Assembly: GCA_964016885.1 (NCBI GenBank)
Contig: OZ024741.1
Coordinates: forward strand, 266,414,001-266,478,000
Reading direction: 5' to 3'
Length of the DNA stretch: 64,000 nucleotides
DNA from: Eledone cirrhosa
Taxonomy: Eukaryota
Below the pieces are notes generated by a model. That model made no database searches. It had not been told where the DNA came from and was given only the letters and a program-made list of their open reading frames with translations. The position numbers were made by a program, and so were the translations under genes. Positions 1 through 64,000 of the stretch are shown piece by piece; the first letter of the stretch is position 1, and every line of letters starts with the position of its first letter.

Positions 1-144
1 AACCTGACATGTCTAATCTGGGTTTTACAATAGGTACCCCATAGCTCTGAATGGTGTAAGAGGGTTGGTGTAATGAGCGACATCTGGCTGTAAAACATTG
101 CCTCAAAACAGCTCCAACCCATGCCAGGAGGGGTGAAATATAAC

Positions 145-797
145 ACCAAATGTTGGTAGGATGAAGTGTAACTTGATCAAATGTTGGAGGGGGGAATGTG
201 ATTAGATCAAATGTTGGCGGCCTGGAGTGTGACCAGAAGACCACATGTTGGAGGGCAGAATGTGACTAGATCAAATGTTGGAGGCCTGGAGTGTGACCAG
301 ACCAAATGTTAGAGAAGTAGTGTGACCAGACCAAATATTGGAGGAGTTGAGTGTGACCAAATGTTGGAGGCCTGGAGTGTGACTAGACCAAATATTGGAG
401 GAGTGGATTATGACCAGAGGACATGTTGGATGGGTGGAGTGTGACCTGACCAAATGTTGAAGGGGTGGAGTGTGACCTAACCAAGTATTGGAGGGGTAGA
501 GTGTGAGTTGACCATATGTTGGAGGGGTGAAGTGAGACCAAATATTGGAGGGGTTAGAATGTGAACTGACCAAATATTGGAGGGGTAGAGTGTGAGTTGA
601 CCAAATATAGGTGCGGTGGAGTTCACCTGACCAAATTTTGGAAGGGTGGAGTGTGACTTGACCAAATGTTGAAGGGGTGGAGTATGACTAGATGATCACA
701 TGTTAGAGGGGTAGATTGTGACCTGACCAAATGTTGGAGAGTGTGGAGTGTGGCCTGACCAAATGTTGGAGAGTGTGGAGTATGACCTGACCAAATA
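145..797. repeat. Diverged ~30-bp minisatellite (gtgtgacctgaccaaatgttggaggggtgga)
   Basis: About 20 degenerate tandem units in the intron upstream of exon 857. Confidence 0.85.
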
Positions 798-856
798 CCA
801 TTCCTTAATACACTGTAGAAGCAGTCATTGATAAATGAATCTTGTTGTCATTGCAG

Positions 857-1019
857 TGCATCTGTCAAAAATTCGTTATTTAAGTGTGAAGAACTGTGAA
901 TTAATTGATGATTGGTGTCTTGATCGATTTCACATCTTTAGTGACACACTGGAATTTCTTGACCTCAGTGGCTGCTCCAATATCTCGGAAAGGGGCATTG
1001 CTTCACTCCATAAACTGGC
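857..1019 (+). CDS. DMAC2: Internal coding exon of DMAC2/ATP5SL-like (distal membrane-arm assembly complex 2; mitochondrial complex I assembly factor, LRR-like)
   Basis: Acceptor ttgcag at 851-856 and donor gc|gtaagt at 1020. Peptide HLSKIRYLSVKNCELIDDWCLDRF...LDLSGCSNISERGIASLHKL matches the DDWCL..L...L..LSLAGC..ISERGLA.LH.L pattern I recall for DMAC2. Upstream exons lie outside the window. Confidence 0.85.
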
Positions 1020-1804
1020 GTAAGTATTCCTGTTGTGTTCTTTATTTTACTTCTTCTGGCTCTACATGTTGATATCTTCTATGTATAAATTTGAGTAACT
1101 TCCATCCGTCTGTCACACAATGTGTGTGTTAAAGGAAGGAAGGGGATGGTAAAAAAAACAGCGGCTGGTGTTCCATTTGTTATGCTGTATGTGTGTGTTT
1201 GTGAATGTATGTCTGTGAGTGTGTATGGTTATAAATGTGGTTGGCATTAGGAAGGGCATTCAGCCATAGAATCCAAGCCAAAATCAGCCCTGCATGAGCG
1301 AAACACAGTCATCCAATCAGATCTCTCACAAAGGGACAGCGCGTCCTACCCATGCTAGCATGGAATATGGGCGTTAAACGTGAGGATGTGTCTGTGTATG
1401 CGCATTTATATTTATATACTTGTACATATAAATGTATAAATATTTATATACTTGTACATATATGTGTGTGCATGTATGTGCATATGCACATACACGCACA
1501 CGCACACACATATACACATACGCATCAGCATGTTGAAAAAATCCTAGTTATTGAAATTACAGAAGAGTGATGGGAAGGGCATCCAGCCATAGGAAGCTTG
1601 CCAAACAAAGGGTTGGGAGAATCCCCAGTTGTGTCAAAGATATGATGATCTCCCCTGTGCACGACCATACATTAGCAAGACAGATCTCTGGCTTGTCTGG
1701 GAGATCAGCAACCACTACTTCAGTTCTGACTTGGTCTATGTAGACCCGTCCAACCCTTGCTAGCAAGGAAAGCAGACGTTAAAACAACAACAACAACAAT
1801 GATG

Positions 1805-4800
1805 ATGATGGGAATAGAACCAGTGATGGATGTTGTGAAGAGAAATGGAATGAGATGGCTGGGTCATGTGTTGAAGAAAGATGAAAGTGACTGGGTGAGA
1901 GGAATAGCACCAGTGATGAATGTTGTTGAGAGAAATAGCATGAGATGGCTGGGTCATGTGTTGAAGAAAGATGACAGTGACTGGGTGAGAGGAATGATGG
2001 GAGTAGAGCCAGTGATGAATATTGTGAAGAGAAATGGAATGAGATGGTTGGGTCATGTGTTGAGGAAAGATGAAAGTGACTGGGTGAGAGGAATGATGGG
2101 AGTAGAGCCAGTGATGAATGTTGTGGAGAGAAATGGAATGAGATGGTTGGGTCATGTGTTGAGGAAGGATGAAAGTGACGGGGTGAGAGGAGTGATGGGA
2201 GTAGAGCCAGTGGTGAATGTTGTGAAGAGGAATGGAATGAGATGGTTGGGTCATGTGTTGAGGAAGGAGAAGAGTGACTGGGTGAGAGGAATGATGGGAG
2301 TAGAGCCAGTGATGAATGTTGTGAAGAGGAATAGAATGAGATGGCTGGGTCATGTGTTGAAGAAAGATGACAGTGACTGGGTGAGAGGAGTGATGGGAGT
2401 AGAGCCAGTGATGAATGTTGTGAAGAGAAATGAGATGGTTGGGTCATGTGTTGAGGAAGGATGAAAGTGACTGGGTGAGAGGAGTGATGGGAGTAGAGCC
2501 AGTGATGAATGTTGTGAAGAGAAATGAGATGGTTGGGTCATGTGTTGAAGAAAGATGACAGTGACTGGGTGAGAGGAGTGATGGGAGTAGAGCCAGTGGT
2601 GAATGTTGTGAAGAGGAATGAGATGGTTGGGTCATGTGTTGAGGAAGGATGAGAGTAGAGCCAGTGATGAATGTTGTGAAGAGAAATGGAATGAGATGGT
2701 TGGGTCATGTGTTGAGGAAGGAGAAGAGTGACTGAGTGAGAGGAGTGATGAGAGTAGAGCCAGTGGTGAATGTTGTGAAGAGGAATAGAAAGAGATGGTT
2801 GGGTCATGTGTTGAGGAAGGATGAAAGTGACTGGGTGAGAGGAATGATGGGAGTAGAGCCAGTGGTGAATGTTGTGAAGAGAAATGGAATGAGATGGTTG
2901 GGTCATGTGTTGAGGAAGGAGAAGAGTGACTGGGTGAGAGGAATGATGGGAGTAGAGCCAGTGGTGAATGTTGTGAAGAGGAATAGAATGAGATGGCTGG
3001 GTCATGTGTTGAAGAAAGATGACAGTGACTGGGTGAGAGGAATGATGGGAATAGAGCCAGTGATGAATGTTGTGAAGAGAAATAGCATGAGATGGTTGGG
3101 TCATGTGTTGAAGAAAGATGACAGTGACTGGGTGAGAGGAATGATGGGAGTAGAGCCAGTGATGAATGTTGTGAAGAGAAATGGAATGAGATGGTTGGGT
3201 CATGTGTTGAGGAAGGATGAAAGTGACTGGGTGAGAGGAATGATGGGAGTAGAGCCAGTGGTGAATGTTGTGAAGAGAAATGGAATGAGATGGTTGGGTC
3301 ATGTGTTGAGGAAGGATGAAAGTGACTGGGTGAGAGGAATGATGGGAGTAGAGCCAGTGGTGAATGTTGTGAAGAGAAATGGAATGAGATGGTTGGGTCA
3401 TGTGTTGAGGAAAGATGAGAGTAGAGCCAGTGATGAATGTTGTGAAGAGAAATGGAATGAGATGGTTGGGTCATGTGTTGAGGAAGGATGAAAGTGACTG
3501 GGTGAGAGGAATGATGGGAGTAGAGCCAGTGGTGAATGTTGTGAAGAGGAATGGAATGAGATGGTTGGGTCATGTGTTGAGGAAGGATGAAAGTGACTGG
3601 GTGAGAGGAGTGATGGGAGTAGAGCCAGTGATGAATGTTGTGAAGAGGAATGGAATGAGATGGTTGGGTCATGTGTTGAGGAAGGATGAAAGTGACTGGG
3701 TGAGAGGAATGATGGGAGTAGAGCCAGTGGTGAATGTTGTGAAGAGAAATGGAATGAGATGGTTGGGTCATGTGTTGAGGAAGGATGAAAGTGACTGGGT
3801 GAGAGGAATGTTGGGAGTAGAGCCAGTGGTGAATGTTGTGAAGAGGAATGGAATGAGATGGTTGGGTCATGTGTTGAGGAAGGATGAAAGTGACTGGGTG
3901 AGAGGAATGATGGGAGTAGAGCCAGTGGTGAATGTTGTGAAGAGGAATGGAATGAGATGGTTGGGTCATGTGTTGAGGAAGGATGGGAGTAGAACCAGTG
4001 GTGAATGTTGTGAAGAGGAATGGAATGAGATGGTTGGGTCATGTGTTGAGGAAGGATGAAAGTGACTGGGTGAGAGGAATGATGGGAGTAGAGCCAGTGG
4101 TGAATGTTGTGAAGAGGAATGGAATGAGATGGTTGGGTCATGTGTTGAGGAAGGATGAAAGTGACTGGGTGAGAGGAGTGATGGGAGTAGAGCCAGTGAT
4201 GAATGTTGTGAAGAGGAATGGAATGAGATGGTTGGGTCATGTGTTGAGGAAGGATGAAAGTGACTGGGTGAGAGGAATGATGGGAGTAGAGCCAGTGGTG
4301 AATGTTGTGAAGAGGAATGGAATGAGATGGTTGGGTCATGTGTTGAGGAAGGATGAAAGTGACTGGGTGAGAGGAGTGATGAGAGTAGAGCCAGTGATGA
4401 ATGTTGTGAAGAGGAATGGAATGAGATGGTTGGGTCATGTGTTGAGGAAGGAGAAGAGTGACTGGGTGAGAGGAATGATGGGAGTAGAACCAGTGGTGAA
4501 TGTTGTGAAGAGGAATGGAATGAGATGGTTGGGTCATGTGTTGAGGAAGGATGAAAGTGACTGGGTGAGAGGAATGATGGGAGTAGAGCCAGTGGTGAAT
4601 GTTGTGAAGAGAAATGGAATGAGATGGTTGGGTCATGTGTTGAGGAAGGATGAAAGTGACTGGGTGAGAGGAATGATGGGAGTAGAACCAGTGGTGAATG
4701 TTGTGAAGAGGAATGGAATGAGATGGTTGGGTCATGTGTTGAGGAAGGATGAAAGTGACTGGGTGAGAGGAATGTTGGGAGTAGAGCCAGTGGTGAATGA

Positions 4801-4810
4801 TGGGAGTAGA
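1805..4810 (+). repeat. 96-bp tandem array derived from the C-terminal ORF segment of an RTE LINE (about 31 units), in the DMAC2 intron
   Basis: Unit translates as GVEPVVNVVKRNGMRWLGHVLRKDESDWVRGMM, homologous to the RRLRWYGHVMRMEDD.WVKKC motif of RTE copies in this window. A few shortened units break frame. Confidence 0.9.
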
Positions 4811-5395
4811 GCGTTGGACAAAATGCTTTACGGTATTTAGTTACGGCCCTGTTCATTCAAAGTTCAAATTCCACCGAGGTCAACTTTACCTTTCATCCTT
4901 CCGGTGTCAATAAAATAAAGTACCAGTAAAATACTGGGGTCAATATAATCAACTTTCCCCTACCCCACAAATTGCTGGCCTCGTGCCTAAATTAGAAATC
5001 AATATTAATATTTCATTAGGGGCGGTGGATTGGCAGTATCGGTAGAGAGTCGGACGCCATGCTTTCCAGCATAGTTACGTCCCTTTACGGTCTGAGTTCG
5101 AATCCCGCCGAGGTTCACTTTGCCTTTCATCCTTACGGGGTCGATAAAATAAAGTACCAGTAATGTACTGGGTAATTGCTGGCCTTGTGCCTAAAGTAGA
5201 AACAATTATTAATATTTCATTTGGTATTTAGTTACTTCCCTTTGTGTTTTAAATTTAAACCCTTCCGAGGTCAACATTGCTTTTCATCTTTCTGTGGTCG
5301 ATAAAATAAAGTACCAGTCAAGTACTGGTGTTGAAATAATCAGCTTTCCCCTTCCTACAAATTGCTGCCCTATGGCCGTTGTTAGAAAGAATTAT
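4811..5395 (+). mobile_element. Cluster of three SINE family B copies (core gaggtcaactttgcctttcatcct..ggggtcgataaaataaagtaccag)
   Basis: The middle copy 5018-5206 is full length with a B-box-like gagttcgaatccc and a 15-bp TSD tattaatatttcatt (5003-5017 / 5207-5221). Confidence 0.85.
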
Positions 5396-5418
5396 CTATA
5401 TTTCTTTTCTTTTGGCAG

Positions 5419-5584
5419 AAAACTGGACTCACTTGTTCTGAGGGATCTACCACATCTTAAAGAATTGGAATTTGTAGTTGTTTTGTTTCAAGATCTTCAT
5501 CCCAACTGTCGTATTCTTACTTCCACACTCGAAGAAATATCTCCGGAAGAAATGTCCCCAAAAGAGCATTTATCGTCAACGTAA
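5419..5584 (+). CDS. DMAC2: Terminal coding exon of DMAC2/ATP5SL-like gene
   Basis: Polypyrimidine tract plus ggcag acceptor (5417-5418). The phase-2 join gc+a gives Ala and stays in frame: KLDSLVLRDLPHLKELEFVVVLFQDLHPNCRIL...SST, stop TAA 5582-5584. Resembles the DMAC2 C-terminal L.I.DLP....L..IL.E..LPNC segment. Confidence 0.85.
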
Positions 5585-5614
5585 CAAATACTCATTTTAG
5601 TATTTAGTTTCTTA

Positions 5615-5620
5615 AATAAA
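5615..5620 (+). promoter_or_regulatory. Candidate polyadenylation signal AATAAA for DMAC2
   Basis: AATAAA 30 nt after the stop codon. An alternative tandem AATAAA lies at 6758-6768. The AT-rich context makes chance occurrence possible. Confidence 0.4.
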
Positions 5621-5641
5621 TATCTAAACTATTTATATTCT

Positions 5642-6394
5642 TTAACCCTTTCATTACCAGATTTCTAATGAAATACACTGCCTATGGTTGTTGAATATCA
5701 AGAATTTAGAAGGATTTAGTAATACAACTAATGTTTTCGTCATTAATCCTTTTGTTACCATATTTCTAATGAAATATACTGCCTATGGCTTTCATTCAAT
5801 TTTGAAAATTATCAAGAATTTATAAGGATTTAATAATATAACTAATATTTACTTCATTAACACTTTTGTTACCATATTTCTAATGAAAGGAAGTCTATTG
5901 TTTTCAATTAATTTTGGAAAATATTGAAGAATTTGGAAGTATTTAGTAATATATCTAACTCTGATTATTAAGGTTCTTACATAAAATTATTATGTGCGAT
6001 TTTTAGATAAATATCAATGAATATTTCATTAACTGATTACACAACCATGGACGCCGTCCCTATGTATATGTTTCAATAACTCTCTTGATAGAGCTTGTTG
6101 ATCTTTTAAGATTGCTCTGTTCAACATTAATGTGAGAGGCACCATTGGCTCTATTGAACTCTTCTGCTGCCTCTTCACAATCCGCCATGCTGCAGATAAA
6201 TATAAACACTTTAAAATAAATAGTTTTATAACATATAAGCAGATAGTTGTTTCAGGCAGTTTGATATCAAAAGCATTTAGCTGGTATTTGAAACGTAAAA
6301 TAATCTTAGAAGGTTTAAATTTAAATATGAAGTAAACAGCTTTGTATCATCAAACAGAGGATAGTTTCAGGTGATTTGGTATGAAAAGGGTTAA
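5642..6394. mobile_element. Degenerate piggyBac-type MITE(s), TTAA|CCCTT...AAGGG|TTAA
   Basis: Termini ttaaccctttcattacc and ggtatgaaaagggttaa, with the left end repeated internally. Related copies near 28141-28445, 53890-54665 and 63440-63790. Confidence 0.6.
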
Positions 6395-6845
6395 GAGAGA
6401 CAGACTGATAGACATCTAGTCCATACTAATCTCTCAGTAAGTCTAACAGAAACTTCCAGCAGTTTTACTGACAGCAACGATGTGTTACTTCAAGGGAAGT
6501 AATTCGTATCGATAATACGGATTGTTTGGATTGTTTTAAAGATTTAGTGAGTTTATGTCTGGAAGAAGGAGCAGTGCCCATGTCCCTCTAAGACTGGAAA
6601 GATTGATGTTCTAATCCTTTTGGAGAGACATGAGCAAGGAGTCCAGACAATCGATATTATGGACATAGTAGTTAGTGTGTGTGTCTGTCTGAGTATCTGT
6701 TTTTGTCTCCTAATAGTTTAGGGAAGAAAATGAACAATTACATTTTTCTCTTTCGTTAATAAAATAAATCTGAAACTCTGTTGACAGGTGAAGTTTTGTT
6801 TTTATATCTCTTCAGTTTTTCAGTTGCTTTTGTAAGGTCTCCTTA

Positions 6846-7556
6846 CTATACACACCACAACCTGTAATATACACACTGTAATACAGCAATGTGTAATATA
6901 CACACCACAATACAGCAATATGTAATATACACACCACAATGTGTAATATACACACCGCAATATGTAATATACACACCGCAATATGTAATATACACACCAC
7001 AATGTGTAATATACACACCACAATATGTAATATACACACCACAATGTGGAATATACACACCACAATGTGTAATATACACACCACAATATGTAATATACAC
7101 ACCACAATGTGTAATATACACACCACAATATGTAATATACACACCACAATGTGGAATATACACACCACAATACAGCAATATGTAATATACACACCACAAT
7201 GTGGAATATACACACCACAATACAGCAATATGTAATATACACACTACAATGCAGCAATATGTAATATACACACCACAATACAGCAATATGTAATATACAC
7301 ACCACAATGTGTAATATAGACACCAAAATACAGCAATATCTAATATACACACCACAATGTGTAATAGACACACCACAATATGTAATATACACACCACAAT
7401 GTGGAATATACACACCACAATGCAGCAATGTATAATATACACACCACAATATGTAATATACACACCACAACACAGCAATGTATAATATACACACCACGAT
7501 ATGTAATATACGCACGACACAGCAATGTGTAATATACACACCACAATACAGCAGTA
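6846..7556. repeat. 21/29-bp minisatellite (gtaatatacacaccacaatat, with acagcaat inserts)
   Basis: Direct tandem units visible. Confidence 0.9.
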
Positions 7557-7621
7557 TATAATATTTTTATGTGGCTGTAGTAGTTTTATTTCTTTTAGTT
7601 GATTCATTACAACATTAGATG

Positions 7622-10600
7622 TATATCTCTCATATAATAGGTACACTGTATCTCTGTCATATAATAGGTACACTGTATCTCTGTCATATAATAGGTACAC
7701 CGTATCCCTGTACGTCATAGAATAGATACACTGTCTCTCTGTGTCATATAATAGGTACACTGTATCTCTGTCATATAATAGGTACACTGTATCTCTGTCA
7801 TACAATAGGTACACTGTATCTCTGTCATATAATAGGTACACTATATCTCTGTCATAAAATAGGTACACTGTATCTCTGTCATATAATAGGTACACTGTAT
7901 CTCTGTGTCATATAATAGGTACACTGTATCTCTGTCGTATAATAGGTACACTGTATCTCTGTGTCATATAATAGGTACACTGTATCTCTGTCATATAATA
8001 GGTACACTGTATCTCTGTCATATATTAGGTACACTGTATCTCTCATATAATAGGTACAATGTCTCTGTGTCATATAATAGGTACACTGTATCTCTGTCAT
8101 ATATTAGGTACACTGTATCTCTCATATAATAGGTACACTATCTCTGTCATATAATAGGTACAATGTCTCTGTGTCATATAATAGGTACACTGTATCTCTG
8201 TCATATAATAGGTACACCGTATCCCTGTACGTCATAGAATAGATACACTGTATCTCTGTCATATAATAGGTACACTGTATCTCTGTGTCATATAATAGGT
8301 ACACTGTATCTCTGTCATAATAGGTACACTGTATCTCTGTCATATAATAGGTACACTGTATCTCTGTGTCATATAATAGGTACACTGTATCTCTGTCATA
8401 CAATAGGTACACTGTATCTCTGTCATATAATAAGTACACTGTATCTCTGTCATATAATAGGTACAATGTCTCTGTGTCATATAATAGGTACACTGTATCT
8501 CTGTCATATAATAGGTACACTGTATCTCTGTCATATATTAGGTACACTGTATCTCGTATATAATAGGTACAATGTCTCTGTGTCATATAATAGGTACACT
8601 GTATCTCTGTCATATAATAGGTACACTGTATCTCTGTCATATATTAGGTACACTGTATCTCTCATATAATAGGTACACTATCTCTGTCATATAATAGGTA
8701 CAATGTCTCTGTGTCATATAATAGGTACACTGTATCTCTGTCATATATTAGGTACACTGTATCTCTCATATAATAGGTACACTATCTCTGTCATATAATA
8801 GGTACAATGTCTCTGTGTCATATAATAGGTACACTGTATCTCCGTCATATAATAGGTACACCGTATCCCTGTACGTCATAGAATAGATACACTGTATCTC
8901 TGTCATATAATAGGTACACTGTATCTCTGTGTCATATAATAGGTACACTGTATCTCTGTCATAATAGGTACACTGTATCTCTGTCATATAATAGGTACAC
9001 TGTATCTCTGTGTCATATAATAGGTACACTGTATCTCTGTCATACAATAGGTACACTGTATCTCTGTCATATAATAAGTACACTGTATCTCTGTCATATA
9101 ATAGGTACAATGTCTCTGTGTCATATAATAGGTACACTGTATCTCTGTCATATAATAGGTACACCGTATCCCTGTACATCATAGAATAGATACACTGTCT
9201 CTCTGTGTCATATAATAGGTACACTGTATCTCTGTCATATAATAGGTACACTGTATCTCTGTCATATAATAGGTACACTGTATCTCTGTCATATAATAGG
9301 TACAATGTCTCTGTGTCATATAATAGGTACACTATCTCTGTCATATAATAGGTACACTGTCTCTCTCTCATATAATAGGTACACTGTATCTCTGCCATAT
9401 AATAGATACACTGTCTCTCTGTCATATAATAGGTACACTGTATCTCTGTCATATAATAGGTACACTGTATCTCTGTCATATAATAGGTACAATGTCTCTG
9501 TGTCATATAATAGGTACACTATCTCTGTCATATAATAGGTACACTGTCTCTCTGTCATATAATAGGTACACTGTATCTCTGTCATATAATAGATACACTG
9601 TCTCTCTGTGTCATATAATAGATACACTGTCTCTCTGTGTCATATAATAGGTACACTGTATCTCTGTCATATAATAGGTACACTGTATCTCTGTCATACA
9701 ATAGGTACACTGTATCTCTGTCATAAAATAGGTACACTGTATCTCTGTCATATAATAGGTACACTGTATCTCTGTCATATAATAGGTACACTGTATCTCT
9801 GTCATAAAATAGGTACACTATCTCTGTCATAAAATAGGTACACTGTATCTCTGTCATATAATAGGTACACTATCTCTGTCATAAAATAGGTACACTATAT
9901 CTCTGTCATAAAATAGGTACACTGTATCTCTGTCATATAATAGGTACACTGTATCTCTGTCATATAATAGGTACACCGTATCCCTGTACGTCATAGAATA
10001 GATACACTGTCTCTCTGTGTCATATAATAGGTACACTGTATCTCTGTCATAAAATAGGTACACTATATCTCTGTCATAAAATAGGTACACTGTATCTCTG
10101 TCATATAATAGGTACACTGTATCTCTGTCATAAAATAGGTACACTGTATCTCTGTCATATAATAGGTACACTGTATCTCTGTCATATAATAGGTACACTG
10201 TATCTCTGTCATATAATAGGTACACTGTATCTCTGTCATAAAATAGGTACACTATATCTCTGTCATAAAATAGGTACACTATATCTCTGTCATATAATAG
10301 GTACACTGTATCTCTGTCATATAATAGGTACACTGTATCTCTGTCATAAAATAGGTACACTGTATCTCTGTCATATAATAGGTACACTGTATCTCTGTCA
10401 TATAATAGGTACACTGTCTCTCTGTCATATAATAGGTACACTGTATCTCTCTGTCATATAATAGGTACACTGTATCTCTGTCATATCATAGGTACACTGT
10501 CTCTCTGTGTCATATAATAGGTACACTATCTCTGTCATATAATAGGTACACTGTCTCACTGTCATATGATGGGTACACTATCTCTCTGACATATAGGTGT

Positions 10601-11705
10601 ACCTATTATATGACAGAGATACAGTGTACCTATGATATGACAGATACAGTGTACCTATTATATCTCTGTCATATAATAGCTACACTGTATCCCTGTGTCA
10701 TATAATAGGTACACCGTATCCCTGTATGTCATATCATAGGTACACTGTCTCTGTGTCATATAATAGGTACACTGTATCTCTGTCATATAATTGTTTCTAT
10801 TTTAGGCACAAGGCCAGCAATTACCCAGTGCATTACTGGTACTTTATTTTATCGACCCCGTAAGGATGAAAGGCAAAGTTAGGTACACTGTATCTCTGTC
10901 ATATAATAGGTACATTATCCCTGTGTCATACAATAGGTACACAGTATCTCTCATATAATAGGGACACTATCTCTCTGTCATATAATAGGTACAATGTCTC
11001 TGTGTCATATAATAGGTACACTGTATCTCTCTGTCATATAATAGGTACAGTGTATCCCTGTGTCATATAATAGGTACACTGTATCTCTGTCATATAATAG
11101 GTACACTGTATCTCTGTCATATAATAGGTACACTGTATCTGTGTCATATAATAGATACACTGTATCTCTGTCATATAATAGGTACACTGTCTCTCTGTCA
11201 TATAATAGGTACACTGTATCTCTGTCATATAATAGGTACACTGTATCTGTGTCATATAATAGATACACTGTATCTCTGTCATATAATAGGTACACTGTAT
11301 CTGTGTCATATAATAGGTACACTATCTCTGTCATATAATAGGTACACTGTATCTGTGTCATATAATAGGTACACTGTTTCTCTGTCATATAATAGGTACA
11401 CTATCTCTGTCATATAGGTACACTGTATCTCTGTTTTATAGAATAGATACACTGTATCACTGTTTTATAGAATAGATACACTGTATTCCTGTATGTCACA
11501 GAATAGGTACACCGTATCCCTGTATGTCGTAGAATAGGTAACAGTATCCCTGTGTTGTACAGTAAGTACACTGTATCTCTGTGTTGTAGAGCAGGTACAC
11601 TGTATCCCTGTGTTGTAGAATAGGTACACTGTATCCCCATATGTCATAGAATAGCTACACTATATCCCTCTATGTCATAGAACAGGTTTACTGTATCCCT
11701 GTATA
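7622..11705. repeat. 29-bp minisatellite array (tcatataataggtacactgtatctctg with +/-2 bp variants), about 4 kb
   Basis: More than 100 tandem units. The 3' end grades into a dispersed element (11690-11825). Contains an internal inversion and a SINE fragment. Confidence 0.95.
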
Positions 11706-12193
11706 TATTACGAAATAACTAAAAAGGTTTGGTGTCATGAAGAGCATCCAACTGTAAAACATTGCCTCAAAATGACTCGTCTAACCCATACCATCATGGA
11801 AACGTTGACATGAAAATGTTGATAATGGCTTCAGTCTGTTGTTTGGTGGGGGTTGGTCAGTAATATATGTGTCTGTGTGTGTCTGCAACATAACCAAATG
11901 GTAAAGAAGTTTGCTTTAGCAATCACAAGGTTCTGGGTTTGATCCTACTGCTTGGCACATTGGGCGATGGTTATTTACTATAGCCATGGGCTGGTATTCA
12001 GTCCAGCCCTTTATATTTTGAGTTCAAATACCCCTGAGGTCATCTTTGATTTTCATCTTTCCAACAATCAATAAAGTACTGTAGATTGACAGAATTGTTA
12101 CCGTGTCAGTATCTGTCCCGGCTTGTTTCTTTTGGGGTTCAAATCCTTCCATGACCTATTTGACTAATGTACAAAATTGGCCACCTAGTTTAA

Positions 12194-12387
12194 CTCTTTA
12201 GCAATTAGATTACTCTATATTTACTATTATATTTTCACGGTAAAGGCTTTACCTCATATAATATCGAATCTTAAGAGATTTTGAGAACAATACCTTAACA
12301 TCAGTATGAGTGGCCGGTTACAACCAGTTTGAACAGAAAGTGGTAAGAGAACTCTGGCTGGATATGGCTGGTTTAAATGCTAAAAGG
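12194..12387. mobile_element. ~200-bp piggyBac-type MITE
   Basis: TTAA flanks at 12190 and 12388; TIRs ctctttagca / tgctaaaagg; homologous to 59962-60172 and 63800-63995. Confidence 0.75.
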
Positions 12388-13486
12388 TTAATACCACTAC
12401 CTGTAAATGGCTGCCTTTAGCAGAGTTCTCTCTGTTACAAGAATTTGGGCCTGGTCTCTAATCTGAATATTTTTTTTTTTTTAAAAGGGGGAGGAAAAGT
12501 GAGATAGAGACAGAGGAGAAAGAATCAACCCAGTACTTGACTGGTACTTTTTTTATTGACCTCTGAAAGATGAAAGGGAAAGTTGACTGTGGCAGGTTTT
12601 GAACTCAAAGTGTAGAGAGCTGCAACAAATATGGCAAATCATTCTATCTGATGTTCCAACAACTCTGTCAGTTCACAACATAGAAATGAATAAACAAATA
12701 TAATGAATAACCATCGAGATATATTTTTAGGAGAGAAATTAAAATCTAAATCCAGAATCATGAGAGGATTATTAGAGGATACTGTTGTTAATCTCACAAA
12801 ATGATTTAGAAAAATTTATGAATACACCTACACACACACACACACACATAACTTTGAGTATAAGTAAACGTGTGTGAGAGGCTGGGTGTGTATGTGTGCA
12901 TGTGTGTGTATAGATATTTCATGGATCTTGAACATGAATGTGTCTGCGTGTATTCAGATATATATATATATGTGTGTGTGTATCCGTTGATGTATATATA
13001 TGACCTAACCCATCCATGTACACCCCTTTCATTAGCACTACCCTGCAGCTATCCTCAACATCAGTGCACCCACCAACCATGCCCCCTCCTTAGCTACTCC
13101 GCCATTCTAAAGCCTTTAGATACCCTCACTATTGCATTCAAATAGCTATTCTCTCTAGCCCTTGTGCATCCCTTCCACTGCTACTGCTTACCTATCTCTC
13201 TAATACTGCCACCCAACACTCTATCCACCACACCCACCACACCCACCACACCAATACATCCCTTCTCCCCATACACTATTATCCTCACTTCCCTTTACTC
13301 ATCACCTTACCATATCACCACATACATATATAACCAGCAACCTCTCTAGTGACAAGGGCACGAAAATACACCCGGTACACCCAATAAGGTGGTTGGCAAC
13401 AAGAAGGACTCTTCATGGTAGAAACTATGCTGAAAAGGGTTGAGAGGACCTATATATATGTGTGTGTGTGATGATTATATATATAT

Positions 13487-14392
13487 ATGGCCTTGCTCAG
13501 TATGTAGGAAAGGTGTAGGTAGGTACTGCATCCTCTGCCCCAAATGCAAACAATGGGTACACAAGAGATGTAGTGGGATCTCAGGAAGCTTAGCTAAGAA
13601 TATAGGCTTTACATGCAGCAGCTGCACCGGGACAACAAGCAGCAAACAGCCGCAGGAAACAAGCACCACTAAATTCTGGGAGGGCTCTGTAGAAACAGTA
13701 GGCAGCTTTTGCTACTTAGGAGACCGAATTAGCAGTGGAGGTGGGTGTTTGGAAAGTACTGTAGCCAGGGTAAGAACGGGATGGAAGAAGTTCAGGGAGC
13801 TATTGCCACTGCTAGCTAGCATAAGGGGAATCAAATGCTATGTGCAGGAGAGGAGGTTGCGTTAGTATAGACAAGTGATGCGTATGAAGGATGATAGCTG
13901 CATAAAAAGGTACAGAGCACTAGAAGTCAATGGAAGCCGTGGAGTCGGGAGACCCAAGAAGACCTGGAATGAGGTGATAAAAACCAACCTTACCCAATTG
14001 CACCTCTCAAAGTAATGACGTAGGACTGTGACCTCTGGCGTCACGCAGTAACACAGAAGACCCGACTTCCCATGGGTACAAGCCGAAGCTGAAGCATATA
14101 GACAATATGCCCCACCCCCTCCCACTGCAAAGTGGTCATGGTGGTGCCACGGCAAAAAAGCACCCAGCCCACGCTCTAAAGTGGACAGGTAGGCGCCATG
14201 GAAAAAAAAGCACCCAGCACTCACTGTATATGAGGTTGGTGTTAGGAAGGGCATCCAGCTGTAGAAATCAAGCCAAAATCAGTTCCTGTATGAGCAAGAC
14301 AAGGTCAGCCAACCAAGCACTGCCCACAACAGGACAACCCTTCTAACCCATGCTAGCGTGGAAGAATGGACGTAAAACAGTGATGATGATGA
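13487..14392 (+). mobile_element. 5'-truncated, internally deleted RTE-clade LINE with 3' UTR and (TGA)n tail
   Basis: WPCSVCRKGVG..C..CKQWVHKRCSG (PHD-like insert), FCYLGD, GWKKFRELLPLL; ends ggacgtaaaacagtgatgatgat. Confidence 0.9.
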
Positions 14393-14393
14393 T

Positions 14394-14680
14394 AGGAAGG
14401 CACGTAGCTTAGTGGTTAGAGCATTGAGTTCACAGTCAGAAGGTTGTGAGTTCAAATCTGGAGCGGGCAGTGCATTGTGTTCTTGAACAAGACACTTTAT
14501 TTCACATTGCTCCAGTTTACTCAGCTGTAGAAATGAGTTGCAATGTCATTTGGACAACATCGATACATCGATGCCATGGAGAGACTGGTATGCATGAGTG
14601 ATTGCTGGTCTTCCACAAACACACCATGCCCAGGTTTGTGCCTTGGAGAACTTTCTAGGTGCAAAACTGATGGGGCCTTT
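14394..14680 (+). mobile_element. tRNA-headed SINE (family A head with a different body)
   Basis: A box tagcttagtggttag, B box gagttcaaatc, core cttgaacaagacactttatttcacattgctccag. Confidence 0.7.
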
Positions 14681-15958
14681 ATATATAAATATCATTTCAT
14701 TTTTCATTTTTATATATATATACACACACACTCTAATAATAATATATTAATAGAGTTGTATGTTTGTGAAGGGGTATACAATATGTTTATGTATAATAAA
14801 CATGCAAGAGTCTCTCTATGAACATTTAAAGTTACCACCGTACAGGGTGGACTGGATGTTCCCCTCCAGATGTCCAGCTTTCCATGGAATGGTTGGACAG
14901 GAAAACTGTATCAGGGGGAGGGGAGTACATCAACATAATCCCTAGACATCTATCCATCCCATGACTGTCTGGGCCCAGATCAACTGTCATGTTCTGAGAC
15001 TAAGGTGTCATGTTCTGCGACTAGACACTTGGTCTCGTTGGCCAGATGCCCTTCCTTCAGCTAACCAGGCATTTTGTCATGGTACAAGGTGGGACATGTC
15101 TGGCCTTCCATATTGGCATGGAATGGGTGGTAGGGCATTTGTCTTTTGTATATTGGTATGGGTTGGGCTGGTCTAGGTTAGTGGGGAGGAGGAGGACTTC
15201 TTTTCTTTGTTGGAAAGAGTTGGATGATATATATGTGTGTGTGGGAGTGTATACATATATATATATATGTGTGTGTGTGTGTATTTATATATGTATATAA
15301 GACACATCATAAACAGCTGCATCAGAGGGTTTGAAAATTGATCTGATATGTAAAGCTATTTTTCCCCAAACACTATGTGAGAGCTGGAGGGGGCAATAGT
15401 GGTGACGGGGCAATGTTCATGATGGTAGTGATGGCAGTATAAGACCTGGTAGGTATCAAAATCCCATCTATAAATTTATTTATGCATAGAAATTCATAAG
15501 TTTACAAAGATTTTTGGTAATTTTGGTAATTCAAACTCTCTTTCCTTTTTTTCTAATAGGGCTCCTACAATCATCATCATTTATCATCTGTTTTCCCTAC
15601 AAGCAAGGGTTAGACAGGCTGCCACAGACCAAGGCAGAGCCCCTAACCTCTCAGATAGGTTGGGTGGCTCGGTGGAGGGGCATATCTTTCTTCGTTACAT
15701 ATGTTCTTGTAATCTACAGAGTGTACTGGGTACATGTATATGTATACATACACACATAAACATTGTGTGTATTCATATACATGAACACATGTATGTATGT
15801 GTTTGTATTCCTACATGCATCACTATGTGTGTGTGTGTGTGTGTATATATATATACAGCTGTTTATGATGTGTCTTATATACATATATAAATACACACGC
15901 ACATACATATATATATATGTATACACTCCCACATAGACACACACACACACATATATAT

Positions 15959-16286
15959 ACATGGCTTAGTGGTTAGAGCATTGGGCTTGCAATCGAAAAG
16001 TTGTGAGTTCAATTCTCAGACCGGATGATGTGTTGTTTCCTTGAGCAAGACACTTTATTTCACATTGCTCCTGTTTACTCAGCTGTACAAATGAGATGAT
16101 AGGACTGGGGTCCCTATCATTTCACTGTAAAGTGGTCGTGGAGGTGCCACGGCAAAAAAGCACCCAGCACTCACTGTAAATGAGGTTGGTGTTAGGAAGG
16201 GCATCCAGCTGTAGAAATCAAGCCAGAATCAGTTCCCGTCCCACCCTTGCAAGCAGGGAAAAGCGGACGTAAAATGATGATGATGA
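15959..16286 (+). mobile_element. SINE family A (tRNA head, CORE/V-like body, RTE-derived tail)
   Basis: A box tggcttagtggttag, B box gagttcaattctc, internal hairpin gatagg(g)ac..gtccctatc, tail cccttgcaagcagggaaaagcggacgtaaaa(tga)n. Confidence 0.9.
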
Positions 16287-16639
16287 TATATATAGTGTGT
16301 GTGTGTGTTAATGGTCTAGCAGTTTTGCCACTACCTCAACCACTACCATCACTACCACTACCAACAACACCACCACTTCTACCATCACCAACACCAATAC
16401 TACCATCAACACCAACACTACCACCACCACCACCACTACCACCATAACAATCAGCACCACCACCACCACAACAATCAACACCTCCACCACCACCACACCT
16501 ACACTGCCCTATTAAAGGAAATGGTGGTGATGGAGATATATTACTAAAGAAGAAAACAAACTATATTTAACATCTACAATAGTTTCTTTGTTTTGTAGTT
16601 ACACTCTACACCCTGAGAAAGAATGTATATGTTAATACT

Positions 16640-16696
<57 letters not shown>

Positions 16697-17518
16697 ATGT
16701 ATGTAGTATATATGTGTGTGTGTGTGTGTGTGTATGTATGTAGTATATATGTGTGTGTGTGTGTGTGTATGTATGTAGTATATATATGTGTGTGTGTGTG
16801 TGTATGTATGTAGTATATATATGTGTGTGTATGTATGTAGTATATAGTCTATGTATAAGTGTGACATGTAGGTGTGTATATGTATATTTTCTTGTTCGTT
16901 TCTCTGGCAACGCCTTAAAGGGATTTAGTGGATCATATCATATTGACCTCTGTATATCTGTTTATATATATATATATCATCATCATCGTTTAACGTCCAT
17001 CTTCCATGTTAGCATGGGTTAGACGGTTTTGTCCCATTCAAATCCAAGTTGGGTTGGGTGACTGTGTCTCACTCATACAGGACTGTCTCTGGATGGTTTT
17101 CTACGGCTGGATGCCCTTCCTAATTCCAAGTACATTTACAGTGTATGCTGGGTGCTTTTTACTGTGTCTTTTACACAACCACATTACAGTGTGGTACCAA
17201 AATCATCATCATCTAACATCCACTTTCCCTGCTAGTAAGGGTTGGATGGCTCTGCATAGACCAAGAAGTCAGTACTGAAGTGGGCTACTGATCTCCCAGA
17301 CAGACCGAGAGGACTGAATCTTGCTTATGTATGGTCATATCGAGTGCAGAGTAGAAGTTGTCATGTCTTTGGCAAGCTTTCTATGGCTGGATGCCCTTCC
17401 TAACACCAACCACTTTACAACAGGTACTGGGTGCTTTTATTATAGATCACCAGCACTAGGGAGGCTGTCATGTCCTTGACACAACTAAAGGGTCCTCGCT
17501 CTCTCTCTCTCTCTCTTT

Positions 17519-17846
17519 ATCATCATCATTTTACGTCCGCTTTTCCCTGCTTGCAAGGGTGGGACGGGAACTGATTCTGGCTTGATTTCTACAGCTGGAT
17601 TCCCTTCCTAACACCAACCTCATTTACAGTGAGTGCTGGGTGCTTTTTTGCCGTGGTACCTCCACAACCACTTTGCAGTGGAATGATAGGGACTGGTGTC
17701 CCTATCATCTCATTTCTACGGCTGAGTAAACTGGAGCAATGTGAAATAAAGTGTCTTGCTCAAGGAAACAACACCCGGTCTGAGAATTGAACTCACAACC
17801 TTTCGATTGCAAGGCCAATGCTCTAACCACTAAGCCATAGGCCTCC
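17519..17846 (-). mobile_element. SINE family A, full length
   Basis: Reverse complement of the 15959 and 42098 copies. Confidence 0.9.
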
Positions 17847-18584
17847 ACATATATATATATATATATTTTTTTTTTTTTAAAGAGTCGACCCTGGTATTGG
17901 ACTACTACTTTATTTTATCAACCTCAAAAGGATGAGAAGCAAAGTTGACCTTGGTGAAATTTGAACTCAGAGTAAAGAGAGCCAGAATAAATACTGTGAT
18001 CAAAGGGGTATCAACTCTGAATGTCTTATGTATATGTAAGAATACAGTATCCAATGTGTACCCAGTTTAGAATAGGTGCACAGAATCCCTGCATGTTGTA
18101 CAAGGTGACTAAAAAGGGTTGGTGATAGAAAGGGCATCCACCTGTAAAACATTACCTCAAAAGACTCCTTGATGAATACAAACCAGTCATGGAGCGTGCA
18201 AGGCTTGCCTTTGTTTTAGTAGGGGAAATAACCGTAAAACACTTAATAATGAGCAGGATGTAGTTTTGACCTTTAATCGAATTTCAGACCTAATTGAACC
18301 CTCATCAGAAGGCATATGTATATATCATTCAAATAACCACATGGAAACATGTATTTGATGGACTTATATATCCATTCCCCCTTCTTAAGAATGGGTATAT
18401 ACTATATAATAATAATAATCATCGTTTAACGTCCATCTTCCACACCTGCATGTGTTTGGCCGGGAGTTTTCCCACTTGAGGCAAGATTGGTTGTCTTGCT
18501 CGCATATGTAAATAACCCATGGTAGCATGGAAGAATAGATGTATATACTATATATATATATATATGATGATGATATATATGTAT

Positions 18585-18841
18585 GACCATGTAATGCGCA
18601 TGGAAGATGACCACTGGGTGAAGAAGTACCAAGTAATCCCAATGGAAGGAAGATGCAGTGGAGGAAGACCACGAAAAACATGGGCGGAGGTGGTAAGAGC
18701 TGACCTCAGATCGCTGAAGCTCACAGAGAAGATGACGAAGGACCATGACAAGTGGAGAGATGCTGTGCTGAACAGGACCCGTCTCACCCTTGCTAGCAGG
18801 GAAAAGCGGACGTAAAATGATGATGATGTTGATGATGATGA
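18585..18841 (+). mobile_element. RTE LINE 3' fragment (short-UTR subfamily)
   Basis: HVMRMEDD.WVKK...GRPRKTWAEVVRADL...LASREKRT* followed by (TGA)n. Confidence 0.9.
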
Positions 18842-18852
18842 TATATATATAA

Positions 18853-19595
18853 TCATCAACATCATTTTACGTCCGCTTTTCCCTGCTTGCAAGGGTGAGA
18901 CGGGTCCTGTTCAGCACAGCATCTCTCCACTTGTCATGGTCCTTCGTCATCTTCTCTGTGAGCTTCAGTGATCTGAGGTCAGCTCTTACCACCTCCGCCC
19001 ATGTTTTTCGTGGTCTACCTCTACCATGTCTTCCTTCAACTGGCATTTCCTGGCACTTCTTCACCCATCGGTCATCCTCCATGCGCATCACATGTCCATA
19101 CCACCGCAGTCTCCTCTCTCGCACACTACATTCTATCCCTCTAAGACACAGTTTCTCTCTCAATACATTCATGCTGGGTCATTCACACACATTGACATTG
19201 CACATCCAACAGAGCATGCTTGCCTCATTTCTTTCCAGTCGTCGCATATCCTCTGGAGTTGCTGCCCAAGTCTCACTACCATGCAGCATCGCGCTCCTCA
19301 CACAGGCATCATATAACCAGCCTTTTGTACGCAGGCAGAAACCCTTCTTCGTCAGTAGAGGAAGCAGCTCCCTAAACTTCTTCCAACCCATCCTTATTCT
19401 AGATACTATGGCCTCAGAACACCCCCTCCCATGCTAATCTGATCGCCTAGGTACCGGAAGCTATCAACCACTTCTATAGCACCCGCCTGCATTTGAAAAA
19501 TGTGTCTATCAATCCGACTTTTACTGTCTAATTTCCCTGTACATCTACTGCATACGTAGTTCTCCCTACCTGTTAGTTTGCCTGCTATCCCACTA
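18853..19595 (-). mobile_element. RTE LINE 3' part (short-UTR subfamily), tail-to-tail with the previous copy
   Basis: GWKKFRELLPLL..MLHGSETW..RRLRWYGHVMR..GRPRKTW. Confidence 0.9.
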
Positions 19596-19604
19596 TATAT
19601 ATAT

Positions 19605-20540
19605 CCTGGGTGACAAAATCAGCAGTGGTGGAGGGTGCTCTGAAAGTACAGTAGCTAGAGTCAGAACGGGATGGAAAAACTTCAGAGAGCTTATACCACT
19701 ATTGGCCGCTAAAGGTTTCTCTCTAAAAATGAAAGGCAGACTGTATGATGCCTGCATACGAACAGCAATGTTACATGGCAGTTAGACATGGGCATTGTGT
19801 GCAGAGGATCTATGCAGACTGGAGAGGAATGAAGCTTGCATGCTCCGTTGGATGTGTAATAGTAATATACGTGAACGGCAAAGCATAAATGAACTAAGTG
19901 AGAAATTAGGAATAAGAGGGATCAGATGCTGTTTACTCGAGAGAAGACTACGTTGGTATGGTCACGTGATGTGCATGAAAGATGACAGCTGTATAAAAAA
20001 TGTAGGGTAGCTATGGAGTAGGCAGACCCAGAAAAACCTGGGACGATTTGATAAATTCCGACCTTACACACTTACACCTTTCCAAGACAATATCACTGGA
20101 TCGAGATCATTGGCGCTATGCAGTAATACAGAAGACCCGCCTTGCCTAAGTACAAAGCGAAACCTACAGGCAGTAGGCACCTCTTAACCAAAATACACCC
20201 CCAACCCACTACCCCTACCCCTACCTCCATCTACACCACCCCTTTCGCTGTAAAGTTATGTTGGTACCACAACATCCAGTCCTAAATAAATGAGGTTGTG
20301 TAGGTGTCACGACAAAAAAAACACACAGTCCACGCTGTAATGTGGCAGTGTAGGTAACATGGTAAAAACCTCCCAGTCCACACTGTAAACGTGGTTGGTG
20401 TTAGGAAGGGCATCCAGCCGTAGAAAACCCGCCAGGCAGTCCTACACGAGCAAGACAACCAATCTTGCCTCAAGTGGGACAATTCCCGTCTAAACCCATG
20501 CTAGCGTGGAAGATAGACGTTAAACGACGATGATGATGAT
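19605..20540 (+). mobile_element. RTE LINE 3' part with 3' UTR
   Basis: Same subfamily as 36044-38322; premature stops present; (GAT)n tail. Confidence 0.9.
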
Positions 20541-21049
20541 ATATATATATATATATATGAATAACATTAAGACAGGTGTTACATAATCATATTTATTGAA
20601 AGAATTTGGCTACTGTTTCTAGCATGCCAAGTAACTAATTGCATACAAGAACATTGTGTGTGTTTAAGAAGCTCTCAATCTATGAGTTGTACATTGCATG
20701 TGTGCACCATATTACATCATATTACGAGTGTGCATATAGTGCACCATATTGAAAATGTGTACATAGTGCATCATATTACAAATGTGCACCACAGTGCACC
20801 ACGCTGCAAGTATGTACATCTCCATTTTCATTTGTTATTTGCAGCAATATATTTTACTCAAAACTTCCACTTCATACTTTTTGCAGGTTGAAAGACACCA
20901 TATGTTGAAGTCCCAAATGTAGAAAATAACTGTAACTACGGTTGATTGATGAAAATAATAGCTTCGAAAATCAGGTGAAATACTCCTAGAAATGGAAAAA
21001 ATGGTCAACCACCACTACAGGGCAACTGGTAGTAGTAGTAGTAGGTGGT

Positions 21050-23360
21050 GGTGATGGTGGTATTGGTTGGGGTTGGGGTGGGGTGGGGGTGATGGTGGCG
21101 ACGACAGTGGTGGTGGGTATGGTGGTATTGGTAGGTGGTTGAGGTTGGGGTGGGGTGGGGTGGGGGTGATGGTGGCGACGACAGTGGTGGTGGGTATGGT
21201 GGTATTGGTAGGTGGTTGAGGTTGGGGTGGGGGTGATGGTGGCGACGACAGTGGTGGTGGGTATGGTGGTATTGGTAGGTGGTTGAGGTTGGGGTGGGGT
21301 GGGGGTGATGGTGGCGACGACAGTGGTGGTGGGTATGGTGGTATTGGTAGGTGGTTGGGGTTGGGGTGGGGTGGGGGTGGGGGTGATGGTGGCGACGACA
21401 GTGGTGGTGGGTATGGTGGTATTGGTAGGTGGTTGGGGTTGGGGTGGGGTGGGGGTGATGGTGGCGACGGCAGTGGTGGTGGGTATGGTGGTATTGGTAG
21501 GTGGTTGAGGTTGGGGTGGGGTGGGGGTGATGGTGGCGACGACAGTGGTGGTGGGTATGGTGGTATTGGTAGGTGGTTGAGGTTGGGGTGGGGTGGGGTG
21601 GGGTGGGGGTGATGGTGGCGACGACAGTGGTGGTGGGTATGGTGGTATTGGTAGGTGGTTGGGGTTGGGGTGGGGGTGATGGCGGCGACGACAGTGGTGG
21701 TGGGTATGGTGGTATTGGTAGGTGGTTGGGGTGGGGGTGGGGGTGATGGTGGCGACGACAGTGGTGGTGGGTATGGTGGTATTGGTAGGTGGTTGGGGTT
21801 GGGGTGGGGGTGGGGGTGATGGCGGCGACGACAGTGGTGGTGGGTATGGTGGTATTGGTAGGTGGTTGGGGTTGGGGTGGGGGTGGTGGTGATGGCGGCG
21901 ACGACAGTGGTGGTGGGTATGGTGGTATTGGTAGGTGGTTGGGGTGGGGGTGGGGGTGATGGTGGCGACGACAGTGGTGGTGGGTATGGTGGTATTGGTA
22001 GGTGGTTGGGGTTGGGGTGGGGGTGGGGGTGATGGCGGCGACGACAGTGGTGGTGGGTATGGTGGTATTGGTAGGTGGTTGGGGTTGGGGTGGGGGTGGT
22101 GGTGATGGCGGCGACGACAGTGGTGGTGGGTATGGTGGTATTGGTAGGTGGTTGAGGTTGGGGTGGGGGTGGGGGTGATGGTGGCGACGACAGTGGTGGT
22201 GGGTATGGTGGTATTGGTAGGTGGTTGGGGTTGGGGTGGGGGTGGGGGTGATGGCGGCGACGACAGTGGTGGTGGGTATGGTGGTATTGGTAGGTGGTTG
22301 GGGTTGGGGTGGGGGTGGTGGTGATGGCGGCGACGACAGTGGTGGTGGGTATGGTGGTATTGGTAGGTGGTTGGGGTGGGGGTGGGGGTGATGGTGGCGA
22401 CGACAGTGGTGGTGGGTATGGTGGTATTGGTAGGTGGTTGGGGTTGGGGTGGGGGTGGGGGTGATGGCGGCGACGACAGTGGTGGTGGGTATGGTGGTAT
22501 TGGTAGGTGGTTGAGGTTGGGGTGGGGGTGGGGGTGATGGTGGCGACGACAGTGGTGGTGGGTATGGTGGTATTGGTAGGTGGTTGGGGTTGGGGTGGGG
22601 TCGGGTGGGGGTGATGGCGGCGACGACAGTGGTGGTGGGTATGGTGGTATTGGTAGGTGGTTGGGGTGGTGGTGGGGTCGGGTGGGGGTGATGGTGGCGA
22701 CAACAGTGGTGGTGGGTATGGTGGTATTGGTAGGTGGTTGGGGTTGGGGTGGGGTCGGGTGGGGGTGATGGCGGCGACGACAGTGGTGGTGGGTATGGTG
22801 GTATTGGTAGGTGGTTGGGGTTGGGGTGGTGTCGGGTGGGGGTGATGGTGGCGACAACAGTGGTGGTGGGTATGGTGGTATTGGTAGGTGGTTGAGGTTG
22901 GGGTGGGGTCGGGTGGGGGTGATGGCGGCGACGACAGTGGTGGTGGGTATGGTGGTATTGGTAGGTGGTTGGGGTGGGGGTGGGGGTGGGGGTGATGGTG
23001 GCGACGACAGTGGTGGTGGGTATGGTGGTATTGGTAGGTGGTTGAGGTTGGGGTGGGGTCGGGTGGGGGTGATGGCGTCGACGACAGTGGTGGTGGGTAT
23101 GGTGGTATTGGCAGGTGGTTGGGGTGGGGGTGGGGGTGGGGGGTGATGGTGGCGACGACAGTGGTGGTGGGTATGGTGGTATTGGTAGGTGGTTGAGGTG
23201 GGGTGGGGTGGGGGTGATGGTGGCGACGACAGTGGTGGTGGGTATGGTGGTATTGGTAGGTGGTTGAGGTTGGGGTGGGGGTGATGGTGGCGACAACAGT
23301 GGTGGTGGGTATGGTGGTATTGGTAGGTGGTTGAGGTTGGGGTGGGGTGGGGGGTGATGG
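21050..23360. repeat. G-rich minisatellite (~70-80 bp unit: constant core plus variable GGGGT pentamers)
   Basis: Core gtgatggtggcgacgacagtggtggtgggtatggtggtattggtaggtggttg repeated about 30 times; decays into (GGT)n to about 23820. Confidence 0.95.
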
Positions 23361-24390
23361 TGATGGTGGGTGGATAGGTGGTTGTTGGGGTGTGGGTGGT
23401 GATGGTGATGGTAGGTGGTTGCAGTGGGGGTGGGGGTGATAATGGTAGCTATGTTGATGGTAGGTGGTAGTTGTGGTTGGGTGGGTTGGGGGTGATGGTG
23501 GTAGCTATGTTGATGGTGATGGTGATGGTGGGTAGGTGGTTGTGGTGGTGGTGGTGGTGGTAGTGATGGTTATGATGGTGGTGGTGATGATGGCGGTGGT
23601 TGTGACGGTTATGATGGTGGTGGTGATGATGGCGGTGGTTGTGTTGGTTATTATGGTGGTGGTGTTGGTGGGGTGGTGTGTAGCTGTGTGATTGTGGTGA
23701 TTGTGGGTGGTTCTGATGGTAGTGGTGGTAGTAGCTATGGTGGAGATGATGGTGGGTGGTTATGCATGTGGTGATGAATGGTTGTGGTGATGAATGGTGG
23801 TAGTAGAAGTGGTGGTAGTGTGGTTTAGTTGTACCAGTTGGGTGGAGTTACTTTATTAACAAACAAAAACAAAGCAGAGGACAATACCCCCTCCACACAC
23901 ACACACACACACACTCACACAGCTATCCCAGCAACCCCACCCCCTCTAGCCATCCCACCATCCCAGCAACCCCACCCATCTCTAGCCACACCATCCACGT
24001 CTAACCACTCCCAGCTACACCCCCACCTACCACCGCCACCACCCCATCTAAACCCCACCCACCCCAAACTACCCCAGCAACACTTAGCTACCCCCAACTA
24101 CATCCCCTCATCCTTCTAACCACCCCCACCTGCCTCTAGCCACACCAGCTACAACCCAACCCACACCCAGCCACCCCAGCCATCACCTTCTTAGATGGGA
24201 GGTGGGGTGGGTGTTGGTGCAGAGAATGATATATACATTTTCCGTCAATATCTAAAACACCAAATAATAATTATTTGCAAAAATCTGAAGAATTTGTAAA
24301 TGAGAGAGAAGCAGAGAGAATTCTGTTACCATTCCTAGAATGGGACAAAAACATTGTAGGACTTTTAGAGATTGTTGGATTAAAGTATTC

Positions 24391-25099
24391 TTTTATTGGT
24401 TTCAGTCATTTGACTGTGGCCATGCTGGGACACCACCTAATATTTCATTGGTTTCAGTTGTTAGATTGTGGCCATGCTGGGGCACCACCTAATATTTCAT
24501 TGGTTTCAGTTGTTAGACTGTGGCCATGCTGGGGCACCACCTAATATTTCATTGGTTTCAGTTGTTAGATTGTGGCCATGCTGGGACACCACCTAATATT
24601 TCATTGGTTTCAGTCATTTGACTGTGGCCAAGCTGGGGCACCACCTAATATTTCATTGGTTTCAGTTGTTAGATTGTGGCCATGCTGGGGCACCACCTAA
24701 TATTTCATTGGTTTCAGTTGTTAGATTGTGGCTATGCTGGGGCACCACCTAATACTTCATTGGTTTCAGTTGTTAGATTGTGGCCATGCTGGGGCACCAC
24801 CTAATATTTCATTGGTTTCAGTTGTTAGATTGTGGCCATGCTGGGGCACCACCTAATATTTCATTGGTTTCAGTTGTTAGACTGTGGCCATGCTGGGGCA
24901 CCACCTAATATTTCATTGGTTTCAGTTGTTAGACTGTGGCCATGCTGGGGCACCACCTAATATTTCATTGGTTTCAGTTGTTAGACTGTGGCCATGCTGG
25001 GGCACCACCTAATATTTCATTGGTTTCAGTTGTTAGACTGTGGCCATGCTGGGGCACCACCTAATATTTCATTGGTTTCAGTCATTTGACTGTGGCCAT
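24391..25099. repeat. 52-bp tandem array (about 13.5 units)
   Basis: Unit tttcattggtttcagttgttagattgtggccatgctggggcaccacctaata. Confidence 0.95.
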
Positions 25100-25744
25100 T
25101 TAAGGTGGTGCTCCATTTAAGGTCGATAAAAAAGTACTAGGATTGAGTCTTCCTCTATGTCTCTTTCTCATTTCCTTTCTTTTGCTCTCTATCCTTCTCT
25201 GGAAGAAATCTGATGTTTTCAGACTTGGAGAGTAGATGGCCTCTGCTAGGTTGTTTTTTTTTATGCCCCAGCTACGCCTTATGTCAATATGGCGCCCCTA
25301 CGACTCCTTTGAGAGTTGCAGGTTAAAGAGGAAGAGAAGCGATAAACATTTTAACACTTTTATTTCTAATGAAAGACACTGCCTATAATAAGTTTGATTA
25401 TTATGTCGGCCGGGACCCAGTGGTGGAGGATACTCGTTCGGACGTCACTTCTACAACTAAAGTATATTTACATTTTGATAACTGTGAATTGATTTTTTGT
25501 TTTCAATTTCTCAGTGACTGAATTATTTCAAAATAGCATTGGAAACAATAAGAACCATTAGCAACTTTCTCATTATTAATGGGTAGCAAAAAGGCAGTCA
25601 TTAGTACATCGGATAAAATGCTTTGTGGTATTTGTTCCGGTTTTCTGAGCACAGAGTTTAAATACTGCTAAGGTCAACTTTGCCTTCCACCCCTTCGAGA
25701 TCGATAATAAAAGTACCAGTTCATTACTGAAGTCGATTCTTCAT

Positions 25745-25746
<2 letters not shown>

Positions 25747-25834
<88 letters not shown>
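25747..25834. repeat. (CT)n microsatellite
   Basis: Pure dinucleotide run. Confidence 0.95.
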
Positions 25835-25836
<2 letters not shown>

Positions 25837-26462
25837 TTGTTGGAAGAAATAGGCTGTATTATGACTTGGAGAAGAAATGGGCTCCACCAGGTTTAAAATG
25901 CCCAAGATAAGCTATATGTCACTACGACGCCCCTACGACTCCACCGGGAGTTACAGGTCCATACATACATACTCAATATTGGAACATAACTCAACAAAGG
26001 TTCTTACATAAAGTTATGATGGAACGTTTTTAGATAAATATAATTAATTTAAAATAAACGAAATTGAATTAGAAAATTTCGCCATCATTTTAACTAAATG
26101 AAATAATCTAATAATAAAGGTTGTATAAACCCACTGAACGGGGGAAAGATGGGTATCAGCACGCTGGGGGTTCAAACCCACACCTCCACATCAGAAAAAG
26201 TAGGTGTAAGTGCAGTAGGTGTGGAATGAAAAGGGTTAAATTTGTGAGGTTAATAGAAAGAGATTGAGTTGTTTATGTTTAAAAAAGACAAAACTGGAAC
26301 AGATTGGACTTGAAATTTAAAACTAAATCCAAGTATTGGTTGACTGGACATATACTGCTGTTACATACTGGTCACACACACACACACACACACACACATA
26401 CATACATAGACACATTGACCTATACATATATACACACACAGAGACACATGCACATACACCCT

Positions 26463-26469
<7 letters not shown>

Positions 26470-26496
<27 letters not shown>

Positions 26497-26590
26497 GAGA
26501 GAGAGTATATGCCTGTTGAAACATTGCTCTGTTACATCAAGGGCACACACACACATACACAACACACAGAGACATATACACCCACACCCT

Positions 26591-26622
<32 letters not shown>

Positions 26623-26735
26623 GAGAGAGAGAGTATATGCCTGTTGAAACATTGCTCTGTTACATCAAGGGCACACACACACATACACAACACACAGAGA
26701 CATATACACCCACACCCTCACACACACATGTATAT
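26470..26735. repeat. Two ~128-bp tandem copies within a CA-rich low-complexity region
   Basis: gagagtatatgcctgttgaaacattgctctgttacatcaagggc occurs at about 26502 and 26630. Confidence 0.8.
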
Positions 26736-27074
26736 ATTTCTGTAGAGACACATATTGCTGTTACATCAAGGTCACATACACACACATACACACACAAACA
26801 CACACACACATATACCCACACCCTCACACACACACACACACACACACACATGTATATATTCCTGTAGAGACATATACTGCTGTGACATCATGATCACACA
26901 CATACACAGAGAGCGACACATGCACATATACACACACTCACACAGATATGCACAAACACGCACACATATACACAGACACACACGATGCACACACACACAC
27001 ATATATATATACGAAGTATTTCCGTAGGAAAGGTAAAGGAAAAGAGAGTGCTCTATGTAGGCTACAGAGCTATT

Positions 27075-27338
27075 TAGTTATGTAATAAACAACATAAGAT
27101 AATTAATTCATTTACCAGTGGTTTCTTGAAGACAGATATTTATATCTGTCTTCAGATGTCAGAATGAATAACAGTATGTTTATTAAATATGGATCTGAAA
27201 ACAAAATTTAGGGAATATTCCCTAAATTTTGTTTTCAAATCCATATTTAATAAACATACTGTTATTCATTCTGATATCTGTCTTCAAGAAACCACTGGTA
27301 AATGAATTAATTATCCTATGTTGTTTATTACATAACTA
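27075..27338. repeat. Spacer-less DNA palindrome with hammerhead-like motifs in the arms
   Basis: Centre gggaat|attccc (27216/27217); arms 142 and 122 bp; the right arm lacks 20 nt. Confidence 0.9.
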
Positions 27339-28642
27339 TATATATATCATCCTCATCATCGTTTATCGTCCACACTTGCATGGGTTTGGACGGAAATATA
27401 TATATATATACACATTATCTTCCCCTCTCTTTCAAACCCTCACCCACATAAATATTAAATATTTATATTAAATACTGAAGAAACACAAAAGTAATCTAAA
27501 ATATGTGGGATATGGTCAGACAATATGTCTTAGTTGCACCCCAAGAGGTAACAAAATGGTGCTAAACACACACACAGCCACATGCGCACACAGTTACACA
27601 TTCTCCCATGTCCACACACACACATCTCCATGCACACATACATGCTCACATGTCCATACACACACACCCACAGACATTTATAAATACTCACAAACACACA
27701 TCTCCATACACACACAAATACATACTCACACACGGACGCATGCTCACATTTACACACACATACATCCACCCACACACACATGTGCACATATTATTTAACC
27801 CCCCCCCCCCCTCCCTTCTCTCCCAAATCCCCACTCTACACATGCACACATGCTTCCTTACACATACACATGTACGCGTATGATTTATCCCCCCTCTCTC
27901 TCTCTTCCAAATCCCCACTCTACACATACACACACACATACATACATTATAACAATCACACCCTTTCTCTCTCCCCTCTCTCTCTTCCAGCCCCCACTCC
28001 ACACAAACAACATGATCAGGAAATATCAGTTACCTCACACATTTACATGGTCTGAGGGACATGAAGTTTTATGACTGGTGCCCCTCACTGGAAAACCACT
28101 GAACCATAAAGTGTGTAAGGGTGACCTATATTTTAACACATTTAACCCTTTTCTACAACGTAAACCTATTCAGTTTTAAATTGTTTATCGAAAAACTTTC
28201 CATCGTAATTTTATATAAGAAACTTTGTTATGTTCCATACACAATCTTAATACTGAGTTAATTATTAAATCTATCCAAATTATCGATTATTTTCTCAAAT
28301 TATTAAAGAATCACAGGTAGTGACTTTTATTAGAAATATGGTAATAAAAGGGTTAAACACAAGGCAGTCTTTCATTAGAAATATGATAATGAAATTGTTA
28401 AACATAAGCAGTGTCTTTCTTTAGAAATACGATAATGAAAGGGTTCATATTAAGCTGTCCAAAAACAGCTATGTTTCTGTGAAATAACCCCCTCCCATTT
28501 TTAAAGGTTCCCATTAAAATTAAAATCCTTCAACATAATATTATTTAAGAACCTTCTGTTATGTTTGATAACAAATACCATCTTAATAATGCTATAATAA
28601 TTTTAGTAAATCATTAACTATTCCTAACTAAATAATTAAAAT

Positions 28643-29235
28643 ATACTGTAAAGTGAACTTGTAGGTGTTACGACAAAAAAGAACCCAATCCACACTGTAT
28701 AGTGGTTGTGTAGGTGTCAAGACAAAAAGTACTCAGTCCACACTGTAAAGTGGTCATGTAGGTCACAACAAAAAGCACCCAGCCCACACTGTAAAGTAGT
28801 CGTGTAGGCGACAATAAAAAACACCCAGTACTCACTGTAAAGTGGTCGTGTAGGTGTTAGAAGAAAAAGCACCCAGTCCACACTGTAAAGTGGTCGTGTA
28901 GGCGACACAGCAAAAAGCACCCAGTCCACACCGTAAAGTGGTCGTGTAGGCGACACAATAAAAACACCCAGTACTCACTGTAAAGTGGTCGTGTAGGTGT
29001 CACAACAAAAAGCACCCAGCCCACACTGTAAAGTGGTCGTGTAGGCGATAATAAAAAACACCCAGTACTCACTGTAAATGAGGTTGGCATTAGGAAGAGC
29101 ATCCTTCTGTAGAAACCAAGCCAAAATGATTTCTGTATGAGCAAGACATGGTCACCTGACCTAACATTGCCCACAACAGGACAACTTGTCTAACCCATGC
29201 TAGAGGGAAATAATGGACGTAAAATGGTGATGATA
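28643..29235 (+). mobile_element. RTE 3' UTR fragment with its ~47-bp internal unit expanded to about 9 copies
   Basis: cactgtaaagtggtcgtgtagg..aaaaaagcacccag repeated, followed by the standard UTR end ggacgtaaaatggtgatgat. Confidence 0.85.
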
Positions 29236-29589
29236 AATGCCAAGAAGAAAAAAGGGCTGTTTAGTTGTGTCAGGTACATAATAATCTCTCTAATGCTGGT
29301 GATCTACACAATAAACATACATAGTGCACTCTGTAAAGTTGTTAGTGATAGGGAAGTCATCAGCCATAGGAAACCTGCCAAACAATGTGTCTGGAGAACT
29401 TTTCAGCTGTGTAAAAGACATTACAACCCTCCTTAATGCTTGTTCCACAATAATATGCACTTGGTAGGTTATAGGAACATATGTATATGAGATGCAGGCC
29501 CCTAAGTTTAAATACTCAAGATGTGCTATATGTCCTTGTCAACACCCCTATGACTTCTGCAGGGGTTAAGGGCCCATAGTTATGTATAT

Positions 29590-31050
29590 ATCTAGGGCGG
29601 GTAAAATTCCCGAGATCCATGGACGAGTTCTCTCCAGCGGTCTCTGTCCCTCATTATCGCTGCCATGTCCTGCGTCTCCAACAGATTAGTGTCTGCCCTT
29701 AGGGCATCAACATACGTTAACCTCGGTCTTCCTCTTCCAGTGTGTCCATGTAGGGGCTCCCACAGGAGCACTGAGTGCAATGTCAGCTCTGGATGTCGGT
29801 GAGCATGTCCGGCTACAGTCTCCTCTGAGTCACTTTTGAGCTGACTTTTGGGAGGCTCCCATACAGCTCTGAGTTTTTCATCCTCAGTAAATACTGATTA
29901 ATGTTCAGAGCCATCCTCAGCATTCTCGTGTAACACCCGTCCACCATCTGAGTGCGTTTCTTGGTCAGTGTGCAAGTCTCAGACCTGTACAGCAGCACAG
30001 ACTCCACTACAGCAATGAAGAGGCGGATTTTCAGGTCTTTACGAAGGTCCGACATCCACACCGATCTCAAGCTGTGGCACGCCGCCCAGGCTTTGCTCTT
30101 CCTCTCAACCACATCATCTACCGTATTCCCAATCTTTGCTCCCAAATACAGGAAGTCCTCAACCAATTCTAGCGGCTTCCCGCCTACATTAGTGATCCCT
30201 TTTGGCTTCTCAACATTCTTTACCAGATATTTTGTTTTAGTCCCATTCATTCTCAGCCCCACACTCATCGACACAGTCTCAACCTCCTGCATCAAATCCT
30301 CTGCCTCCTTCACTGTATTTGTCACCAAAACTATGTCGTCGGCAAATTTAGCATCTGATACACACACTTACACCTCTCCAAGACAATGTCACTCACACAC
30401 TTACACCTCTCCAAGACAATGTCACTGGACCGAGACCTTTGGCGGTACTCAGTAACAGAGAAGACCCGCCTTGCCAGTAGGCATCTCTAACAAAATACAC
30501 CCCGTCCCACCACCACCACCCCCACCCCATCCACACCACCCCGTCCTATGTAAAGTTATGTTGGTGCCGCGCCATCCGGGCCGAAACAAATGAGATCGTG
30601 TAGGTGTCACGACAAAAAAACACACAGTCCACGCTGTAATGTGGCCGTGTAGGCAACACGGTAAAAACCTCCCAGACCCACACTGTAAATGTGGTTGGTG
30701 TTAGGAAGGGCATCCAACTGTAGAAAACCTGCCAGACAGTCCTATGCGAACAAGACAATCACTCTTGCCTCAAGTGGGACTACCCCCGTCCAAACCCATG
30801 CAAGCGTGGAACACGGACGTTAAACGTTGATGATGATGATGATGATGATGATATCTTTTTCGCCTTAACTCTCCTGCTCTGAGCCGGTGTTACAGTAAAG
30901 CCAGAGTCCTGGTGTTTCCAGTGCAAGGCGCATACAATAGTCCACTACGATGATAAAAAGGTAGGGAGCCAATGTATCTCCCTGGAGCATTCCAGCCAGT
31001 ATCTCAAAGAACTCTGTCATCCCATCAGGTGTAATGACTCGGGCTTATGT
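29590..31050 (-). mobile_element. Degenerate RTE/RTE-X-like LINE RT-to-3' fragment, split by a later RTE insertion
   Basis: ARVITPDG.TEFFEILAGMLQGDTLAPYLFIIVVDY (about 30950-31045) and SDAKFADDIVL..FLYLG..ESVLLY..DGCYTRMLR..LLWEPLHG..RGRP. Confidence 0.9.
30361..30853 (+). mobile_element. RTE 3'-end fragment inserted in the RTE-X-like copy
   Basis: Matches the ORF end and UTR of the 19605 and 36044 copies; tgata on both flanks; 33-bp duplication at its 5' end. Confidence 0.85.
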
Positions 31051-32018
31051 GTATATGGTATAGGTAAAATCTGGAAAAACACTGCTATTTCTGTCCATAG
31101 TAGACAACCTCTCAACTATGGAATACCAGCAAAGGATTCAAACGTGTCTGAGTGGTTAAGAAATTTTTTTCCCAATCATGAGTTTCAATTCCAAGTTCAA
31201 TCCCGCTCTGAGTCTTCTTGGGCAAGTATCTTTATCATATAGTTATCCCAAGCCTTGCAAGTGCAATTGGGAAGATGGAAACTGGTTGGAGACTTGTTGG
31301 ATGGACTTTAGTTGTAATTAAACAGTCCAGGAGTGCTGTCAGGCAGGACCCACCCCAACTTAAGGATTAATTGTGTCCTGCATAATCAAAAACTGGATGA
31401 TGATAATGAATTGTGTTGAGAGTACATGTTAATTTATGAGTTGGGTGCCCAGGTAATCATATTGTTGAATTCTCATTGTTGAAATAATAAAAGGTACATT
31501 ATTGGCAAAGAAGGAACATACTTTGTTGAACTATATCTACGGGGTCAGACACTTACAACAAAGATCTATATTAAAAAAGGGGACATGTTTTATCAAACTA
31601 CATAGACAGGGTCAGATATTTATTTAGATTCAACTTTATCTTCATGATACCCCAGATTTTCCACCCTCAAAGGTTGAGTGTTGATTGAGTCATGAGAAAT
31701 ACATGAATGACTAACTATGAAGTAGTGCTGATTAACTGAACAAACACAGTCATATACACATGCAATCATACATACGCACACATGCAGTCATATATACACA
31801 CATAGATGCATTCACACATACACACACATGCATCCACACATAGATATAAATATCCCATTTATATTTGTGTTTCAGAAACTATGTTGCATATGTGTTCAAT
31901 AAGTAAATAAATATATATATATATGCATTCACGTGTGTGTGTGGCACACACACATATATACATACATATATATATGTATATATCTGTGTATGTATGTATA
32001 CATTGTGTGCGTGTGTGC

Positions 32019-32019
<1 letters not shown>

Positions 32020-32052
<33 letters not shown>

Positions 32053-32101
32053 ATATATTATATATATATATATGTTATATATATATATATATTATATATA
32101 T

Positions 32102-32133
<32 letters not shown>

Positions 32134-32245
32134 ATTATATATATATATTATATATATATATTATATATATATATATTATATATATATATATTATATATTA
32201 TATATATATATTATATATAAATATATTATATATAAATATATTATA
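32020..32245. repeat. Interrupted (TA)n/(TAT) microsatellite
   Basis: Low-complexity A/T run. Confidence 0.95.
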
Positions 32246-32249
32246 TCAA

Positions 32250-32591
32250 CATCATTCATCATCATTTCATTTTACGTCCGCTTTTCCCTGCTTGCAAGGG
32301 TGGGACGGGAACTGATTCTGGCTTGATTTCTACAGCTGGATGCCCTTCCTAACACCAACCTCATTTACAGTGAGTGCTGGGTGCTTTTTTGCTGTGGCAC
32401 CTCCACGACCACTTTGCAGTGGAATGATAGGGACCCCAGTCCTATCATCTCATTTCTACAGCTGAGTAAACTGGAGCAATGTGAAATAAAGTGTCTTGCT
32501 CAAGGAAACAACACATCACCCGGTCTGAGAATTGAACTCACAACCTTTCGATTGCAAGGCCAATGCTCTAACCACTAAGCCATGTGCCTCC
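32250..32591 (-). mobile_element. SINE family A, full length
   Basis: Reverse complement of the consensus. Confidence 0.9.
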
Positions 32592-32629
32592 ATATATATA
32601 TATATTATATATATATTATATATATATAT

Positions 32630-32660
<31 letters not shown>

Positions 32661-32741
32661 ATATACATATATTATATATATACATATATTATATATATAT
32701 ATATATTATATATATATATATATGTATATGGCACATGTAAT

Positions 32742-33024
32742 GGAGGCACATGGCTTAGTGGTTAGAGCATTGGTCTTGCAATCGAAAGGTTGTGAGTTCA
32801 ATTCTCAGACCAGGTGATGTGTTGTTTCCTTGAGCAAGACACTTTATTTCACATTGCTCCAGTTTACTCAGCTGCAGGTGCCACAGCAAAAAAACACCCA
32901 GCACTCACTGTAAATGAGGTTGGTGTTAGAAGGGTATCCAGCTGTAGAAATCAAGCCAGAATCAGTTCCTGTCCCACCCTTGCAAGCAGGGAAAAAGCGG
33001 ACGTAAAATGAAATGATGATGATG
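32742..33024 (+). mobile_element. SINE family A with the internal hairpin region deleted
   Basis: cagctg joined directly to caggtgccac. Confidence 0.9.
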
Positions 33025-33223
33025 AATCTCTCTTTCTCTCTCACTCTCTTTGTATGTAATTTTATTTATAAATCTGTGTTTATATAGTGATCTATCAAAC
33101 TTATCCACTATACATATATATATATACATACACACACACACATATATAAAAATTAGTCATATACATTACATCTCAATGAATAATATCACTTAAAGTTAAA
33201 ATTAACTTTGTTTATTCATAATC

Positions 33224-33282
33224 GCTGTTATATATATTTTGGTGGTAACTGTTATGCAACAGCTATGACCTCATCAGACAGC
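33224..33282 (-). ncRNA. Type I hammerhead motif (decayed, GAAA changed to AAAA)
   Basis: Minus strand reads gctgt CTGATGA ggt..tagctgtt gcat aacagtta..acc AAAA TATATATA acagc; helix I gctgt/acagc. Confidence 0.6.
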
Positions 33283-33397
33283 ACCAATACCTTGAGAAAG
33301 CAACACCAAATTTCAGCACGGAGCATATCAATAAATTGAAATAACAGATATGAGCTTCATTTCATCATTGTTTTTCTGTTTTTTTGTTCAAGTTCTA

Positions 33398-33456
33398 GCT
33401 CTCTGATGAGATCATAGCTTTTGTATAACGGTTGTCCCTGAAATATATATAACAGC
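33398..33456 (+). ncRNA. Type I hammerhead motif (inverted partner copy)
   Basis: gctct CTGATGA gatcatagc...gttgtccct GAAA TATATATA acagc; palindromic helix III; helices I and II partly eroded. Confidence 0.6.
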
Positions 33457-33823
33457 AACTATGAATAAACAAAGTTAATTTTAACCTGTTGACTTATACT
33501 TCATGTTTATAATTATACGCCGGAGTGAACAGACCCACCTGCGCACTTCGTCGAGTGTTCTATCCTGCATACTGAAGTGTCGGTGATTAACTACACATAC
33601 TCAAATTAATATTATATATATATATTTAAGATGGCTGAGGTTTTGCTGTTTCGACAGAAAATTCCAGTCTGGAATTTGCTGTCAAAATGGTGAGATGCCA
33701 GCCATCAGGCCCTGACTCTCAAATATATTTACACTTTACTATCCCAAGTATCAAGTCCTCTACTGAATAATGGTCTAACTAGTTTAAAACAGGTAATTCT
33801 AATCTCTCCCTATATATATATAT

Positions 33824-34124
33824 ATCATCATCATCATCATTTCATTTTACGTCCGCTTTTTCCCTGCTGGCAAGGGTGGGACAGGAACTGATTCTGGCTT
33901 GATTTCTACAGCTGGATGCCCTTCCTAACACCAACCTCATTTTACAGTGAGTGCTGGGTGCTTTTTTGGCATGGCACCTCCACGACCACTTTGCAGTGGA
34001 ATGATAGGGACCCCAGCTGAGTAAACTGGAGCAATGTGAAATAAAGTGTCTTGCTCAAGGAAACAACACATCACCCGGTCTGAGAATTGAACTCACAACC
34101 TTTCAATTGCAAGGCTGATGCTCT
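33824..34124 (-). mobile_element. SINE family A, head truncated at the junction with the 557-bp HHR element
   Basis: The sequence breaks at gctctaa, where ccactaagcca is expected. Confidence 0.85.
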
Positions 34125-34917
34125 AAATACGTCCAGGAATCATGGCCGTTGCCAATATAATCTTGTCTTTATTGACTTGTATCGAGACAGACAAATTGTA
34201 TTCACTTTTATTAGTTTATTTCATTCATAGCTAACTTTGTCTGTTGCAATGTAAACACATTTCGTGTTTATCATATACTTTAAATGTATTAACTGCTCGG
34301 AAGAGCCCCTTCCTGGAGCTTAATTATTGTAAACGACTGAGATTTTATTCTCAAAATATAATATAATGTATAGCTCCTTTATTGTAAGAGCTGATCCTTA
34401 ATCCTGCATAAGCGGCTGTTATTTCTAGCACCGTGAATGTGGGATAGCTAGTTTTGGCCTGCCTACCCATGTGTAGTCAGACCTGCAAAATTTTTGATGT
34501 GAGATAGACTAATCTTACTGGATTCCTGTTGATAAGCACAGAAGATTTGGACATTTCACTCTTTTATTTCTATTCCATTTCGATTCTCTTTATTTTTCAA
34601 TTCACATTCCACCGTTGCGAAACTTATTTTGGGTTTCGAGGTTCAAATTCGTCTACAGAACAGGTTTGAATTTTGAAATTTAAATATGTCCAGGAATCAT
34701 GGCCGTTGCCAATATAATCTTGTCTTTATTGACTTGTATCGAGACAGACAAATTGTATTCACTTTTATTAGTTTATTTCATTAATAGCTAACTTTGTCTG
34801 TTGCAATGTAAACACATTTCGTGTTTATCATATACTTTAAATGTATTAACTGCTCGGAAGAGCCCCTTCCTGGAGCTTAATTATTGTAAACGACTGAGAG
34901 TTTATTCTCAAAATATA

Positions 34918-34924
<7 letters not shown>
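34124..34924 (+). mobile_element. Non-coding HHR-bearing element 1 (retrozyme/Penelope-like): 557-bp period with 244-bp terminal direct repeats
   Basis: 34124-34367 is nearly identical to 34681-34924; HHR at 34521-34698; no ORF; 3' end abuts (TA)n. Confidence 0.7.
34521..34698 (+). ncRNA. Type I hammerhead ribozyme, U3-A8 core variant, extended helix III
   Basis: Helix I gattcctg/caggaatc (8 bp); core TTGATAA; helix II gca/tgc; GAAA 34619-34622; helix III 22 contiguous pairs (34628-34649 / 34663-34684, 8 G.U); GTC triplet 34688-34690. Confidence 0.7.
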
Positions 34925-34973
<49 letters not shown>

Positions 34974-34974
<1 letters not shown>

Positions 34975-35685
34975 GTTAATATGTCCAAGGATACTAAGTA
35001 CCCCTAGAAATACATAGGCTGTCTATGATTCAAGGTTGTTCAATGGTATTAATTTGATATACCAGAACTTTAATATTAAGATAAGCAGAACAAGTAAAAT
35101 TCAACCAATTTTTTAAAATAAATAAAAAAATATAATATGAATATTTACCTCTTCTAATGGCCCTTACTGATCAGTTTCGCTTTGTAAAACCCCTGAAAAC
35201 CGTGGATATCTGATGGAAAGCCAAAGCTCATCAGAGAAGCATTTTCCTTTCCTAGGGCTAAAAGACCCAGGAACGATAAAATATATGACCTCCTGCCAGC
35301 TAACACAGGTCTGAAAGGTCGTAAAGTGACCCGTATGTAAACTGGTCCAAAGTAAAAGCGGGAAACCACAGACTTGCTGTTTATAATTACTACTACAAAA
35401 AATAGCAGCTAAATAGAACAACAGATTTGTTCTCTACATAACGGAGAATAATGAATGAAGTTAATATGTCCAAGGATACTAAGTACCCCTAGAAATACAT
35501 AGGTTGTCTATTATTCAAGGTTGTTCAATGGTATTAATTTTATATACCAGAACTTTAATATCAAGATAAGCAGAACAAGTAAAATTCAACTAATTTTTTA
35601 AAATAAATAAAAAAATATAATATAAATATTTACCTCTTCTAATTTATTTTAAAAAATTGTTTGAATTTTACTTGTTCTGCTTAAC

Positions 35686-35690
<5 letters not shown>
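34974..35690 (-). mobile_element. Non-coding HHR-bearing element 2 (retrozyme/Penelope-like): 485-bp period, 185-bp terminal direct repeats, short inverted end
   Basis: 34974-35158 matches 35459-35643; 35642-35690 is an inverted copy of 35558-35608; HHR at 35156-35243. Confidence 0.7.
35156..35243 (-). ncRNA. Type I hammerhead ribozyme with intact core
   Basis: Minus strand reads aatgcttct CTGATGA gctttg...caaagc GAAA CTGATCAG TA agggccatt; helix II 6 bp, palindromic helix III, GUA cleavage triplet, helix I 8 of 9 pairs. Confidence 0.8.
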
Positions 35691-35721
<31 letters not shown>

Positions 35722-35909
35722 ATGAAATACCAATGATCGTTGGCAAATCACTGATGAGGGACTCATTTTATAATATGTAATCCATGTGCAACCATGCAGT
35801 ATTCTTCTCCCCATGTTTTTCATATATATATATATATAACGAAGTGGTAAGGAACCAGGTGGACCATAACGCACCAAAGTACTCAATACTTAGGGTAGTA
35901 GAGTGGGTA

Positions 35910-36028
35910 ATAGGAACGAGTAGGACCCCGACAGCTGAGCTCAAGCCGTTTCGCCGGCTAATTCTGGACTCCAGAATTAGCCGTCGAAACGGCTTGAGCT
36001 CAGCCGTCGGGGTCCTACTCGTTCCTAT
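35910..36028. repeat. GC-rich 119-bp palindrome (58-bp arms, 2 mismatches, 3-nt loop)
   Basis: ataggaacgagtaggaccccgac...gtcggggtcctactcgttcctat. Confidence 0.95.
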
Positions 36029-36043
36029 ATATATATATATAAA

Positions 36044-48284: not shown

Positions 48285-51200
48285 TAGGTATGTTGTATGT
48301 GGTACCTGCCTCAAGAGAAGTGTACAGCTATGATCTAGGTATGTTGTATGTGGTAATAACCTGGCTCAAGAGAAGTGTACAGCTATGATCTAGGTATGTT
48401 GTATGTGGTGATAACCTGGCTCAAGAGAAGTGTACAGCTATGATCTAGGTATGTTGTATGTGGTGATAACCTGGCTCAAGAGAAGTGTACAGCTATGATC
48501 TAGGTGTGTTGTATGTCGTGATAACCTGGCTCAAGAGAAGTGTACAGCTATGATCTAGGTATGTTGTATGTGGTGATAACTTGATTCAAGAGAAGTATAC
48601 AGCTATGATCTAGGTGTGTTGTATGTGGTGATAACCTGACTCAAGAGAAGTGTACAGCTATGATCTAGGTGTGTTGTATGTGGTAATAACCTGGCTCAAG
48701 AGAAGTGTACAGCTAGTATCTAGGTGTGTTGTATGTGGTGATAACCTAGCTCAAGAGAAGTGTACAGCTATGATCTAGGTATGTTGTATGTGGTGATAAC
48801 CTGGCTCAAGAGAAGTGTACAGCTATGATCTAGGTGTGTTGTATGTGGTGATAACCTGGCTCAAGAGAAGTGTACAGCTATGATCTAGGTGTGTTGTATG
48901 TGATGATAACCTGGCCCAAGAGAAGTGTAAAGCTATGATCTAGGTATGTTGTATGTGGTGATAACTTGATTCAAGAGAAGTGTACAGCTATGATCTAGGT
49001 GTGTTGTATGTGGTGATAACCTGACTCAAGAGAAGTGTACAGCTATGATCTAGGTGTGTTGTATGTGGTAATAACCTGGCTCAAGAGAAGTGTACAGCTA
49101 TGATCTAGGTGTGTTGTATGTGGTGATAACCTGGCCCAAGAGAAGTGTAAAGCTATGATCTAGGTATGTTGTATGTGGTGATAACCTGACTCAAGAGAAG
49201 TGTACAGCTATGATCAAGGTATGTTGTATGTGGTGATAACCTGACTCAAGAGAAGTGTACAGATATGATCTAGGTGTGTTGTATGTGGTGATAACCTGGC
49301 TCAAGAGAAGTGTACAGCTATGATCTAGGTGTGTTGTATGTGGTGATAACCTGACCCAAGAGAAGTGTAAAGCTATGATCTAGGTATGTTGTATGTGGAG
49401 ATAACCTGGCTCAAGAGAAGTGTACAGGTATGATCTAGGTGTGTTGTATGTGGTGATAACCTGGCTCAAGAGAAGTGTACAGGTATGTCCTAGGTATGTT
49501 GTATGTGGTGATAACCTGGCTCAAGAGAAGTGTACAGGTATGTCCTAGGTATGTTGTATGTGGTGATAACCTGGCTCAAGAGAAGTGTACAGCTATGATC
49601 TAGGTATGTTGTATGTGGTGATAACTTGATTCAAGAGAAGTGTACAGCTATGATCTAGGTGTGTTGTATGTGGTGATAACCTGACTCAAGAGAAGTGTAC
49701 AGCTATGATCTAGGTGTGTTGTATGTGGTGATAACTTGATTCAAGAGAAGTGTACAGCTATGATCTAGGTGTGTTGTATGTGGTGATAACCTGACTCAAG
49801 AGAAGTGTACAGCTATGATCTAGGTGTGTTGTATGTGGTGATAACCTGACTCAAGAGAAGTGTACAGCTATGATCTAGGTGTGTTGTATGTGGTGATAAC
49901 TTGACTCAAGAGAAGTGTACAGCTATGATCTAGGTGTGTTGTATGTGGTAATAACCTGGCTCAAGAGAAGTGTACAGCTATGATCTAGGTGTGTTGTATG
50001 TGGTGATAACCTGGCCCAAGAGAAGTGTAAAGCTATGATCTAGGTATGTTGTATGTGGTGATAACCTGACTCAAGAGAAGTGTACAGCTATGATCAAGGT
50101 ATGTTGTATGTGGTGATAACCTGACTCAAGAGAAGTGTACAGATATGATCTAGGTGTGTTGTATGTGGTGATAACCTGGCTCAAGAGAAGTGTACAGCTA
50201 TGATCTAGGTGTGTTGTATGTGGTGATAACCTGACCCAAGAGAAGTGTAAAGCTATGATCTAGGTATGTTGTATGTGGAGATAACCTGGCTCAAGAGAAG
50301 TGTACAGGTATGATCTAGGTGTGTTGTATGTGGTAATAACCTGGCTCAAGAGAAGTGTACAGCTATGATCTAGGTATGTTGTATGTGGTAATAGCCTGGC
50401 TCAAGAGAAGTGTACAGGTATGTCCTAGGTATGTTGTATGTGGTGATAACCTGGCTCAAGAGAAGTGTACAGCTATGATCTAGGTATGTTGTATGTGGTG
50501 ATAACCTGACTCAAGAGAAGTGTACAGCTATGATCTAGGTGTGTTGTATGTGGTGATAACCTGACTCAAGAGAAGTGTACAGCTATGATCTAGGTGTGTT
50601 GTATGTGGTGATAACCTGGCTCAAGAGAAGTGTACAGGTATGTCCTAGGTATGTTGTATGTGGTGATAACCTGGCTCAAGAGAAGTGTACAGCTATGATC
50701 TAGGTGTGTTGTATGTGGTGATAACTTGACTCAAGAGAAGTGTACAGCTATGATCTAGGTGTGTTGTATGTGGTGATAACTTGATTCAAGAGAAGTGTAC
50801 AGCTATGATCTAGGTGTGTTGTATGTGGTGATAAACTGGCCCAAGAGAAGTGTACAGCTATGATCTAGGTATGTTGTATGTGGTGATAACCTGGCTCAAG
50901 AGAAGTGTACAGCTATTATCTAGGTGTGTTGTATGTGGTGATAACCTGGCTCAAGAGAAGTGTACAGCTATGATCTAGGTGTGTTGTATGTGGTGATAAC
51001 CTGGCTCAAGAGAAGTGTACAGCTATGATCTAGGTGTGTTGTATGTGGTGATAACCTGGCTCAAGAGAAGTGTACAGCTATGATCTAGGTGTGTTGTATG
51101 TGGTAATAACCTGACTCAAGAGAAGTGTACAGCTATGATCTAGGTGTGTTGTATGTGGTAATAACCTGACTCAAGAGAAGTGTACAGCTATGATCTAGGT

Positions 51201-51502
51201 GTGTTGTATGTGGTAATAACCTGACTCAAGAGAAGTGTACAGCTATGATCTAGGTGCGTTGTATGTGGTGATAACCTGACTCAAGAGAAGTGTACAGCTA
51301 TGATCTAGGTGTGTTGTATGTGGTAATAGCCTGGCTCAAGAGAAGTGTACAGGTATGTCCTAGGTATGTTGTATGTGGTGATAACCTGACTCAAGAGAAG
51401 TGTACAGTTATGATCTAGGTGTGTTGTATGTGGTAATAACCTGGCTCAAGAGAAGTGTACAGCTATGATCTAGGTGTGTTGTATGTGGTAATAACCTGAC
51501 TA
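48285..51502. repeat. 55-bp satellite (about 58 units)
   Basis: Unit ctcaagagaagtgtacagctatgatctaggt(a/g)tgttgtatgtggtgataacctgg. Confidence 0.97.
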
Positions 51503-51714
51503 AATAAGGGGTTGTTACAAACAAAATGGAAAGCAATCTTCATAAAAATCATCCCTTTTTATAAAAGAAATTTTCTTTAGATAGATCATGGCTGATTAAA
51601 CATAGTAGGCTAAGCTATTTATTAAGGCTATAAACCTTCTAGCATATCTAGGAAGAAGTTCAAGAAATCATAAGAAAGTTAAAATCACATATATTTGCTG
51701 TGTCAGTAATTTTA

Positions 51715-51939
51715 CCACCACTTCAACCACCACTACTACACAACCAGCTACTACCACCACAAAACTACCACTACAACATAACACTCCTTCTACTACTACT
51801 ACTTCTGCTGATGTGCTGTTACTGCTACTTCTGTTACTACTATTACCACCACCACCACAACCAGTACTACTACTACTACTACTACTGATGTTACTGCTAC
51901 TGCTACTTGTGTTACTACCAACACCACCACCTCCACTAG

Positions 51940-51989
<50 letters not shown>

Positions 51990-52355
51990 ACCACTACAAC
52001 TTTCATCACTAACCCAACCATCACTAACACCACTACTAACAACATCTTCATCATTACCATTATCATCATCATCATTGTTTTACAATAGTAGCTGATGGTC
52101 ACAACCCTCTTCCCCTACCCATTTCAGCTTCCGTAATCAGTTATGGTCCCATGGTCAGGGGTTTAGTCCAGGTCATCAACAAGATTTGTATCTCTAGGTG
52201 GAATTTGTAATTAGTATGAATGGTGATGATGATAGAATCTATCTTTGAAACTGATGTTGCTTCTTTGTGAATCCTTTCAAGAGAACAGCTGTTGGCTGCC
52301 ACTATTCATCATCAGCATCGCTATCATCATCATATCATCATCATCATTGCCATTG

Positions 52356-52406
<51 letters not shown>

Positions 52407-52465
52407 CCACCATCATCATCATCATTGCCATCATCATCGCCACCACCACCATCATCATCATCATT
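51715..52465. repeat. (CTA)n/(CCA)n and (CAT)n tracts
   Basis: Low-complexity trinucleotide repeats. Confidence 0.9.
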
Positions 52466-53060
52466 GATCTATGTCTGTTTTTCCATGCTTGCATGGGTTG
52501 GACAGGTCTTTTCCAGTGCAACCTCATTCCTTCATCATCTTCTCTCTGAGCTTCAGTGATTTGAGATCAGCCCTCATAACCTCTGCTCAAGTCTTCCTTT
52601 TCTTTCATCTAGTGTATCTCTGTTTCATTGGGATGTCTTGACACGTCTTTACTCAATGATCATCACCCATATGCATGACATGTCCATACCAGTGCAGTTC
52701 TTTCTCCTGCACACTATATCTCATTCCTCTGATATCCAGTTTTTCTCTCAGCTCATCTATGCTCTGTCTTTCACACATTCATAATGCACATCTATCAAAA
52801 CATGCTTGCTTCATTTCTTTCCAGCCATTGTGTATTCTCTGCATTCATTGCCCATGTCTCACTATCATGCAATATCACACTTCGCACACAGGTATCATAC
52901 AGCTGGCCTTTTTTTTTTTTTTAAAGAAACCTTTTGTTGCCAACAGAGGTAGTAGCTCCTTGAACTTTTTCCATCCTGTACTTACTCTAGCAACTATGCC
53001 CTCAGTGCAGCCTCCTTCCCAACAAATTTAGTCACTTAGGTAGCAGAAGCTATCAATGGA
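52466..53060 (-). mobile_element. Old degenerate RTE 3' fragment
   Basis: Remnants of FCYLSD, GWKKFKELLPLL, WYGHVM and EVMRADL. Confidence 0.8.
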
Positions 53061-53659
53061 GTATTTCTGGGATTAGAAAAGGTTTATTTCATGGATGCTC
53101 TTACTATTAACTATCCCTGTGCATCTGCCACAATGCTACAAAATATATAACGTTTCTTCTTCTGTCTAACTATAAATTTTAACTCAACTCTAATGGGTTA
53201 ACCCTTACAAGTTCTACAGCTACAGACAGCAAAATAAAGTTATTATCAGTCAGTTACAATAAATTCTGAATAAGATAAAATTATAAACCAAGTGTAATTA
53301 ACTCTGTGGTTTATTAGCATCAAATGACTGGCTTCTGGGAACATGCTGAGGAAATTGATTCAAGCAATATAAATCACATGAAAATTACATAGAATGAGAA
53401 ATGTTTTGTAAATTTCAAGGGAAATATATACATTAACAAATAACATTGCATAATATATAATGTTTATCTGGTTTAGAGTAGGTACATGGTATCCCTGTGT
53501 GTCATCAGAGGTGACTAAAAGGGTTGGGGCTAGGAAGGGCATTGGGCTATAAAACATTGCTTCAAAAAGGACCTCATGATCAATATGAAGTTTGTCATGG
53601 GGCTTGCAAGGCTAACTCCTGATTTAGTAGGGAAAATAGCCTTCTTATTGTAATATAAC

Positions 53660-55612
53660 TAAGGGCAGTAGATTGGTAGAATTGGTAGAGCATCGGACAA
53701 CATGCTTTGCAGCATATAGTTATAGCCCTTTATGATCTGGGTTCAAATCCCGTCAAGGTTAGCTTTGCTTTTCATCCTTACATGGTTGATAAAATAAAGT
53801 ACCAGTAATGTACTGGAGGTGACTAATCAACTTTCCCTTCAAATTGGTGGCCTTCTGCCAAAGGTAGAAACAGTTATTGTAATATAAGCATATTTTTTCT
53901 TATTAAGCTGGTGTTTGGAACTTAACTTAACAAAGGTTCTCACATAGAATTATGATGGAAGGTTTTTAGATAAATATGTGCATTTTAAAATAAACAGCTT
54001 TGTATTGTAGAACCAGAGGTGGTTTCTGGCAGTTTAGTATCAAAAGGGTTAACTCCAAAGTCTACCAAACATAAAAGTTTGTGAGTGCATACCAAGATTT
54101 ATGAAACTACTGCATGTGTGCTTAACCTTTTTGATACCAAATCACTTGAAACTGTTCTTGGTTCTATAATATAAAACTGTTTATTTTAGAGTGTTTCTAT
54201 TTATCTAAAAATCTTCCATCTTAATTTTATGTAAGATCCTTTGTTAAGTTATGTTCCAAATACCAGATAAATTCTTAGAGAGTGTTAGATATATCATTAC
54301 TAAATCCCTCCAATTTCTTGATTATTTTCAAAATGATATGAAAGGTAGTGTTTTTCATTTGAAAAATGGTAACAAAAGGGTTAGAATATTTAAGAATCGT
54401 TTTATCAACCCCGTAAGGATGAAAGGTAAAGTTAACCTCGGCGGGATTTCAACTCAGATCATAAAGGGACGTAACTCTATGCTACAAAGCATATTGTCTG
54501 ACGTTCTACGGATACTGCCAATCCACTGCCCTTAAACACCAGATAAATAATGACAAAAGTTAATTATATTACTAAATCTTTTTAAATTCTTGATTTCTTA
54601 TTCTAAAATTATTTGAAAACCATAGACAGTGTCTTTCATTAGAAATATGATAATGAAAGAGTTAAATAATTATCTAAGGCCCCCTTCAGTCAAGACTGAC
54701 CATAGGCTTTCAGCTTAAAAGTTACCCTCTGTGCTGCAAACCCGAGTAAGATGTTTTGTCAAAGACAAGCTGTTGGTCATTCATGCCAGACTCCCTTCAT
54801 CATGCCACCGAATGGAAAGGCAAAGGTCAATACTGTTTGATACCAGTGTCATCACAGCGCATTTTTCCAGCTGAGTTGATTGGAGCAACGAAAGGTAAAG
54901 TGTCTGGCTCAAGACCTCAGTATACTGCTTGATCCAGGGAATCAAACTCATAATCTTACAATCTTACAATTGTGATCCCAACACTTTAACCACTAAGCCA
55001 TGAGCCTTCACAATCAATTGATTGATCAGTGTAACAGTCTGCCTGTGATATGAACGTGATAGTGACTGAGCATTCCACAGACACTGTACCTTTAAAATAG
55101 TTCTCGGGGAGATTCAGCATAACACAGTGTGTGGCAAGACTGATCCTTTAAATTACTGGTACAACTCATCTTCCAGCTGAGTAAATGGGTACCTTATGAA
55201 ATAAGGTGTTTTGTTCAAGGACACAACACACCACACCAGTCTGGGGAATTGAACTCATGACCTAATGATTTTAAGCCCAACTCCTTAATCACTGTGCCAT
55301 GGGCCTTCACAATCAATTAATTAATACTTAATATGTATGCATGCATTGTCCCATAACTCCCAAGGGAGTTGTAGGGGTGCTGTATTGACATAGGGCTTTC
55401 CTGATAGAGAGAGTGAGAGAATGGAAGGAAGAAATAAATATAGAGGAAGAACTGATGCCAGTATTTGACTGGTACTTTTTTTTAACAACCTCAAAAGGAT
55501 GAAAGGCAAAGTTAACCTCAGTGGGATTTGAACTCAGAGAGCATAGAACTGAAATGGATACTGCAGAGCATTCTATCCGGTATTCTAATGACTCTGCCAA
55601 TTCACCACTTTA
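53660..55612. mobile_element. Cluster of SINE B copies (53660-53880 +, 54400-54533 -, 55455-55612 -), TTAA-MITE pieces and other tRNA-SINE remnants
   Basis: Shared SINE B core, aaaagggttaa termini, and aaccactaagccatg heads at about 54990 and 55290. Confidence 0.7.
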
Positions 55613-56251
55613 ATTAATACTACCAATATTAAAAAGAAAAAAAAAGATTTTAACCATAAAGTCTAAGAAATCTAAAGTATTGTGAGTGTGTGCGAAGATT
55701 TATGAAATTATTGTATTAATGTTTTTAATATTTGGATAATGAGGACATTTTATTCTGGACAAAAGATTGTTTTTGTCTTAGGAATGTGGCAACCTAACCC
55801 AAATCTCCCAAGAGAGAGAGGGAGGGAGGGAGGGAGAGGAAGAGAGGGAGAGGAAAAGAGAGTAATAGAGAGAGGAGTATGAGAGAAGGGGAGCAAAAGA
55901 GAGGAATAGAGAGAGAGAGGAGGAGAGACAGAGAGGGAGATTCTACATTGTTTATTTATTTAACTCCCCCACCATAGTTCAGCCATTGTCAGAAGTGACT
56001 TTCATTAGAATAACAGTAGAACATATAGTGGTTTCATCTTTCATGTAAACTAATCAGTTTTTACATATCATCCAACTAACTTGTCTATCTCTCTCTCTTA
56101 ATATATGTGTGTGTATACACACACATATATATATTTATATATACAAACACATAAGAGATGTCAACATAAATGGACCTGTTATTTTTATCTAAAGACATTT
56201 TTTCCAATTCCACCCCACTCGTCCCTTCAATCTATCTTATTTCTCATTCTT

Positions 56252-56287
56252 TCTTCTGATGAAGGACTAGCATCCGAAACATTAAGA
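56252..56287 (+). ncRNA. Minimal (Penelope-type) hammerhead motif, probably decayed
   Basis: tctt CTGATGA a gga ctagca tcc GAAAC ATT aaga. Confidence 0.5.
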
Positions 56288-56931
56288 CCCTCTTCCTGCT
56301 ATTTCAAGTATTAACCTAATATATTCCTTCCATATACTGTACTGATTGTGTTGTTGTTGTGCACCCTCCTGTTATATATATAATGGTCCACTGTTGTCAT
56401 CACCATTGTAATTTTTTATTTGAACTTTTCCAAGTTGACCTGGGTTTGATGGAACTTTTTGAAGCAATGTTTTATAGTTAGATGTCCTACATAAACCTTT
56501 TTAGTTGTTTCTTACACCATGCAGAGGCATGGCGTACCTATTCTAAACTGGATACACATCATCATCACCATCCTCCCCATCATCATGATCATCGTTTAAC
56601 GGCCACTTTCCATGCTAGTATGTGTTAGACGAGTTGTCCCATTTGTGGCAAGTTGGGTCAGGTGATTGTGTCTTGCTCATACAGAACTGTTTCTGACCAG
56701 ATTTCTATAGCTAGATAGCATTCCTAACACCAACCACATTTACAGTTTGTGCTGGGTGCTTTTTGTTGTGACTCCTACACAACCACTTTACAGTGTGTGC
56801 TGGGTGTTTTTTCTCATGTCACCTACATGACCACTTTACAGTGTGGGCTGGGTACTTTTTGACAACCAGATATACATGGAGACTGGATATATGTGTGGCA
56901 GAAAATTGGTTATTAGAATAGTAAATAGAAT

Positions 56932-57117
56932 TGTTTCTACTTTTGGCACAAGGCCAGCAATTACCCAGTACATTACTGGTACTTTATTTTATCGACCCCC
57001 GTAAGGATGACAGGCAAAGTTAACCTCGACGGGATTTGAACTCAGACAGTAAAGGGACGTAACTATGCTGGAAAGCATGGCGTCCGACTCTCTACCGATA
57101 CTGCCAATCCACCGCCC
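56932..57117 (-). mobile_element. Young full-length SINE B with a 19-bp TSD, nested in an older SINE B
   Basis: TSD ttagaatagtaaatagaat at 56913-56931 and 57118-57136; nearly identical to 5018-5206. Confidence 0.9.
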
Positions 57118-57417
57118 TTAGAATAGTAAATAGAATGCTTTGTAGTAATTGCTCTTTGTGTTCTGAATTCAAAATCTCGTTGAGGTCAACTTTACCTTTC
57201 ACCATTTTGAAATCAGTAAAAAGAAAAGTACCAATCTAGTACTAGAACCATTTCTTTTTCTTTATCTCTATTTTGCTTCCTCTCTTGCACTCTCTCTCCT
57301 CTGGAATAAATTGGTTGTGTTCAGACCTGGTAATGGATGGGTTCCATCAAGTTTTAATTCCCAAGAAACACCATATATTAATACAGTGCCCCTATAACTC
57401 CACCAGAAGTTACAGGT

Positions 57418-57496
<79 letters not shown>

Positions 57497-58085
57497 TGTG
57501 TGTGTCACGGGTTTTATCAGGGCTAACCACAGTTAGTAAAGTACTCAATACATTAGTAGAGTGTAAACATCATGTTTAATATAGAAATGGCTTCTACAGG
57601 ACTAAAACAGTTTTCAAAAGAAATCATCAGGAAAGCCTGATGATTTCTTTTGAATGAAACAGTGGGGTGGGTGGGAGAAATCTGAAAACTTAATAAGTGT
57701 GTGTGTGTGTGGGAGGGGTCATTATTTGAGGCCTGAGAGTACTTTTCATGCCAGGTTAATTCCGCGTATTTTATCTTGTGTCATACAAGTCTTTCTTTAT
57801 CAGTCAGTATCTACGAAACACTATGTTTCAACTGAGTAATTGAATGTCTTTCAAATAAACTGTTGACAATGATAAGTAACTAACCGACCAATTTGTAATA
57901 ATAGCTTGCTGTCCTCAATACAACAATATACACCCTGCAATCATTATATTTCATTAAAAGTTTGTTTTATTAGCCGAGATAACCAGCCAAGTGAAGCCAT
58001 GTTAGTGGATACAAACAAAACTGGCAGCTTCCCATTGTTTGTAAAGAAAGTCACATTGATTATTATTATTATAATTGTTCAATGA

Positions 58086-58200
58086 TCTGAGTTCAAATCC
58101 CGCCGAGGTTAACTTTGCCTCTCATCCTTACGGGGTCGATAAAATAAAGTACCAGTAATGTACTGGGTAATTGCTGGCCTTGTGCCAAAAAGTAGAAACA
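58086..58200 (+). mobile_element. 5'-truncated SINE B flanked by ~143-bp direct repeats
   Basis: 57943-58085 matches 58201-58344. Confidence 0.85.
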
Positions 58201-59961
58201 ATTATATTTCATTAAAAATTTGTTTTATTAGCCGAGATAACCAGCCAAGTGTAACCATGTGTAGTGGATACAAACAAAACTGGCAGCTTCCCATTGTATG
58301 TAAAGAAAGTCACATTGATTATTATTATTATAATTGTTCAATGAGTTTGTTGAAAGGTAGGTGAGAGTGGGTAGCAGGGTCTGAGTGAATGGCCTGCTTT
58401 GAGTATATGTCTGTATATTGGAGGAGGATAACTAGCAGAGGACACTTGCCCTAGCAATCAGGGTGACGGGGGCTTATTGTGGACTTTCTCCACAATAAGC
58501 CATCGTACCCTCTATTGGGGAATCTGTTTTTGTTTGTTTGATTTTTTAAAATGTTTACTTTTTTAGTTTTTGTTATAAGCTCCTGTTTTACCCACAACCC
58601 CCACACTATCATCTTGTGTCATCTCTATTGTTTGCTTAATGTCAGCCCTTAGTGGCTAATCATTTTTATTAGCTTTGCTTTTCACCCTTATGGGGGTTAA
58701 TAAAATAAAGTACCAGTAATGCACTGGAGTTGATTAATTGACTTCCCCCTCTCCCAAAATTGCTGGCCTTGTGGCTAAATCAGAAACCATTATCATTACT
58801 ATTATTTGGCAGAGCATCAGACATGCTTTGCTGCATAGAGATGCGGCCCTTTATGTCCTGAGTTCAAATCCCACCGATGTTAGCTTTGCCCTTCATCCTT
58901 ACAGAGTTGATAAAATAAAGTACCAGTCATGCACTGGGGTCTATTTAATCGACTTTTCCCTCCCCTAAAATTGTTGGCCTTGTGCCTAAATCAGAAATCA
59001 TTATTACTATTATTATTATTCCCTTTTTCATGCTCAACACAGAACATTTTGTCAATCCAAACTCCATTTTAATATCCTCTAAGAAAATCCTAACAGTTTG
59101 GATTAAGCTGTCCAATTGATTCTCATTTTTGGCATAATTTTCAGATCATCAGTGAACAACAGATGATTCAACTTTCCATTTCCTTGGCCTGGATTATAAG
59201 CAGATTTCACATTCTTCAACAATGAAAGGGATATCATTGTCAGCACAAATAACAAGGGAGACATTCTATCATCTTGAAAATTTCAATGTTTGATTTTTAC
59301 ATTTCATAAGAATTTACCTCTTGACATTAATTGCGTGTTTTAACCAGACATGCTTTGTTTCACTAAATTGGCCATATTGTCAGCATGACCACAAATGTTC
59401 ATCACATTCAAAATTCAGCTGCGCAACACCATATTGTGCACTATCTTATAATGTGTGTGTGTGTCGGTATATTATGACTCATACACTGTTTACTTACTTA
59501 TACTTAATATTTGTACATTATTCTATGTACTATACATGCATGTTTGATGAGTTGTAGGGAACCTGAGCACTGTACACAATAATTTTCATTATTATTATCA
59601 TTTTATGTGTCTATCTATCTGAGGTTTATGTCCAAGGTGGCCACTTTGTAGGCTGTAATAGTAGCACTAGCTCTGATGATAATTTTCATTGTTATTATTT
59701 TTTTTAATAATCTATCCATGTCATGGCTAAGTTTGTCAGTCTTCTTTTGCAATTTTTTATTACCATCTTGTCAATGAAAAGTTGATTTTTTGTACCCATG
59801 CTATCTTTCTTACAACCTTTTTGCTCAAGTGTTAATAAATCTGCATTATCAGGTGGTTATACCATTCCTCTGACAAAATGGCTGTCAAGAGCTTCTATAC
59901 TGATGGCAGGCATGTAATAGGCCTAAAGTTTGATACCAATGATCCTTTTCCATGTCTTTAA

Positions 59962-60172
59962 CCCTTTAGTATTTAAACCAGCCATATCCAGCCACAATTC
60001 TTCACTTCTTTCTGTTCAAACTGGTTGTAACTGGTCGCTCATACTGGATGTTAAGGTATTGTTCTCAAAATAATATCAAAATCTCATAGATTCGATATCA
60101 TGTGAGATAATTATGCGAGATTAAGCCTTTTCTGTGAAAATACAATAGTATATATGGAGTAATGCTAAAGGG
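59962..60172. mobile_element. ~200-bp piggyBac-type MITE with TTAA TSD
   Basis: TTAA|ccctttagtatt ... aatgctaaaggg|TTAA; removing it with one TTAA restores the host RT codons GRTLLCVKD. Confidence 0.85.
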
Positions 60173-60261
60173 TTAACACATAATAGTGTTCTACCAGTTG
60201 TCATCCACACTGGTACATCCCTTTTTTGAAGACAGGCATTAAGCTGATATGGTTGACCTTG

Positions 60262-61339
60262 CTGATAGCGAGGGGCCTCTGGAATTCGTTATACCTCTCA
60301 ATGATGCGGCGTAGCGTAAAGATCTGCTCTGCACAGGAACGTTTTGGTCGGAACCCTGCCTGTTGTTCTCGCAGTTCCCGGTCTACCATGCCACGCATGC
60401 GGTTCAGGATCACTAGACAATAGACCTTCCCTGGTGTGGAGAGAAGTGTCACTCCCCTCCAGTTGCCACAATCGGCAAGGTTGCCTTTCTTGGGGATACA
60501 GACAACCACTCTGTTTCTCCAGTCTTCTGGGACTTCACCCGTGTTCCACACAAGATTACATAAGTGGCCCATCCACTTGACCATGCTTTTGCCTCCTGAC
60601 TTCAGCATTTCAGCAGAAATGCCATCCATACCTGGTGACTTGTTATTCTTAAGGGCTTGTTATCTGACTTGTTATCTGGGACACACCCACCACCAACCAG
60701 TGTCTTCATTGAACAGGGGAGGTGGAGATAGTGGACAACTTCACCTACCTAGGAAGCTCCATTAACAATGAGTGCACCATAGACAGTGAACTGCAATGTA
60801 GAATGGGAAAGGCTTCAGCAGCATTTAACCAGCTTGACAAGATCTGGAAGAGCAGGAAGTTCACTCTTAAAACAAAGATGAGATTCTACAACAGCAACAT
60901 GCTGTCCACACTCATGTACGGAAGTGAAACATGGCACCTTAAGACCAGCCAAGAGAAGAAGTTGGACGCATTCGATTCCAGATGTCTGCGAAAGATCCTG
61001 GGGATTAAATGGAGTGACCATGTAACAAACCAGGAAGTCAGGAACCGCACCAACCAGCAGCTAGTCTCTTCTACCATCTGCAAGCGACGCCTGGGCTGGT
61101 TTGGACACGCTTTGAGACTTCCCCCGGAGAGACTGGCGAACCAAGTACTTAAATGGAGCCCGCAGGAAAGCAGACGGAGAGGGCGACCCAAAATGAACTG
61201 GCGCCAGGCAGTTGAGAGGGACCTGCGAGCAACAAACAGACAATGGCGGGACGCTGTGCAACTGGCTGCTGAACGAACGCAACGGAACACTATGATTGCC
61301 TCATGCGTCGCAAGACGCGGGAGCTTCTGAGTCTGAGTA
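60262..61339 (+). mobile_element. RTE (BovB-like) LINE with inverted 5' segment
   Basis: 60262-60660 on the minus strand: KSPGMDGISAEMLK..NWRGVTLLS..EQQAGFR. 60661-61330 on the plus strand: FTYLGS..LMYGSETW..RRLGWFGH..RGRP. Tail ctgagtctgagt; gaccttg on both flanks. Confidence 0.9.
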
Positions 61340-61490
61340 GACCTTGGCAGAGGTTATGAGAGCTGACCTCAAATTGCTAAGACTGGCAGAGATGACAAAG
61401 GAATGCAACAAGTGGAGAGATGCTGTGCTGAGAAGGACCTGTGTGACCCATGTAAGAATGGAAAAGCAGACGTTAAAATGATGATGATGA
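61340..61490 (+). mobile_element. Old RTE 3'-terminal fragment (short-UTR subfamily)
   Basis: AEVMRADLKLL..KWRDAVL..EKQT followed by (TGA)n. Confidence 0.8.
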
Positions 61491-62439
61491 ATGAAAGGAA
61501 GTCGTTTTTATCCATTATCTTTGATTGGATCACTCTGACTGGCCCAGGCCCCTTCATATTAAATATCATACTGACCTTTTGTTTTTGGTTATCAATTGTC
61601 ACTTGGATGTTTTCTTGTTTCTGCACTTTTTGTGCCTGAATTTCTACATCTTTTAACAATAACACTTCTACATTGTATAACATAGGATTATCCTAAATAT
61701 CACTCCTAAATATTTTGCTTTCATCCACATTCAGGCTTATATAATTCTTGCTCTTCCCCTCAATGTGTGTGTGAATGTGAGTGTCTATGTTACTGTGTAT
61801 GTATGTGTGTATGTATGTTTGTTGTCTTTTATGCCATATCATATCTGATGGTTGGTAAACATACGATGAACTGTTATGACGTGTGTGTATATACGTGTGT
61901 ATGTATGTATGTATATTATTATCGGTCATCAACATATATTTTCATACATATAGCCTCATTAGCAAAACATAACAACAAATGCATTACTAGGGACCACTGC
62001 ATGGAGATGAGGTCAGCTCTGTCCTCTAAAACTTCATGGCTGTAATTCAAGTGATGAGTTTGTAGCCTTATTTTCTACTAACTTCAACATTAAATATTCA
62101 ACAACAACAACAACATACATCAACATCAAGTACTATCTAATTACTTAAATACTAAAACACAGGACAATCACAAAGAAACAATAGCATTTGAGGTACTTAG
62201 CAACACTCAGCACTAGATATCATCTTTGTAAAGTTTGACAGTAATCTTTTGTTCATGTTGGTGCATTTCATATCTATTGTCTTCTAATTAAAACCTTTTT
62301 GATACGAATTCACCTGAAACTGGCCTGCTTCTAATATACAAAGCTATTTATTTTAAAAACCTACTATCATAATTTTTTGCAAGAATCTTTGTATATATGT
62401 TCCAAACATCAGCTTATTAATGAGAAAATGTGTTGTTGT

Positions 62440-62950
62440 TCTTCTTGAGTCATCTTTCCTTTAATGGTGAAGCATACACAAAGTTCTTATTCCAGACTTC
62501 CCGATCTCTCATCACAGCAAGAAGATCCCATCCAGTGAGGCCAGTGTCCCTCCCCAACAGAGTACCAATGGTTTTGTTTGGACGTCCTACTTGGCGCTTT
62601 GCATCTGGTGGTCAGAGAAGCAATTTACATGTTCATCATGGTGGGAAGAGGTCGAACTTTCAATGTGAAACTTATAGCAGCTTACCATAAAGAACTTTGT
62701 TGGTTGTGTGACTTTGCCATGAAATGTTGAACACCACTCATATCTTGGTGTAGGAACTATCTAGTCTCCTTGAGCAAGTGACACTGAGAGTTCAGGATTC
62801 TGAACCATATAGTAATATGGTTTCAATTGTATCTATGAAGACTTTGCACTTGGTAGATCTTGGGATGAGGGCTTTCCAAACTTTTTGTAGTGAATTTATT
62901 GCGCCCCCATACTTAACCAATTCCGGTGGACATATCATGTTCAGAGTCAG
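62440..62950 (-). mobile_element. Degenerate RTE-X-like LINE 3' fragment
   Basis: LQKVWK..IETILLYGSES..FNISWQSH..GRP..RDTGL..MRDREVW. Confidence 0.75.
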
Positions 62951-63154
62951 TGTAAAATGAAAAAAAGAAATTAACAAAGTTTGTTATATATTAATAAATT
63001 TTTTGAAATCCATGATTATATTCAAAATGATTTAAAAATTATACACAGTGTCTTTCATTAGAAATGGGGTCATGAAATAGTTAACTCTTTTGATGCAAGC
63101 ACCAGAAACCAACCCTGGTTCTATAATACAAAATCAGTTAATTTAAAGTATTTA

Positions 63155-63445
63155 TCATCATCATCATCATCATCGTTTAACGTCTATCTTCCACGTTAGT
63201 ATGGGTTAGACAGGAATTGTCCCACTAGAAGCTAGATTTATCAAGTGACTGTCTCACTCGTATAGGACTGATCTGGCAGGTTTTCTAAGGCTGGATGCCC
63301 TTTCTAACACCAACCACATTTACAGTGTGAACTGGGAGCCTTTTTACCGTGTCTCCTACACGACCACATTACAGTGTGGACTGGATGCTTTTTGTCGTGA
63401 CATTTACACGACCACTTTACAGTATGGACTTGATGTTCTGTGGTA
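63155..63445 (-). mobile_element. RTE 3' UTR/tail fragment
   Basis: (cat)n cgtttaacgtc..ggctggatgccc..aacaccaacc, plus 47-bp UTR units. Confidence 0.8.
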
Positions 63446-63799
63446 ACAACATATCTAAAAACCTTCCATCATAATTTTATGTCAGAACCTTAGTTATATT
63501 TGAAGCAACAGATGTGAGTCAGTTATTCTACTAAATCCCTTCAAATTCTTGATTATTTTCAACATTATTTGAAGACCATAAGTAGTGTCTTTCATTAAAA
63601 ATATGATAATTAAAGGGTTAACCATTTTGTTACAATATTTTTAATGAAATACTCTGTATTTCAATTAATTAATGAATAATTTGGAAGGATAATTTAATAT
63701 TATTCATCATTTCATTATTCAGATAGTATTTGTAACATAATTTAACACAAGGTTTTTTTTATGTAAAATTATGTTGGAAGATTTCTATATAAATAGTAA

Positions 63800-63995
63800 C
63801 CCTTTAGCATTTACATTACTCTATATATACTATTATATTTTCACGGTAATGGCTTTACCTCACATAACCTCAAATCTATGAGATTTTGATATTATCTATT
63901 TTGAGAACAGTACCTTAAAATCAGTATGAGCAGCTGGTTACAGTCGATTTGAACAGAAAGAGGAGAGAATTCTGGCTGGTTTAAACACTAAAGGG
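63800..63995. mobile_element. ~200-bp piggyBac-type MITE
   Basis: gtaa|ccctttagcattt ... aaacactaaaggg|ttaa; homologous to 12194-12387. Confidence 0.8.
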
Positions 63996-64000
63996 TTAAA

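What the first reader, a model, noticed from the sequence alone, without database searches (positions are those of the whole stretch)
34974..35690. Second element: intact hammerhead whose cleavage site marks the terminal-repeat boundary
Seen: 185-bp direct repeats with a 485-bp period. The minus-strand HHR has canonical CTGATGA/GAAA, a 6-bp helix II, self-complementary ACTGATCAGT helix III and a GUA triplet. The predicted cut (35165/35164) is 6 nt from the repeat edge (35158), so the element's 5' end (35643) nearly equals a cleaved RNA end. It is capped by a 49-bp inverted copy. Known: partial tandems, inverted 5' ends and palindromic-helix-III HHRs typify Penelope-like elements and animal retrozymes. 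Inference: a cDNA copy of a ribozyme-processed RNA.
Basis: partly seen in the sequence, partly recalled or inferred. Interest (0 to 1): 0.75.

Follow-up and report, generated by a model that had tools for sequence, protein, structure and literature searches.

The report
Hammerhead retrozyme with Penelope two-ended insertions
This is one copy of a non-coding jumping repeat that carries a predicted self-cutting RNA motif and sits in TA microsatellites as two back-to-back arms ending at two fixed sites, likely made by Penelope-type retrotransposon enzymes, but its copies do not begin at the predicted cut, so the near-match seen here is likely chance.

Summary
The features are real: 185-bp repeats 485 bp apart, a type I hammerhead core with predicted cut at 35165/35164, and a 49-bp inverted cap. 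The key inference fails. The copy belongs to a family with at least 454 ends in this genome. Among 167 sampled arms, none starts within 3 nt of the cut (3.2 expected), and 162 of 168 passes read through it. The 'terminal repeat' edge is just this copy's 5' truncation point. The fixed points are two 3' ends on (TA)n: E1, 92 nt after the cut, and E2, about 105 nt further. All 45 resolved inverted copies pair E1 with E2, as the window copy does. This is the Penelope one-sided tail footprint, here on an ORF-less retrozyme. A sister family and an ORF-bearing Neptune/Nematis-type element in the genome behave alike, and one insert joins that element's end to this repeat. Best reading: a non-LTR retrozyme copied in trans by a Penelope-like RT/endonuclease from both sides of a break, using an uncut or re-ligated RNA. 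Cleavage, circles and the helper are untested. The scan reported the same footprint earlier on other DNA.

The parts
34923..34957 (.). (TA)n target tract on the E2 side; it abuts the 5'-truncated end of the neighbouring 557-bp tandem element
   Evidence: sequence
34957..34973 (+). A16 run plus G between target and element end; not in the unit; seen in 1 of 74 E2 ends (this copy)
34974..35643 (-). Long arm, 1.38 units of the 485-nt monomer, from 5' truncation point 35643 to fixed 3' end E2 (about 34974)
34974..35072 (-). Tail: segment between the two fixed ends E1 and E2, present on one arm only
35073..35073 (-). Internal copy of fixed end E1 (also at 35558), 92 nt downstream of the predicted cut
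35160..35240 (-). Type I hammerhead: helix I 35240-35235 with 35164-35160, CUGAUGA 35234-35228, helix II 35227-35179 with a damaged distal hairpin, GAAA 35178-35175, palindromic helix III 35175-35166, predicted cut 35165/35164
35159..35643 (-). One full 485-nt non-coding unit; longest ATG frame in the long arm is 25 aa (sense) and 33 aa (antisense)
35642..35644 (.). Head-to-head junction of the two arms with a 2-nt AT microhomology; unit positions 486 and about 36-38
35644..35692 (+). Short inverted arm (the 49-bp cap), ending exactly at fixed end E1
35690..35718 (.). (TA)n target tract on the E1 side
   Evidence: sequence

Best explanation
This is a copy of a non-coding, 485-nt, hammerhead-bearing repeat family (a non-LTR retrozyme) that was likely inserted into a TA microsatellite by a Penelope-like reverse transcriptase/GIY-YIG endonuclease acting in trans, which is inferred to prime cDNA from both sides of the DNA break at two fixed internal sites of the RNA. 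Shown: two fixed 3' ends, E1 and E2, about 100-110 nt apart; TA targets; scattered 5' ends; strict E1/E2 pairing in inverted copies; seamless read-through of the cut site; covariation of the ribozyme helices. Inferred: one break end is extended from E2 (the long arm here) and the other from E1 (the 49-bp cap). Both cDNAs stop at variable points and are joined head to head by microhomology. The template has no free 5' end at the cut, so it is either an uncut multimer or a cut and re-ligated circle (about even odds). The ribozyme would act mainly as a dimer through the palindromic helix III, in making the RNA rather than in fixing the DNA ends. The 6-nt distance between this copy's 5' end and the cut is likely chance.
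For: Family: 271 matches from 39 of 2540 candidates; 454 exact E1+TA ends, 0 for the reversed control; 689 exact matches to the ribozyme's 3' half. Pairing: of 28 distinct E1-anchored inverted copies, 24 have E2 outside, 0 have E1 and 4 are unresolved. Of 22 further E2-anchored ones, 21 have E1, 0 have E2 and 1 is complex. Fisher p=2.6e-13. 5' ends. The cut-spanning segment has unchanged length in 254 of 256 passes, like four control segments. The two arms of a copy differ at 150 of 7251 shared positions, against about 624 for median arms of other loci, and share 22 rare variants (39 loci). Sister family (66-69% identical): of 28 loci, 12 are inverted and the short arm ends at one site 86 nt after the cut in all 12. 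ORF-bearing element with RT, a CX4CX2C linker and GIY-YIG has its own two TA-abutting ends, paired E1/E2 in 16 E1-anchored and 11 E2-anchored copies (three of these assigned by eye), with no same-end pair. L205 joins that element's end head to head with this repeat. PMC11167929 shows a purified Penelope protein nicking and extending both strands and starting at two internal sites that bound the tail, with ribozyme cleavage not needed.
Against: No ORF-bearing element with a matching terminal repeat was found among 50 GIY-YIG loci of 10,595 candidates. The candidate helper's cut-to-E2 region is no more similar than shuffles (475 of 500 as high). The chimera is a single case and pairs E2 with E2; 60 helper loci held no further chimera. 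One four-piece copy (L008) has E2 at both ends. In the sister family 2 of 12 short arms start within 3 nt of the cut, and one copy (L359) has a shortened E1-like second end. A mild excess of 5' ends at -15..+25 around the cut (26 against 19.4, p=0.086) is not excluded. Repeating variant patterns in long arrays suggest some growth after insertion. No cleavage or RNA data.
Confidence: 0.82

Rival explanations
1. One reading: the insert is the cDNA of a ribozyme-cut linear RNA, and the reverse transcriptase ran off the cleaved 5' end, fixing the repeat boundary.
For: The long arm starts 6 nt after the cut. 3 of 167 arms start within 0..+6. 2 of 12 sister-family short arms and 3 of 57 arms of the ORF-bearing family start within 3 nt of their cuts. 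One unit has a 10-nt deletion starting at the cut.
Against: 0 of 167 arms within 3 nt of the cut; 6 against 5.1 expected in cut..+10; 162 of 168 passes read through. Other stretches, such as unit positions 108-118, attract more ends. Run-off could still explain a small share of copies, including this one.
Confidence: 0.06
2. The copies are truncated terminal repeats (pLTRs) of an ordinary protein-coding Penelope-like element, and the tandems arose afterwards by local duplication.
For: The footprint is that of coding elements (PMC8557442 passages). Bioinformatic work derives retrozymes from pLTRs (bioRxiv 10.64898/2026.07.22.740005). Periodic variants in arrays L022, L031 and L220 fit block duplication.
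Against: Arms that extend beyond one unit continue into the same unit in the 94 E1 and 38 E2 loci mapped. Non-TA 5' flanks share no common body. Dispersed copies of 1-3 units are common, and in L040 both arms carry the same 3 private variants.
Confidence: 0.08
3. The inverted arm comes from fold-back or self-priming of one cDNA (or DNA repair) rather than from a second RNA-primed start.
For: Arms of one copy are nearly identical. Self-priming was proposed for Penelope inverted junctions (PMC3846280 passages).
Against: Fold-back gives a junction palindrome with both arms starting near one position; here the two 5' ends are mostly far apart. It does not explain why the second arm stops exactly at E1, or why the arm with E2 can be either the long or the short one. 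The chimera L205 has arms from two different elements.
Confidence: 0.1

Closest known systems
Metazoan non-LTR retrozymes (Cervera & de la Pena 2020, PMC7229834; Li, Clavereau & Pollet 2026, bioRxiv 10.64898/2026.07.22.740005)
   Same: ORF-less, low-GC tandem units, each with a type I hammerhead; monomers to long multimers; co-occurs with Penelope-like elements.
   Different: The unit of 485 nt is above the 170-400 nt of the 2020 paper and within the 51-972 bp of the preprint. Helix II is extended and helix III is a 10-nt palindrome. The TA targeting, head-to-head arms and two paired fixed ends are not described in the passages and parts I read. Circular RNA and cleavage are not shown here.
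Insertions of endonuclease-bearing Penelope-like elements with inverted pLTR and one-sided tail (PMC8557442, PMC3846280, PMC11167929)
   Same: 5' truncation, partial tandems, inverted 5' copy, tail on one end only, AT-rich or (TA)n targets. The first start lies 92 nt after the hammerhead cut; the Anolis element's figures give 85-92 nt (cut at +26, start at +111-118).
   Different: No ORF. The tail is about 100-110 nt instead of 30-40. The tail is called optional in these papers; here the E1/E2 pairing is strict in 45 of 45 resolved inverted copies.
Hammerheads of Penelope-like elements (Cervera & de la Pena 2014, PMC4209133)
   Same: Type I fold, long helix II, short helix I, palindromic helix III predicted to need a dimer.
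   Different: No unpaired base at the start of helix II in this subfamily; loop II carries a further 10-bp hairpin with compensatory changes.

Membership tests
Non-LTR retrozyme | Tandem units of a few hundred bases, each with a type I hammerhead | tested here: met
   485-nt units with the motif in each; arrays of at least 19 full units
Non-LTR retrozyme | No protein-coding capacity | tested here: met
   longest ATG frame 25 aa sense, 33 aa antisense
Non-LTR retrozyme | Dispersed to many loci | tested here: met
   454 exact E1+TA ends; matches on many contigs
Non-LTR retrozyme | Expressed as linear and circular RNA | not testable with these tools
   no RNA data were examined
Type I hammerhead ribozyme | Core CUGANGA / GAAA / NUH with three helices | tested here: met
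   92.5% of cells paired, 7 pairs with changes on both sides, on 14 related sequences; no Rfam match
Type I hammerhead ribozyme | Self-cleavage at the predicted site | not testable with these tools
   this copy is predicted to misfold more than relatives; 8 of 9 Xenopus retrozymes did not cleave in vitro
Penelope-like element (autonomous) | ORF with RT and GIY-YIG endonuclease | tested here: not met
   no ORF in the unit or joined to the mapped copies
Penelope-type insertion footprint | 5' truncation, partial tandem, inverted 5' copy | tested here: met
Penelope-type insertion footprint | Tail on one end only | tested here: met
   45 of 45 resolved inverted copies pair E1 with E2; 5 unresolved; tail 100-110 nt
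Penelope-type insertion footprint | Terminal sequence shared with an autonomous helper | tested here: inconclusive
   none among 50 GIY-YIG loci; no significant similarity to the candidate; one chimeric insert
   0 of 167 arms within 3 nt of the cut

The most novel reading that the evidence does not exclude
A dimeric Neptune-type RT/endonuclease captures one retrozyme RNA circle and copies it from both sides of a TA break, one subunit always starting at E1 and the other at E2. The Penelope tail is then the obligatory offset between two subunits, and the U3-A8-hammerhead Neptune-type family found here is the helper, caught in one chimeric insert.
Probability: 0.3. Interest if true: 0.65.

Novelty: new member of a known kind. 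Interest (0 to 1): 0.4.

Why it matters
How animal retrozymes get into DNA is open. The link to Penelope-like elements has rested on shared ribozymes, co-occurrence and terminal-repeat similarity. Here an ORF-less retrozyme carries the Penelope insertion footprint itself, with two mapped start sites that are strictly paired, and a candidate helper protein exists in the same genome. This gives a concrete substrate, target and prediction for the existing in vitro Penelope assay. The census also shows that ribozyme cleavage does not set the DNA ends, in line with the in vitro result for the Anolis element.

Tried and rejected
Rfam scans of the window and of 35100-35300 gave no hammerhead match. 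Search for expression: no RNA holder listed; no reads were laid, so expression and RNA ends remain open. Template jumping between cut ends: no excess of length changes at the cut (2 of 256, like controls). Rolling circle read from array uniformity: not decidable, because units of the youngest subfamily are identical across loci, private variants could come from unsampled source loci, and L031 fits block duplication better than a tetramer circle. Helper by sequence similarity: the sister-family array next to the PLE ORF in L252 is separated from it by a TA tract, so it is a later insert and not a pLTR; the hits in L261 are weak. More chimeras: none in 60 helper loci. Window ORFs: RT and zinc-finger fragments, no GIY-YIG (13 ORFs). 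Target-site duplication cannot be read inside (TA)n. Literature searches for twin priming with Penelope-like, non-LTR retrozyme with microsatellite and inverted, and octopus with Penelope and hammerhead listed nothing that describes the strict pairing; the library lacks most subscription papers. A look-up of earlier findings by sequence found nothing.

Full report
Observation. The described features are in the sequence. The repeats 34974-35158 and 35459-35643 are 185 nt, 485 apart, with 6 mismatches. On the minus strand the hammerhead core starts at 35234, GAAA at 35178, and the GUA ends at 35165, so the predicted cut is 6 nt from 35158. The cap 35644-35692 is an inverted copy (47/51). Both flanks are (TA)n. 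Rfam gives no hammerhead match, but a descriptor scan finds this motif alone in the window.

The ribozyme fold is supported by the family. Helix III is ACTGATCAGT or ACCGATCGGT: among the first 100 of 689 listed matches, 83 have the first form, 17 the second and none is mixed; this is one change on one branch, not 17. On 14 chosen sequences from several subfamilies and the sister family, 92.5% of cells pair and 7 pairs change on both sides (covariation 0.32 against 0.19 shuffled; related sequences inflate this). Loop II holds a further 10-bp hairpin. That hairpin is damaged in the window copy, whose hammerhead-compatible fold is 10.1 kcal/mol above its minimum, against 3.7-7.1 in three relatives. 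Cleavage is untested.

Family. A search of the own genome (3.0 Gb) gave 271 matches from 39 of 2540 candidates, including long tandem arrays; one array has at least 19 full units. The unit is 485 nt and non-coding. Numbering the unit from window 35643, the cut falls after position 479. Copies end at two fixed places that abut (TA)n. E1 is at position 86 (window 35073/35558) and is precise, with 454 exact matches and 0 for the reversed control. E2 is at positions 185-196 and varies by a few bases. The 185-bp 'terminal repeat' is the overlap of a 1.38-unit copy that runs from its truncation point to E2.

I mapped 94 of the first 100 listed E1 loci (of 454) and all 38 distinct E2 loci, then fine-mapped the 5' ends. 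One locus ran off the fetched stretch, one could not be fine-mapped, and 7 duplicate arms were removed by script. I then dropped 9 more rows (5 arms with unassigned ends, 3 duplicates, 1 at an assembly gap) and corrected one mis-mapped arm, leaving 167 arms. Against a constant stopping rate, 0 start within 3 nt of the cut (3.2 expected), 6 in cut..+10 (5.1 expected), and 26 in -15..+25 (19.4 expected, p=0.086). 162 of 168 passes read through the cut. The segment across the cut keeps its length in 254 of 256 passes, like four control segments. As a positive control, the same kind of mapping shows a sharp fixed 5' end in an ORF-bearing family (24 of 57 arms within 14 nt). So cleavage does not set this family's 5' ends. 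Against this: 2 of 12 short arms of the sister family and 3 of 57 arms of the ORF-bearing family start within 3 nt of their cuts, so occasional run-off is possible.

What is fixed instead. Inverted copies pair the two ends. Of 28 distinct E1-anchored inverted copies, 24 have E2 on the other side, none has E1, and 4 are unresolved. Of 22 further E2-anchored copies, 21 have E1, none has E2, and 1 is complex. Independent choice of ends is rejected (p=2.6e-13). The E2 pattern is specific to some subfamilies. The window copy follows the rule: long arm to E2, cap to E1. An exception outside the anchored samples is L008, a four-piece copy with E2 at both ends. The two arms of a copy are much closer to each other than to typical other loci (150 differences in 7251 positions against about 624; 22 shared rare variants; 39 loci). 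This points to one RNA or one source locus, though conversion between arms could add to it. 50 of 78 arms without a detected inversion have (TA)n at their 5' side too. In the sister family, 12 of 28 loci are inverted and all 12 short arms end 86 nt after the cut. Both ends were resolved by motif in 7 of them: 6 pair E1 with E2 and one has a shortened E1-like end.

Helper. The genome holds many GIY-YIG frames (10,595 candidates, 150 scored). Among 50 fetched loci none has a terminal repeat like this unit. One abundant family has RT, a CX4CX2C linker and GIY-YIG; such a linker marks Neptune and Nematis (PMC8557442), and I built no tree. It has a U3-A8 hammerhead variant, a variant described in PMC4209133. 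Its own two TA-abutting ends give 1920 and 4305 exact matches. They pair E1 with E2 in 16 of 30 E1-anchored and 11 of 30 E2-anchored loci (three assigned by eye, some loci in both sets), with no same-end pair; the rest are direct, run off the stretch, or are unresolved. L205 joins about 85 nt of that family's E2 end head to head with an E2 arm of the retrozyme, between TA tracts. This is one case, it breaks the E1/E2 rule, and the two families' end regions are not significantly similar. The helper is a candidate only.

Mechanism. Inferred: a Penelope-like protein nicks (TA)n on both strands, extends one end from E2 and the other from E1, and the two truncated cDNAs are joined by microhomology. 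PMC11167929 shows for the Anolis element cleavage and extension of both strands, two internal starts that bound the tail, a predicted dimer, no need for ribozyme cleavage, and no RNA reads ending at the cut. Read-through of the cut needs an uncut multimer or a re-ligated circle. Array data do not decide this: all units and both arms of L040 share 3 private variants, but L022, L031 and L220 show repeating variant patterns that fit later block duplication.

Comparison and novelty. It meets the sequence-level features of non-LTR retrozymes and has the Penelope footprint without an ORF. The one-sided tail is known as an optional 30-40 bp extension. A 100-110 nt tail with strict pairing on a retrozyme was not found in my searches. 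Earlier unreviewed notes of this scan report the same footprint in this and other genomes; I formed my reading before seeing them, and they are not independent support. Papers seen: bioRxiv 10.64898/2026.07.22.740005 parts 1-3 of 5; PMC11167929 parts 1-3 of 4; PMC4209133 parts 1-2 of 4; passages of PMC8557442, PMC7229834 and PMC3846280. No supplements were read; those of the preprint and of PMC7229834 may list this or related families.

Verdict. This is a new member of a known kind with a testable insertion footprint. Interest 0.4.

Noticed in passing
window 34124-34929 (minus strand): Neighbouring partial tandem with 249-bp repeats and a 557-bp period; 67-72% similar to other TA-inserted copies in the genome. 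No canonical type I hammerhead was detected in it. The studied element sits in the TA tract at its 5' end.
   Followed up: partly
L271-L330; reference L251 minus strand: In the ORF-bearing Neptune/Nematis-type family, 24 of 57 arms start within a 14-nt stretch 61-74 nt upstream of its hammerhead cut. This could be a transcription start or another processing site; unexplained.
   Followed up: partly
L205:300-650 (G000:C4 near 318745500): Chimeric head-to-head insert: about 85 nt of the ORF-bearing family's end joined to a retrozyme arm, with a short microhomology.
   Followed up: partly
L208 (G000:C5 near 61943850): About 20 nt matching the retrozyme's E2 end is joined to unrelated sequence that by eye resembles a Penelope-type RT frame (motif recalled, not tested), with another element's end beyond it.
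   Followed up: no
L252:6500-7410, L331-L360, L003:3005-3411: Sister retrozyme families, 66-69% identical, period about 460-470 nt, with the same hammerhead layout and homologous E1 and E2 sites; 3142 candidates in the genome.
   Followed up: partly
L022, L031, L220: Variants recur with higher-order spacing inside arrays (every 3 units in L022, every 4 in L031, 6 then 4 in L220): block duplication or multimeric templates.
   Followed up: partly
window 18270-18320 (minus strand): A second, apparently decayed hammerhead-like motif (CTGATGA ... GAAA, near-palindromic helix III).
   Followed up: no
window 34957-34972: A16 run at the E2 junction, seen in 1 of 74 E2 ends; could be slippage by the reverse transcriptase at the start or later homopolymer growth.
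   Followed up: partly
L146 and the window copy: Both have the same junction (unit positions 486 and about 36) but with the E1 and E2 roles of the arms swapped; positions 34-37 attract several ends.
   Followed up: no
window 35850-36025: Long near-perfect inverted repeat between TA tracts just right of the element.
   Followed up: no
window 29816-30367, 36565-37608, 40741-41949, 60204-61327: Fragments of other retroelement ORFs (RVT_1, PHD, zf-RVT, DUF6451).
   Followed up: no
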